A DNA stretch of 64,000 bases from an uncultured Methanosarcinaceae archaeon (GCA_963727895.1 CAVSHT010000012.1:352001-416000); one strand, 5' to 3'; positions 1 through 64,000 are shown, numbered from the stretch's first letter. A program made the numbers and translations. Notes: a model not told the origin generated them from the sequence alone.

Positions 1-883
1 GCTTGATTGCAGCATTTTCGTCAGACGTTCTTGCTTTTGCAACGAAATCGAGCTCATCTATAAAAAGAATGCATGGATTCAGTTTCTTTGAAAGCAAAAA
101 GACTCTATCAATGTTCTTTGCAGTCTCACCAAGATACTGGTCTGTTATCATGGAGAGTTTTACCTCAACAAACGGAATAGAGAGCTGTTCTGAAAGTGCA
201 CGGGCAACCGATGTCTTTCCGGTTCCTGGAGGACCTACAAACAAGAGTTTTCCTATATCATGAAGGCCGATTTCTCGAAGATATTCCCTGTACTCAATGG
301 CTTTCGTAATCTTTTCAACTTCGTTCTTCTGTTCCTCGGTGAGTACAAGGTCTTTGACTTTTTGCTTTACATCCTCAGGAGCGATAATGGACACGAGTTT
401 CAGCATATCTTCGCCCTTGTCTTCTTTCCGTATCTCCGCTACCAGTGACTCTATCCATTCCCTGTCGACTTCTTTGGGCTTTATTTTCGCCTTTGCGAGT
501 TCATAGTTTGCGGCTTCGTCTTCCTTAATTTCTCCATAGTAATAAGCCAGCACAGGATTATTTTCAATCCGTTCCTGGGAACCATCCTGGTTTTCAAACC
601 ATTCTGCAGCAAGTTCGAAAGCGCTAAGACGAAGTTCAAAATGAGACTTGTCTATATTTATGAATGGGACATTTCGTACGATTTTTTCGAGATCCTTAAG
701 CCCGTACAGTTTTTCAATTCGGATAAACGTGGCCGTGATAGGTTTGGGAACTGTTTTTTCGGTGCTACTCCAATAGTTTTTCCGAATGTTCTTTGGAAGA
801 TCATTTACGTCCAGTTCTGGGTAGCGGTTATAGACCTCTGCGGTCAGCAGTAGTTCTACAATATCTAATATAGTGCCTGACAT
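1..883 (-). CDS. AAA+ family ATPase (runs off the window's left edge)
   Basis: Manual minus-strand translation from ATG at 883: MSGTILDIVELLLTAEVYN...; Walker A LLFVGPPGTGKTS (~215-250) and Walker B ILFIDELD (~45-72). Not in the ORF track because the stop lies outside the window. Confidence 0.9.
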   Translation of the reverse strand, partial: MSGTILDIVELLLTAEVYNRYPELDVNDLPKNIRKNYWSSTEKTVPKPITATFIRIEKLYGLKDLEKIVRNVPFINIDKSHFELRLSAFELAAEWFENQDGSQERIENNPVLAYYYGEIKEDEAANYELAKAKIKPKEVDREWIESLVAEIRKEDKGEDMLKLVSIIAPEDVKQKVKDLVLTEEQKNEVEKITKAIEYREYLREIGLHDIGKLLFVGPPGTGKTSVARALSEQLSIPFVEVKLSMITDQYLGETAKNIDRVFLLSKKLNPCILFIDELDFVAKARTSDENAAIK

Positions 884-1363
884 GTTTTTACCTGTTGCAT
901 GCTTGGACTAATCCACTATCAAGTGTTTGGCACTCAAATGCGGGAAGTTCTTAAATCATTCTTTAAGTTGCTAAACCTAGTAATGGATTTTCTTGTATGA
1001 TAAAATTTACGAAGCCCCCGACAGTAAAAGAAAACGTCGGCTGGAGATGATAACTTTATCTAGCAGAAAGCGTTATCATCTACTCTATCTCTTTCGGGAA
1101 TTTAGACATATTTTCGGAAAAAGCCTTTGATGCCTCCGGAAAATGTTCTATTTTCAGAAAGTGGTTGTGTATTCTGGAAATAAAGAATTGCCTCCGTGAG
1201 ATTTACTCAAGTCTTAGAGAGAATTCAATTTACATAGCTTATTTCTGGAATGGCACAGAAGTATCAAAACTTCTGCATTATCAGAACTAGTATATTAAAA
1301 CTATCATTCCTAAGATTTCTCTATATAAGGAAATCCAAAATTATCCCTAGAGAGGACAATTGC

Positions 1364-2076
1364 ATGACAAGAGAACAACTCTATTCAGGGAAAGCAAAAA
1401 CTATCTATAAGACGGATGATCCTGATACCCTTATTACCGAATTCCGAAACAGTTTAACTGCATTTAACGGAGAAAAAAAGGGGAAATGGAAAAAAAAGGG
1501 TATTACAATGCTCAGATCTCAAAGAAATTATTTGAGATGCTCGAAGCAGAGGGAATAAAGACTCATTTTGTAGAAATGCTTTCTGACATCGATATGCTTG
1601 TGAAGAAAGTCGATATTATAAAAATAGAAGTCATTGTAAGGAATATTGCCGCAGGCTCTATTACAAAAAGATATCCTATAAAAGAAGGTACAATTTTTAA
1701 ATTCCCTGTACTTGTTTTTGACTTCAAGAATGACGAGTACGGAGATCCTATGCTGAATGATGACATAGCTCTTGCTCTTGGGTTAGCAACAGTAGAAGAA
1801 CTTGCCATCCTCCGGAAACTCGCTTTGAAAATCAACGAATTACTTGTGCCCTATCTGGACAAAAAAGGTATTTTACTTCCTGATTTCAAGCTGGAATTCG
1901 GGAGGAGAAATGGAGAGATCATCCTTGCAGATGAAATTTCATGCGATACCTGTCGGTTCTGGGACAAGAGCACTGGGCAGTCTATGGACAAAGATGTCTT
2001 CAGGTTTGACAAAGGCGACATTTCCGAGGCTTATGAAGAAGTTGCTCGGCGTATAGTTCCTGAGATATTTGAATAA
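1364..2076 (+). pseudogene. purC: SAICAR synthetase, split by an apparent 1-nt deletion at ~1480-1484 (real lesion or sequencing error)
   Basis: N-terminus [15 protein letters not shown]...TAFNGEKKG in one frame; the remainder ([33 protein letters not shown]) is in ORF 1486-2076. One extra G in AAGGGGAAATG joins them. Confidence 0.85.
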
Positions 2077-2219
2077 TCATAATAAAGGCCAGGAAGACCT
2101 GTATTAGCCATATAAAGGCTTCAAAGTTTTCCTACCTGCTTATTTTGTTTTTAGTATTGCAATAAACAATTTCTCTTTAGTTACACTGTTTCTGGTTTTG
2201 ATGTCGTTATTTAATATCG

Positions 2220-3446
2220 TTATGTTTTTAAGAATGAATCCAGAGTCGTTTGAAAACGGAAGTTAGAAAGCATCTTTGCCTGTTGAACCCATTCAGTTTT
2301 TGCTGTGTTTACTCTACTTGCAAGGTCCGAAACTGCGGTTTCAAGAGAATCGAATTTTTGTGGAGGATTTCGAAGAGCTTCTCTCATGCCTTCCCGCACG
2401 ACCCATACTCCAAGAGGAGCCCAATAATCCGGAGTTATTTCTCGGAGCACGAAGATGGAAGCCTGCCTTTTAATTTCAGCTAGATATTCAAGCACAGGCA
2501 GCCGTGCGGCATAATAGCCTCCAGCCAGAGGAGAATATCCTTTCTTTTTTTCATAGCCCTCACTATCTTCCCCAATCCAGATCGATTCTCCAGACCAGAC
2601 TGTTTTTGGAAGCCAGATCTCAATAAGTTCGAAAGAGTAAGCCCGTGGAAGAATAAGAACCTCAAAATGGTTCCCAAAATGCGTTCCACTAAAAAGCTGG
2701 ATCTCTGAAACCCAGGGAAAATCCTTTATGCGGTCTGCAAGTTCTTTTCCTGCCATATCATCAACGGCTGTAATCGACCAGCGCGTTGGCACGATTTTTC
2801 GTTCATTTCCTAACAGGCCAATGGAGAATAAGCGCGTAATCTGTTCAGCAGGGATATTATCTTTATAGAGTTCAAGCACGGCATCTTTTGCCAGGGCATC
2901 TGTGTCATATACAAGATAATCCACTTTTTTTGGCACGTTAGGATTTTCTGCAAGCTCAAAATTTTTGACAAGCCCCGAAGGTCCCATAGGTGTTAATATG
3001 GCATCGAATTTGAGTTCCTGTTTTGGAGCTTTGAAAAACCAGGCTTCGGTATCTACTGGCTTTTTGGCTAGAGCAAGTTCTTGAGCCTTTACAAGGAGAG
3101 GATTGTCTTTGCTGCGAGCATCTTTTACATGGAAGTTTGTGTTTGCCCTGACCATTGTGGAACGCATAGAGATAATATCTTCAATCTGCATGTTTGCCCA
3201 AGCTGAAGGCTCTTCCAAAACAGAAGCTTCGCTTTCTTTTGCCAGAGGAGGAATAAGCGGACCTGCTGACACCCTCGGATAACCGTAGCTTCCAACAAAA
3301 ATAGCAGGAGGAGAGGCTCCAAAAACCGAGTCTCCGGATATCACAGGAGCAATTGATTCAAAAGACTTGAATTTCTCAAGAATTGGACAATGAGGACGCC
3401 CACAAATTCCTTTTCCTTTACACTTTATACACAGAGCATCATTCAC
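2220..3446 (-). CDS. nreA: Nre-family PCNA-interacting DNA repair protein
   Basis: N-terminal CxxCxG...CGxxxCP, GxSPP..FVG..GYP, R.IVPTRWSITAVD, GGYYAARL; C-terminal PIP box QTTLDSFL. Confidence 0.9.
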   Translation of the reverse strand: MNDALCIKCKGKGICGRPHCPILEKFKSFESIAPVISGDSVFGASPPAIFVGSYGYPRVSAGPLIPPLAKESEASVLEEPSAWANMQIEDIISMRSTMVRANTNFHVKDARSKDNPLLVKAQELALAKKPVDTEAWFFKAPKQELKFDAILTPMGPSGLVKNFELAENPNVPKKVDYLVYDTDALAKDAVLELYKDNIPAEQITRLFSIGLLGNERKIVPTRWSITAVDDMAGKELADRIKDFPWVSEIQLFSGTHFGNHFEVLILPRAYSFELIEIWLPKTVWSGESIWIGEDSEGYEKKKGYSPLAGGYYAARLPVLEYLAEIKRQASIFVLREITPDYWAPLGVWVVREGMREALRNPPQKFDSLETAVSDLASRVNTAKTEWVQQAKMLSNFRFQTTLDSFLKT

Positions 3447-3814
3447 TTTAAATCCATATCCTCACATATGATACAGGGATTGGCTTCAGGAGCATTTTTA
3501 TATAACCAACCGGACCCGGACTTTTGAACAAAGCTACAAATTGCACACATGCCTTTTGTTTTTTCCTGAGAGGACAAGCCTTGATTTAAAAGTATTGATG
3601 CAAATTTTTTTATTTCCTCTTGAGTTTCCTTAGAAAAATCAACTTCAGCTCCACGTTTTTCACTCACATATTGAGATACTGCAGCCCTTGATAGCTCCAA
3701 GATCTCCGCTACATCTTGCTGTGTGCATCCGTATTCAAAAATCAGTGCTCTGGAAAGCTCTGCCCGAATTGCGGGTAAGACTTTCTGTACCATTATTTCA
3801 CACGTCGTCTTCAT
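3443..3814 (-). CDS. HTH transcriptional regulator (COG2522-like)
   Basis: CE...LPAIRA...TQQDVAEILELSRAAVSQYVSEKRG HTH; Cys pairs at the C-terminus; overlaps the nreA start. Confidence 0.8.
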   Translation of the reverse strand: MKTTCEIMVQKVLPAIRAELSRALIFEYGCTQQDVAEILELSRAAVSQYVSEKRGAEVDFSKETQEEIKKFASILLNQGLSSQEKTKGMCAICSFVQKSGSGWLYKNAPEANPCIICEDMDLK

Positions 3815-4030
3815 AGGAGACCAACACCACATATATCACAGAATTTAAATCCGTAGATTGTATAAGAAAGTTTCTTATTTATTATATTATGTTTTTGTTT
3901 ATTAAGTATATATTTTGTCCCCATAAATTTACCGACAACGTATACTACCTACATACCGACAAAATTCTATTACTCCGGGTCTGAATAGATATTATTAGAC
4001 CCGGCTTACCCTTGGAGGTTGATCAGGATT

Positions 4031-4339
4031 TTAGTTTTTAATCTGTTCAGCAGAGAAACCCTTTTCCATGAGGACTTCTTTCATGCGGGCCAAGTGATTG
4101 CCTTGAAGTTCTACAGTATTTCCTTTTACTGTACCACCGCATGCAAACTTTGATTTAAGATAAGTAGACAGTTCGTGAAGATCTATTTCACTTGCATCGA
4201 AACCTTCTACAACGGTGACTTCTTTTCCGTATCTTCTTCTGTTAACTTTCACAGTAATTCTCTGTTGCTCTTTTGCAACTTCTTCGCAAATGCAAAGTTC
4301 TTTTGGAAGCCCACATACTGGGCACATTCCGCTGCTCAT
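4031..4339 (-). CDS. yciH: Translation factor SUI1/aIF1 (YciH family)
   Basis: [38 protein letters not shown]...ELQG. Confidence 0.95.
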
Positions 4340-4864
4340 TTGTTGGTATATCCTCCGAATTTGTAATCATCATATATGTAATTTACATCTAAAAATAACT
4401 AATAGATATAAAGTACTTATCGATGAAGGTATTAAAGCCTAATGGTATTTTTCAGGCACTTTATGCTGAATTTCAGTAATAGCCGTAAATTGACTACAAC
4501 GTAAAAAGCCATCCAATGCTTTATTATGTTTTAATTTTTTTGTTTAATTCTGTGTGTTTGTTCGTATAATAAAATATAATAGTTTGATTTTCTGAAAAGT
4601 TACAGGCAACGAGTAAAAAATCTGGAAAATATAGAGAATGTTCGGATACTAATATTTAGGGAAAGAATATAAATCGAAAAAGCTAAAAATTGCTTAAAAT
4701 CCCCGCTTTAACCGGAAAAGCATCTCTTATTCATCAAGAAATTAGATATATCTTGAATTCCATTTCCTTGTATTATCTGTATTATACTGATATATATACT
4801 TCTATTATATAAATACAACAGAATAAAACAAATAAATACAATAATTTACATTAGGGGGAACCTG

Positions 4865-5113
4865 ATGAATGAACTAAACGATTTAATAGGTTTTGTAAAT
4901 GGAAATAGTATAAGGCAAAAAATACTCTCCTTACTTTCCTCAAAAGGAGAAATGGAAGGTAAAAGAGTATCAAAAACCCTGAGAGTTGCATATCCCACCA
5001 TTGCAAAAACTCTAGATGAACTTGAAGAAAAAAAATTGATTACAAAAAAGGAAGAAATTTACTCTCTCACAGAATCTGGAATAAAAGTCGAAAAAATGAT
5101 CCAACAAATCTAA
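4865..5113 (+). CDS. Small winged-helix transcriptional regulator
   Basis: 83-codon ORF; R.KIL..L..., LDELEEKKLI...YSLTESG wing motif; GGGGG RBS upstream. Confidence 0.75.
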   Translation: MNELNDLIGFVNGNSIRQKILSLLSSKGEMEGKRVSKTLRVAYPTIAKTLDELEEKKLITKKEEIYSLTESGIKVEKMIQQI

Positions 5114-5287
5114 TCCTACATGCATAATATACTTCTATCTACTTTTTTAATAATATTTTTGATATATAGTTCTTTTCAAAATCAACTTTATTCTCAATCA
5201 ACAGAAACTTTAAGGTAATTTCTTCGCAAAATTAGAGCGCGATAGAACTAGCTACACACAATTATAGGATAAGTAAAACATTATAAA

Positions 5288-5465
5288 TTCAATCCCGTAA
5301 ATCAGCCCTCTTGAGCGAAGCGAAAAGGGCATCGTCCTCCCGAGACGAAACTCGGGTGGTGGAACTCGGGTGGTGGAACTCGGGTGGTGGAACTCGGGTG
5401 GTGGAACTCGGGTGGTGGAACTCGGGTGGTGGAACTCGGGTGACTAGACTCTAGCGGGTTAGAAA
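5288..5465. repeat. MITE/REP-like hairpin element (GCCCTCTTGAGCGAAGCGAAAAGGGC...CCCGAGACGAAACTCGGG) with an internal 14-bp tandem array
   Basis: The ~55-bp core recurs inverted at ~7757-7811; it contains two stem-loops. Outer boundaries are approximate. Confidence 0.7.
5349..5442. repeat. 14-bp tandem repeat AACTCGGGTGGTGG, 6 full copies plus one partial
   Basis: Read directly; perfect copies, no spacers. Confidence 0.95.
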
Positions 5466-5606
5466 TGTTTATTAAATTCTTATCCCTTTATGTCGGCATA
5501 GACTGTTAATGCTAATATTGAAAATCTTGAATTTCAGGGAATAATTTCAAGAAAAAAAATCAAAATTCCGGCACCTAAAAAAGGACTAAGTATCAGAGGC
5601 AAGGCA

Positions 5607-7754
5607 ATGTTACCTGAAGAAGACCTTAAGATCATAAAAAAAGAACTCGGACGAGAGCCAACCCTGGTAGAACAGGGCTGTTTTTTAAACTTATGGAGCG
5701 AACACTGTTCCTACCGTTCGAGTGCTCCTCTCCTGAAAACTTTTACTAGTAAGGGTGAAAACGTAATTATCGGCCCTGGAGACGATGCTGCAATTATAAG
5801 ATTTGAAGATGGATATGTGCTTGCTATAGGTATGGAAAGCCATAATCATCCATCATATGTTGATCCGTACAACGGAGCCGCTACCGGTGTAGGAGGTATT
5901 GTTAGAGATATAATCTCTATGGGAGCTCGTCCTATAGCCCTTATGGATCCGTTATACTTCGGGCCTCTTGACACTCCAAAAAACCTTTTTCTTTTTGAAC
6001 AGATTATTAAAGGAATTGCAGGGTATGGCAACTGCATAGGAGTGCCTGTGGTTAAGGGTGAGACCTTCTTTGACCGAAAATACAGCGGAAATCCACTTGT
6101 AAATGTGGTTGCAGTAGGACTCTGTAAAGAAGAGGAGATTATAACCGCTCGCTCCCAGAAAGCAGGAAACAAGCTTGTACTCGCAGGTTCAAACACAGGA
6201 AGAGATGGGCTTGGAGGTGCTTCTTTTGCCTCAAGGGATCTATCCGAGTCAGCTGAAGCTGAAGACCGCCCAAGTGTTCAGGTAGGAGACCCTTATACCG
6301 AAAAGCTTGTAATTGAAATGACGCTGGAAGCGATAAGGAAGGGATATATAAAATCCTGTAAAGATCTTGGAGCTGCTGGTCTGGGGGGCGCAAGCTCGGA
6401 ACTGGCTGCTAAAGGAGGACTTGGGGCTCGAATCATTGCAGACGCAGTACCCCAGCGCGAACCTAATATGAATGCGTATGAAATCCTGCTTGCAGAATCT
6501 CAGGAACGTATGGTCTTTGAGGTTGCTCCTGAAGATGTCGATGCTGTACTTGATCTGGTGGCAAAATACGATCTTAATGGTGCTGTAGTAGGATATCTGA
6601 CAGAAAAACCAAATTATACAATTGAGTTCAAAGGGGAAATTGTTGCTGATATTCCAATCGATTTGCTGACAGGTGGAGCTCCAACCTGTGAGAAACCTTC
6701 AGTAACTCCTATTTATGAGGTTCAAGAAGGTAAAGCTCCTGAAACCCCGAAAGACCTGAAAGCAGCTTTTTTGAAAGTCCTATCTTCCTATAATATTGCC
6801 TCGAAAGAGTGGATTTACAGGCAATATGACCATGAAGTCCAGTTGAGAACAATTATCAAGCCAGGAGAAGACTCTGGTGTGCTTAAGATAACTGATAAAA
6901 AAGGAATTGCACTATCCTGTGGCTGCCAGCCGAGAGCTACCCTTATTGATCCCTACACCGGAGGAAAAACTGCAGTAATAGAAAATGTCATGAACCTTGC
7001 AGTAAAAGGAGCAGAAGCGCTTGCTATTGTAAACTGCCTTAACTTTGGAAATCCCGATCGTCCAGATATTTATTGGCAATTCAAAAATGCCGTACTTGGA
7101 CTTGGAGACGAAGCAAGAGAACTCTCAATTCCAGTTGTAGGAGGAAATGTTTCTCTATATAACGAAAGCTACGAATTAAAGACCTCAATTCTTCCGACTC
7201 CTTCAATAGGAATGATAGGGAAAGTAGACCTTGAAATTCCACTTCCTTCAAGCTATTTTGCCAAATCCGGAGATACCATAATATTGGTAGGAGAAACAAC
7301 TTCGGAGATGGGCGGTTCAGAATATTATGCCTGTTTCGGTGTTCAGAATGCTGGAAAAGTTCCTTCTATTCCAAAAAATGCTCCTGAAATCATAAAAGCC
7401 GTTATCGAAGCAGCAAAAAGCGGAAAACTCAGTTCAGCACATGATCTATCCCTTGGAGGAATTGCAGCAGGACTTGCAAGAATGTGCAGAAATAGCGGCG
7501 CAGAGATAGATTTGAGTGGAATTGCAGAAATAAAATCTGAAGAGTTATTATTCTCAGAATCTCATGCAAGAGCTCTGCTTGCTACAAGCGAGCCAAAAGC
7601 TGTACTGGAAATAATCAAAAATATACCTCATATGATAATTGGCAAGGTCGGAGGCAATTCTCTTGAGGTTAAAGGAAAAGACTTTGAAATATCTCTCGCC
7701 TTAAAAGAAATCTCTGATGCATATGACAGCCTTACAAGATTTATGATGGGCTGA
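5607..7754 (+). CDS. purL: Phosphoribosylformylglycinamidine synthase subunit PurL
   Basis: [57 protein letters not shown]. Confidence 0.97.
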
Positions 7755-7756
7755 CT

Positions 7757-7811
7757 CTCCTGAGTTTCGTCTCGGGAGGACGATGCCCTTTTCGCGTTGC
7801 TCAAGAGGGCT
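7757..7811. repeat. Inverted copy of the hairpin element at ~5304-5358, directly after the purL stop
   Basis: GAGTTTCGTCTCGGGAGGACGATGCCCTTTTCGCGTTGCTCAAGAGGGC is nearly the reverse complement of 5305-5353. Confidence 0.85.
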
Positions 7812-7823
7812 TTTTAAATATTG

Positions 7824-8563
7824 GGCATTGGTACACAAAAATAAATATATATGCTTATAACATATATTTCTTCATGAACTGCCCAAAATGTAATAGTTCC
7901 AGTCACAAAAATAATGGTATAGTTGGCGGGCGTCAACGGTACAAATGCTCTGATTGTGGCTATAACTATACAGTAGAGCTAAAATCAACTGCTTTTTCCG
8001 CTTCTGTAAAAAGACAGGCTTTACAACTTTACCTTGAAGGATTGGGCTTTCGTTCAATAGGAAGATTTTTAGGGGTGAGTCATGTTTTTGTCCAAAAATG
8101 GATCAAGAAATTTGGTCAAGAGTGAGAGAACCTAAAAAGTGAAAATGAGATACCTATTGTTGAAATGGATGAAATGCACACTTACATCGGTAACAAAAAA
8201 AATATTGCTGGATCTGGATTGCTGTTGATAGAGTTGGGAAAAAATTCATCAACTGCTCTTTTGGTAGTAGAGGAACGGAAACTGGAAAACTACTCTGGGA
8301 AAAATTGAAGAAAAAAGACATTGGAGAAGTGATGACAGATCACTGGAGAGCATATGCAGAGTTTCTTCCAGAAAAGAGTCATACTCAATCAAAAGCAAAA
8401 ACGTATACTGTTGAAGGATATAACAGCATATTGAGGCATTTTCTAGCAAGGTTGAGAAGAAAGACAAAGTGTTATACGAAGAGTCTTGAAATGCTAAAGT
8501 ACTCGGTTATTCTATTGATGAAATAAAGAAATAAAGAACTGGATATAGTTAAGTAACAATACC
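7824..8563 (+). mobile_element. IS1-family element, copy 1 (transposase has a premature TGA at 8123)
   Basis: InsA-like MNCPKC...GRQRYKCSDCG plus DDE part (DEMHTYIG, TDHWRAY, RHFLARLRRKTKC); ends GGCATTGG...CAATACC; 8-bp TSD AAATATTG at 7816-7823 and 8564-8571. Confidence 0.93.
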
Positions 8564-8849
8564 AAATATTGTAAATAAAATTTCATTTAAGTGAGGTAAC
8601 TTACAAGGCTACAAGTTTTTGCCCATGCCTTGTGTTAGAAGTCAAAAATTTTTTTGATTCCTATTTGAATGGGGTCTCATCCCATCTTCTCTTTTAAGCT
8701 GTTTTTAATTTAAGTGATACTTTTTGCCTCGAATCATTTCATTTTTGGTATTTTTTGATCCCACTGAAAGTTCAGATATGACACAAAAATAGTTTTGAGT
8801 TAATTAAAACAATAGTTATTAGTAGCTTTTTGTATTAGATTACTTTGTT

Positions 8850-9986
8850 ATGAAAGCTGTATGCATCTGTATGGGAGTGCATCTGCCTTACAGTCCCAAG
8901 TGGTATTGGCCTGTAGAGGGTTTTATAGGGGTGCCTGAAGTCGACCGGTATTTTGACCGGAACACTATTTTCTCTAACTTTTCAAAAACAAGCCGTCAAC
9001 TTTTACGCCTTAATGATCTGGTTCTGGAGTCAATAGAGAATGAAGGAAGATATTCTTTTGATCTATCAGGGCCTTTTCTTGAACAATGTAAATGGGACCC
9101 TGAACTTCTCGAATCATTCAACGAACTTGGAGATAGTGGAAGCGTGGAATTTACAGGTAGCTGTAAGTTTCACTCTTTGAGTTCATTGTATCCCAATCTT
9201 TCTTGGTTTAAGGAAGAAGTGCTCGTATATAGAGAACTGCTGCAAGAACTATTGAGAATCACCCCTGAGACGTTTGTAAATACGGAGCTTCTGCATACTG
9301 AAAGAGTAGGGAAGATTATTTCTGATATGGGTTTCAAGTGTCTTATCGCAGAAGGGTCCAGTAATCTACTGAATGGATGTGACCCTGTAAATGTTTTTGA
9401 AAATCATCTTCCAACTTTGTTAAGGCACATAAATCTGAGCGAAGATTTAGAACTGCGTTTTTCTGAACGAGAATGGCAAGGGTATCCTCTTATCCCAGAA
9501 AAATTTGCAGACTGGATTTCTAGCATGGAAGGAGATGTTTTAACCCTTTATTTTAACTATGCAAACCTTTGCTTCCACTACAGAAACAAAAGTATGATAA
9601 CTGATTTTATGCGAACATTTCCAGAATCTCTCAATGCCAGAGGTATTGAGATGATAACGCCATCCGAAGCTGTAAAACGATTTAACTCTGTGAAACTTTC
9701 TACTCTGGGAACCGGTCAGACAATACGTTATGGTATGGATAATGCAATAGGAAACCATGCACAACAGCTTTACCTGCGAGAACTGGTAACAGTTGGAGAG
9801 GAACTCTCAAGGCTTAAGAAAAATAAAAATTATTGGAAACTTAAACAGGTATTCAGTTACCTCCAGCAGGGTGACATATTTTTTTCTATGAATTCTGGAA
9901 ATATCAGGGATGGATATGAAAGGGCTGTAAACTATTTTTCTATCCTTTCTGATTTCAGAAGAGCTGTTTTGGAGGAAAGAGCATGA
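8850..9986 (+). CDS. GH57-family protein, probably catalytically degenerate
   Basis: Paralogous to the next gene (NTELL, HSLSSL, YPL..EKFA.W) but HQP is HLP and DYETFG is NYANLC. Confidence 0.85.
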   Translation: MKAVCICMGVHLPYSPKWYWPVEGFIGVPEVDRYFDRNTIFSNFSKTSRQLLRLNDLVLESIENEGRYSFDLSGPFLEQCKWDPELLESFNELGDSGSVEFTGSCKFHSLSSLYPNLSWFKEEVLVYRELLQELLRITPETFVNTELLHTERVGKIISDMGFKCLIAEGSSNLLNGCDPVNVFENHLPTLLRHINLSEDLELRFSEREWQGYPLIPEKFADWISSMEGDVLTLYFNYANLCFHYRNKSMITDFMRTFPESLNARGIEMITPSEAVKRFNSVKLSTLGTGQTIRYGMDNAIGNHAQQLYLRELVTVGEELSRLKKNKNYWKLKQVFSYLQQGDIFFSMNSGNIRDGYERAVNYFSILSDFRRAVLEERA

Positions 9987-11179
9987 CCTCGGTTTGCGTA
10001 TATTTCCAGGCACATCAACCGTTCAGACTGAAAAGATTCTGGCCTGATGATAAATCAGGTTTTTTCCGTTATTTTGATGAGAAAAGCAACAGGGAAATTT
10101 TTGAGAGGGTTGCTCAAAAATGTTACGTTCCTACAAACAAACTCTTGCTTAATTCTCTTGATGAATATAAGGGAGAATTCAGATTTTCTTATTCTATTAC
10201 CGGAACCTTGCTCGAACAATGCGAATTATGGGGAAAAGATGTGCTCGAAAGCTTCCGACAAATGGCTGAAACCGGAGCAGTAGAATTTTTGGATGAAACC
10301 TTTTATCATTCCCTTTCAAGCCTTTTTGAAGATAAAGGCGAATTTATTGAAGAAATAAAAGAACACAGAGAACACGTGCATGATCTTTTGGGGGTTAAAC
10401 CTCAGGTATTCCGGAATACTGAACTGCTTTACAATAACACTATCGCAAAAATTGTTTCAGATCTTGGGTACAGGGCAATCCTTACCGAAGGTGCGGATCA
10501 TGTGCTTAATAGTAGATCTCCAAACGTGCTTTACAAGGCAAAAGGTTCAGGACTTCCTATTATTTTCAGGAATTACAAGCTGAGTGATGACATTGGATAC
10601 CGCTTCTCGTCGAGATGGTGGAAAGAATATCCTCTTACTGCAGAAAAATGGGCATCTTGGGCTTCAGGAATTAATGAAGACTGCATAAATATCTTCATGG
10701 ATTATGAAACCTTTGGAGAACATCAATGGAAAGAAACCGGAATATTTTCGTTTCTGCAAAAGTTTCCAGGGGAAGTACTTAAAACTAACCTGGATTTCAG
10801 CACCCCTCTTGAACTTGTAGAAAAATACTTTCCTGTCGCTGAAATTGATATTGGAGACTTTTCAACAATTTCCTGGGCTGATATGGAACGTGATACCAGT
10901 GCATGGTTAGGGAACGATATGCAAAGACGCTGCTTTGAAGAAATAAAATTGCTTGAGCCCTTTGTTAGAAAAACAAAAGATTCAGAACTTCTGCGTATAT
11001 GGAAACACCTCTTAACTTCAGATCATTACTATTATATGTGTACCAAATGGCTCGGGGACGGAGATGTACATTCCTATTTCAGTGTTCATCCCACACCTTT
11101 TGATGCAGCAGTTAATTTTATGGCTGTACTTATGGATTTCAAGGCACGAGTGTTCAGGAAACTTAGTTCAATAGCTTAA
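9983..11179 (+). CDS. GH57 alpha-amylase
   Basis: HQP, ETFYHSL, FRNTELLY, FMDYETFGEHQW, SWAD, LTSDHYYYM conserved regions. Confidence 0.92.
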   Translation: MTSVCVYFQAHQPFRLKRFWPDDKSGFFRYFDEKSNREIFERVAQKCYVPTNKLLLNSLDEYKGEFRFSYSITGTLLEQCELWGKDVLESFRQMAETGAVEFLDETFYHSLSSLFEDKGEFIEEIKEHREHVHDLLGVKPQVFRNTELLYNNTIAKIVSDLGYRAILTEGADHVLNSRSPNVLYKAKGSGLPIIFRNYKLSDDIGYRFSSRWWKEYPLTAEKWASWASGINEDCINIFMDYETFGEHQWKETGIFSFLQKFPGEVLKTNLDFSTPLELVEKYFPVAEIDIGDFSTISWADMERDTSAWLGNDMQRRCFEEIKLLEPFVRKTKDSELLRIWKHLLTSDHYYYMCTKWLGDGDVHSYFSVHPTPFDAAVNFMAVLMDFKARVFRKLSSIA

Positions 11180-11217
11180 TTATGTGTACACATACTAAAT
11201 CATGGGAGGTAAATTGC

Positions 11218-12027
11218 ATGGTAAGGGACTTGTTCATGTTTGCAGGCTTCAATGAAAGCTCGCAGGTTGTATGGTTTAAGATAATCTATTCGAAAGAGCC
11301 TGGATCTTTGTCCTTAATAATTGACTTTCTCGAAAAAGAGAATGCTCTCATTATGTTTGGTCATCTGGATAATATTACACAAAATACAGGAGAGTATTCA
11401 GTATTTACCGAACTTAATAAAGACATAGATCCAGAAGAGTTCGCTCAAAAGATAAAAAAGCTTGACGTTGTAAGCGAGGTAGAATACGGAATTTCAAATT
11501 ATGGGATGGTTTATTCCGTAGACTTTCCTCTCAATATTCTCGGAGTTCGGGGAGTAATGGCAAGAGCACTTACAATTGTTGACATTATAAAAACTCTCAA
11601 TCAGAATGCCCCACATGCCGAGGGACTTCTCACTCTTTCAGGACTTAAAGGCGGGATTCATGCAGCAAAGTATTTTAAGAGTATTCTTAACCTTAATGAC
11701 AGTAACTTTGCAAGTATGCTTGCGGAACTCTTCAAAGCTGTGGGTTGGGGAATCCTTGAAATCGAATGTGATCTCAAGACTTATGAAGGAAAAATCACTG
11801 TGAAAGACTCGTTTATAGCTGATGTTTACGGTGGGTCGGAACAGCCAGTTTGTGCTTTTATGAGCGGTTATTTTGCAGGTTACCTTACTGAATATTTCGG
11901 AAAAAACATAAGTGTGAGGGAGGTCTGCTGTAAAGCTACAGGAAAGAAGGTCTGTGAACACATAATCTCGCCAGCGCCAGCGGGCGGTACAAGCCAGGAA
12001 TATCAGATGAGAGGGGAGATACGGTGA
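11218..12027 (+). CDS. V4R-domain protein with an ACT-like N-terminal region
   Basis: GWG...C-F-SGY-AG...VREVCCKATGKKVCEH is a V4R signature; GGAGG RBS before ATG 11218. Confidence 0.85.
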   Translation: MVRDLFMFAGFNESSQVVWFKIIYSKEPGSLSLIIDFLEKENALIMFGHLDNITQNTGEYSVFTELNKDIDPEEFAQKIKKLDVVSEVEYGISNYGMVYSVDFPLNILGVRGVMARALTIVDIIKTLNQNAPHAEGLLTLSGLKGGIHAAKYFKSILNLNDSNFASMLAELFKAVGWGILEIECDLKTYEGKITVKDSFIADVYGGSEQPVCAFMSGYFAGYLTEYFGKNISVREVCCKATGKKVCEHIISPAPAGGTSQEYQMRGEIR

Positions 12028-14045
12028 TAAAGCAACCCAATGTCATTCTTGGAAATGACGAGCTGCTTGTAACAATGGGAAGAAAAGGCGATATCTTAGG
12101 TTTTTTCTATCCCCGTAGAGATCATGCGCAACACGTTGAAGAATCCGTTGCCTGTATTCATACAGGAGAAAAGCTTCTTTGGACAAACGATAACGATTGG
12201 CACTGCATCCAGAATTATATAGAAGACACCAATATCGTTTCCACAAAACTTTACCATGATTCGGGAATTCGTATATCCATTCTCGACCTCGTACACCCTG
12301 ACGTCCCTGTTCTTATTCGCAGATTTAAGATCCAGTCTCAGAAAAAAATCTCAGGAAAGTTCTTCTATTATTCGAATTTCAATGTAGGAGAAACATCCAA
12401 GAAAAACTCCGGTTTTTGCGATTCTGAGATTCATTTGCTCGTACAATACTGGCAAAACCACCACATCGGGATATACTCCAACCCAACGTTTACTGAGTGG
12501 CAGATTGGAAAAGCAATGGATACCATATGGTGGACGAATTCCAAATACGATATGGAAGATGGAAAACTCCAGGGGAATAAAGAAGATATAGGAAATATTA
12601 ATAACGCAGCTGGTTGGGATCTAGAACTGGAGGCTGACGGAGCAAATGAGTTTGTTATCTATATAGGAGCTGCTTCTTCCAGACGCCTCCTGTATAAAAG
12701 AATGCAGGAACTCTCAAAACTGCCTCTGGAATATATTTTCGAAAAGACTCGGGAACATTGGGTTATGTTGCTTTCCAGAAAGCAGGTGCTCAAAATGCCA
12801 GGACTTGAGGGTTATAATAACTTGCGTCAGGAACTGTTCAATGCTTATAACCGGTCTATTCTCATGCTTAATCTTCTTAATGACCGAGAACATGGGTCTT
12901 TTGTGGCTGCTCCCGAGTTTGACTCTAATTTTGAGAAATGCGGAGGATACGGTTTTTGTTGGAACAGAGATGCTGCAGAAATCGTGCTCGCATTAAAGCA
13001 TTCAGGATATCCAGAATATTGCGATATGTTTTTCAAATGGTGTATTCAGACTCAGCTTTCTGACGGTTCGTGGTTTCAACGTTACTGGCTCAACGGGGAT
13101 ATAGCTCCTTCATGGGGCAATTTTGATTACTCCACCCAGATAGACGAAACCGGGTCCACTCTGTATGCCATGGATGTTTATTACAAGATTCTAGAAGGCC
13201 TGAAAAAAGATGAATTTCTCGAAGAAGTATGGGTTTCCGTGTTAAGAGCTGCCGAATATCTTATGAAGCGAACCAAATCAGGACTTCATGAAAAATGTAT
13301 GGATTTGTGGGAAACTTACTATGGAATTTTTACATATACAAATGCTTCAATTTATGCTGGGCTAATGGGTGCTTCTTACCTGGCTGAAGAGAATGGAGAA
13401 GCTGGTATGGCAAAGCGCTGGAAAAAGAGGGCAGAGTTCGTCAAACAAGCTACAATTGATCGTTTCTGGCTTCAAGAAGGATATTTTGCAAAAGGAGTAA
13501 TTAACGAGAAGTTGGACAAAACCATTGATGTAAGCATTCTTGGCGCCTATGTTCCTTTTGGAATGCTCTCTCCAAAAGATCCTTTAGAGAAGGATATGAT
13601 CCAGTTTATGATAGAGAACATCCAGAAAAAGCTTTCAGTACCCGTTAATCTCGGCTATGGCATCAAAAGATATGAGAATGACAGCTACATAAACGGGAAC
13701 CCGTGGGTAGTAACTACTCTCTGGCTTTCCGAAGCAATGTTTTCCCTTGCTCTTGAAAACCCGGATGTAAAAGAAACATCTACCTCTACTACAGGGACTT
13801 ATTCTGAAAACGAAGAAATATATGATGAAAACACGAAAAAACTGATCAGTGAAGGAATTAACTATCTTAAGTGGGTTCTTGCCGGAGCGACCAGTACAGG
13901 GCTTCTTCCGGAACAGGTAGACCAGTCTACAGGCAAACCTGCCTGGGCAATTCCTCTAGGATGGAGTGGTTCTCTAATGCTTGATAACATCCTCCTCCTG
14001 GACAAAATCTGCAGGAGAAAGGCAGGGAATTCAGAAGAAAATTGA
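12024..14045 (+). CDS. GH15 glucoamylase / glucan 1,4-alpha-glucosidase
   Basis: GYGFCWNRDA, QIDETG, DLWE, RYENDSY, GLLPEQVD, PLGWS. Confidence 0.92.
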   Translation: MIKQPNVILGNDELLVTMGRKGDILGFFYPRRDHAQHVEESVACIHTGEKLLWTNDNDWHCIQNYIEDTNIVSTKLYHDSGIRISILDLVHPDVPVLIRRFKIQSQKKISGKFFYYSNFNVGETSKKNSGFCDSEIHLLVQYWQNHHIGIYSNPTFTEWQIGKAMDTIWWTNSKYDMEDGKLQGNKEDIGNINNAAGWDLELEADGANEFVIYIGAASSRRLLYKRMQELSKLPLEYIFEKTREHWVMLLSRKQVLKMPGLEGYNNLRQELFNAYNRSILMLNLLNDREHGSFVAAPEFDSNFEKCGGYGFCWNRDAAEIVLALKHSGYPEYCDMFFKWCIQTQLSDGSWFQRYWLNGDIAPSWGNFDYSTQIDETGSTLYAMDVYYKILEGLKKDEFLEEVWVSVLRAAEYLMKRTKSGLHEKCMDLWETYYGIFTYTNASIYAGLMGASYLAEENGEAGMAKRWKKRAEFVKQATIDRFWLQEGYFAKGVINEKLDKTIDVSILGAYVPFGMLSPKDPLEKDMIQFMIENIQKKLSVPVNLGYGIKRYENDSYINGNPWVVTTLWLSEAMFSLALENPDVKETSTSTTGTYSENEEIYDENTKKLISEGINYLKWVLAGATSTGLLPEQVDQSTGKPAWAIPLGWSGSLMLDNILLLDKICRRKAGNSEEN

Positions 14046-14365
14046 GGAATAATAAAAAGAAGAAGATCTGAGAAACAGAAAGAAAGAGAAAAGGTATAAA
14101 AAAGAACAGCAAACCAGACGATCATTGAAAATTTTATACCCTTAGTTTGAGTACTAGACGATTCTGAAACAAATGTAGTAACAGCTTAACAATGATCTTA
14201 CTATGAAGACCTATTTTAACCGGCTTTTTTTCATTTACAAACTCGTTCATATCAAAGCCGGTTAATCAGGAAAACTATATAAAAAGCTCCCCCATTCCAC
14301 ATTTTGTCGTGAATTTTTTCTCGTTTTATAAATAAGGATTCGTTTTTAGATTAAAGACTCAGTTT

Positions 14366-15147
14366 TTAGACTGTAGCCACTTTTATGTAATCCGTTTTTG
14401 TTGTCGTATTGCTACCTGCAGTATTTGTTACTGTCAGTTTAATAGTATAATTTCCTACTGTGGAATATGTATGCGTTGGATTTTGTGAGGTCTTTACTGC
14501 CCCATCTCCAAAGCTCCATTTCCATGAAGTAGGTGAGCCAGTACTTTTATCAGTAAAGTAAACTGTTAATGGTAAATTTCCAGAAGTAGGTTTGCAGTAA
14601 AATTTGCTATGGGAAATGAAACTACTGGTGTAGTTATAATTGTTGTTAGAGAACCACTATTATCACTGATACCTTGTGATACAGCATCATCGTTAATACC
14701 AAGCCAAAGTTCACCATCTCTATCGATAGTAAAAGTAATATTGCTACCTATAGCCCAATATCCTTTTCCAGTAAGTTGGGGGAAAAACGAACTATTACCC
14801 CACTGATCTTGATATGGATCAATGCTTTGAGAACCTACAAAAGCAATAAGTTCACCATGTTTACTTGGGGCATCAGAGGTTAGAAATAGGTCTGCAAGAT
14901 AATCGCCACTAGTATCATCGCCATCTGGACCACATTCCTCAACACCCGTATTCCATGTACCGCTTGATTTAATAGACACAGTTTGTCCTTTCACTACTTT
15001 CAATCCTGTATCCTTCCAGAGAGGATTTGCAGGTACATTTATATTATGAGTTTCAGCATGTACAACTGATGCACTCATCGATCCAAGAAACGATAAAACA
15101 AAACATAATGACATTCTCTTAAAAAAATTGGCTTGTTGATGTTTCAC
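14366..15147 (-). pseudogene. Secreted beta-sandwich/lectin-like + PKD domain protein, frameshifted at ~14588
   Basis: Signal peptide; after PIANFTAN the adjacent frame continues PTSGNLPLTVYFTDKSTGSPTSWKWSFGDG...NPTHTY..GNYTIKLTVTN (PKD) to TAA at 14366. Confidence 0.8.
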
Positions 15148-15844
15148 TATTGAATGTCTCCTTTTTTAGCTGTTTTATAATGTCTATCCCAATTGGATCT
15201 GTAACTTACAAAAAAACAAATTAGATTTCACATGGATGAAGTGAACTTATTAGAAAATCTCCCGTTGAATTTTGAAAAGAATACGTTTTTATACCGTTAC
15301 AAAGCCCAACAGTTTCAATTATTTACCATTAATATTTAAAAATATTTATATTTAAAACTGTGGATCTATTAAGAGATTAATAAATATTTCTAAAGAGAAT
15401 TGAATTTATATCCAGTAGGTTGACATTAAAATAGACGTGATCTATAAATAGTGTTTTTTAAGTAGAGTACGCATTGTTATTTGGACAAAACATATTAACA
15501 ATAGCTCAAAAATTTCAGGAGAGGTATAAACAAAGATATGTTTTTACAATATATTTAATATAAAATATGTATTTTTCAGCAAAGATACTATCATTAAAAA
15601 TATCTAAAAACAAATTACCTGCCAAACGTAGGTTTATAGATTTGATAAAAAAATTATTGTTGGGATAAACTCAAGCAATATTATTAAAAAGTAATGAGGA
15701 AAACAGAAGTTAACAGTACACAAAGCACTGAAAAATTGTGTCCTTAAGTTTTTCTTCCACGCTTTTTCGTGTTGACAACAGTTTTGGAATTTCTTTTGCT
15801 TTTCCTGTTTTTGCTGTCTAAACTTAGATTTCTTTAGTTTAATT

Positions 15845-17260
<1,416 letters not shown>

Positions 17261-17354
17261 CTAAAAAATGTAAAATCTTTATTTTCTAGAGCTTAATCTC
17301 TTTTCCTGTGCGCGTAAATCTCTTTTCCAGTTCGTTTTGTAGGTTTTTGGGATT

Positions 17355-18539
17355 TCAGGCAATGACTTTTCCATATGGACTTTCTTCATAATAACTGACA
17401 AGCTGTTTTGCTGTCTCATTAGATCCTCCTGAATTTGAACCCAAAAGCAGGCTTGAAAGACTTGCTTTATTCATATATTCAACTTTTGGTTCTCCTGAGA
17501 TTCCTCCAAGTTCTGCAGCCTTGTCAATTGCATCATAAAGATTTCCTAAGCTATCTACAAGTCCAAGTTTCTTTGCTGTGGTTCCAGTATATATGCGGCC
17601 GTCAGCAAGGGTTTTTACTTCACTTTTAGGCATATGGCGCCCTTCTGATACATCGGTTACGAAATTATCGTAGCTTTCCATAACCACAGAGTCAGCATAC
17701 TCTTTTTCGTTATCAGTAAGTCCTCTCCAGGTGCTTCCCATGTCTTTCATTTCTCCGGACTTTGCAACATAATAACTTACACCGGTCTCATTATAAGAGG
17801 CAGACAGATTCTGGAAGATCCAGATAACTCCAATAGATCCAGTATTCGTAGAAGGGTTTGCAATAATGTAATTAGCAGGCGCAGAAATATAATATGCAGC
17901 ACTAGCTGCAAGATCTCCCATGGATACAACAACAGGAATTCCTTTTGCCTGGACTCTCTTAATCTCTTCTACAATTTCCTGTGCTGCTGCTGGAGATCCT
18001 CCAGCACTATTAACTCTAAGCACGATTGCTTTGACTCCACTATCTGCGGCAGCTTTGTGAATATCTTCTGTAATATCTTCGGAAGTCGCATAGCCAACTT
18101 CTGAAGGAGCGTTTCCTGTAAGTAAAGTTCCCTGAACGTAGATAACAGCTACCTTCTGAGAATTTCCAATGTCTCCTCCTACACCGAAACTGGAAAATAT
18201 TGCTGCAAAACTAACCAGTATGACGGCAACAAGAGCAAGTACAATCAGGAAATAAGGCACCCATTTACGCTTTTTTTTATGGGGATGCGGATTGAAGTTC
18301 ATAATTGAACTCTTATTTACAGTTTCTCTATTTTCAGAGGTTTCTAAAGGGGTTCCTTGATCAACTATTTTCCCAGAACCATAAGGGGCAGAATCGGTAA
18401 AGGAATTATCACTCGTACCGTAAGCCCTTTTTTCAGGGACGAAGCTCTCTCCTCCATTATGAGGAACGTCTTGTGAGATACTATCTTCAGATAGATCTTT
18501 TGAGCTCGTACCTTCAGGGTCTATGTTTTTATCGTTCAT
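17355..18539 (-). CDS. sppA: Signal peptide peptidase SppA (S49)
   Basis: TM anchor, LRVNSAGGS, VSMGDLAASAAYYI, TGSIGV, ADGRIYTG..A..LGLVD. Confidence 0.93.
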   Translation of the reverse strand: MNDKNIDPEGTSSKDLSEDSISQDVPHNGGESFVPEKRAYGTSDNSFTDSAPYGSGKIVDQGTPLETSENRETVNKSSIMNFNPHPHKKKRKWVPYFLIVLALVAVILVSFAAIFSSFGVGGDIGNSQKVAVIYVQGTLLTGNAPSEVGYATSEDITEDIHKAAADSGVKAIVLRVNSAGGSPAAAQEIVEEIKRVQAKGIPVVVSMGDLAASAAYYISAPANYIIANPSTNTGSIGVIWIFQNLSASYNETGVSYYVAKSGEMKDMGSTWRGLTDNEKEYADSVVMESYDNFVTDVSEGRHMPKSEVKTLADGRIYTGTTAKKLGLVDSLGNLYDAIDKAAELGGISGEPKVEYMNKASLSSLLLGSNSGGSNETAKQLVSYYEESPYGKVIA

Positions 18540-18838
18540 GTTTTATAGGACCATATATTTTAAGACTTTATATTTTAGATTTATCGCTTTAGTCTGCTAC
18601 CTTGAGCATCTCTAAGCTTTTTAGTAAAAATGGTGGCCTATTACGAAGTATGCAATGCAAATAATATAATTTGCAGAAGCCTACGGGCAATATAATTTGC
18701 TTAACAGCATGAATTGTTAAATCTATTATTTATTTGTCTCTACATTTTATTCTTCTTTATATAGGATTACTAACTATCCTCAAATAAGTTACCTTGAAAA
18801 TACAATACGCGAAACTGATTCAAAAAACTACTTGCCCG

Positions 18839-18945
18839 CAAGCCTTTAAAAATTGCTTGATCACAAGCCTTTAAAAATTGCTTGATCACAAGCCTTTAAA
18901 AATTGCTTGATCACAAGCCTTTTCAAAAAAGGCTTGAGCGAAAAC
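18839..18945. repeat. 25-bp tandem palindromic repeat CAAGCCTTTAAAAATTGCTTGATCA x3 plus a canonical CAAGCCTTTTCAAAAAAGGCTTG hairpin
   Basis: Units start at 18839, 18864 and 18889; a fourth variant starts at 18914; a related AAACTTTTTCAAAAAAAGTTTG hairpin lies at ~18979-19000. Confidence 0.9.
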
Positions 18946-19082
18946 ACATAGAAAAGGCGTGATAAAGAGGTGTAAAACAAACTTTTTCAAAAAAAGTTTG
19001 ATCAAAAACAGTAAGCAAAATATATTTTAGAATTGTAGTTATCGAAGAAAGATATATTCACAAAAAATATATGGAGATCAAA

Positions 19083-21209
19083 ATGCCAGAATCATCCAGT
19101 AAACCCGTACTTGTTACCTGTGGCCTGCCTTACGCTAACGGTAAGGCTCATGTAGGGCATCTCCGAACCTATGTGCCTGCTGATATTTTTGTCCGTTCTT
19201 TAAGAAAGGAAGGGAGAGATGTTACTTTTGTTTGTGGATCGGACACTCATGGGACCCCGATTGTTGTAAATGCTGAAAAACTGGGAATGAGTCCTAAAGA
19301 ACTTGTAGAAATATATCACAAACATTTTGATGAAACTTTCAAGCAGCTAGGTGTTTACTTTGATGCTTTTGGGACAACGGATGATCCTGAAAACCATAAC
19401 AGAACAACAGAGATTGTCAGCAAGCTGATTGAAAAAGGCTACGTGTACCCGAAAACTATAGAAATTGCCTATTGTCCGAAATGCAATCGTTTTCTTCCGG
19501 ACCGCTATGTGGAAGGCACCTGTCCTCACTGCGGTGAAATTGCAAGAGGAGACGAATGCGATCAGGGATGTGGAAAACACCTTGAGCCAGGAGAACTCCA
19601 GATCCCTGTCTGCACCATTTGCGGAGGGCCTGCCGAGTACAGGCAACAGGAACATTTCTTTTTCAAGCTTTCCGAGTTCAGTGACTTTCTCATGGAATAT
19701 CTCTCAAATAATATTGGCGGAACCATCAATGCCATAAACTATGCACTTGGTTGGGTAAAACAGGGACTTACGGACTGGTGCATTACTCGAAATCTGGAAT
19801 GGGGAGTAGAATTTCCAGGGCATGATGACCTCGTGGTCTATGTCTGGGTAGATGCTCCTATAGGGTATATCGCCTTTACTGAAGAATGGGCTGCAAAAAC
19901 AGGAAATTCCTGGGAAAAATACTGGAAAAACGATGGGGAAATCGTCCATTTCATAGGAGGAGACATTACTTATCATCATTGTATCTTCTGGCCAGCCATG
20001 CTTAAAGGTGCAGGTTACTCCGTTCCGACAGCTGTTGTAGCTTCAGGCATGGTCAAAATTGAAGATAAAAAGTTTTCAAAGAGCCGAGGTAATGTAGTCT
20101 GGGTAGGAGAAGATTACATTGACCACGGGTTCCATCCTGATCTGTTGAGGTATTATTTAGCAAGCTATACCTCCCACACAAAGGAACTAAATTTCTCCTG
20201 GCACGTGCTTCAGGAAAAGATTAACACTGAACTTGTGGCAGTGCTTGGAAATTTCCTGTACAGGACAATGCTTTTCGCTTTCAAAAATTATGGAGAAGTT
20301 CCTGAAGGAGAACTCGAATCCAGGGTAAGAGAAGAAATCGAAAAGACGCTGAAGGAAGTAAAAGCCGCAATGGCTGAATATGAATTCAAAAAAGCTGTAG
20401 ATTCTGCAATGGTTCTTGCGTCTTTTGGAAATATCTATTTCCAGTCCCATGAGCCCTGGAGTCTGATCAGACAGGATAAGGCAACCTGTGGACAAGTCCT
20501 TTATAATTGCCTGCACATTGCAAAAGCTCTATGCCTCATTTTTGAGCCAGTGACCCCGGATAGCATGGAAACTGCCTGGAAAGAGCTGGGACAGGAAGGA
20601 GACCTTCACGTTGCTCGGTATAGCGAAGCTCTAGTGCCTTTGAAAGTAGGCACAAAACTTGAGAAGCCAAAAATCCTCTTCACAAAGCTCGAAGATGACA
20701 GGATTGAGGAAATGGAAGAGATTGCAAATCAGAGGGTAAAAGCCGCAGATGCAAAGAAAACCGCTGCAAGGGGTAATAAAGAACCAGCCAAATCCGAAGG
20801 AATGGGAACTGAAAAAGAGGCAAAAGAAGCAAAAAAAGCTGAGGCAGCAACAAAATCAGAGGAGGAAACAGAAACTCTTCCTACAATTGATTACGAAGAC
20901 TTTGCAAAACTCGATATAAGAGTGGGAAAAGTTCTCCTTGCCGAACCTATAAAGAAATCCCGAAAACTCCTTCGTGTCGAGGTAGATATTGGTGAAGAAA
21001 AGCCAAGGCAGCTTGTTGCAGGTTTATCTTCATATTATACTCCTGAAGAACTTGAGGGAAAATATGTAATTGTACTTGCCAATCTGAAACCTGCCAAACT
21101 TTGTGGAGTCGAATCAAACGGCATGATGTTTGCAGCTGACGATGGTGGAGAAATCGTATCTGCGCTGATGCCGGACAAAGAGATAAAACCTGGTTCCAGA
21201 ATACACTGA
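19083..21209 (+). CDS. metG: Methionine--tRNA ligase
   Basis: [18 protein letters not shown], Zn knuckles, YVWVDA, KFSKSRG, C-terminal tRNA-binding OB domain. Confidence 0.97.
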
Positions 21210-21215
21210 AACAGA

Positions 21216-21292
21216 TTCTTTTCTTTTTTACTTTTTTATTTTCTTTTCTTTTTTACTTTTTATTCTGATTTTTTCTTTCTAGTTTTCTTTTT
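21216..21292 (+). terminator. Oligo-T tract, likely archaeal intrinsic terminator of metG
   Basis: Long series of T runs immediately after the metG stop. Confidence 0.5.
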
Positions 21293-21610
21293 GTGGAAAA
21301 GCTAAGTGAGGTCAAATTGGCAAAATCCATGTAAAATATAACTCTGGGCAAAAACAGATTTTATTTTATTCAAAAATGAGTGAACATATTTATAAAGTTT
21401 GAAAGATCTAATAATATGAAGCAAGTTGTCTAAACTAATCTCGTTTTTTTCTTCTTTTGTTTTTGAACCTCAAGCGGAGTTAGGCCAATTTGCCTCAATA
21501 AATGAAAAAAGGTACTCCAATAAAGTTACTCCAATAAATCATAAAAAATTCAGCCAGTAATTCAGATAACCTACTCTTTACCAAATAAAAATAAAGAACA
21601 GGAGAATTAG

Positions 21611-22300
21611 ATGAAACGCCTAAATTTGTTTTCGATACTTTTTACACTTATAATGCTTCTTTTGGTTCCAAATCTTGCAGCGGCTTCATTTGCTGCAGAA
21701 GCTGGAGAAATACCATACCAGATAAACAACTCTGACCGCATAGTTATTGGTACAGTGAGTAAGGTTGATATGTTTCGTGACCACATGATTGCTATAGTTG
21801 AAGTTAATGAGTGGCTTTATAACCCTCTGCCCACAAAAACCATAAAAGTAAAAAGTGGAATCGGAACTAATGTAGCGGTGTCAACAGAGCCTAATTTTAA
21901 TCAGAACGAATCCGTACTCTTGATGCTAAACGACATAAATTTAGATCAACAACTTTTCCATGTTGCTATAGGAGAGCCAGGAAAACGTCCTGTTTCAGAC
22001 AGAGATGCAGTAATCAAAGAACTGAAAGCTCTGGGTAAGTGGCCGGAAGAAAAACAAATTGAGAACAAAACCAATGAGACCAAAAAAATAGGAAATATAG
22101 AATATTTAGGCAAACAAAAGGAAAATCAAACAGAAAATAAGACAAATAACACTGGAATGATAGAGAACAAAGTAACAACAGGAAAGCAGGAAGAAAATAC
22201 CACTAATAATCAGAAATCAAACGCTACTCCTTTTATGAGCGCTATTTGTATAATTGCAGCAGTGTTGGGAGCAATCGTGTACGTAAAAAGGAAACAATAA
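21611..22300 (+). CDS. Secreted/surface protein with a C-terminal TM + basic tail (PGF-CTERM-like sorting signal)
   Basis: N-terminal signal peptide, SDRIVIGTV domain, N/T/E/K-rich linker, TPF-hydrophobic-KRKQ tail. Confidence 0.75.
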   Translation: MKRLNLFSILFTLIMLLLVPNLAAASFAAEAGEIPYQINNSDRIVIGTVSKVDMFRDHMIAIVEVNEWLYNPLPTKTIKVKSGIGTNVAVSTEPNFNQNESVLLMLNDINLDQQLFHVAIGEPGKRPVSDRDAVIKELKALGKWPEEKQIENKTNETKKIGNIEYLGKQKENQTENKTNNTGMIENKVTTGKQEENTTNNQKSNATPFMSAICIIAAVLGAIVYVKRKQ

Positions 22301-22386
22301 AACTATGATAGAATAATTTACGCAGATTATTTAAAAAATGGTGTATGAAAAGTCTTGAAAAGCTGGTTGTACATCGATCAGATGTA

Positions 22387-22917
22387 TTAACCTTTATTTT
22401 CCAGTACCATCTCAAGGTAAGAAGTTCGAATAGAATCTTTTTCTCCGGCACCAAACTGTTTCAGCAATTCAAATAATTTTGCCCTTGAAATTTCAAGCTC
22501 TTTTTCGTTTTCAGCCACGATTTCGACTTCAAGAAATTCTCCAAGGTTTTCTACGGAATCAAGACAAACAGTAATATCTCCTGTGCTGAAAACTTCTCTC
22601 TTTTTGCGTACTACTCCGGCTTCAGAAAAACCAAGGGCATGCAAAATTTGTATTGTATTAACCTCGTCTACAGGAGTTTCTAATTCTTCCCGAGTTTTAG
22701 AGATGCCATCAAGCTTGGGACCTTTATAAGTCATTACAGCTTTTCCTTCCAGTGAACGTATCCTGAGTGCTTCGTCAGTTTTCGCAAAATCCCTGTGAGG
22801 AGCTGCAAAATAAACATCGGATTGATTCTCAACTCCGATTTTTACTGCCCCTATTTCTTTGAGAATAGAGCGGGCTTTAGAATGGTCTGCTCTGACTTTT
22901 ACCTCGATTTCAATCAT
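22387..22917 (-). CDS. cyaB: CYTH-family (class IV adenylate cyclase-like) protein
   Basis: IEIEVK, QSDVYF..P.RDF..TDEALRIR, TYKGPK, LGEFLEVE, SYLEM. Confidence 0.9.
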   Translation of the reverse strand: MIEIEVKVRADHSKARSILKEIGAVKIGVENQSDVYFAAPHRDFAKTDEALRIRSLEGKAVMTYKGPKLDGISKTREELETPVDEVNTIQILHALGFSEAGVVRKKREVFSTGDITVCLDSVENLGEFLEVEIVAENEKELEISRAKLFELLKQFGAGEKDSIRTSYLEMVLENKG

Positions 22918-23047
22918 AGTTTTCAGGCATCTCCAGTAAATCAGATTAAAATTCACAAAATTTCGGGATAAGAGTTCATATTAGCGTTCAGTTTGTTAAA
23001 AATCGATTAACTAATCTTAAAAAAATGGAATCTGGAAAATCCAGATT

Positions 23048-23449
23048 TTATTCTGTATCTTCAGGAACGAACTTGGTGCCGTAGTAAATCATTCCACGTT
23101 CACCGTCTTCCCCAAGTTTACGGAACACAGATCTTACCCTAGTTCCAATATGAATTTTTTCAGGGTCGCCTACAACCTGAGAGGTTAAACGAGGACCTTC
23201 ATCCAGCTGAATTATTGCAAGGGCGTAAGGAACCTGACTTTCAAAACCTTCAGCAGCGGTATGAATTACTGTATATGATACTACTTCTCCAGTACCTTTG
23301 AACTTATAGGGTTCGATATGACCTCCACGCCTGCAGTTTACACAAACATTGCGTGGTGGATAATAGTGTTCCCCACAATCTTTACAGTAGGTACCTTCAA
23401 GATTATACCTGCTATCTAAACTTCGCCAGAATCTTGGAACAGAAGACAT
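23048..23449 (-). CDS. DUF35 Zn-ribbon/OB-fold scaffold protein of the thiolase-HMGS complex
   Basis: CKDCG...YPPR.VC.NC, G.GEVVSYTVIH, YG.KF; operon position. Confidence 0.92.
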   Translation of the reverse strand: MSSVPRFWRSLDSRYNLEGTYCKDCGEHYYPPRNVCVNCRRGGHIEPYKFKGTGEVVSYTVIHTAAEGFESQVPYALAIIQLDEGPRLTSQVVGDPEKIHIGTRVRSVFRKLGEDGERGMIYYGTKFVPEDTE

Positions 23450-23455
23450 TGAGTA

Positions 23456-24628
23456 TCACCTTTCCCTCGATAAAATATGAATTACTGCCGTTGCCCCTGA
23501 CCCTCCTACATTATGGGTCATTCCGTACTCTGCTCCATCTACCTGTCTCTTTCCTGCTTCACCGCGAAGCTGAGTTGTGATTTCTACGGCCTGTTTTATG
23601 CCTGTTGCTCCCACTGGATGTCCACAGGATTTGAGACCACCTGAGGTGTTAACAGGAATCCTACCTCCTATAGCGGTTTCTCCATTTTCGGTGACAATTC
23701 CACCTTTTCCTTTTTCTGCAAATCCAAGATCTTCAATGGCACAAATCTCAGCAATAGTGAAACAATCATGCACTTCCACAACATCGATATCTTCAGGCCT
23801 TAATTTTGCCATGGAGTATGCACGTTTTGCAGCCACTACAGTTGCATCGAGAGTTGTTATATCTCGTCTGTCATGAAGGGCAATTGTATCACTTGCCTGA
23901 GCAGTTGCCTTTATGTAAATAGGAGTATCCGTATATTTGTGTGCAATATCCGCTGGAGCAAGCACAAGGGCTGAAGCTCCATCAGTTATTGGGGAACAGT
24001 CAAAAATATGCAGAGGGTCAGCTACCATTATAGAGTTTAATACATCTTCCACAGTAATTCTGTTTTTATACTGAGCAATGGGATTAAAAGATCCATTTTT
24101 ATGGTTCTTTACGGCAACTTCGGCAAGCTGTTCACTGGTTGTCCCATACCTGTGCATATGTAGCTTTGCAATCATTGCATAGAGTCCAGGAAAAGTAGCT
24201 CCTGCCATACCTTCCCATTCGCGGTCAGCTGCTGCTGCAAGAGCTGAAGATGCTTCTTCAGACCCAATATCAGTCATTTTTTCTGCTCCTGCTGCAACCA
24301 CGATATCGTTATAACCGGAAGCTACAGACATGATAGCCTGGCGCAGGGCAAGCCCACCTGATGCACAGGCAGCTTCCACTCGCGTAGCAGGAACATGCAG
24401 GTTCCTGGAGAGTCCAGAATAATCTGCAATAAGAGCTCCTATATGCTCCTGCTCAATAAAGCGGCCTGCACTCATGTTTCCTACATAAAGAGCATTGATA
24501 TCTTTTCCGCTAACACCAGCATCCTGGATTGCTCCTATCCCGGCTTCTACGACTAAATCCCTCAGAGAACGCTCCCATAGTTCTCCAAACTTAGTATTTT
24601 TTACTCCGATAATTGCTACATCTCTCAT
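23456..24628 (-). CDS. Acetoacetyl-CoA thiolase (archaeal type)
   Basis: [45 protein letters not shown]. Confidence 0.93.
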
Positions 24629-24644
24629 TATACTCACTCCGTTT

Positions 24645-25694
24645 TCAGGCCAGGCGAATCTTGCCTTTATGCCTGGCATACCTGGCGTAGTCAATATATA
24701 TTGGGTCTTTAATTAGTTCGGAAACCTTTGGAGCTCTGTCTCGGATTTCCTCGATCCTGTCTGTAACTGTTATGCTAAAAGCGTCAGACCCTGCTCCTGA
24801 TCCAAAGGCAGTAGCAAAAATTCGGTCTCCTGGTTTTGCCTGGTCAAGAGTCGCAGCAATTCCCATAAGACAGGAACCTGAATATGTGTTCCCGATTTTT
24901 GGAACTACAAGCCCTGGAGCAATTTGAGCTTTAGTGAAACCCAGAATCTTCGCAACCTTACTCGGAAACTTTCCATTTGGCTGGTGGAAAACCGCATAAT
25001 CATAATCTTCGGGTTTTGTTCCGAGTTTTTCCAGAAGGCCTTTTGCTCCGTTAGTGACATGCTTGAAATAACCTGGCTCTCCTGTAAAACGGCCTCCATG
25101 CTCAGGATATGGTCTTCCTTCTCTTCTCCAGAAGTCAGGGGTATCAGTTGTAAAAGAATATGTATCTTCAATTATTGCGGCAAGCTCGGATTTCTTTCTA
25201 CCTATGAGACAGGCGACACCACCTGCAGCTGCAGTGTATTCAAGAGCATCACTTGGTGCTCCCTGAGAAACATCTGCTCCTATAGCCATACCAAGGTCGA
25301 TCATCCCAGAACCTACCATTCCCATACAGGCCTGAACTGCAGCTGTTCCTGCCTTACAAGCGAATTCAAAGTCTGCTGCAGTCATATGGGGTGTCGCTCC
25401 TATAGCCTGAGCGACAATTGTGCTTGTTGGCTTAACGGCATAAGGATGACTCTCTGAACCAGTGTATACAGCCCCGATTCTTTCTGGATTGATACTACTT
25501 CTTACCATAGCATATCTTGCTGCTTCCACAGCTATAGTTGCTGTGTCTTCATCGATATCAGGCACAGATTTTTCATATACCATAAGGCCGCTTTTAAGAG
25601 CCTCGGCATTATCACCCCAGAGACGAGCGATTTCTTCTATTTTTATACGGTATCGGGGGACATAAGCACCGTAAGAAACGATTCCAATAGTCAT
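24645..25694 (-). CDS. Hydroxymethylglutaryl-CoA synthase
   Basis: [47 protein letters not shown]. Confidence 0.95.
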
Positions 25695-25742
25695 TATTTT
25701 CCACCTGTTTTTAGTTTTTCAGGGAGTCCGTATTAAGGGAGT

Positions 25743-26483
25743 TTATTCCCTTGCATAGTATTGACTGTATTTTTTCAGTAACAGGACAATATTATCAAGG
25801 TCCATCGTAGTTGCAATTAGGGTGATACGGTCAACTTCTGCCATTTTGACTGCAACAGGTTCAACCTCTTCTTTTCGAAGTCCATGCAATACTACAGCAC
25901 CCGGCTTAAGGTTAGTAACTCGAATAGCTACCATTGGGGATTTCCCGGTACTGACCTTTGTAAAAACCATTGCCCTGTCTGTACTCCAGCCGTAGAGTTT
26001 CTGAAACTCATGGGAAGAAAGTTCCAAGATTGCTCTCTGGCTGTCAACGATAGAGAAACCATAAAGAGGCCTTTCAACTCCTTTGTAAACGATTTCTCCT
26101 TCTATAAGGTTTACCAGTTTAGCAAGATGTATTGGGAACGTATACTCGTATGTTGAGTAGATAGATTTTGTACTGCTTTCTAAAGTGAGTATTGACTCGT
26201 AAGCATGAATTTTTTTGCTTCCCCTTTCCATGTCAATGTCAAGAATAGATTCAACAATTTTTTTAATTATCAATGTTCCTGGGGATTTTCGCCTTCCGCT
26301 TTCATAGTCACTGATAACGGAGGGAGAAACTTTAAGATAATTTGCAATATCGGTCTGGGATATTTCGAAATTCGATCTCCACTTTTTGAGCGATTCTCCC
26401 GGCTTTTCCGAGAGAGTTATATCTCCAGCCATTTTTTCTGCTAGACGATTACGCAGATTTTCTGAGGATTCATTAGATGTCAT
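25743..26483 (-). CDS. XRE-HTH transcriptional regulator (COG1709-like)
   Basis: GDITLS..PG..LKKWR, SPSVISDYESGRRKSPG, TGKSPMVAIRV. Confidence 0.88.
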   Translation of the reverse strand: MTSNESSENLRNRLAEKMAGDITLSEKPGESLKKWRSNFEISQTDIANYLKVSPSVISDYESGRRKSPGTLIIKKIVESILDIDMERGSKKIHAYESILTLESSTKSIYSTYEYTFPIHLAKLVNLIEGEIVYKGVERPLYGFSIVDSQRAILELSSHEFQKLYGWSTDRAMVFTKVSTGKSPMVAIRVTNLKPGAVVLHGLRKEEVEPVAVKMAEVDRITLIATTMDLDNIVLLLKKYSQYYARE

Positions 26484-26620
26484 GACTTACGTACCTTAAG
26501 AGGAAACAGTACCATATATATTTAACGAATATGAGTTCGGCAATTGTCGCACATATTAAGATCAACTTGCTTTGAAAGCTCTCGTAAAATGTATAAGACT
26601 TAATAAAGTATTATTAACTG

Positions 26621-27439
26621 ATGTCAGTCGAGTTACTAAATAAAGAGATAAACGTCTCAGACATTGTTTTATATCTCAATTGCCCGAGGAAAGTGTACTT
26701 TGTCAGTCGTGGTTTTGAATTGTGTTTAGAAGTGACTGCCTCCAGAATCTAAAAAATAATCTTAAAAGAGCTTTCCCTGAATTATCCTGAAATTGTGAAG
26801 GAGTGTTCGTTAAATGCCGATAACCTCCTTAAAGAGCTTGAGATATCTGTGACAAGGGTATGTACAGATCTTCCGCTCTTGTTTCCGCGAGAACTTGCAG
26901 GTGTTGCAAGGGAGATTTATGAAGAGGGAGAAGAGCGGGCAAGAGCTAAAATTCCTGAAATTGCAACTAACCTTCTGGAAGCTCTTAAAGAATATGGGAA
27001 AGAACCTATGCTTGCGGCACTCACTCCTGTTAAGACTGAACCATTTCTTTCCTCAAAAAGACTTAGCCTTAAAGGTATTCCATCAAAACTCGTTTGCTTT
27101 GAAGGTTTGTAGGTTCCATCAATCTTAAAGCCTGGAAGCTGTCCTGAACAGGGAGTATGGACTTCGGACCGAATACATGCCGCAGCTTTTATTCTTCTTC
27201 TTGAAGCCGAAAATGGAAAAGAGGTTCCTTTTGCCTTTGTAGAGTATGTGAGTTTTGGTCTGCTTCGACGAGTAGTTATTCGAAGTTCAGATAGACGGGA
27301 AGTGCTCAAAATCTGCAGGCAAGTGGAGAAAATAAAAGCCGGATTGATGCCTGAGAGAAAAGAAGATAAATTCTGTAAAGAATGCAACTTTTCAGAACAT
27401 TGTGCTCCAGATTCTTCTCTTATGTCAAAGTTTTTCTGA
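26621..27439 (+). pseudogene. Solo Cas4/Dna2-like Fe-S protein with two in-frame stops (TAA 26750, TAG 27110)
   Basis: One continuous frame of 272 codons: INVSDIVLYLNCPRKVYF ... FCKECNFSEHC (split 4-Cys Fe-S motif). No clear PD-(D/E)XK catalytic motif. Confidence 0.8.
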
Positions 27440-27560
27440 GTAGGGATACGGTGAAAAAAATTGTAGTATAAAAATAAGATGAATAAGAAAAGGAAAAGAA
27501 ACAAAAAACAAATTTCTAAGACACAAATTTTTGAGTTTTAATTTTTAAAAAGGTTGTGTT

Positions 27561-27848
27561 TTAGCGCAAAACCTCCACCTTGAGTCCTTTTTTCGAGCCT
27601 ACTTCAGTATTATATAATCTGGCTGCGATACGCCCTATGAAGTATCCAGATACTCCATAAAATACAGGCAGGCTTAAAACAGCCCATTTTCCGAAAATCA
27701 AGGAAAAAATTCCGAATTTTTTCGGCATCGAAAATCCCATCAAAGCGGCAATTGTTGTGACGAATCCGAAAACGAGACCCATTGTCCCGTGAACGATCAA
27801 AAGAGATTTCCCGAATTCGACAGAATCAATTTCTTTTATAACTACCAT
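27561..27848 (-). CDS. Small two-TM membrane protein (DUF3566-like)
   Basis: IKEIDSVEFGK..., two hydrophobic segments, LYN...GLKVEV tail. Confidence 0.7.
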   Translation of the reverse strand: MVVIKEIDSVEFGKSLLIVHGTMGLVFGFVTTIAALMGFSMPKKFGIFSLIFGKWAVLSLPVFYGVSGYFIGRIAARLYNTEVGSKKGLKVEVLR

Positions 27849-27957
27849 GACGTTCCCCCAATACATTATATTTTATTTATATTATATAATCATGGCACTA
27901 TTATTTTTGGAATACCGTTTAAAGGAATTTTTGCTCAAGCTTTTTTTTAAAAATATT

Positions 27958-28696
27958 GGCTTTGATACTTAAACATAGTTATGTACTATTAGAAAGTATA
28001 TTTCTTCATTAACTGCCCAAAATGTAATAGTTCCAGTCACAAAAAGAACGGTATAGTTGGCGGGCGTCAACGCTACAAATGCCATGATTGTGGCTATAAC
28101 TATACAGTAGAGCTAAAATCAACTGCTTTTTCCGCTTCTGTAAAAAGACAGGCTTTACAACTCTATCTTGAAGGATTGGGCTTTCGTTCAATAGGAAGAG
28201 TTTTAGGGGTGAGTCATGTTTCTGTCCAAAAATGGATAAAGAAATTTGGTCAGGAGTTAGAGGACCTAAAAAGTGAAAATGAGATATCTATTGTTGAAAT
28301 GGATAAAATGCACACTTACATCGGTAACAAAAAAAATATTGCTGGATCTGGATTGCTATTGATAGAGTTGGGAAAAAGTTCATCAACTGCTCTTTTGGTA
28401 GCAGAGGAACGGAAACTGGAAAACTACTCTGGGAAAAATTGAAGAAAAAGAGATCGGAGAAGTGATGACAGATCACTGGAGGGCATATGCAGAGTTTCTT
28501 CCAGAAAAGATCCATACTCAATCAAAAGCAGAAACGTATACTGTTGAAGGATATAACAGCATATTGAGGCACTTTCTGGCAAGGTTGAGAAGAAAGACAA
28601 AGTGTTATAAAAAAAGTCTTGAAATGCTAAAGTACTAGGTTATTCTATTGATGAAATAAAGAAAGAAAGAACTAGATATAGTTAAGTAACAATACC
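27958..28696 (+). mobile_element. IS1-family element, copy 2 (degenerate; no TSD)
   Basis: Ends GGCTTTGATAC...CAATACC; ATT in place of ATG, DEM changed to DKM, late TAG. Flanks AAAATATT and GTATTATG do not match. Confidence 0.92.
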
Positions 28697-28704
28697 GTAT
28701 TATG

Positions 28705-29445
28705 GGCATTGTTAACTAAATATATCTAGTTCTTTATTTCTTTATTTCATCAATAGAATAACCGAGTACTTTAGCATTTCAAGACTTTTTTTATAACACT
28801 TTGTCTTTCTTCTCAACCTTGCTAGAAAATGCCTCAATATGCTGTTATATCCTTCAACTGTAACTGTTTCTGCTTTGGATTGAGTATGGATCTTTTCTGG
28901 AAGAAACTCTGCATATGCCCTCCAGTGATCTGTCATCACTTCTCCGATCTCTTTTTTCTTCACTTTTTCCCAGAGTAGTTTTCCAGTTTCTGTTCCTCTG
29001 CTACCAAAAGAGCAGTTGATGAACTTTTTCCCAACTCTATCAACAGCAATCCAGATCCAGACATATTTTTTTTTGTTACCAATGTAAGTGTGCATCTCAT
29101 CCATTTCAACAATAGATATCTCATTTTCGCTTTTTAGAGCCTCCAACTCCTTACCAAATTTCTTGATCCATTTTTGGACAGAAACATGACTCACCCCTAA
29201 AAACCGCCCTATTGAGCGAAAGCCCAATCCTTCAAGATAGAGTTGTAAAGCCTGTTTTTTGACATAAGTGGAAAAAGCAGTTGATTTTAACTCTACTGTA
29301 TAGTTATATCCACAATCATAGCATTTGTAGCGTTGACGACCACCAACTATACCATTCTTTTTGTGACTGGAACTATTGCATCTGGGGCAGTTCATGAAGA
29401 AATAGAGGTTCTCATAATAAATAACTATAGTTAATTATCAAAGCC
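28705..29445 (-). mobile_element. IS1-family element, copy 3
   Basis: 8-bp TSD GTATTATG at 28697-28704 and 29446-29453; terminal GGCATTG / GGCTTTG. Confidence 0.93.
28742..29395 (-). CDS. IS1-family transposase, single uninterrupted ORF
   Basis: 217 aa with Zn-finger/HTH and DDE regions in one frame (A9 plus TATGTC at the site that is out of frame in the other copies). Confidence 0.9.
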   Translation of the reverse strand: MNCPRCNSSSHKKNGIVGGRQRYKCYDCGYNYTVELKSTAFSTYVKKQALQLYLEGLGFRSIGRFLGVSHVSVQKWIKKFGKELEALKSENEISIVEMDEMHTYIGNKKKYVWIWIAVDRVGKKFINCSFGSRGTETGKLLWEKVKKKEIGEVMTDHWRAYAEFLPEKIHTQSKAETVTVEGYNSILRHFLARLRRKTKCYKKSLEMLKYSVILLMK

Positions 29446-29795
29446 GTATTATGATGTGGTTTTGATTGATATGCCTTATGAAATATATTTTTGAATTTTA
29501 TTTCCATTGTATTAATTGCTGCCAGCAGTTCGATTTGCACTCTCTGCTCATCTGTCAGGTCGTGCTTTTGCTTATCTAATTTTCGAGCAATATCACTAAG
29601 AAATTCTTCATACGATTTTTCTACTTGTTTAGGAGCTTTTACTGGCTTTGCAGACTTTACAGACTTAGCTACCGGCTTGAAAGGTTGCTTGACAGGTTTT
29701 AGAATTTTTACTCTGCAACTATTGAAGTAGTAGTCGTTCGAGTTTTTTCTATAATGAAAATGCCAGCTGCCACATTCTGGGCAAACTTTGACCAT
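29446..29795 (-). pseudogene. Zn-ribbon-containing element protein, truncated by IS1
   Basis: MVKVCPECGSWHFHYRK...YFNSC; the reading frame runs into IS copy 3 and the remainder is missing. Confidence 0.55.
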
Positions 29796-29800
29796 CAATA

Positions 29801-30237
29801 TCACAACCTAAACTTACTTTCGATAAATTTAGGCTCAAAAGCTCTTACTTGTCCTCTAGCACGCTTGCATACAGCCTGAATATCCATTAAAGTGATTTTT
29901 TCAGGCTTTTTTGCTATTTTAGGGGATATTTTATGCTCTTTTACTTGCTCTTTTGCTGGGTACGGCTCGTCAGGGAAGAAATATTCTATAGGGCTTCTCG
30001 TATCACTTGTATGGCGCTGCAGCCCTTAATACAAGCATATGTTTTAATTTGCTGCTCCAACAAAGGAGAAATTTTATGTCCACTCAATCTTTTTTGCTGT
30101 TCCAACTCTGGCAAGAAATGTGCCCATAGAATGGCGTTCACAATTTGCGTTCTTATGACGTTGTGCTGTTCGCAATATTGATTTGGTTCGTTCGAGAGCC
30201 GCAGCTGCTTTAAAAGTGCAAAATTATAAATGGACAT
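29801..30237 (-). pseudogene. Tandem RHH-like DNA-binding protein, frameshifted at ~29989
   Basis: QYCEQHNVIRTQIVNAILW and TYACIKGCSAIQVIREAL; the adjacent frame continues IEYFFPDEPYP...KFRL to TGA at 29801. Confidence 0.5.
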
Positions 30238-30241
30238 ACTA

Positions 30242-30577
30242 TCACTCGCCCCTCAGATATGCTGAACTTCCGCCGTCAAGCGAATTTTCAACATCATTTG
30301 TTGATGCTATTTCGTTTTTTGATATGAGCAGATATTTGCAAAGAATTGCGCGTTCGATAAAAATCATGTTGTAAATCCCGCCATCGATATGACTACGATA
30401 ATATTCGACCCCAGCGGCAATTTTTGTTCGCAGTGTGTCAATGTCAGGTAGTGGCTCACTCGGGTAGAGTGCGAACCACAGCACCTCGGTTGCCCGACTT
30501 CGTGAGATTTGATGCTCTTTTGCATATTGATCAACCGCGGCAGTTAGCTGTGGAGGTACATAATCGAGATTATACAT
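30242..30577 (-). CDS. Putative ribbon-helix-helix DNA-binding protein
   Basis: VPPQLTAAVDQYAKEHQISRSRATEVLW resembles CopG/RHH; GGAGGTG RBS before ATG 30577. Confidence 0.6.
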   Translation of the reverse strand: MYNLDYVPPQLTAAVDQYAKEHQISRSRATEVLWFALYPSEPLPDIDTLRTKIAAGVEYYRSHIDGGIYNMIFIERAILCKYLLISKNEIASTNDVENSLDGGSSAYLRGE

Positions 30578-31474
30578 TTGTATCACCTCCAAACATCTCT
30601 AAAATTAGGTCGTTGAGCCATCCGCTACGACTGTCAATGCCTCGCTCTCTATCAATAATTGCTATGACCGCAGGGTCAAATGAAAGCGAAGTATTAATTT
30701 TTTGGCATTGTTACTTAACTATATCTAGTTCTTTATTTCTGTATTTCATCAATAGAATAACCGAGTACTTTAGCATTTCAAGACTTTTTGTATAACACTT
30801 TGTCTTTCTTCTCAACCTTGCCAAAAAGTGCTTCAATATGCTGTTATATCCTTCAACAGTATACGTTTCTGCTTTTGATTGAGTATGGATCTTTTCTGGA
30901 AGAAACTCTGCATATGCCCTCCAGTGATCTGTCATCACTTCTCCAATGTCTTTTTTCTTCACTTTTTCCCAGAGTAGTTTTCCAGTTTCTGTTCCTCTGC
31001 TGCCAAAAGAGCAGTTGATAAACTTTTTCCCAACTCTATCAACAGCAATCCAGATCCAGCAATATTTTTTTTGTTACCGATGTAAGTGTGCATTTCATCC
31101 ATTTCAACAATAGATATCTCATTTTCACTTTTTAGGTCCTCTAACTCCTGACCAAATTTCTTTATCCATCTTTGGACAGAAACATGACTCACCCCTAAAA
31201 CTCTTCCTATTGAACGAAAGCCCAATCTTTCAAGGTAAAGTTGTAAAGCCTGTCTTTTAACAGAGGCGGAAAAAGCAGTTGATTTTAGCTCTACTGTATA
31301 GTTATATCCACAATCAGAGCATTTGTAGCGTTGACGCCCGCCAACTATACCATTATTTTTGTGATTAGAACTATTGCATCTGGGGCAGTTTGAAGAAATA
31401 TACTTTCTAATAGTACATAACTATGTTTAAGTATCAAAGCCAATATTTTTATTTGGATTGATAGCTCTAACCAT
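30570..31474 (-). pseudogene. CopG/RHH-like small repressor gene interrupted by IS1 copy 4
   Basis: Removing the IS and one TSD restores MVRAINPNKNINTSLSFDPAVIAIIDRERGIDSRSGWLNDLILEMFGGDTNV*. Confidence 0.65.
30704..31441 (-). mobile_element. IS1-family element, copy 4 (start codon lost)
   Basis: ORFs 30959-31225 and 30711-30962; near-TSD AATTTTTT (30696-30703) / AATATTTT (31442-31449). Confidence 0.92.
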
Positions 31475-31562
31475 TATATATCCCTCTGTATAATTTTCAA
31501 AAATTTTGGCAGTGTGTTGTAGCTATCACACTTTGGGCAGGCTTTGACTGTTTTAAGCTCGG

Positions 31563-32584
31563 TCATATTGATTCACCAACATATTTTGATTCAAAAAAGC
31601 GATTATAGTGGAGTGGTAGTTCTGGAGGTCTTGATGATTCTGACTTTATACAAAAGGTACGAGTTCTAAAACCACCGTTCCCTCCTCTACCATAATCGTG
31701 GAAATATATGCCTTTATCAATACCATCTTCTATGAGAACGATTTTGTCAAGATGTTGAAAATAAACCAATTCACATGCTATGTCATGTATTATATCAAAT
31801 TTAGTCGATGTTGGTTCTGATTCATCTCTGATATTATCGATCTCATTCTGTATATTGGACTCTCGATGATAGCAACTTTCACAAGGTGCTTTATATATCT
31901 GAACAAGGCGTTCAAATATATCATCGTCATAAAAAGTTCGATGTGTCCAGTCTGTTACTTCATATCGTTCATACGGATCACTATTAGTATTCTCAACATT
32001 CAGGTGTTGCTGAGTGATTTCTTTCTCTTTGATGTCGATAGTATAGCATCGTGGATCGACAATGCCTATGTACATCGGTTGTTTAAATTTACAGAACCAG
32101 ACGAGTTGATGAACTGCCAAGCCACTATTTGGTGTTTTAAGTTCAACAAAATAATAGTCAGTAAATACATCTGGCTTCTCACGATACACAATAAGAAAGT
32201 CCGGGGCACCACGGATTAGCAAATCCTCGAATATGAAGCCTGTTTTGTTTGTGAACCAAGTGTTGAACTTGTCTCGATCCCACTTACTAAAATCTTGTTT
32301 TAGCTGTTCAAATTGCTTCTTTGGGGTCTCACGATATGCTGTAGTACAATCATATCTGCCGATGGGATTGATTCGAATAACATCAAATCCCAAGCATGAA
32401 TAAAAATGCGTAAAAAAAGCTTCTGTTGTGCTAAATGATAGTGAGAGCTGTACATTTTTAATATGATATATCTTTTTATATATTCTCCAATATATTCCTC
32501 TGAGAATACATCATCGTGATATTTGTTGGTCTGTCTCATGTTTTGCATATCACAAATCGTGATAAGCGGCTGTTCATCGGTCAT
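31563..32584 (-). pseudogene. VRR-NUC / PD-(D/E)XK nuclease-domain protein, probably frameshifted near 32400-32510
   Basis: GAPDFLIV...YFVELKTPNSGLAVHQLVW motif; the frame extends upstream (TEAFFTHFYSCLGFDV) and overlaps ORF 32300-32584, which supplies the coupled ATG. Confidence 0.65.
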
Positions 32585-32718
32585 ACTGCCTCACCTGCTG
32601 CTTCTAAGATGACCTGAGCTGCTGCTTTTTCTATAGGACTTCTAAACTTTATGAAATAATTAATACTGTCGCGATATTTCGTAACTAGACTAGATGCTTT
32701 CTCTTGCGTTAAGACCAA
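32581..32718 (-). CDS. Small hypothetical protein (45 aa) of the integrated element
   Basis: TTG start after GAGG; VLTQEKASSLVTKYRDSINYFIKFRSPIEKAAAQVILEAAGEAV; ATGA overlap with the next gene. Confidence 0.45.
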   Translation of the reverse strand: MVLTQEKASSLVTKYRDSINYFIKFRSPIEKAAAQVILEAAGEAV

Positions 32719-32838
32719 GATAATGCCTCGAAAGTGATTTAAAAAAGAATGCTTTCATCGAGGTAATCTCGCCGAAGTAATCTTTATACAATAATAATTA
32801 TTGTATTTCTTTCTTTATGTACTTAATTACCGTTATCG

Positions 32839-34029
32839 TTATTGTTTTTGAATAAGCGATGCAAATTTTGCTGCGAATTTAGGGTCGTTGAGTATTTCAG
32901 CCATAAACTCTTGCATTGCAGTATCATTTGACTGCTGCACTTCTTTTGTGAGGGGTGCCCCACAATTCAAGCAAAATGTTGCAGTAGCCGGGATCATTTT
33001 CCAGCATTTTGGGCACTTGCCAATTTCAAGTCCTTTGTCGCTTTGCTTCTTCTCAATAATGCCATACCGATCACAAAATACAGCATTCTCAACGTCTTTT
33101 CCGCTTAGACTAATATATAATGACGGCATTGGACTGCTCGGTTCCCAGCCAAGATAAGTTCGCATCATTGATTCACCCCAAACTTTGCTCAACTGAGTCG
33201 CTGTTGTATGCCTAAATAAGTGCGGATGAACACGCTTCTCAATACCCGCGGCTTTAGCCACTTCACGAACAATATAGTGAACGCTATTATATTTTAGTCC
33301 GTGTCGAACATTTTGTCCCTCTGCAAGCCAGAGAGGAGCATCGCGATTAGCGCTGCTCTGGTGCTGTCGCAGGTAATAATCAATATAAGGGGCTGCGGAT
33401 ACAATCGGAACTTCACGAGGGCCTGTCTTGCCCTTTGGAAATGTGAGCTTACCGCCTTGTTGTGTCAGTTCAAAATCTCGAACTCTGCACGATATAAGTT
33501 CACCTGCTCAGCAACCTGTTTCAGCCAAGACAGCAATTATCGCTTTATCCTTGACCTTATCGGCTGCTGCAATCATTTTTTCAATCTCAACCACCGTCAG
33601 AAGTTCATTTGCCTGAACACGTTTTGTAGCGGGATCAACATCTATTTGCTCTGACAAATTTTTGTATTTTGGCTGATCATATCTTTTTGCATACCAGTTG
33701 AGAAATTTTTTGACGCCAATTGTATACACTTTTTTGCTCGCGTCAGATGCAGGCTTGCCATCTTCACGTTTCCAATTTTTAATCGCGGCCTGGATCACCT
33801 CAATATTGTCTAGTATCAGCTTGTCTAGATCTGTTTTTACATTTCGCAGTATAAATCGGACAATAGCGACATTATTTGCAATTGTCGCTTCCGACTTGAT
33901 TTTTGAACTTGCCTGCATATATGCAACATATTTGTGCATTATTTCACAATTGACTTTAGATATTTTTTCATATTCTCCCTCATTCATAAAAAATGTTTCT
34001 ATTGTTAATTTATCGCCCACTATCTTCAA
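32839..34029 (-). pseudogene. Tyrosine recombinase/integrase with a C-terminal Zn ribbon; TGA at the catalytic Arg codon (33508-33510)
   Basis: Single frame: LAETGC*AGEL...KGKTGPR...HPHLFRHT...YLGW..SS.MP..Y...CPKC...CLNCG. Confidence 0.88.
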
Positions 34030-34150
34030 TAAATCACCAAAAATTAGTATATATCGCGATAGATATAAATATATTAAATAATTGAGGTATTATTTTTAAA
34101 AAGCTTGAAACAAAGCCTTTTAAAGGTTAACTTCTGTCAATCTGCATGAC

Positions 34151-36055
34151 ATGTCCAAACCAGCATATCTTGGCAAAATGCTTCTGCACTGGTGCGAGGC
34201 CTGTAATGTGCCTGTGCTAGGGAAAAAGTGCGGATGCGGTAAAAGTACAAAAAGAGTTGAGGTTACTCCTCCAGGGGATATCCGCCCGGCTTTTGATTAT
34301 GATATCAAACGTATAAACTCTGTTTCAGAAGAACAGTTTAATGCTCCTCTAATACCTGAGGGACATCTTGTAGTGCTAAATAAAGCTCCATATGAAGACC
34401 GTATGGACGAGATTATAGTTGATGGGGAAGTGCTTGCATCTCTTAGATTTGAGATTGAGAGCTGTGAATGGGTTATTCTTCCCAGACTTGAAGGAGCAAA
34501 AAGGCTTTTCCAGGGCAAGGATAAAAAATCTCTGAAAAAATGGGTTATTATCGATGAGGCAATTGTACCTTTTATTCTGAAAAAAGGAGCAAGTGTCCTT
34601 GCGCCCGGTGTTCTTGATGCTGATCCTAAAATCGAAATAGAAGATGAAGTAGTCGTGCTGAATCCTGCAGGAGAAGTAATATGCTGTGGTCGAGCTCGAA
34701 TGTCAGGGAAAGAAATGCGAGAAGAAAACCACGGACATGCCGTAAAACCGCGCTGGAGTAGAGAGCCAGAGCCTCAAAAAGTAAGATCTGGAGGACAGAC
34801 CTGGGAAGATGCCGTAGAAGCAAACAAAAAAATTCTGGACGGCATGATAGAAAGGTCCCACGCCTTCATAAAAAATGTAGTCGGAAGCATGGATCTGAAA
34901 GTAAGCGTATCATATTCTGGTGGAAAGGATAGCCTTGCTGTACTCCAATTAGTCCATGAGAGCCTTGACGATTACGAGATTATGTTTGCAGATACTGGGC
35001 TTGAATTTCCGGAAACTCTTGAAAACGTCAAACAGGTTGTTGAGCACTATGGAAAAACACTACGAATCTCAAGTGCAGGGGAAGCCTTCTGGGATTCTAT
35101 AAGTGTATTTGGTCCTCCTACTCTGGATACTCGCTGGTGCTGCAAGATCTGTAAACTTGGTCCCATCACCCGGTTAATTGATGAGAACTATGAAGGTGGA
35201 TGCCTCAGTTTCATAGGACAGCGTCAGTATGAATCTCATGCTCGCTCAATCAGTAAAAAAGTCTGGAAAAATCCCTGGGTAGGAAATCAGGTAGGTGCAT
35301 CACCTATTCAGGAATGGACAGCCCTTCATGTCTGGCTTTATCTTTTCAAAACAAAAGCTCCCTATAATCCGGCTTATGAGAAAGGTTATGACAGAATGGG
35401 ATGCTGGCTCTGTCCGTCTTCTTCCCTTGCCGATTTCTTCCAGCTCGAAGAAAGCCATCCTGAACTTGCAAAAAAGCTTAACTCTCATCTTCTTGACTAC
35501 GCCGAAAAAACTGGACTTTCTTCAGAATGGGTAAAGTACGGCTTATGGCGTTACAAGCGATATCCTAAGATTCTTCAGGAACTTGCTAAGAAAAAAGGGA
35601 TTTCTCTTATTCCCACACAAGAGCCCCCAAAAGAACTTCATTTTGAAGTGGCAACAGGATACAGACCCTGCAGGGCAGGAGGAATGTCTGCGGATGGAAG
35701 TTTCGGGCAGGCAATTGATATAGAAACTTTGAAAGAAAATGGAATGCTTTCTCCTATCGGAAAGGTTTCTTTTATAGAAGGTGCTGCATCGATTGCTTTT
35801 GAAGAATCCAGAGCACAGGTTTTTGCCTCCGGAAATGTTAACGGAAGAAGTGATGATGAAAAAACGCTAAAAAAGCTTATGAGAAGCGTTGAATTCTCGA
35901 TAAGAAGAGCCTTACTCTGCCAGGGGTGCGGAGTTTGTGTGGGTCATTGTCAGCATAATGCAATTGAAATGAAGGAAAAGAAGGTAATGATTAAAGAAAA
36001 TTGTATTCACTGTGGAGCGTGTATTGAGGTCTGTCCGCTTGTTAAATTTATTTAA
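34151..36055 (+). CDS. PAPS-reductase-family protein with PUA and 4Fe-4S domains
   Basis: N-terminal CxxC/CxC, PUA (LAPGV..AD), SYSGGKDS, DTGLEFPET, RWCCKICK, RMGCWLCP, C-terminal 2x[4Fe-4S]. Confidence 0.9.
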   Translation: MSKPAYLGKMLLHWCEACNVPVLGKKCGCGKSTKRVEVTPPGDIRPAFDYDIKRINSVSEEQFNAPLIPEGHLVVLNKAPYEDRMDEIIVDGEVLASLRFEIESCEWVILPRLEGAKRLFQGKDKKSLKKWVIIDEAIVPFILKKGASVLAPGVLDADPKIEIEDEVVVLNPAGEVICCGRARMSGKEMREENHGHAVKPRWSREPEPQKVRSGGQTWEDAVEANKKILDGMIERSHAFIKNVVGSMDLKVSVSYSGGKDSLAVLQLVHESLDDYEIMFADTGLEFPETLENVKQVVEHYGKTLRISSAGEAFWDSISVFGPPTLDTRWCCKICKLGPITRLIDENYEGGCLSFIGQRQYESHARSISKKVWKNPWVGNQVGASPIQEWTALHVWLYLFKTKAPYNPAYEKGYDRMGCWLCPSSSLADFFQLEESHPELAKKLNSHLLDYAEKTGLSSEWVKYGLWRYKRYPKILQELAKKKGISLIPTQEPPKELHFEVATGYRPCRAGGMSADGSFGQAIDIETLKENGMLSPIGKVSFIEGAASIAFEESRAQVFASGNVNGRSDDEKTLKKLMRSVEFSIRRALLCQGCGVCVGHCQHNAIEMKEKKVMIKENCIHCGACIEVCPLVKFI

Positions 36056-36147
36056 GTTTTACAGGTGATGCTAATTAAAATGAGTCCTTTGTAGAAATAA
36101 ATAGGACTCAGATTGAGATAAATGTAAAACTTGAAATGGATCAAAAA

Positions 36148-37245
36148 TCAATAATCAAATAGGCTTTTCTGCCCCATTCTTTTTTGGAGATATCCTACCC
36201 GAACTCCTACACGTCTGAACTCAGTCTGGCTTTCCGAAAGAAACTCACTCAGAATTTCGCGAATTACTTCAAGAAGAACTTCCTTTGAATAAGCCGGGTG
36301 GTTTAATGTACGACTTCTAGTGTACATCTTGAACTTTGAATTTATGACCGTAATGGTTACAGTCCTGAAGGAAAGACCTCTTGAATCGAGTTTTGAGATT
36401 ACATCTCCTGCCAGTTTCTCAATTAAGTGAGAAATAATGTTGATATCAAAAGTATCCTCAGGCAAGGTTGCGATTCTTCCTATTTGTTCGGAGCCATCCC
36501 TTTCTTTCAGGGGAGAATCATCGATTCCCGCCGCAGCCTGTTTAAGCCAGATGCCTCTGTTTTTTCCAAAAGTTGAGATCAGATCAATAACGTCGTGTTC
36601 AGCAAGGTCTTTTATTGTGACTATGCTCATTTCCTGCAGTTTTTCTGCAGTTACATTTCCAATTCCCCAGAGTTTGGATACATTAAGAGGCCAGAGAAAA
36701 TTCTCAAGTTTTTCTGGAGTTATAACTGTAATTCCATTGGGTTTCTGTACAGAAGAAGCCATCTTGGCAATAAGCTTATTTGGGCCTATCCCTACAGAGC
36801 ATGTCAGGTTTTCCTTATCCTTAATCTCATTTTTAATTTGGGTTCCAATCTCAAAAGCCAGATTAAAATTCCCGCCTGTTTTCTCGGTAACTTCCAGGAA
36901 TGCTTCATCTATACTGATCTGCTCAAAAGCTTCTCCTGTCTCCCTGAAATCTGCATAATTCCTGAGAATTTCCATGACCTGATCCGAAACTGAAGTGTAA
37001 AACTCTTTTCTGGCAGGTAGAAAAATAGCCTCTATATTCAGCTTTTTTGCCTTTGAACAGAACATACCTGCCCTGATCCCGGATTCTCGTGCAATATAAT
37101 TGCAGGTACTCACAGCTCCACTTAACTCGCTTCTTCCGGAAAGCATACAGACAACAACAGCTTTTCCCTGAAGATCAGGTTTTTCCCGCTCTTCAATTGC
37201 TGCAAAAAAATAGTCCATATCCACATGGAGAACAACACGATGCAT
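36148..37245 (-). CDS. dinB: DNA polymerase IV (Y family)
   Basis: LHVDMDYFFAAIE, CNY.AR..GI..GM, SIDEAFL, NKLIAKMAS...KPNG, WGIG. Confidence 0.95.
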   Translation of the reverse strand: MHRVVLHVDMDYFFAAIEEREKPDLQGKAVVVCMLSGRSELSGAVSTCNYIARESGIRAGMFCSKAKKLNIEAIFLPARKEFYTSVSDQVMEILRNYADFRETGEAFEQISIDEAFLEVTEKTGGNFNLAFEIGTQIKNEIKDKENLTCSVGIGPNKLIAKMASSVQKPNGITVITPEKLENFLWPLNVSKLWGIGNVTAEKLQEMSIVTIKDLAEHDVIDLISTFGKNRGIWLKQAAAGIDDSPLKERDGSEQIGRIATLPEDTFDINIISHLIEKLAGDVISKLDSRGLSFRTVTITVINSKFKMYTRSRTLNHPAYSKEVLLEVIREILSEFLSESQTEFRRVGVRVGYLQKRMGQKSLFDY

Positions 37246-37562
37246 CGAAAAAAATAGGCTGGGAAGATTTGTATAATTATCTCTTGAAAAATGAAAATTA
37301 GGGAAACACAAAAAGATATTAAAAGTGACTACTTTCTTAACTTTATTGAGAAAAATCTATCGATTTTAAGAACATAATACAATTGATAGACCGATAAAAG
37401 AGATTGTTTAAAGATAGTTATGGAGGAAAAAATTCAGAATATGCCTTATTTTAAAACCGTGAAATAAAAAGTTGCCTGGAAGCCAGGCAACTGCATAAAT
37501 CCTGTCAAGGATATTATCAATACATTTCGCTTTTTGTGTTTCGTTCTACTCTTTATATACAG

Positions 37563-38990
37563 TTATTTATTTACAGTTACGTTATTGGTTATAGTACTCC
37601 CTGAATACTCCCCATTGTTAATGGTGCTTCCTGAATCATCACCAATATTTACTGCGCTTCCTGAATCATCACCAATATTTACTGTGCTTCCTGAATCATC
37701 ACCAATATTTACTGTGCTTCCTGAATCATCTCCTTTGTTAATAGTGCTTCCTGAATCATCTCCTTTGTTAATAGTGCTTCCTGAATCATCACCAATATTT
37801 ACTGTGCTTCCTGAATCATCTCCTTTGTTAATAGTGCTTCCTGAATCATCTCCTTTGTTAATAGTGCTTCCTGAATCATCTCCTTTGTTAATAGTGCTTC
37901 CTGAATCATTTCCTTTGTTAATAGTGCTTCCTGAATCATCTCCTTTGTTAATAGTGCTTCCTGAATCATCACCAATATTTACTGTGCTTCCTGAATCATC
38001 TCCTTTGTTAATAGTGCTTCCTGAATCATCACCAATATTTACTGTGCTTCCGGAATCCTCGCCATTGTTAATACTGCTTCCTGCTCCTGTCCCAACATAA
38101 TTCGTATCGCCTGCATCCACTCCGTTGTTGATACTGCTTCCTGCTCCCGTCCCAACATAATTATATTGGCCTGCATCCTCGCCATTATTAATACTGGTTC
38201 CATAAGAATATTGGCCTGCATCCTCGCCATAGTTAATAGCGCTTCCGGCACTCTCTCCATTGTAAATAGTGTTTCCTGAACCCGCTCCATTGTTAAGAGT
38301 GCTTCCTGCACCGTCCCCATTGTTAAGAGTGCTTCCTGCATAGGTACCATAATTAAAGGTTGATCCTGCGTACTGCCCATTATAATTGTTTATAGTATTT
38401 CCTGAATAATCTCCCTTGTTAACGGTACTTCCTGAATTTTCTCCATTATTTACGGTAGCTCCTGCATAAGTTCCCTCATTAACGGTACTTCCATTATTAT
38501 CTGTCTCTTGAGCGTCATTTTCTGCTTTAGATTCAGTTTTAGAGGTGTTATCGGCGCACGAATCATTGGTAGAAACATTTTCTGCACTTGAATTGTTAAC
38601 AATATTATCTTCACTTGATTCATTGTTAGCTGTGTCTTCTGAGTTCAGCTCAGTGTCAGCAGTGCTACTTGAACTTGAACTCACATGGCGAACGATGACC
38701 TTTGAATTCGGCTCATAGACAAAAGTAACGTTGTTAAATGTCACATTGTTGAATGTATTATGTGAGTCAGGTCCATTGATAAATGTGACATTGTTAAATG
38801 TCACATTGTTGAATACGTTCCCTGAGCCAGCATCTATATAATCTGGAGTTACTGTGTTCTGCCCTGAATTACTATTGTTCCCTATGTTACAATTTGTTTC
38901 TGCTGCTGCCGTTGACGCTAATATCGAAAAAAATATTATCACAAAAAGACATGCTGTCTTTTTCATTCTGACAAACCGTTGATTTTTCAT
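37563..38990 (-). CDS. Secreted Asn/Gly/Ser/Asp-rich repeat protein (predicted beta-solenoid)
   Basis: Signal peptide (MKKTACLFVIIFFSILASTAAA), NNVTF repeats, then more than 25 ~10-aa G-S-T-x-N-x-G-x-x-x repeats. Start codon uncertain (38966/38990/39011). Confidence 0.8.
   Translation of the reverse strand: MKNQRFVRMKKTACLFVIIFFSILASTAAAETNCNIGNNSNSGQNTVTPDYIDAGSGNVFNNVTFNNVTFINGPDSHNTFNNVTFNNVTFVYEPNSKVIVRHVSSSSSSTADTELNSEDTANNESSEDNIVNNSSAENVSTNDSCADNTSKTESKAENDAQETDNNGSTVNEGTYAGATVNNGENSGSTVNKGDYSGNTINNYNGQYAGSTFNYGTYAGSTLNNGDGAGSTLNNGAGSGNTIYNGESAGSAINYGEDAGQYSYGTSINNGEDAGQYNYVGTGAGSSINNGVDAGDTNYVGTGAGSSINNGEDSGSTVNIGDDSGSTINKGDDSGSTVNIGDDSGSTINKGDDSGSTINKGNDSGSTINKGDDSGSTINKGDDSGSTINKGDDSGSTVNIGDDSGSTINKGDDSGSTINKGDDSGSTVNIGDDSGSTVNIGDDSGSAVNIGDDSGSTINNGEYSGSTITNNVTVNK
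37590..38080. repeat. 30-bp coding tandem repeat (~16 copies, two variants encoding GSTINKGDDS / GSTVNIGDDS)
   Basis: Read directly: (atagt|actgt)gcttcctgaatcatc(tcctttgtta|accaatattt). Confidence 0.95.
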
Positions 38991-39349
38991 TTCCCCACTC
39001 TCCATATACACTCAGTTTTGAAAATCGTATGCTGTTGAAGTCTCAATCCACTTTATAGGTTGTCTCACTATAGAAGGAATTTTTCTACAATATTATAAGA
39101 TTTATTAATGGAAACACCTATGAGAGAATGTATTAAGTACTCAATATACAAAATACTCCAATATATTTTCTCATTAGATAACTTAATAATTAATTGTAAA
39201 ATATATCAAATAAATAGAAACCGGATTAAGAATCAAATGTAAGTAAAATATGGTAGTTTCCCCAAACCAATCTCATATTTACTCAATAAAAGTTTCAGAA
39301 TTCTTTTTTGTGAAAATCCTGAAACGAAAAATAAACCGTAAAAAAGGTT

Positions 39350-40919
39350 TTATTTTCTTTTAAGGAATACAACAGTATTATTAATCGGAGGTTCTGGCTG
39401 AACTCTGAGGAATTCTTTAAATCCCGCAGGCAATTCAAAAAAAGGGTATTGGTAATTAAAAATAGATATATATGCTTATAACATATATTTCTTCATTAAC
39501 TGCCCAAAATGTAATAGTTCCAGTCACAAAAAGAACGGTATAGTTGGTGGGCGTCAACGCTACAAATGCCATGATTGTGGCTATAACTATACAGTAGAGC
39601 TAAAATCAACTGCTTTTTCCGCCTCTGTTAAAAGACAGGCTTTACAACTTTACCTTGAAAGATTGGGCTTTCGTTCAATAGGAAGAGTTTTAGGGGTGAG
39701 TCATGTTTCTGTCCAAAGATGGATAAAGAAATTTGGTCAGGAGTTAGAGGACCTAAAAAGTGAAAATGAGATATCTATTGTTGAAATGGATGAAATGCAC
39801 ACTTACATCGGTAACAAAAAAAATATTGCTGGATCTGGATTGCTGTTGATAGAGTTGGGAAAAAGTTCATCAACTGCTCTTTTGGCAGCAGAGGAACAGA
39901 AACTGGAAAACTACTCTGGGAAAAAGTGAAGAAAAAAGACATTGGAGAAGTGATGACAGATCACTGGAGGGCATATGCAGAGTTTCTTCCAGAAAAGATC
40001 CATACTCAATCAAAAGCAGAAACGTATACTGTTGAAGGATATAACAGCATATTGAGGCATTTCCTGGCAAGGTTGAGAAGAAAGACAAAGTGTTATACGA
40101 AGAGTCTTGAAATGCTAAAGTACTCGGTTATTCTATTGATGAAATACAGAAATAAAGAACTAGATATAGTTAAGTAACAATACCAAAAAAAGAACTGCAA
40201 TCAAGAAGTCTTCGAAGACCTTTTTCGTAGAGACGATAAGAGATTTTGCTTTCTACAGGAAGGACTTTTGAAAGGTGTTCAAATATCTCTTTTTTGGGCT
40301 CTGCCTGTGCAGCAACCATGTAAAGATCACATCTATATTCAAGGGACAAGGTGAAATGATTTCCTTCAATTATCTTGATACTTTCAGAAAGATCTAGGCG
40401 AGCAATTACTTTATGAGAGAGGCTTGCTCTTTTTTTATCCTGTTCAATTCCGACTCCAAAAAGGCCATATTCGTGGCAGAGCACTATTAAACTCAGATGG
40501 AGAGGACCATTCCCTAGAAAAAGAACACAATCTTTGGGTTTCAGGTTAGCACCTGTGTATTCAGTTCTGGCAGGCTGCAGATAATTCGGATAAAATGTAA
40601 AATTCTGGAGAGTCTCCCAGGGATTTGAGCTTTCAAGAAGGCTCTTTGCTTTTTCAATTTCAAGTTTCAGATTGTATAAAAACCGAAAGCGAGAGATCTC
40701 AGATATGAGGAGATCAAAATCTGAGCTTTTAAGAATTAACTCTAGAGACTTTTCATCTAAATCCAGAGTTGCAAGTTCGTCCAGTCTTTTAAACATGGCA
40801 TCTGTTTCAAGGGAGAAATTTTCCAGAACCTCAGTTTCTCCAAGACCTTTTACCTGAGAATAGATCTGGCGAAATTCGGTAATTAAGAGTTCAACATCAA
40901 TCTGTTGAATATTACTCAC
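39350..40919 (-). pseudogene. Nicotianamine synthase-like protein, 3' end split off by IS1 copy 5
   Basis: FTFYPNY, LFLGNGPLHLS, VAAQAEPK, YRLYEKGLRRLL. Across the IS the frame continues ELPAGFKEFLRVQPEPPINNTVVFLKRK* (stop 39350-39352). Confidence 0.8.
39445..40184 (+). mobile_element. IS1-family element, copy 5
   Basis: Ends GGTATTGG...CAATACC; 8-bp TSD AAAAAAAG at 39437-39444 and 40185-40192. Confidence 0.93.
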
Positions 40920-41784
40920 ACTCCCGAAAAACCAGGGTGTTGTTTATCTTTCCATCTGGATAAATTTCTTTTATTTTTTTAAATCCTTTAATATGTTCAG
41001 GTAGGACGGGCCAATAAAGCAACTGTCTCATCCCACTATAGTCACGATAGCACACTGAGACAGGTTTTTGAGATTCGGATCTTCGATTTTTAATAATCGA
41101 ATGGAGGTTACGGAAGATGCATTGTTTAGGTTCAGCAAGACCTGCTATCAGCACAGAGTCCCAGTAGAGATTCGAAAGTGAATTTTCGTCACCTTCGACA
41201 ATACTGATTTCTTTTTCAAGACCAAAATGTTTTACACAGCTTTTTGCAAGATTCACTGCTTCGGGATCCTTATCTATACCGATACAATGGATACCATATA
41301 GCTTACTGAATAGCAGTAGAGTTATGGGAATAGGACCGCAGCCTATGAAAACCAATACTTTAATTTCAGGAGAGTCCTGAACCTGGTTTTTGATCATATT
41401 TTCATATCTGGCATATAGAGGAAAAGATTCAAGCATTTTCCATGGTTCTTTGCAAGCCAGAATTTTTTTTGCGAGTTGAGTTTCATGTATACTAAAAAAT
41501 TGAGTATAACTGGTGTAAATTGAAGGAAGGACCGAGCTGATTACAGGATATCTAAGTAAGGCCTGACAAAGGTTGTTAGAAACATCAAGATGTCCAAGTT
41601 CATCAATCTCGGAGAAGATCTCATAGAGTTTAGCAATGTTTGATTCTGCAATTTTAGTTAAATCATTGTCTTTAATATTGCTGTAAAAATGCAATATGTG
41701 AGATTTTATGTCGTATAACTGTAGTTCATATCCCTGAAATTGGGCTAGATTATTGCTGTTTTCAACACATGGTAAGCTGCTCAT
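40912..41784 (-). CDS. Nicotianamine synthase-like protein
   Basis: HE..LA, FPLYARY, VFIGCGPIPIT (NAS SAM-binding motif), GIDKDPEA, AGLAEPK, GMRQLLY, NNTLVF; overlaps the downstream paralog by 8 bp. Confidence 0.82.
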   Translation of the reverse strand: MSSLPCVENSNNLAQFQGYELQLYDIKSHILHFYSNIKDNDLTKIAESNIAKLYEIFSEIDELGHLDVSNNLCQALLRYPVISSVLPSIYTSYTQFFSIHETQLAKKILACKEPWKMLESFPLYARYENMIKNQVQDSPEIKVLVFIGCGPIPITLLLFSKLYGIHCIGIDKDPEAVNLAKSCVKHFGLEKEISIVEGDENSLSNLYWDSVLIAGLAEPKQCIFRNLHSIIKNRRSESQKPVSVCYRDYSGMRQLLYWPVLPEHIKGFKKIKEIYPDGKINNTLVFRECE

Positions 41785-42075
41785 GAGATCACACGCATCT
41801 TCATTTATTTTACTTGAAATAAAGAATAATATATATAATAAAAATTGTTGTAATTTTATTTAGATACTTTTTGATATTTTAGAGCAGCCACCCATAATAA
41901 AAAATTTTTGTCATATAAGATCGTAAATAAGATTAAAAAAGTAGTAGAGCTTCACAATTATTTGTTTTGTTGTATGAAAATGAATAAATAGAATTTGTTA
42001 ACGGAGAGAAAATAAAAATGTTAGGGCATTTCACAAAAACAGAACCAAAAAATGTACGATCAAAGAGACTAGTTT

Positions 42076-42827
42076 TTACTCTTTCTGCCCTGAAATTAGA
42101 AAAATGGAGTTAGTTCCAAGAACTTTTTGTGGGAATGATTGTTTACTTTCTTTAAATTTCTGTATATCTAATAGGGGATTGATTGAAGTGTTAACAAACC
42201 CATTTTCAGATACGAGAATTGAAGCCTTTTTCGGACTTATTTCTTCATAGAGAGGTAACGAACTTTAGATTGGCCCATAATAATCTTTAAAGACAGAATT
42301 GTGCGGATTTTTATTCGTAAGCTTGTCTGTCCACTCATAAACTGCTCTTTTAATTCGTTTGCTTGGTCGTGGATCAAACCAGTCTCCATCAATAGCTAAA
42401 ACCATACCTCCGGGTTTAAGAACTCTTTTCCATTCTCTAATAACACATTCAGGCTGCTGAAGAGTCCATAGAAGAAATTTATTAGTGACCAGATCAAAAG
42501 AACTATCCTTAAAAGGTAGTTTTTCCGCATTCCCGTGGAAAAAATCAATATCAAAACCCATATTATGTGCGTTATTTTTTGCTTTTTCAAGCATACCTGA
42601 AGAAAGGTCCACTCCTGTTACCTTATGACCCATCTCGGCAAAAAGTAGTGCAAGAAAACCAGCACCAGTTCCAACATCCAGTACATTTAAACGTTCATTA
42701 AAATCTATAAAATATTTAAATGTTTGGTTCCAGACAGCGCGTTCTTCCTCATCAAAGCCATTTATACCGTTTGTGTAGTAGAGGACCTTATATTCCAATA
42801 ACTAGCAATAACTTTCTTGCAGTCTAT
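42076..42827 (-). pseudogene. Class I SAM-dependent methyltransferase (UbiE-like), degraded
   Basis: VLDVGTGAGFLA, GVDLS..ML, GNAEKLPF.DSSFD, RVLKPGG. Start appears to be ATA, with a frameshift at ~42780 and an in-frame TAA at 42265; the frame continues to TAA at 42076. Confidence 0.8.
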
Positions 42828-43729
42828 ACGAATTCCTCCGAAAAATTTTAAAGAGAGATTATTTAATATCCTTATTTTGCATATTTTACTGGTTTCCGTA
42901 GTACAATTTTAGAAAATGTTCTTTTTATGTCCGTTTTTCTATTTTACTGCCCAAAAAACCATGAACTTTTTGAGCTGTATTCCACAGAAAATGAATATTG
43001 AAGAAAGAACAAGACCTAAGATTGTAAGATGAATCTTTTCTTATTATAGTAATAATTGTTACGATATTATTTGCATATCACCCCAAGTAATATAAATATA
43101 TGTTTTGATTATAATTAGTATTACAAATCATAATAACATTATATATAGTGAAAACATGCATAAATAGAAAAGTCAAAACGGTAAAATTAGATACGCTTAC
43201 GGTCTCAGTCCTACCTTTAATTGCCCTTATAACCAAAAGACAAACAATTCCAAGATATATTGAAAAGTATGAGTATTACAGAATAACAAGAAATCGTCTT
43301 TGAAAAACTATCGAAATCAGTTCCAAAAATTAAAATAAAACAAGAAATAATACATAAAACAAAATTCATTAAAAATTGCAATGAATTTTATCAAAAATTA
43401 GCTATTTTTTCTGTACCAAAAGAAAATCCAAAAAACTCTAAAATCAAAGTTGCGCTGGCGCACCCTGCAGCAAGCTAGCAGGGTATTCGACTGAAATAAA
43501 ATGGTACAAACCTTAATGATTTGCCTTCTACAGTTTGTACCATTCTCATTAAGACTACAAAACAATCTCATTGCATGGATATACATATCTCTTGCAGCTT
43601 AATTTTCTCTGTACTTTTTTCCATTATATATCTGTGGCTTTTCCTCCTAGATTTTTCAGATAATTTCACCAATGTTACTCTAATACATTTTTTTGTTATT
43701 CTTGTAAAAATAAACAAAATTTAGATGGA

Positions 43730-45232
43730 TTAACTCTTTGATTTTGATGCATATTTTGTATTTCCATATAGTCCTATGTTAATTCTGTTTCCATTGGGGT
43801 TTGGTTCAGAAGAATAGCTCGACGAGGGATATCCTGCATCAATACCTGGAGAGTATACTGTGTCTTTAACCCATGTTTTTCCATTCCATCTACCAGCTGT
43901 TGATTTCAGGTGATAATCATGGTTTGTCTGGTCTGCAAATAGTGGATTTACATGAATATCAGTTGTTGATGTGCAGTTTTTATAATTGCCTGCTGAGTTG
44001 TTATAGAGACAATTATATTGAAGTGAAATTGTATGGTTGCTACCGGAAAGATAATTCATCACTCCATATCCTGTCCCACTTGAACTATATTTACGTTTTA
44101 GAGTGTTTACAATTATGTTGTTACGGACAATCGTTGCATATCCAGCTGTTGACGTATAACTTGGAGTGGAACTTCCGGGATACATGTTGGCAATAGCAAC
44201 GTGATATACTCCGTCAAATACATTGCTCTCAATGTAAGTATCATGGAATCCACTGGCTATAATTCCACCTACCCAGGTAATACTGGGATTCGTGCCTGTA
44301 CTGTAAAAAACATTATGATAAATATTAATATGTTTTCCAAGATCCTTGGTGGCAGCAGCAGTATCATAGTTGATAAGCCAGATCCCGGGACCATATGTAT
44401 TATGGATAACATTATTATAGATACTAATATTGTCCATAGTACCTGTACCAGTCCCACCTTTTTCAATCTGAATTCCTGGACCACCTGCAGTCCAGTTGTA
44501 GAAAGAATCGATCGTATTATCATGGAGTCTTACATTGTTTGTATTCCATATTCTAAGACCACTGTTAGTTCTGCAGGTTATTGTGTTATTCCATGCTTCT
44601 ACATTCTGGCTTCGAATTGCAAACATACCATCGTGACCAAGCTTATAGATAATATTGTTATAATACTGAATGTTTTTACAAGAATTTGCCCTCAGTCCAT
44701 CGCCAAGCCCATCATGCATATACATATTGTATACTTTTATGTCGTTACAGTATGTGAAGTACATTATATTGTAGTAGCCACCACCTAAAGAAACTGAGGG
44801 ATTACCATCACGATTCCCATTAACCTCAAAACCTCTTACTGTAATGTTACTATTCCCGGAACTACTACTACTCATCTGCTTGATTAAAGGTTTCATTGTA
44901 GCCCAGCCTGCATTATCTGCAAGTTTGATCACAGCATTTGAATCTCCTTCAAGAGTTGTATTACTACCAATTAGAATAGTATCATTAATGACGTATGTAA
45001 AAGGCCCCTTTAGATGGACGGTGGTATATTCTGTAGGATTACTTGCCACAAGACTAAGGGCTTGGTTTATCTGAACTTGATCAGCACTTCCATCACAATT
45101 ATATGTTCCAGTGCCATCTCCTGCGACGTATACTGTTGAGGAGTTAGTCGCACATAAAGCTGTAGGAACACTTACAGAAAGGAGGAAACATACCAAAAAA
45201 ATGATTCCTAATCTGTTTAGTATCGACATCAT
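43730..45232 (-). CDS. Secreted right-handed beta-helix (disaggregatase-related) protein
   Basis: Signal peptide, VYVAGDG.G.YNCDG.ADQVQINQAL, PbH1-like repeats, DYHLKS.AGRW...SP.IDAG...RINIGLYG. Confidence 0.85.
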   Translation of the reverse strand: MMSILNRLGIIFLVCFLLSVSVPTALCATNSSTVYVAGDGTGTYNCDGSADQVQINQALSLVASNPTEYTTVHLKGPFTYVINDTILIGSNTTLEGDSNAVIKLADNAGWATMKPLIKQMSSSSSGNSNITVRGFEVNGNRDGNPSVSLGGGYYNIMYFTYCNDIKVYNMYMHDGLGDGLRANSCKNIQYYNNIIYKLGHDGMFAIRSQNVEAWNNTITCRTNSGLRIWNTNNVRLHDNTIDSFYNWTAGGPGIQIEKGGTGTGTMDNISIYNNVIHNTYGPGIWLINYDTAAATKDLGKHINIYHNVFYSTGTNPSITWVGGIIASGFHDTYIESNVFDGVYHVAIANMYPGSSTPSYTSTAGYATIVRNNIIVNTLKRKYSSSGTGYGVMNYLSGSNHTISLQYNCLYNNSAGNYKNCTSTTDIHVNPLFADQTNHDYHLKSTAGRWNGKTWVKDTVYSPGIDAGYPSSSYSSEPNPNGNRINIGLYGNTKYASKSKS

Positions 45233-46104
45233 CTGGGGGAGATCAGAATAAAATTCATTAGTATTCTGAATAGACAGATATTCGTTTTGTGACGTATATA
45301 CATCTCCTTAAAAGTTATAGCTATTTTCTAAAGAGTATGATAGTTGATTCTTTTTAGACATACACAATTATATTTTAAAGATAAATTGATTTTCTGGACA
45401 TTAAAAGCCATGAAAATATTCTGAAGAGATGAACTACAGGACTAATTGAACCCAAAAATATACTATAAATAGGGAGAAATTTAATACAAATCTTCCTGTT
45501 TTTCACGCTGATTCTCCAATTTACGCGAAGTTTTTTCTCTTTAGGATATAAAGGATTAAACTATAGTAATATTGCCAATAATAAGGAAAATATCCAATAA
45601 ATAGATTCCTAACAATCATTATAACATCAAGGTTGCCCAGAGAGAGCATACTAAAATTTATTTGAATTAATAATACACAAATATATAGATTGTTAAACGA
45701 CTTTTTTATAAAAAAATTTTGTTGCCTCACAAAATTAGCAGATTACAATTAGTTTTAAAGTATACATGACAAAATTTGAGTATAAAAGACTATTTACCGG
45801 ATTAAAATGTTATATAAATAAGTTTTAAATAACAAGATCTCGAAAAATTCAATAAAAATAGTTCAGAATTTGAAAATTAAAAATCCTGCTTATTTCTACA
45901 GATTCTAAGCTCATGAAAAATAACCAGAGTTTATGAAATAGAGATGTGAGAGACTAAGTTAGTGAAGGATACAAAATTAGCGGTATAAATTAATCCAATA
46001 CAGAAAAGTTGTGAGTTACAAATTATCTAGATTGCCTCTATTTTATGAAAATGCAGCTATGAAATAAAGCTACATATAATCTATTAAAAATAAAAATAAT
46101 TTAA

Positions 46105-47286
46105 TTAAATGATATCTTTGCAGATATCCAGAATTTTTCTTGCTACTCCATCCCAACTGTGGTTCTCAACAACGTATTTTCGGCTTTTATTCCCCATAAG
46201 GGTCCTCATATTTTCATCAAGAAGTAATTTTACTACAGCAGCTGCAAGTTCTTCAGGATTCTCGGGAGTTACTGATATTCCGCCACCTGAAGACTCAATT
46301 AAATCTCGAACTCCTGAAATACTGCTTGCCACAATTGGCTTCCCACAAGCAAGATATTCATATGTTTTCAATGCTGAAAGTCCTATTTTTGAGTTTCTTT
46401 CCTTGATGAAAGGAGCAACACATAAATCGGCCGCGTTGATGTAGAGAGGGACCTGTTCGTAGGGGATTCTACCTGTGAAAGTAAATTTATTTGAAATTCC
46501 TAACTTAGAAGTTGTTTCCATCAGTTTCTCCTTCATAATTCCATCCCCAACAATAAGGAAATGAGCATCAGGACATTTCTTCATAATTAAAGGAGAGGCT
46601 TGAATTAGAAATTCAACACCCTGCCAGGCTGCAAGGTTCCCTACAAAGCATACATACTTTTTGGAGTTTTCGAGCTGCAATTTTGCTTTTGTTTGCTTTA
46701 GATCCAGAGGCTTAAAAACATCTGTATTTGCCCCATTATTGATAACATGAATTTTGGTCTCAGAAACTGAATATAGTCTCACAATTTCGTCCTTGAGCTT
46801 ATCTGTGACAGAAACAATTCTGTCACAATGCCTATAATTAAAGTTCTCAGAGCGGAGTGCAAAAAAAGAGAAGACTCTGTATGCAAAAGACTGAGAACTC
46901 TCTACCTTTAACTCGTCCAGAACAAGCCCATTTACTTCTACAATCGAAGGAATTTTTAGAATTTTACATAGAATAATGGGGAAAAAGGGAAAAGAATTCT
47001 GGCGAAGATAAAGAACATCAGGTCTGTTTCTTATGCACGAATAAAAAAGGTAAAATAAAAGCATGAATTCGTAAGAAGGCTGTACAAGATATTTATTGTC
47101 TATTACAGGCACGTACTTAATCCCTGGAAGAGTGCGGTCTACACTCTTCTGTCCAGGTGCAAATAAGACTATATCAGTATATTTTTTCAAATTTCGTAGT
47201 AACTCAAGAATATGGACATTCGAACCCGATTTAGTGTTGAAAGAGCCGTAATAAACTAGGAAAATATTATTTACTTTTTTAGACAT
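46105..47286 (-). CDS. Glycosyltransferase family 4
   Basis: NGANTDVF, FVGNLAAWQG, IVGDG, LKTYEYLACGKPIVAS. Confidence 0.92.
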   Translation of the reverse strand: MSKKVNNIFLVYYGSFNTKSGSNVHILELLRNLKKYTDIVLFAPGQKSVDRTLPGIKYVPVIDNKYLVQPSYEFMLLFYLFYSCIRNRPDVLYLRQNSFPFFPIILCKILKIPSIVEVNGLVLDELKVESSQSFAYRVFSFFALRSENFNYRHCDRIVSVTDKLKDEIVRLYSVSETKIHVINNGANTDVFKPLDLKQTKAKLQLENSKKYVCFVGNLAAWQGVEFLIQASPLIMKKCPDAHFLIVGDGIMKEKLMETTSKLGISNKFTFTGRIPYEQVPLYINAADLCVAPFIKERNSKIGLSALKTYEYLACGKPIVASSISGVRDLIESSGGGISVTPENPEELAAAVVKLLLDENMRTLMGNKSRKYVVENHSWDGVARKILDICKDII

Positions 47287-47491
47287 AATGGTAGCCGGAT
47301 ATCAGAATAGCAAAAGTAGTTAATTAGCTTATCCCATAGCTTTCTTTATTATTTGTCCCAGTTTAAGGACAATGGATTAATATAAAACTATAAAGCAAGA
47401 ATTTAATGTATTGTGGAGAGAAGTATTTATAGGATAAATAATCTCATCTGTCTGCTTTTGATGCATCCAAAGCGAAAAAGGGCAAAAGATT

Positions 47492-48691
47492 ATGAAAGTA
47501 CTGGAAACATGTCAGGAATTTCCTAATAAATATTATCCTCAACTTGGGACATTCATAAAACAAAGTATCGACTCAATTGCAAACCAGGGCGTAGATATAA
47601 CGGTTCTTTCTCCAAAACCCTTCGTCCTTCCTTTTTCTGCATTTCCGTATCATGATTTTTTAAAACTACCGCGGATTGAGCATACCGAAAAATATGACCT
47701 TCATTATCCGCGTTATATATATGCGGTTCCCAAAAAGTATTTTTATCCAATAACAGGATTTTCATATTCTCGCTTCATTTCTGAATATGCAATCAAAAAC
47801 ATAAAGCCAAAGCCAGACCTGATCCACGCACACTTTTCCTACCCTGATGGTTATGGAATGATTAAGCTTGCAAAAAAATGGAGAGTTCCTCTTGTAATAA
47901 GCGCATTAGGTACAATTGAAAGAAAAGTCGCTTATGAAGGCACCTACACCTCAAAACAGATAATAAAAGCAATGAATTTTGCAGATAGGATTCTTTCTGT
48001 CAGTGAGGACCTCAAGCTCCACATAATAAATTTAGGAATAAAAGAAGAGAAAGTCCATGTGGTTCCAAACGGTGTTGATATTGAGGAGTTCAAACCTTTA
48101 GGAAAAATATATGCGAGGAATCAGTTAAACATACCACATGATAAGAACATTGTTCTATTTGTTGGAGCTCTTAGAAAAATAAAAGGTGTAGACTACCTGA
48201 TTGAGGCTACAAAAAATTTTGTTAACGCTAATACTGATCTTTATATGGTAGGTAGAGATGATGGCCTGAGAAAAATTCTGGAAAAAAGGGTACATGAGTT
48301 AAAAATTGCAGATCATGTCAAATTCATCGGGCCCGTAAATCATGACAATATTCCACTCTGGATCTCAGCTTCAGATATCCTTGTATTGCCTTCCCTTTCT
48401 GAAGGTAGACCAAATGTGGTACTCGAAGCCCTTTCCTGTGAAATTCCAGTCGTAGCAACGGATGTAGGTGGGATACCTGAACTCATGGTCGATGGAGAAA
48501 CAGGCTATTTGGTACCTGCGAAAAATCCTGCAGAGCTATCCATAAAAATAAAAAAATTACTTGAAGATAAAAACCAGAGAGAAAATATGGGTAAGCTCGG
48601 ACGTAAAAGTATAATTGAGAGAGGACTGACATGGGAAGCCCATGCAAAAAAGACTGTGGATATATACTCAGAAATATGGGAGAAATCTTGA
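47492..48691 (+). CDS. Glycosyltransferase family 4
   Basis: HAHF.YPDG, VPNGVD, KGVDYL, PSLSEGRPNVVLEAL...VATDVGG. Confidence 0.92.
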   Translation: MKVLETCQEFPNKYYPQLGTFIKQSIDSIANQGVDITVLSPKPFVLPFSAFPYHDFLKLPRIEHTEKYDLHYPRYIYAVPKKYFYPITGFSYSRFISEYAIKNIKPKPDLIHAHFSYPDGYGMIKLAKKWRVPLVISALGTIERKVAYEGTYTSKQIIKAMNFADRILSVSEDLKLHIINLGIKEEKVHVVPNGVDIEEFKPLGKIYARNQLNIPHDKNIVLFVGALRKIKGVDYLIEATKNFVNANTDLYMVGRDDGLRKILEKRVHELKIADHVKFIGPVNHDNIPLWISASDILVLPSLSEGRPNVVLEALSCEIPVVATDVGGIPELMVDGETGYLVPAKNPAELSIKIKKLLEDKNQRENMGKLGRKSIIERGLTWEAHAKKTVDIYSEIWEKS

Positions 48692-49041
48692 TTATAAATC
48701 CAATAAACTTAATCCCTTTTTATATATATTAAGCCGCAACTGTAACCCTAATCTATAGTAGAAGATCAAAAGTTATCTATTTCCTATTTTCTAATTTTCT
48801 TATTTTCACATTTCACCTTCACTCTAATTGTTTTGTATTTTTTTTGGATATTTGTCTTGTGATGATTTTGTATATAAAAAATATTGTGAAATGATAAGAA
48901 ATATCTGATTTTATAAATATAAATTAAATTCATATGTTCGTTTATATCATAAATGTAACTAAAAAGTGATTAGTCAACAATAATTCTTGCGAAAATGTCT
49001 ATCCCCGCAGTAAGTTGCGGGGTATTCGACTGAAACAAATT

Positions 49042-51018
49042 TCAGTGACTATTTATTCCCTTATGTGGAATGAAAATATCTATAGAGGGATTGGAATAAA
49101 TTTTATCAAGACCTGCAAGATTGTTTTCCAGCTCAAGCTGGTTTTCAGGCAATCCCTCATAGAAATAATTGGCAGTATCACTGAGACTGCTTTCTTCACT
49201 ACCAAAGTATAATCCACTTCTTAAGAATTCATTGGTTCTGAGAACTACATAACCTTTGTATTGAGAAAGTTTGGTTACATTACCAATTCTGTAGTTATCA
49301 TAAGATGAAAGATTCATTTTTGAAGATGTTGCAGGGATTAGTGGAAGATAAAAATATCTTGAAGAGTAATAATCGGAATAAATTGAGGAATTTGAAGGTA
49401 CATACTTGAAAACGTGCCCAAAACCACTTAACTCTTCAGAAGTAAAGTATTCGTGGGTTGATTCGTTACCGAGGAGACTTGAGTCCCCAACACTGTAAAC
49501 TGAAGAAACTAAAACAAAGATCGAGAACAAGGAAACCACTACTAACGTGGAAGTGAATTTTTTAGAGGAATACTTATCCAGATAATTCCAGAATATGTAC
49601 AATCCGTAAGCCATTATGAAAGCCATAAATGGACTGACGAAAAGCATAAATCTATCAACTCTAAACAGGACTTTGAACTGCCAGATAGTATTGAGAGGAT
49701 TGGGCACATAAAAGATAAGAGTTAACAGTGCAAATAATGCCACAACGGCAGCATAGTTTTTCTTGTAGTTTTTCAGGAGAAAACCTATTCCTATCAAGGC
49801 AAAAAATAAAAAGATCGATTTATCCAGAAGACCTATTAAAGTAGTCAAGCTCTCCTGAAGCACTTCTGTTCCTCCAGCAGTTAAAACTATAGAATCCAAA
49901 AATTGACTTTGAAAACGGGGAGCTAGACTTCTTTGTACAAAAACATATGCTACAAAGAACCAGTAAGCAACAAAAATTACGTTAACCAGTATAAAAAATG
50001 ACTTGTTAATATAGCTACCATATCCTATAATAAATTCCGATCCAAGAAGTATGACAAGCAATACGACAAATTGTGGAAGGGAAACATTATGGACCAGAGT
50101 TATGAAAACCGCAACAATTATTGAGAGAATTTTCAGAGAGAATTTATTTTCATTGAATTTGACACTGTAAATCAGGTACAATAATACCACGAACATTATG
50201 AATGCCATTGTACGGGTGATTACATTTACACCATAATAAAGTACAACAGAGCTCGCTGAGAACAAAATGGACGAGAGAAGTGAGATCTGCCTGTTACGTG
50301 TTATGTAATTAGCCAGATAGTAAAGGAAAACTATAGTTACTGCATAAATTGGTGCAGTCACCAGATAAAGTGCTTCTCTAATACTTATATTCAATAGCTC
50401 AGAGGCTTCTGCAATAAATACGTGATAAAGAGGGAAGTAAGCATAGTCACTTAGAGAAGTAGAAATTGTTTTTCCAGCTATTTCTGTAACTTCTGACAGA
50501 AACACATGGGGCATGATATCTGTAGTACCGAAGTAGTAATCGTAATTTAACGTAACACTATATGTCAAATTAATCGAAATTAAAAAAGATTCGACTAAAA
50601 TAAGTGAGGGGTTTGTATTTTTAGAGAAGGTTTGCAGGAATACTACCAGATAAAGTCCTAAAACAAATACGAAATATAATGGAGGTCTGCTTCCTTCAAA
50701 AAGCAAGAGCGTCACCAAGGAGCCAATATAAAAGACTCCAAAAAGATATGTAAGAGACTTTGTGCTCAATGCTGAGATATCTATATCGTGCAAACTTACA
50801 TCTTTTTTGTAAATGAATAATATGAAAAGACAGGACAGTATTGCAGGTATTCCTGTAAATAGACCCCTAAGAGCATAACCGAACTTTTCGGTTGCAAACA
50901 TCCATAAGAATGCGAATAATACTGCAAAAATTATAGCTATCGGAAGCAGAAAGGAAATCAACCTCATTATAAGATTATTATCCGATCTGGGTCCTGCTCC
51001 ATTACTTAATCCGAACAT
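49042..51018 (-). CDS. Large polytopic membrane protein of the glycan cluster (GT-C/polymerase-like, unassigned)
   Basis: Many TM segments; TD..PH and Y.YFPLYHV loop motifs; C-terminal soluble domain ending DKIYSN. Confidence 0.7.
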   Translation of the reverse strand: MFGLSNGAGPRSDNNLIMRLISFLLPIAIIFAVLFAFLWMFATEKFGYALRGLFTGIPAILSCLFILFIYKKDVSLHDIDISALSTKSLTYLFGVFYIGSLVTLLLFEGSRPPLYFVFVLGLYLVVFLQTFSKNTNPSLILVESFLISINLTYSVTLNYDYYFGTTDIMPHVFLSEVTEIAGKTISTSLSDYAYFPLYHVFIAEASELLNISIREALYLVTAPIYAVTIVFLYYLANYITRNRQISLLSSILFSASSVVLYYGVNVITRTMAFIMFVVLLYLIYSVKFNENKFSLKILSIIVAVFITLVHNVSLPQFVVLLVILLGSEFIIGYGSYINKSFFILVNVIFVAYWFFVAYVFVQRSLAPRFQSQFLDSIVLTAGGTEVLQESLTTLIGLLDKSIFLFFALIGIGFLLKNYKKNYAAVVALFALLTLIFYVPNPLNTIWQFKVLFRVDRFMLFVSPFMAFIMAYGLYIFWNYLDKYSSKKFTSTLVVVSLFSIFVLVSSVYSVGDSSLLGNESTHEYFTSEELSGFGHVFKYVPSNSSIYSDYYSSRYFYLPLIPATSSKMNLSSYDNYRIGNVTKLSQYKGYVVLRTNEFLRSGLYFGSEESSLSDTANYFYEGLPENQLELENNLAGLDKIYSNPSIDIFIPHKGINSH

Positions 51019-51206
51019 ACTATCTCCATGACCTTAACCAATCATATTTTCACAATTCGAATTAATACGTCCAAATTTCTGTGTTTGAAAATCGATGAGA
51101 GTTCATCAGGCCGTATTAAATAAGAAGTTTTTGCCTTGAAGAGGCTCTCATATATTCAAGTGTTTCGGTCGTATTTTAAACGTATGATCAAATAAATTCA
51201 CAAATA

Positions 51207-52220
51207 TCAAACGTCTGAACAAGAACTGACTTTTGAGATAAGAGGTGAATTTGCAAAGCTGTACAAAAAGCCTAATCCATAAGCAATGTGTTGCACGGGG
51301 ATAATAACCAGAGCAAAAAGACCGTATTTTGATCTCATATTATAGGCAACCTGAATTGAGGTGATTAAGACGAGAATAAAATACACAGTTATGAGTGCAA
51401 GAAGAAGAAGGCTTGGAGTGAAGTATTTGATAGAAGCGATAAGCAAAGCGGCCGCAAATATAATCGCAATAGAAGGCAGAAATGCATACCAACGAACAAA
51501 TTCTCCATGTTTTTTGAAAAGTTCTGCCATCCACATGCCATATTTAAACATTCTTATAGAAAAAGATTTGAGAGTACCTCTTCTATGGTGTAAAACCTGT
51601 GCTTCCGGGATGTACAAAAATTTGTTTCCTTTCTTACCAATTCTGTAGTTCAGATCACAATCTTGACCTACTATAAATCGCTCGTCAAAACCACCAGCAT
51701 CTTGAACTGCAGCTTTTTTGTACATTGCATTGCAGTTAGGAAGAGAGCCTACATAATGCTTTTTTATAGAGTTCTTGGACTGGGCTGAGCCTCCTGAGCC
51801 CAAAAAAGATTCCTGAGCATACCCAACTACTCTACCAAATACAGGATCAGTGTCAAAGATTAGGTTAGGGCCTCCAACACACACGACATCATCTGGAGCG
51901 CTTTGCATTTCACAGACAAGAGTTTTCAACCAATGAGGATCTACCTTACAGTCTCCATCAGTAAACGCGACAAGTTCTCCCCTGGCATTTTTCACACCAA
52001 GGTTTCTTGCAGCAGCAACATTCTTTTGTTCATTAAGGAGAAGGTTGACAGGATATTTTTTTACTATATCCTGCGTTTTGTCGGTGGACATACCATCGAC
52101 AATAATAATTTCGTAAGAATTTCGTGGGTAATCTAGATTAAGAAGTGATTTTATACATTCCTCAATAAACTTTTCTTCATTACGAATACCTACTACGATT
52201 GAAACGAAAGGGTATTTCAT
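51207..52220 (-). CDS. Glycosyltransferase family 2
   Basis: VSIVV..RNEE, VDGMSTD, AARNLG, FTDGDC, GGFDE, C-terminal TM helices. Confidence 0.92.
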   Translation of the reverse strand: MKYPFVSIVVGIRNEEKFIEECIKSLLNLDYPRNSYEIIIVDGMSTDKTQDIVKKYPVNLLLNEQKNVAAARNLGVKNARGELVAFTDGDCKVDPHWLKTLVCEMQSAPDDVVCVGGPNLIFDTDPVFGRVVGYAQESFLGSGGSAQSKNSIKKHYVGSLPNCNAMYKKAAVQDAGGFDERFIVGQDCDLNYRIGKKGNKFLYIPEAQVLHHRRGTLKSFSIRMFKYGMWMAELFKKHGEFVRWYAFLPSIAIIFAAALLIASIKYFTPSLLLLALITVYFILVLITSIQVAYNMRSKYGLFALVIIPVQHIAYGLGFLYSFANSPLISKVSSCSDV

Positions 52221-52242
52221 ATAAATTGGCCCCGTTTTAAAA

Positions 52243-53142
52243 TCATTGTTTTCGGATGTGCTCGTTTAAAAATATCATCCTTGATATGGAATGCAGTATT
52301 ATTCCTGTAAATACCATAAAGGCTCCTATAATTGTCAGCATAACCATAAGCAGTGTAGGCCCAAAACGCAAGGATCCTCCCAGAATATAATTCTGTAGAA
52401 ACTTCAGTCCCATAAGAAAGCCTGCAGATGCCATAATCAGGCCAGGAACGGAGAAATAGTACAAAGGCCGTCTATATTCCATATCTTTAAGGATGCGGAA
52501 CAATACTTTAGGTCCATGTATTAAAGGATTCTCACTTGAACAATCCTCAAGGTCATACCTACAATGAATCTCCACTTCAGTAAATTTCAATTTGTGATCT
52601 TTAGCCTGAATAAGAATTTCAGAGCCTGCAGACATATCAGTACCATTCAAATTTATATTTTCAATAGCTTTTTTTCCATAAGCTCGAAAACCACTCTGGG
52701 AATCAGTAACATTTAGGCCACCTGCAATATAGGTTGCAACATCCAGAACTTTCATACCACATTTACGGTAAATAGGGACATTTTTACCATTTCCATTGAC
52801 AAATCTTGAGCCAATTACCAGATCAAATCCGTTTTTTAAAGGTTCAAGAAGCTTGGGGATTTCAGATGGATCATGTTGACCATCAGAGTCAATTATGACC
52901 ATAGCATTTGCGCCAAGCTGACGAGCAGTTTCAAAGCAATTTTTTAGGGCTGCTCCGTATCCTTTGTTAGTTTCATGACGGACTACGTAAGCGCCAAGAG
53001 ATTCGGCAATCTCAATGGTATTATCACTACTTCCGTCGTCTACAACTACTACTCTGTCAACATATTTTTTGCAGCCTTTGATAACATCTGCAATGGCATG
53101 AGCTTCATTATAGGCAGGCATGGCTGCAATCGTAATGGACAT
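52243..53142 (-). CDS. GT2, dolichol-phosphate glycosyltransferase-like
   Basis: PAYNE, VDDGSSD, NKGYG, DSDGQH, GSRF, DSQSGFRAY; two C-terminal TMs. Confidence 0.9.
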   Translation of the reverse strand: MSITIAAMPAYNEAHAIADVIKGCKKYVDRVVVVDDGSSDNTIEIAESLGAYVVRHETNKGYGAALKNCFETARQLGANAMVIIDSDGQHDPSEIPKLLEPLKNGFDLVIGSRFVNGNGKNVPIYRKCGMKVLDVATYIAGGLNVTDSQSGFRAYGKKAIENINLNGTDMSAGSEILIQAKDHKLKFTEVEIHCRYDLEDCSSENPLIHGPKVLFRILKDMEYRRPLYYFSVPGLIMASAGFLMGLKFLQNYILGGSLRFGPTLLMVMLTIIGAFMVFTGIILHSISRMIFLNEHIRKQ

Positions 53143-54034
53143 ATGCAATCATCTACCTCTGTGAAGATAAAATGGGGAAGTATGTATAATAATACAGTTT
53201 ATTAGAGAAGAATCAGTAAGAACTCTAAATTTGGCGAATATATTTTTCAGAGTCATCGCTCCATAATTTTTAAGGGGTTTCAAATGGTCTTTTACGGCTA
53301 CAATACAGAGAATCAATTGGGAAAATTATTCGCCTCCTTTTATTCAAAAGAGGGAATGTAAATACTCTGTAGGTGAGTCACGACATTTAATATAAGACCC
53401 GTATTTGTTTTAATATACGAGCTATATAAGCATTTAGATATAATAAATAATTAATCAGTAATTTAGATAATAAAAAATCGCATAGCTTATATAGGAGATC
53501 TGTTAGCCTGAATAACAGCTTAAAAGACTTTTATGACTTATGATATACAAATAAACTACATAAAAAAACCAACTATATAAGACCTCAAAAACCATCTTAC
53601 TATATGCCAGCTTTACATACCTAATGACTAAATCTCAAAAAACTTTATAGTAGATAGTAGAAAATTAAGAATTAAAGCGTGAAAACTTAGTTCAGGATGA
53701 TCATAAATATAGAAAAATATTTAGATACAAAGCAGGAAAAGGGAAAGAGATTTTATACCACTAGGTAAATTAAGTAGATCGGGTTAAAACATTCTTGAAA
53801 ATGAATATAATTCAGGAAATGAGCTCTGCTAAATCAAAAGAAAGCCGAGATTAAAATTCGGACAGTTTTCACCTTTACGGCAGTATTCTTCACAACTGAA
53901 TATAAAAGAAGCCGGTAAGAGGAAGTAGGAAGGTTTCCAAAAAACCTCATGAAAACAAAGAAATTTGCAGATTAGCCCAATAATAAAAAGCTGGGAAGCC
54001 AGAAAAACAAAAAAATCGTTTTATGAGGAGTCAT

Positions 54035-54916
54035 ATGTCCGGAAACCGGAAGTTTCCATTTGACCTGTTGATAGTAGCAGGCCTTGTAATTCTTACAGAT
54101 ATTTTCGTACTAGTTCCTGTACTTAACGAAAGTCTTATTCGCACAGCTCTTGGTTTACCCTTATTGCTTTTCCTTCCAGGATATGCTCTTATATCCATGC
54201 TTTTTCCGGAAAAAGGCGGACTTGAAGGGATAGAAAGGATGGCTCTTTCTCTTGCAATGAGTGTTTCAGTTGCACCTTTGATAGGGCTTGCACTTGGTAA
54301 TACTTCATGGAGAATCCATACAGTACCTCTCCTTACAAGTTGTTCCTTGTTTACCCTGGTAATGTTAGTAATAGCATATGTTAGGAGAATGCGTCTACCC
54401 GCAGACCAAGCATTTGAAGTACCCTTTAGGACTCTTACTTTCAATATGATATCCAGTGGAAAGCCAAAATCAAATACTGAGAAAGTACTAAGTATAATTT
54501 TAGTTCTTTCATTCCTGATCTTAATAGGAACTGGAGCTTACGTTATTTTAGTACCTCAGGATAAAGACCCATTTACAGAGTTTTATATTCTTGGAAACAA
54601 TGGGCAGGCTAGTAATTATACAACAGAGTATATACAGGGAGAAAGTGGGAACTACACTATAGGAATAGCAAACCATGAATACAAAACAATGAACTATACA
54701 ATGGAAGTAAAACTCGAAAATAAATCACTACCTATTCCGGAAAATCTGCAACATATCACGCTTGCCGATAATACAACCTTAGAAGAACCCATTAAGATTA
54801 CACCTCCTATTGAGGGACAGAATATGAAGCTTGAGTTCCTCCTTTTCAACGAAACTGAAAAGAATGTACCCTATAAAAATCTGCGCCTCTGGATAAATGT
54901 TGGACAGGAGGTGTGA
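54035..54916 (+). CDS. DUF1616-family membrane protein
   Basis: LFLPGYALISMLFP, ER.ALS..S, FTEFYILG, GI.NHE. Confidence 0.85.
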   Translation: MSGNRKFPFDLLIVAGLVILTDIFVLVPVLNESLIRTALGLPLLLFLPGYALISMLFPEKGGLEGIERMALSLAMSVSVAPLIGLALGNTSWRIHTVPLLTSCSLFTLVMLVIAYVRRMRLPADQAFEVPFRTLTFNMISSGKPKSNTEKVLSIILVLSFLILIGTGAYVILVPQDKDPFTEFYILGNNGQASNYTTEYIQGESGNYTIGIANHEYKTMNYTMEVKLENKSLPIPENLQHITLADNTTLEEPIKITPPIEGQNMKLEFLLFNETEKNVPYKNLRLWINVGQEV

Positions 54917-54918
54917 AG

Positions 54919-55764
54919 ATGGAAACTATTGAAAGTTCGAGAATGGGTAATCTGGAAAGCACGCAAATGAGAAAATATGTAGATTTGAAAGGAGAGGTGC
55001 CAGAAATTAAAAATAAATGGATTTACCTTTTAATTCCAATTGCAGCAATTGCTTTTGCGGAGATACTGATCTTTTTGGGAAGGGAACTCGAGGCCATGGA
55101 GCTATATGCCGTAATTCTTCTTGGTCTTTCCTTTTCCACAATGTTCATAGAAAGTAAGGAAATCCAAAAAACATACCAGGCTTTCCTCCTTCTTCCAATA
55201 CTGCGTCTGGTAGATTTCTCAATGCCACTATTCTATGAAGAGAAGTTGTATAACCTTATTTTCATATATGGCCTTCTGATAATTCCTGTAAGTATTGCAG
55301 CTACCAATCAGGAGTTTAGTGGTGCAGAGCTTGGGATAACCTTTAAAAAAATAGGTAGATATATTTTACTTTCAATATTATTGGGTTTTTTTTTAGGAGT
55401 AGGAGAATTCACTATAGTCGGGAAAAATCCTCTCATTTATTATCTCTCAATATTTAACCTGCTTATTCTCACCGTAATTATGATCTTTGTAGTAAGTTTT
55501 GTAGAAGAACTAATATTCAGGTCAATTCTGCAGAACCGACTGGAAACCATAATAGGCAGCACAAAAGCAGTGATTATTACAAGTATTCTATTCGGCTTAA
55601 TGCAATCAGGATATGGAAACGTTTACGAGTTTATATATATATTCTTTGTAGGAGTTCTTTTAGGATACCTATTTCATAAGACACGGAGCTTACCATTGGT
55701 TACGCTAATTCATGGTTTTATGAATGTGTTCTTTTTTGGGATAATACCCCTTCTTCTCCTATAA
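54919..55764 (+). CDS. CPBP (Abi/CAAX) family intramembrane protease
   Basis: EELIFR, F..xQ (normally FxxxH), HG..N motifs; multiple TMs. Confidence 0.85.
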   Translation: METIESSRMGNLESTQMRKYVDLKGEVPEIKNKWIYLLIPIAAIAFAEILIFLGRELEAMELYAVILLGLSFSTMFIESKEIQKTYQAFLLLPILRLVDFSMPLFYEEKLYNLIFIYGLLIIPVSIAATNQEFSGAELGITFKKIGRYILLSILLGFFLGVGEFTIVGKNPLIYYLSIFNLLILTVIMIFVVSFVEELIFRSILQNRLETIIGSTKAVIITSILFGLMQSGYGNVYEFIYIFFVGVLLGYLFHKTRSLPLVTLIHGFMNVFFFGIIPLLLL

Positions 55765-56216
55765 ATTTTTTATTTTAGAATTCAATCGAAAAATAAGGAT
55801 AAGAAGAATTGTGCATAAGTGTAACTTTTCGAGAAAAGAAATAGCAGTTTGATTTTTATAGGAATCTAATACTGTAGTTATTAAGTATAATAGTGAGAAG
55901 GTTACTCACTCTGTATTTAAAAAAGTTTTTGAGAACAAATTGTGATTACATAATAATCCATTTTGATCAAATTTCTCTTTAATATTCGCGATTAAACTTT
56001 TTTTCAAAAATCTGATCTCAAACGATCTACATATAATTTTAAAGAGTGGTATTATAAAAAACTTTGAAACAAGCTCCAAAGGAATAAAATGAAAAGAGTA
56101 ATAGTGTGATCAGGCTACTTATTTCAAGTTTAAGGGACTTGCTTTAGAAGGATTTTTACAGAGCCGAATGGTTTGTAGAAGAAGCCTACATGACTCGAAG
56201 CTGAATCTTTCCTCAG

Positions 56217-56483
56217 TCATTTAGGAAATAGTTCGACAACCTTAAAAAGAATGATCGCACCAAAGCAAAAAAGCAGTGGAATTATTCCCATATTTAAAGA
56301 AACCTTGACAGCACTTTCCCAGTGTTTCGACATAGGTACGAAATACCTGAACAACAGCAGTAAAAGCAAAACTGCCGTAGCTACAGATGCACCATCAGAT
56401 ATTCCTGGTATTGCTGTTACCGCTGAAAGCGCACCTGAAGAAACTGAGTTAGATGCAACTAAACTTGTAAGCGTAGCGAGAAC
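56217..56483 (-). pseudogene. Small membrane protein lacking a canonical start codon
   Basis: Open frame VLATLTSLVASNSVSSG...VATAVLLLLLLFRYF...W...LNMGIIPLLFCFGAIILFKVVELFPK*, preceded by TAA; no ATG/GTG/TTG at the 5' end. Confidence 0.45.
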
Positions 56484-57009
56484 TCCTTAAATTGATTAGT
56501 ATATTTGAGAAACAAATAAGCAATCAGATATAAAAATCCTCCTCATACTACTGACAAATAATAAGAAGAAAAAATAAACTTGAACTTAAAAACGGAATAA
56601 AATTGTCTTAAAAAATTAAGAAATACTATGAGCTTTATTTGTGCAGTTGAAAATTGCGCGGTATATTATAAGTAATAGTTAGAATGTGTATTGTGAAACC
56701 TTGCAAAGGTAGAACATTAACTGAAGAATTTGATATAAAGTAAAAGAGGATAATAAATTAAACCAAATCATTAAATAATTACAAGACATACTTGAATAAA
56801 AAACAAAAGAAGTTATGAACATCAATAGGAAAGAATATCTGAAAAAAATAATAGCATTCGCCCTTTAAATTCCCTCTGATATAGGATTGGTCCGAGTATC
56901 AAGAACGTGAAAAATTAAGAATCACATAATATTATAAAAAACGAATATGTTTTCAAACTCCAACAGAAAGTTTTTTTGGTTAATAAAAACCAGAAAAACG
57001 GGGGGAACA

Positions 57010-57678
57010 ATGAACTCTAATGAATTTAAAATTCACAATTCTTCAAAGATATACGGTAGTTCTGTAATTGGAAAAGATACAATAATAATGGAAAATGTGA
57101 TATTAGGATACCCTGAACACAAAGTCCTGATGGAACTCCTGAAGCAAAACATTGAAATTGAGAACTTTGATTTTCCTGGATGTACTATTGGTCCAGATTC
57201 GATTATAAGAGCCGGATCAACTATATTTTCTAATGTAAAAACTGGAAAAAATTTCAAAACCGGGCATAATGTAATGATTAGAGAAAATACGGAAATTGGA
57301 AACAACGTTCTTATCGGAACTAATGTCATTATAGATGGACATGTAAAGATAGGAAACAATGTCAGCATCCAGGGAAATGTTTACATTCCGACCAATGTTA
57401 TCATTGAGGACAACGTATTCATCGGACCCTGTGCGGTTCTAGCCAATGATAAATATCCTATTAGAAAGAATTACGAATTGAAAGGTCCTGTTTTAAGAAA
57501 AGGCGCTTCTATAGGTGCAAATGCTACCTTATTGCCAGATGTTGAAATAGGAGAAGGAGCGATGGTTGCTGGAGGAGCACTTGTGACAAAAAATGTTCCT
57601 GCCTGGAAGCTTGCAATCGGAACGCCTGCTAAAATACAAGAACTTCCCGAAGATTTAATGGAATTGAATAGAATATAA
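57010..57678 (+). CDS. Hexapeptide-repeat N-acetyltransferase (WbpD-like)
   Basis: Left-handed beta-helix repeats, FIGP...NDKYP, SIGANATLLP, G.PAK. Confidence 0.88.
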   Translation: MNSNEFKIHNSSKIYGSSVIGKDTIIMENVILGYPEHKVLMELLKQNIEIENFDFPGCTIGPDSIIRAGSTIFSNVKTGKNFKTGHNVMIRENTEIGNNVLIGTNVIIDGHVKIGNNVSIQGNVYIPTNVIIEDNVFIGPCAVLANDKYPIRKNYELKGPVLRKGASIGANATLLPDVEIGEGAMVAGGALVTKNVPAWKLAIGTPAKIQELPEDLMELNRI

Positions 57679-57737
57679 GCTTATAAAAATCATGTCATAT
57701 AGATTAATTTATTGGAATTATTAAAAGAGGCCTCAAG

Positions 57738-58820
57738 ATGATCCCAATTGCCAAGCCTTTAATGGGTAAGGAAGAAATTGATGCAGTAACAGATGTCCTG
57801 AGTTCAGGTATGATTGCACAGGGCCCAAAAGTTGAAGAATTTGAACAGGCTTTTTCTGAATACACTGGCTGTGATTATGGAGTTGCAGTCAATTCCGGCA
57901 CTGCAGCTCTGCACGTTGCACTTCTCGCCCATGGCATAGGAAAGGGAAATGAAGTGATTACAAGCCCTTTCAGTTTCATTGCAACAGCAAATAGTATTCT
58001 TTATACCGGGGCAAAACCTGTTTTTGCAGATATTGAATCCGAGACATATAATATAGATCCTGAAAAAATTCAGGAAAAAATCACTCCAAAAACCAGAGCC
58101 ATTTTGCCTGTCCATCTCTATGGACATCCTGCAGACATGAAAGCCATAATGGAAATTGCAGAAGACAATAAGCTTATTGTAATTGAGGATGCCTGCCAAT
58201 CCCATGGCGCAGAATGTCTTGGAAAAAGAGTAGGCAGCTTCGGAACAGGAGCATTCAGCTTTTATCCTACTAAAAATATGACAACCAGTGAAGGTGGAAT
58301 GCTCACTACAAGCGATAAAGAAATTGCAGAAAAGGCAAATATGATTCGGGCCCATGGCTCAAAAGTACGCTATTTGCACGAAATGCTGGGTTTTAATCTG
58401 CGAATGACTGATATTGCAGCTGCAATCGGGCTTGTACAGCTTGGGAAACTGGACGGATTTATCGCAAACAGGCAGAAAAATGCAGAAATTCTATCTACGA
58501 AATTAAAAAGCATATCCGAGATTGCAACTCCAGTAATTAGAGACAATTGCACTCATGTATTCCATCAATATACGATCAGAGCAGAAAAGAGAGATAAACT
58601 GGCAGATTTCCTGAAAGAGAAAGAAATAGGAACTGGAGTTTATTATCCAATACCTATTCATAAGCAGCCTGTCTACAGAGAACTTGGATACAAAGACTCT
58701 TTACCGACCTCAGAAAAAGCATCAGAAGAGGTAATTTCTCTCCCTGTACACCCCGCATTGTCTACAACTGATTTGCAGGAAATAGTAGAAGTGATCAAAG
58801 AATTTTATGCAAAAGAATGA
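57738..58820 (+). CDS. DegT/DnrJ/EryC1/StrS aminotransferase (WbpE-like)
   Basis: NSGTAAL, PVHLYG, IEDACQSHG, FSFYPTKNMTTSEGG, G.N.RM. Confidence 0.93.
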   Translation: MIPIAKPLMGKEEIDAVTDVLSSGMIAQGPKVEEFEQAFSEYTGCDYGVAVNSGTAALHVALLAHGIGKGNEVITSPFSFIATANSILYTGAKPVFADIESETYNIDPEKIQEKITPKTRAILPVHLYGHPADMKAIMEIAEDNKLIVIEDACQSHGAECLGKRVGSFGTGAFSFYPTKNMTTSEGGMLTTSDKEIAEKANMIRAHGSKVRYLHEMLGFNLRMTDIAAAIGLVQLGKLDGFIANRQKNAEILSTKLKSISEIATPVIRDNCTHVFHQYTIRAEKRDKLADFLKEKEIGTGVYYPIPIHKQPVYRELGYKDSLPTSEKASEEVISLPVHPALSTTDLQEIVEVIKEFYAKE

Positions 58821-58860
58821 GTCGTTTTTAAATGCATTCTTAGAAACAGGAGTGAGACTT

Positions 58861-59799
58861 TTGATTAGAGTAGGAGTAATAGGTACAGGGGCTATGGGAC
58901 AGAACCACGTAAGGATCTACAGTGAAATGAATGGAGTAGAGCTTGCTGGGATTTCAGATGTAGACCAGAAACGTGTCGAAGCAATGGCTGCACAGTTCAA
59001 GACAAAAGCTTTTACAGACTATAAGAAAATGCTTGCTGAAGGGCTTGATGCTGTAAGTGTAGTTGTACCCACTAAGCTACATACACAGGTCGTACTTGAT
59101 GCTCTTGATGCAGGAGTGAATGTCCTTGTAGAAAAGCCTATTGCAGATACGCCTGAAAACGCGGATCTGATGATAGCAGCCGCAAAAAAGGCTGGAAAAA
59201 TCCTTATGGTTGGACACATTGAACGTTTTAACCCCGCGGTCATAAAGCTCAAAGAGATTATAAATTCAGGCACTTTAGGGAAAATAGTTTCAATTTCTAC
59301 AAAGAGAGTTGGACCCTACAACCCCAGGATAAGGGATGTAGGAGTAATTCTAGATATTGGCGTCCATGATATAGATGTGATCTCATACCTTTACGGTAAG
59401 AAAATAAACAGTGTTTATGCTATCGCAGGTGCAGATATTCACTCATTTGAAGATCATGCATCAATTATCCTGCGCATGGATCATAACTTTGCAGGAGTTG
59501 TAGAAACAAACTGGTTGACCCCACACAAAGTAAGGCAGTTAACAGCGATAGGAGTTAAAGGGGTTGCTTATCTCGATTATATTAATCAGACAGTACAGAT
59601 ACATGATAACGAATGGATAAGAAAAGCCAAAGTAGAACATAGTGAACCCCTGAAAAATGAACTCACGTATTTCATAGATTGTGCTGTAAATGGTAAGAGT
59701 CCTAACCCTTGCGGAGAAGACGGGAAACATGCCCTTGAAGTGGCAATGGCAGCCATAAAATCCTACGAAGAAGAAAGGTTAATTGAAGTGGGAAAATAA
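58861..59799 (+). CDS. Gfo/Idh/MocA oxidoreductase, UDP-GlcNAc(A) 3-dehydrogenase-like (WbpB/GnnA-like)
   Basis: GVIGTGAMG..H, VEKP, GHIERFNP, DIGVHD; TTG start after GGAGTG. Confidence 0.88.
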   Translation: MIRVGVIGTGAMGQNHVRIYSEMNGVELAGISDVDQKRVEAMAAQFKTKAFTDYKKMLAEGLDAVSVVVPTKLHTQVVLDALDAGVNVLVEKPIADTPENADLMIAAAKKAGKILMVGHIERFNPAVIKLKEIINSGTLGKIVSISTKRVGPYNPRIRDVGVILDIGVHDIDVISYLYGKKINSVYAIAGADIHSFEDHASIILRMDHNFAGVVETNWLTPHKVRQLTAIGVKGVAYLDYINQTVQIHDNEWIRKAKVEHSEPLKNELTYFIDCAVNGKSPNPCGEDGKHALEVAMAAIKSYEEERLIEVGK

Positions 59800-59878
59800 G
59801 CCGAAAAATGTTCAGAAGACAGAAATTAGAAAATAGAATAATTCAAAAAATTAAAAAACAATTTGGGAAGTGAAATAT

Positions 59879-61306
59879 ATGAGTAAATTAGAAACACTTA
59901 TCACGAAAAGAGGTCCAATCAAAAAAATAGGAGTACTTGGAATGGGCTACGTAGGTATTCCTTCAGCTGTTCTTTTCGCAGATGCTTCGTGTTTTGATAA
60001 AGTTCTCGGTTTCCAGCGCAACTCAAAAAGTTCAAGTTACAAAATCGATATGCTTAACCGTGGAGAAAGCCCTCTCAAAGGAGAGGAACCAGGCCTTGAA
60101 GATTTAATTAATAAAGTTGTGAAAGCTGGTAAGTTTGAGTGCACTTCCGATTTCTCAAGAATATCAGAACTTGATGCTGTCACGCTTGCAATCCAAACTC
60201 CTTTTGCAAATCCCAAAGATCTAGAACCTGACTTTTCCGCGCTCATTGAAGGTATAAGAAACGTAGGAAAATACCTTAAACCCGGAATGCTCGTTGTCCT
60301 TGAGTCCACAATCACCCCTGGAACAACTGAAAGTATGGCAAAAAAGATTCTTGAAGAAGAGTCAGGACTAAAAGCAGGAGAAGATTTTGCTCTTGCTCAT
60401 GCCCCGGAAAGAGTGATGGTAGGTAGGCTTTTGAAGAATATCAGAGAACATGACAGGATTGTAGGTGGGATTAATGAAGTAAGCACCAAAAGAGCTGTTG
60501 AACTTTATTCTCCTGTATTGACTGTGGGAAAAGTAATTCCAATGAGTGCAACTGCAGCTGAGGTCACGAAAACTGCAGAAAATACTTTCCGCGATCTCCA
60601 GATTGCAGCAATCAACCAGCTTGCCCTTTACTGTGAAGCCATGGGCATAAACGTGTATGACGTAAGAACTGGTGTGGACAGTTTAAAAGGAGAAGGCATT
60701 ACAAGAGCAGTTCTCTGGCCAGGAGCAGGGGTTGGAGGTCATTGCCTTACCAAGGACACATACCATCTGGAGAGGGGAGTTAAGATAGGGAGCGGACAGC
60801 TTGACTATCCTGAAGGCGCAGACTCAATCTACGTGCTCGCAAGAAAAGTCAATGATTTCATGCCTTTACACATGTACAACCTGACTGTTGCAGCACTTAA
60901 AAGAATTGGAAAAGAGATGAAAGGCTCAAAGATTGCAATTCTTGGTTGGGCTTTTATCCGAGATTCAGATGATGCTAGGAACACACCTTCAGAGCCTTAT
61001 AGAGATCTCTGCCTGAAAGCAGGTGCAATTATTGAAGTACACGATCCTTATGTTGTGCATTATCCAAAAGTTGAGATTTCAGATAATCTGGAGAAGGTTG
61101 TCAAGGATGCAGATGTCGTAGTGGTGCTGGCAGGACACAGTGCTTACTTTAATGTAAAGGCTGATTGGATAAAGGAAGTTACAGGTAAAACAAATCCGGT
61201 TATTGTGGACGGTAGAAATGTAATTGAACCGGATGAATTTATTGGCAAGGGCTTTGTTTATAAAGGAATAGGTAGAGGGGATAAAAACGAACATGTAATA
61301 GTATGA
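59879..61306 (+). CDS. Nucleotide-sugar 6-dehydrogenase (WbpA/WecC family)
   Basis: GMGYVG, ESTITPGTT, PER, K..ENTFRD..IA, PGAGVGGHC, D.RNTP, DGRN. Confidence 0.92.
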   Translation: MSKLETLITKRGPIKKIGVLGMGYVGIPSAVLFADASCFDKVLGFQRNSKSSSYKIDMLNRGESPLKGEEPGLEDLINKVVKAGKFECTSDFSRISELDAVTLAIQTPFANPKDLEPDFSALIEGIRNVGKYLKPGMLVVLESTITPGTTESMAKKILEEESGLKAGEDFALAHAPERVMVGRLLKNIREHDRIVGGINEVSTKRAVELYSPVLTVGKVIPMSATAAEVTKTAENTFRDLQIAAINQLALYCEAMGINVYDVRTGVDSLKGEGITRAVLWPGAGVGGHCLTKDTYHLERGVKIGSGQLDYPEGADSIYVLARKVNDFMPLHMYNLTVAALKRIGKEMKGSKIAILGWAFIRDSDDARNTPSEPYRDLCLKAGAIIEVHDPYVVHYPKVEISDNLEKVVKDADVVVVLAGHSAYFNVKADWIKEVTGKTNPVIVDGRNVIEPDEFIGKGFVYKGIGRGDKNEHVIV

Positions 61307-61361
61307 ACATAGCATTAAATAGATTAGTTCAGCCTTTCAATCGGGAGAAAAAGTGAAAACA

Positions 61362-62408
61362 ATGATCGAAAAACTGAAACGAAATACGGAACTCTGGGAG
61401 TTATTCACAAAAAAAGAAGAATACAATCCGATGCTTTCTGATCAGTACGATAGATTCCCTTATTATTTAAGTAGTCAGAGAAATATCTTTGACCCCAGAG
61501 TTTCGAGATTTCTGGTCGAAAATGGATTATGCCCAGAGTATCCAGGTGGGAAAAAATTCGCAGTTTGCCTTACTCATGATATTGATGTGGCATATCCAGA
61601 AAAGTTCTATCCGATCATTGGCACTGCCAAAGCTTTTACTAAAGGAAATTTAACAGATGCTATAAAGATACCTTTATGTAGAATTTGCAATGCGCTTAAC
61701 CCTTGCTGGAATTTTAGAGAAATAATAGAGCTGGAGGCAAAATACAATGCAAAATCCAGCTTTTATTTTCTGGCCTTAAAACCTGGAGAAAAAGACTTTA
61801 ATTATAAAATTGAGGACTTAGAAGATGAATTAAAGTTTATATCTGATCATGGGTGGGAAATAGGATTGCACGGAGGGCACGAATCTTACAACAACCTGGA
61901 AGATATAAAGGAAAAAAAACAGATACTTGAAAACGTTTTAGGTAAAGAAATTATAGGGTACAGAAATCATTATTTAAGGTTCAAAGTACCGGATACATGG
62001 GAATTGTTAAGCAAAGCAAACTTTAAGTATGACACAACATTCGGATATTCTGATTGTGCTGGTTTTAGAAATGGGATGTGCCATCCTTTCAAGCCTTACA
62101 ATATAAACACTGGAAAACAAATTGATATCATTGAAATTCCTCTCATAGTTATGGATCGGACTTTATTTAGGGACTACATGCGGCTTGACGTTAAAAAGTC
62201 CTGGGAGCTTATAAAAAGTCTTATTGATAAAGTTGAACAGTACAACGGTGTAATCACGATTTTATGGCACAATAATACATCCATTGATGATCAAGGTCTC
62301 AAATATTACGAAAAATTCCTCAAATACGTTTCCGAGAAGAACGCCTGGATTACAAGTGGAGGAGATATCTATAAATGGTGGGCTACAAATATTGAACCAA
62401 GATTATAA
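61362..62408 (+). CDS. Polysaccharide deacetylase family protein
   Basis: CLTHDID, EIGLHG, R.HYLRF, YDTT.G, GFR.G.C.PF, ILWHN. Confidence 0.85.
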   Translation: MIEKLKRNTELWELFTKKEEYNPMLSDQYDRFPYYLSSQRNIFDPRVSRFLVENGLCPEYPGGKKFAVCLTHDIDVAYPEKFYPIIGTAKAFTKGNLTDAIKIPLCRICNALNPCWNFREIIELEAKYNAKSSFYFLALKPGEKDFNYKIEDLEDELKFISDHGWEIGLHGGHESYNNLEDIKEKKQILENVLGKEIIGYRNHYLRFKVPDTWELLSKANFKYDTTFGYSDCAGFRNGMCHPFKPYNINTGKQIDIIEIPLIVMDRTLFRDYMRLDVKKSWELIKSLIDKVEQYNGVITILWHNNTSIDDQGLKYYEKFLKYVSEKNAWITSGGDIYKWWATNIEPRL

Positions 62409-62649
62409 AAAAGTATCTAAGTACGCAAGGTTATTCTGCCAAGAACGCTCGGCACTAAAAGAATCAGGTTTCTCTTTATAATAAGGCAATGAATAAACCA
62501 GATATTGATTGAATGGTGGGCTACAAATATTGAACCAAGATTATAAAAAAGTATCTAAGTACGCAAGGTTATTCTGCCAAGAACGCTCGGCACTAAAAGA
62601 ATCAGGTTTCTCTTTATAATAAGGCAATGAATAAACCAGATATTGATTG
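62374..62649. repeat. 138-bp tandem duplication (62374-62511 / 62512-62649)
   Basis: The two copies read identically by eye; they include the deacetylase 3' end. Confidence 0.9.
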
Positions 62650-62980
62650 TTATTGTTTCTGGAGTAATTATTGGCATTTATTACCTGTATATCTTGAAAA
62701 ACGATATGCAGATGAAAAATATATTGAAAGAATTCCGAGATTGATAATCTATAAGCTGATCCAAAAACTCAAAATTGAGTTTTCAAGTTCTTTATTTGAA
62801 TTTTTGAGTTGAATTAGAAGTTGAATACTTTGTCATAATAAATAGTTTCTGAACTTTTATTGATTAAATAGGAAGCTTAATTTTAGGGTGAAATCTAAAA
62901 TATAACCACAAAAATTATATGAATCATTTACAGAAAATGAAGATTTATACAGATCTTTTTACATATCTTTTATATATAAC

Positions 62981-64000
62981 TCACAGATCTTTTTGAAAAC
63001 CAGAAATACGCTTTTGTCCTGCAACATATCTCTCTGAATCTGTGTATTTGACAAGTTTTCCATTGTCCATTATGGATATTGAACCATGACCACAGCAGAT
63101 AAGGCATTTTTTGTTTTTTTCAGCAAGCTTTCTATCAATATCGGAAATGAGAGAAAGAAGGACCTGCCTTTCTTCTCGTGCAAGCTTGCTGTCAACGTTC
63201 ACTGATGTCATAAGGTAATCAGCTAGAATATTATATTCAGTTCTATCAGGGCTCAAGCTTTTGAAATTGATCATAGTATCTTCAGGAAAGAGAAGTCCCT
63301 CTTCAGGACAAAGATAGAAGACTTCTCCATGCATATGTCCGCCCATCCCTTCAAGGGCTTCAAATTCAAGATTTCCGATATGAAACCGAGCAATAACAGG
63401 GAACGCTCCCCTTTTTTCGATTTTATTATCTGATAAAGAGGCTTCAGGAAAGATAACTGTGTTTACAGGGGGAGTAAACCTGGAAAACAGGTTAATTATC
63501 TTTGTATAAGCCTCTTCAAGAATACACCCCTGACTGCTTGATCCATATGCTCTGCTGGTTTGCCTCGTGATAAGAAAAGTTTCACGATTCAGATAAGAAG
63601 GCACAGAGAAAAAACCCGCAGATCCGCAATGATCAGCATCAGCGTGCGTAATATAAATCCTTTTTAGTTGACTCAGATCACCAAGTCCATAATGCTGAAA
63701 CATATTTACAATGTCCTGAAAATAGATGCCATAGCCGGTATCTATCATGACCCTTTCTGAAGGCGTATCAAAGAGATAGATGTTTCCTCCACAGGGAGGT
63801 TGAAAACAGAAGAGTTCTATATCGTCTTTTATTTTTACTCTCTGTACGTCAGCATAAAAATTTTCTCCTGATGTCCGGTTCAGGTAATCTCCAACTTTAA
63901 GAATGTTTTCGAAAATCTCTATAGGATCTTTCTGAAGATTTGAAAGTTCCTGGGTAATATGATTAATATCATGCAAAAACCTCATCAAAAAATCATCTTC
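62981..64000 (-). CDS. MBL-fold metallo-hydrolase (5' end outside the window)
   Basis: IDTG, THADADHCG, GGH..G, CGHG; the frame is open to the window edge. Confidence 0.85.
   Translation of the reverse strand, partial: EDDFLMRFLHDINHITQELSNLQKDPIEIFENILKVGDYLNRTSGENFYADVQRVKIKDDIELFCFQPPCGGNIYLFDTPSERVMIDTGYGIYFQDIVNMFQHYGLGDLSQLKRIYITHADADHCGSAGFFSVPSYLNRETFLITRQTSRAYGSSSQGCILEEAYTKIINLFSRFTPPVNTVIFPEASLSDNKIEKRGAFPVIARFHIGNLEFEALEGMGGHMHGEVFYLCPEEGLLFPEDTMINFKSLSPDRTEYNILADYLMTSVNVDSKLAREERQVLLSLISDIDRKLAEKNKKCLICCGHGSISIMDNGKLVKYTDSERYVAGQKRISGFQKDL

Follow-up and report, generated by a model that had tools for sequence, protein, structure and literature searches.

Several mobile elements use multi-copy intergenic repeats as landing sites, among them phiRv1 in REP13E12, the filamentous prophages of Neisseria in dRS3, and IS1397 and IS110/IS621-type elements in REP sequences. 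Those elements have been documented at numerous copies of their respective repeats, into which they are carried by serine recombinases, Piv/IS110-type or DDE enzymes. Tn916, which is mobilised by a tyrosine recombinase, enters many sites with targets rich in T and A tracts and has non-identical coupling sequences. In archaea, the SSV-type suicidal integrases are described as carrying the att site inside the integrase gene, which is split upon integration (PMC7253208; PMC8371274). Prophage PsiM100 of Methanothermobacter wolfeii is presented as a classical, non-suicidal tyrosine-integrase element with an intergenic attB (PMC8371274), and the Streptomyces turgidiscabies island PAISt is reported to integrate at an 8-bp palindrome, TTCATGAA, at the 3' end of a gene (PMC4057263).

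Here, we analyse an integrase element in a 64,000-nucleotide stretch of DNA from an uncultured Methanosarcinaceae archaeon; this whole stretch is referred to as the window (Table 1). Going by the published outline of PsiM100, the two elements share a whole integrase gene beside one att site, an AT-rich intergenic attB instead of a tRNA gene, and short direct repeats. They differ in that the attB core of the window element is the centre of a dispersed palindromic repeat, its integrase carries a zinc ribbon and the element is dead. PAISt, as portrayed in its source, likewise integrates site-specifically at a short and itself palindromic core; however, it is a bacterial island whose palindrome lies outside a repeat family. 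With SSV-type elements, in the form in which those accounts describe them, the window element has in common the archaeal tyrosine recombinase of an integrated element, but its gene is kept in one frame with att 64 nt upstream. Like phiRv1 and the dRS3 and REP elements, it has a multi-copy intergenic repeat as a harmless target, yet it encodes a tyrosine recombinase and is found at a single repeat copy only. It resembles Tn916 in combining a tyrosine recombinase with a target rich in T and A tracts, whereas its 10-bp flanks are identical and its relatives are site-specific.

Table 1. Coordinates of the element, its junctions and its flanking genes in the window.
Feature	Position	Strand	Basis
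Left flanking gene, 101 aa, family-less, transcribed away from the insertion	27561..27866	-	ORF list
attL: left hairpin half (CAAGC, T8) and A5	27936..27953	.	Matches left part of the empty site in L002
IS1-family copy A, degraded, without target duplication (flanks AAAATATT / GTATTATG)	27958..28696	+	Repeats I1-I6; fragmented transposase ORFs
IS1-family copy B, intact 217-aa transposase (28742-29395)	28705..29445	-	Pfam DDE_Tnp_IS1 74.3 bits; NCBIfam transpos_IS1 238.8 bits versus cut-off 100
Cargo ORF, 130 aa, N-terminal CxxC...C zinc-ribbon-like motif, truncated	29412..29804	-	ORF and IS coordinates
Two small cargo ORFs, 83 aa (29986-30237) and 116 aa (30242-30592)	29986..30592	-	ORF list
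IS1-family copy C, degraded, simple insertion	30704..31441	-	Duplication AATTTTTT 30696-30703 / AATATTTT 31442-31449, 7/8 bases
Cargo ORF, 276 aa	31563..32393	-	Weak lead only: VRR-NUC/Hjc-type nucleases
Tyrosine recombinase pseudogene, single frame, 396 codons, C-terminal 4-Cys zinc ribbon	32839..34029	-	PHROG, NCBIfam, Pfam, alignment A1
In-frame TGA at the catalytic box-I arginine (ETGC*AGEL)	33508..33510	-	R in 10/10 aligned homologues
Integrase-proximal P arm; from the core begins TAATACCTCAATTATTTAAT, ends TTTGGTGA directly before the start codon	34030..34092	-	Alignment A2
attR: second T5A5 (34093-34102) and right hairpin half GCTTG (34103-34107)	34093..34107	.	Sequence, empty site, 10-letter joint
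Right flanking gene, 634 aa: PUA, PAPS-reductase and 4Fe-4S ferredoxin domains	34151..36055	+	Pfam; NCBIfam NF010368 1186.5 bits

Junctions and empty site

Direct reading of the sequence confirms both junctions as they had been outlined in a preliminary description of this DNA. The left one runs CAAGC (27936-27940), T8 (27941-27948), A5 (27949-27953) and TATT (27954-27957), and the right one GGTATTA (34086-34092), T5A5 (34093-34102) and GCTTG (34103-34107). The element is thereby bounded by two identical 10-bp T5A5 direct repeats (27944-27953 and 34093-34102), and its integrase adjoins one end (start codon at 34029). By itself, the 10-mer TTTTTAAAAA is not rare, with three copies in the window versus 1.21 expected and at least three in 13 of 100 shuffles; what counts is the position of both copies.

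The preliminary description had predicted an empty site with an intact palindrome, and the closest congener (G001, same genus; locus L002) carries it at exactly the predicted sequence. There, left flank, a single core copy and right flank are joined as CAAGCTTTTTTTTAAAAAGCTTG, an unbroken palindrome (joined sequence in full, GAATTTTTGCTCAAGCTTTTTTTTAAAAAGCTTGAAACAAAGCC). The flanks are 81-88% identical to the window, the left alignment reaching window position 27953 and the right one starting from 34090, with a 13-base overlap; flank similarity restricts base-level comparison to this one congener. The corresponding joint (27943 to 34093), which leaves out 6149 bp with 10 letters compatible with either side, recurs in three metagenome contigs from two public runs (one in X2, two in X4). 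The shorter side of these contigs covers only 24 letters, and they are about 95% like the window, so their source is relatives. The highest share of the sampled words in any sequencing run was 0.20, and in the four runs mapped, read depth over the element fell almost wholly on the IS copies, the uncovered parts being uninformative. Folding of the empty site gives a stem of 11 bp closed by a TTT loop (-11.4 kcal/mol, z -3.0; 0 of 200 shuffles as good), and a repeat of the target's hairpin type, as had been noted, lies at 18914-18936 (CAAGCCTTTTCAAAAAAGGCTTG). Empty site and contig joints thus support the earlier placement of an integrase element at the centre of a palindromic, intergenic, non-tRNA repeat.

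Both flanking genes are adjacent without the 6-kb insert in six of the 11 fetched relatives' loci (G001, G002, G003, G005, G011 and G016). At least one hairpin unit of the window's type stands directly upstream of the right-hand gene in nine of the 11, and tandem hairpin arrays occur at the same locus in relatives. One could suppose the converse history, in which the 6.1 kb was ancestral and relatives lost it by precise deletion between the T5A5 copies, given that direct repeats can mediate deletion and that only one congener has flanks fit for base-level comparison. However, the insert is absent from the six loci and the three metagenome contigs alike, the hairpin units are intact in those nine loci, and the insert consists of mobile-element DNA, with an integrase, IS copies and orphan ORFs; a single gain is also more parsimonious than the same precise loss happening several times. 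We consider such a history extremely improbable and retain integration into an intact repeat.

The hairpin target lies between two divergently transcribed genes. In 6 of the 11 loci fetched from relatives, a homologue of the left gene adjoins the right-hand one; Pfam, PHROG and NCBIfam searches with the left gene gave no match, and its former label 'DUF3566-like' could not be confirmed for want of a Pfam family. The TATA-like CCTTTTAAAGG at 34117-34127, a putative promoter of the right flanking gene, stays with that gene, and both host promoters appear to be still attached to their own genes.

Integrase pseudogene and its arm

The recombinase gene lies 64 nt inside the right junction and reads inward. 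It matches PHROG 1 integrase (E 3.5e-21) and NCBIfam XerA_Arch (93.6 bits, E 1.5e-26), and its C-terminal piece matches Zn_Ribbon_1 in Pfam. Its catalytic-domain sequence places it among the tyrosine recombinases/phage integrases (PF00589), the C-terminal piece alone scoring 24.1 bits, below the 27.1 cut-off, versus 74.5 bits for an intact homologue of 55% identity. H270, R273, H274, W295, Y305 and the four cysteines are present in the window copy and invariant in alignment A1. The catalytic set R..K..H-x-x-R..H/W..Y is incomplete, with TGA in place of the box-I arginine, and judging from its sequence this copy cannot be active unless the TGA is read through. The protein is part of a broad archaeal integrase family that comprises 102 proteins at E<=1e-20, with members at 30-33% identity in archaeal pleomorphic viruses and a Methanomicrobiales tailed virus.

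Two other identities were rejected. The score of 93.6 bits is far from the cut-off of 220 for XerA, the archaeal chromosome-dimer resolvase (equivalog NF040815), an assignment also opposed by the several divergent paralogues per genome and by the location within an insert. An SSV-type suicidal integrase is excluded by the unbroken single frame and by the core lying outside it.

Between core and start codon, the arm shows a motif (the core followed by TAAY...T.AATTA...AA.A...TTTGGTGA) that is common to the junction arms in G057, G017, G009 and G015 (alignment A2). Because the same motif stands directly after the junctions of those relatives, the window junction is homologous to theirs.

IS1-family copies and decay

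The three internal IS copies belong to the IS1 family, which is characterised by a DDE transposase with a zinc finger at its N-terminus, by terminal inverted repeats and by target duplications of 8-9 bp. IS ends were set from 81 full-length genomic copies (GGCATTGTTA...TCAAAGCC), 32 of which have a perfect 8-bp duplication and one a 9-bp duplication. Copy B is flanked by a perfect 8-bp GTATTATG (28697-28704 and 29446-29453). The site of copy C is unbroken in a sister element on contig C5, where AATTTTTT runs directly into TATTGGG; the segment end at 30592-30695 is 97% identical to this sister element. One IS1-family element accounts for 4.8% of the genome's DNA, and about half of the genome's IS copies have no target duplication, which shows that IS-mediated rearrangement is frequent in this genome. 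The decay and IS erosion of the element had been absent from the preliminary description.

Copy A starts only 4 bp (TATT) from the left core, and the original left arm of the element has therefore been cut off or lost. Since the 10-base flank of copy A (TAAAAATATT) exactly equals that of copy C read as its reverse complement, and identical IS-flank pairs are rare genome-wide (only 7 of 9045), the left junction may have been remodelled by gene conversion or rearrangement. Two routes were considered on paper and rejected, namely simple homologous inversion between copies A and C, and intramolecular inversion of the replicative kind; neither leads to the flank arrangement that is observed. Among the cargo genes, that of 130 aa is truncated because its last 14 codons enter the duplication and copy B. 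No Pfam, PHROG or NCBIfam family was found for the cargo ORFs (130, 83, 116 and 276 aa); the atlas VRR-NUC/Hjc scores of the 276-aa ORF (0.84-0.85) lie below the 0.9 level that counts.

Such rearrangement invites the question of whether an integrase made the insertion at all. The 10-bp repeat could instead be a transposase target duplication or the microhomology of an illegitimate recombination, with IS1 rearrangement shaping the left end, where copy A abuts the core; the frequency of IS copies without duplication and the unexplained flank shared by copies A and C would fit such an origin. Yet no IS terminus or terminal inverted repeat is present at the right end, the IS duplicates 8 bp and not 10 bp, and the arm next to the junction has its homologues in the arms of integrase elements that occupy other att sites. 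End joining usually proceeds with 0-4 bases of identity, far below the 10 bases seen here. We regard an origin without an integrase as quite improbable; insertion would be the work of the window integrase, and we infer that strands were exchanged within the 10 bp.

Related integrases and the hairpin family

According to the preliminary description, the element might represent a family of small tyrosine-recombinase transposons that land on abundant hairpin repeats. Neither the abundance nor the family is borne out. A regex search found 18 hairpin copies in the genome versus none in the reversed control, and the exact CAAGC-Tn-An-GCTTG form has one further copy (C7:71154), which is unoccupied. 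A hairpin half stands beside the integrase in none of the 30 homologue loci (L014-L043); in two of them the hairpin-half string lies inside the integrase coding region. Instead of hairpins, the nearest intact homologues (G057, 55%; G017, 43%) and the remnants in G009 and G015 all occupy the unique AT-rich GTATATAATA upstream of a conserved PIN-ATPase-KH gene, a site occupied in four genomes and empty in most; at the G009 locus only the arm is left and the integrase is gone. The related elements are site-specific. A group at 33-36% identity shares its upstream context, which on visual inspection looks like the 3'-terminal part of a pyrF-like gene, although no tool gave this gene a name. The frameshifted C4 paralogue (60-79% identical) abuts a truncated gene, which by eye resembles a metalloprotease fragment, and has no nearby hairpin half.

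The integrase scan of genome contigs found no relative, and the metagenome scan a single locus, L043, at 53% identity. This locus lacks a hairpin, and none of its repeat pairs is convincing; the occurrence of TTTTAAAA at both 2234 and 8934 may be due to chance. No second copy of the element's arm was detected beyond chance level in 58 congeners; the arm-plus-core pattern gave 11 matches with three mismatches in 59 genomes, similar to the reversed control. Neither these two scans nor the arm pattern in the 58 congeners revealed a second copy or circular form of the element. A search for bounding direct repeats of the related elements in G057, G017 and, in the own genome, C5 and C4:229k yielded nothing usable; the G057 and G017 contigs stop short of the far junction, and those of G066 (four integrase copies, 41-44%) are too short to define junctions.

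These data bear on whether the integrase lineage is transposon-like, with any dispersed CAAGC-Tn-An-GCTTG hairpin as a landing site. Membership of the target in a dispersed repeat family and the tandem arrays at the same locus in relatives would suit this idea, as would a crossover on the symmetry axis: if the canonical core-site layout, as sketched in PMC8371274, applies, each stem arm there could be bound by one of two integrase monomers. For the relatives examined, however, the idea already fails: their loci have no hairpin half beside the integrase, the nearest intact ones share a unique site that is not a hairpin, the C4 paralogue lies outside any hairpin and the sole other strict-type hairpin is unoccupied. 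With one instance and arm matches at control level, the element does not qualify as a multi-target transposon, be it Tn916-like or hairpin-targeting, and we judge such a lineage unlikely. It is similarly doubtful that a sub-lineage (the window copy, the C4 paralogue and the 65%-identical metagenomic P0002) binds both hairpin arms as core sites and exchanges strands on the palindrome axis.

Discussion

The locus is probably the product of integration of a circular element by a classical tyrosine integrase, followed by decay. The element would be a plasmid or virus remnant whose archaeal tyrosine integrase has a zinc ribbon at its C-terminus and is not of the self-splitting kind. It would have recombined once with the chromosome at a short core within TTTTTAAAAA, the sequence that tops the stem of the palindromic intergenic repeat. 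One core copy would thereby have been left at each end, with the integrase gene just inside the right junction. Later, the integrase gained the TGA at its catalytic arginine and received three IS1-family copies as neighbours within the element. Judging from the truncated cargo gene and the missing target duplication of copy A, a portion of the left end has probably disappeared. The element is now fixed in place.

Site-specific integration into the centre of the palindromic repeat has been seen once, and this single instance does not establish a specificity of the integrase for T5A5 or the hairpin. Since related integrases land elsewhere, we view the element as an ordinary one whose site of integration is unusual; it does not establish a new class of mobile element. 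If the sub-lineage nevertheless recognised the hairpin arms, every T/A-centred hairpin copy would be a potential attB in either orientation, and its integrase would be the first archaeal tyrosine integrase known to target a dispersed repeat.

The locus defines attB to the base for an archaeal integrase family that bears a zinc ribbon at its C-terminus, and illustrates the rapid immobilisation of an element in an IS1-rich genome. It also adds a case of non-tRNA integration, here on the symmetry axis of an intergenic repeat that forms a stem and is flanked by two divergent promoters. Tyrosine integrases have long been held to prefer dyad-symmetric targets, and the case agrees with this view.

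Junctions and empty site of the integrase element

The decayed 6.1-kb integrase element lies between two copies of T5A5, and both junctions, when read directly, agree with the sequences claimed in the preliminary description (see table). Taken alone, the T5A5 10-mer is unremarkable, with three copies in the window vs 1.21 expected and at least three in 13/100 shuffles. For the empty site, the right flank was searched against 31 related genomes and both flanks were then aligned to the 11 loci returned. At one locus from the same genus (L002, genome G001), the left-flank alignment ends at window position 27953 and the right-flank alignment begins at 34090, with a 13-base overlap. The joined sequence, GAATTTTTGCTCAAGCTTTTTTTTAAAAAGCTTGAAACAAAGCC, exactly matches the empty site with an intact palindrome that had been predicted. 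When folded (-11.4 kcal/mol, z -3.0), it gives a stem of 11 bp that has T5A5 at its top and is closed by a TTT loop. The flanking genes are adjacent without an insert in 6 of the 11 loci, the left neighbor being different in the other five, and hairpin units of the same type stand directly upstream of the right-hand gene in 9/11, some of them as tandem arrays.

A direct joint from 27943 to 34093 also occurs in contigs of two public metagenome runs (X2, n = 1; X4, n = 2), skipping 6149 bases, with 10 letters that fit both sides and a shorter side of 24 letters. Since these contigs are ~95% like the window, they represent related populations rather than excision in the window strain.

Features of the element, its junctions and the insertion site of its relatives
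Feature	Position	Description
Left junction	27936-27953	CAAGC (27936-27940), T8, A5 (to 27953), then TATT; read from the sequence
IS copy A	27958-28696	Separated from the left core by 4 bp; no duplication
IS copy B	28705-29445	Intact; duplication GTATTATG
IS copy C	30704-31441	Simple insertion
Tyrosine recombinase	32839-34029	Right end of the element, inward-reading; single frame, 396 codons
In-frame TGA in the integrase	33508-33510	Context ETGC*AGEL; only one in the gene
Right junction	34093-34107	GGTATTA, then T5A5 (34093-34102) and GCTTG (34103-34107); read from the sequence
Site upstream of the PIN-ATPase-KH gene, GTATATAATA	L049 2405-2415 (G057); L045 7108-7118 (G017); L058 (G009); L059 (G015)	Loci in related genomes

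The integrase and its relatives

The integrase matches PHROG 1 (E 3.5e-21) and scores 93.6 bits against the archaeal XerA model, far under the model cut-off of 220. A four-cysteine zinc ribbon (Pfam Zn_Ribbon_1) is present at its C-terminal end. An alignment with 10 homologues shows no variation at H270, R273, H274, W295, Y305 or any of the four cysteines, and the column of the TGA holds Arg, the box-I catalytic residue, in 10/10. With a stop replacing this arginine, the integrase gene is, judged by its reading frame, dead.

We found 102 relatives at E≤1e-20 in a large protein collection, the best being 65% identical and several carrying a zinc ribbon. Relatives sharing 30-33% identity are present in archaeal pleomorphic viruses, a Methanomicrobiales tailed virus and haloarchaeal plasmids. 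Within the genus, 36/59 genomes contain a match at E≤1e-40. The nearest intact relatives, from G057 (55% identity; PF00589, 74.5 bits) and G017 (43%), occupy one shared position, which directly precedes a PIN-ATPase-KH gene present in 58/59 genomes. Sites occupied by these integrases, or by remnants in G009 and G015, read GTATATAATA|TAAY..., and empty ones read GTATATAATA|AAACCTCTG; this integration hot spot thus holds related integrase elements or remnants in four congeners. Directly after the junction, the arm motif TAAY...T.AATTA...AA.A is common to these elements and the window, with TTTGGTGA following it before the start codon. This shared motif provides the strongest evidence for the right junction of the window being a genuine att junction of this integrase family.

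The comparison also shows these relatives to be specific for a different site, which is unique and not a hairpin. An integrase group with 33-36% identity has another conserved context, and in the genome of the window, two paralogues with 37% identity have a common upstream region, which extends over the end of a gene. Of 30 homologue loci, none carries a hairpin half next to the integrase, and a second copy of the window arm plus core did not occur beyond control level in 58 congeners. The proposal of a transposon family that targets hairpins is thus unsupported. On contig C4 of the same genome, a frameshifted paralogue (60-79% identical) has no adjoining hairpin. About 340 nt upstream of it, the string ATTATTTTTAAAA (L046 8751-8790) repeats the 13 bases of the window's right junction in the opposite orientation, with a truncated gene fragment between this string and the paralogue; the string may be the displaced remnant of an att site or a chance match.

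The hairpin repeat

Hairpins of the form CAAGC-N6-20-GCTTG are enriched in the window (4 vs 0.81 expected; at least four in 0/100 shuffles), all of them within 18839-18936. This segment comprises three tandem 25-bp units, each CAAGCCTTTAAAAATTGCTTG, then CAAGCCTTTTCAAAAAAGGCTTG. Similar arrays of two to five or more units are found upstream of a PAPS-reductase-like gene in relatives, where each unit is paired with a TATA-like CCTTTTAAAGG. The strict pattern CAAGC-Tn-An-GCTTG has one further copy in the genome, and a broader pattern with the consensus TTTTCGCTCAAGCCTTTTTTGAAAAGGCTTG has 18 (reversed control, 0). The intergenic repeats are therefore dispersed, as had been claimed, but not abundant.

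Cargo and IS copies

For the orphan ORFs of the element, Pfam, PHROGs and NCBIfam gave no family assignment. A 276-aa ORF (31563-32393) carries a D...ELK-like motif and has weak atlas leads to VRR-NUC/Hjc nucleases, whose scores of 0.84-0.85 stay under the relevant threshold. Elements at G000:C5:367989-371140 and G000:C4:229250-230820, in the same genome, encode integrases 37-39% identical to that of the window; across 1.6 kb, the two elements have 85% mutual identity. Both share short near-identical DNA segments with the window element (97% over 104 nt), and these element families appear to have exchanged modules.

The element holds three copies of an IS of the IS1 family, 741 bp long, which has 314 BLAST matches (202 of at least 650 nt) in the 3.67-Mb assembly, amounting to 4.8% of it. 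Among 81 full-length copies, targets are AT-rich and perfect target duplications of 8 bp are kept in 32 and of 9 bp in one; the retention of 8-bp duplications in 32/81 points to much IS-mediated rearrangement. Where copy C inserted, a sister element on contig C5 is unbroken and reads AATTTTTT. The final 14 codons of a 130-aa cargo ORF extend into copy B, and the element has therefore had its left part cut or lost.

Copy A is bordered by 10 bases, TAAAAATATT, that in reverse complement exactly equal the 10 bordering copy C, down to a T>A change by which they differ from the other duplication copy of C. In inverted orientation, A and C are 100% identical over 51 nt of their ends plus 10 nt of flank (27948-28008 and 31391-31451) and ~95% identical elsewhere; identical 10-base flanks occur in 7/9045 IS-flank pairs genome-wide. 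Neither homologous nor replicative inversion predicts this arrangement. Most likely, either gene conversion between the two IS ends extended into flanks that were nearly identical, or one end was copied in a rearrangement. TATT therefore cannot be assigned to the original left arm of the element. Under either scenario T8A5 was already at the left junction, and the 10-bp repeat thus stands.

Mode of insertion

Dispersed repeats are known landing sites of elements that use other classes of enzyme. A limited literature search returned no archaeal tyrosine integrase that targets a repeat family. In a review (PMC8371274), archaeal attB sites are described as mostly tRNA genes, and intergenic AT-rich sites are exemplified by PsiM100, which the window element resembles in this respect. 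Integration at a palindromic core, as at the window's hairpin, is already known from PAISt (PMC4057263).

The central proposal of the preliminary description, a non-tRNA att site within a palindrome, is supported. Very probably, the element's own integrase recombined once and site-specifically into the palindrome; strand exchange would have occurred within T5A5, on the palindrome axis, and the element would have decayed afterwards. By analogy with the canonical layout outlined in the review (PMC8371274), the palindrome arms could provide the two core-binding sites. In our reading of the sequence, the hairpin lies between divergent genes, each of which retains its TATA-like sequences, and the insertion was for this reason probably neutral.
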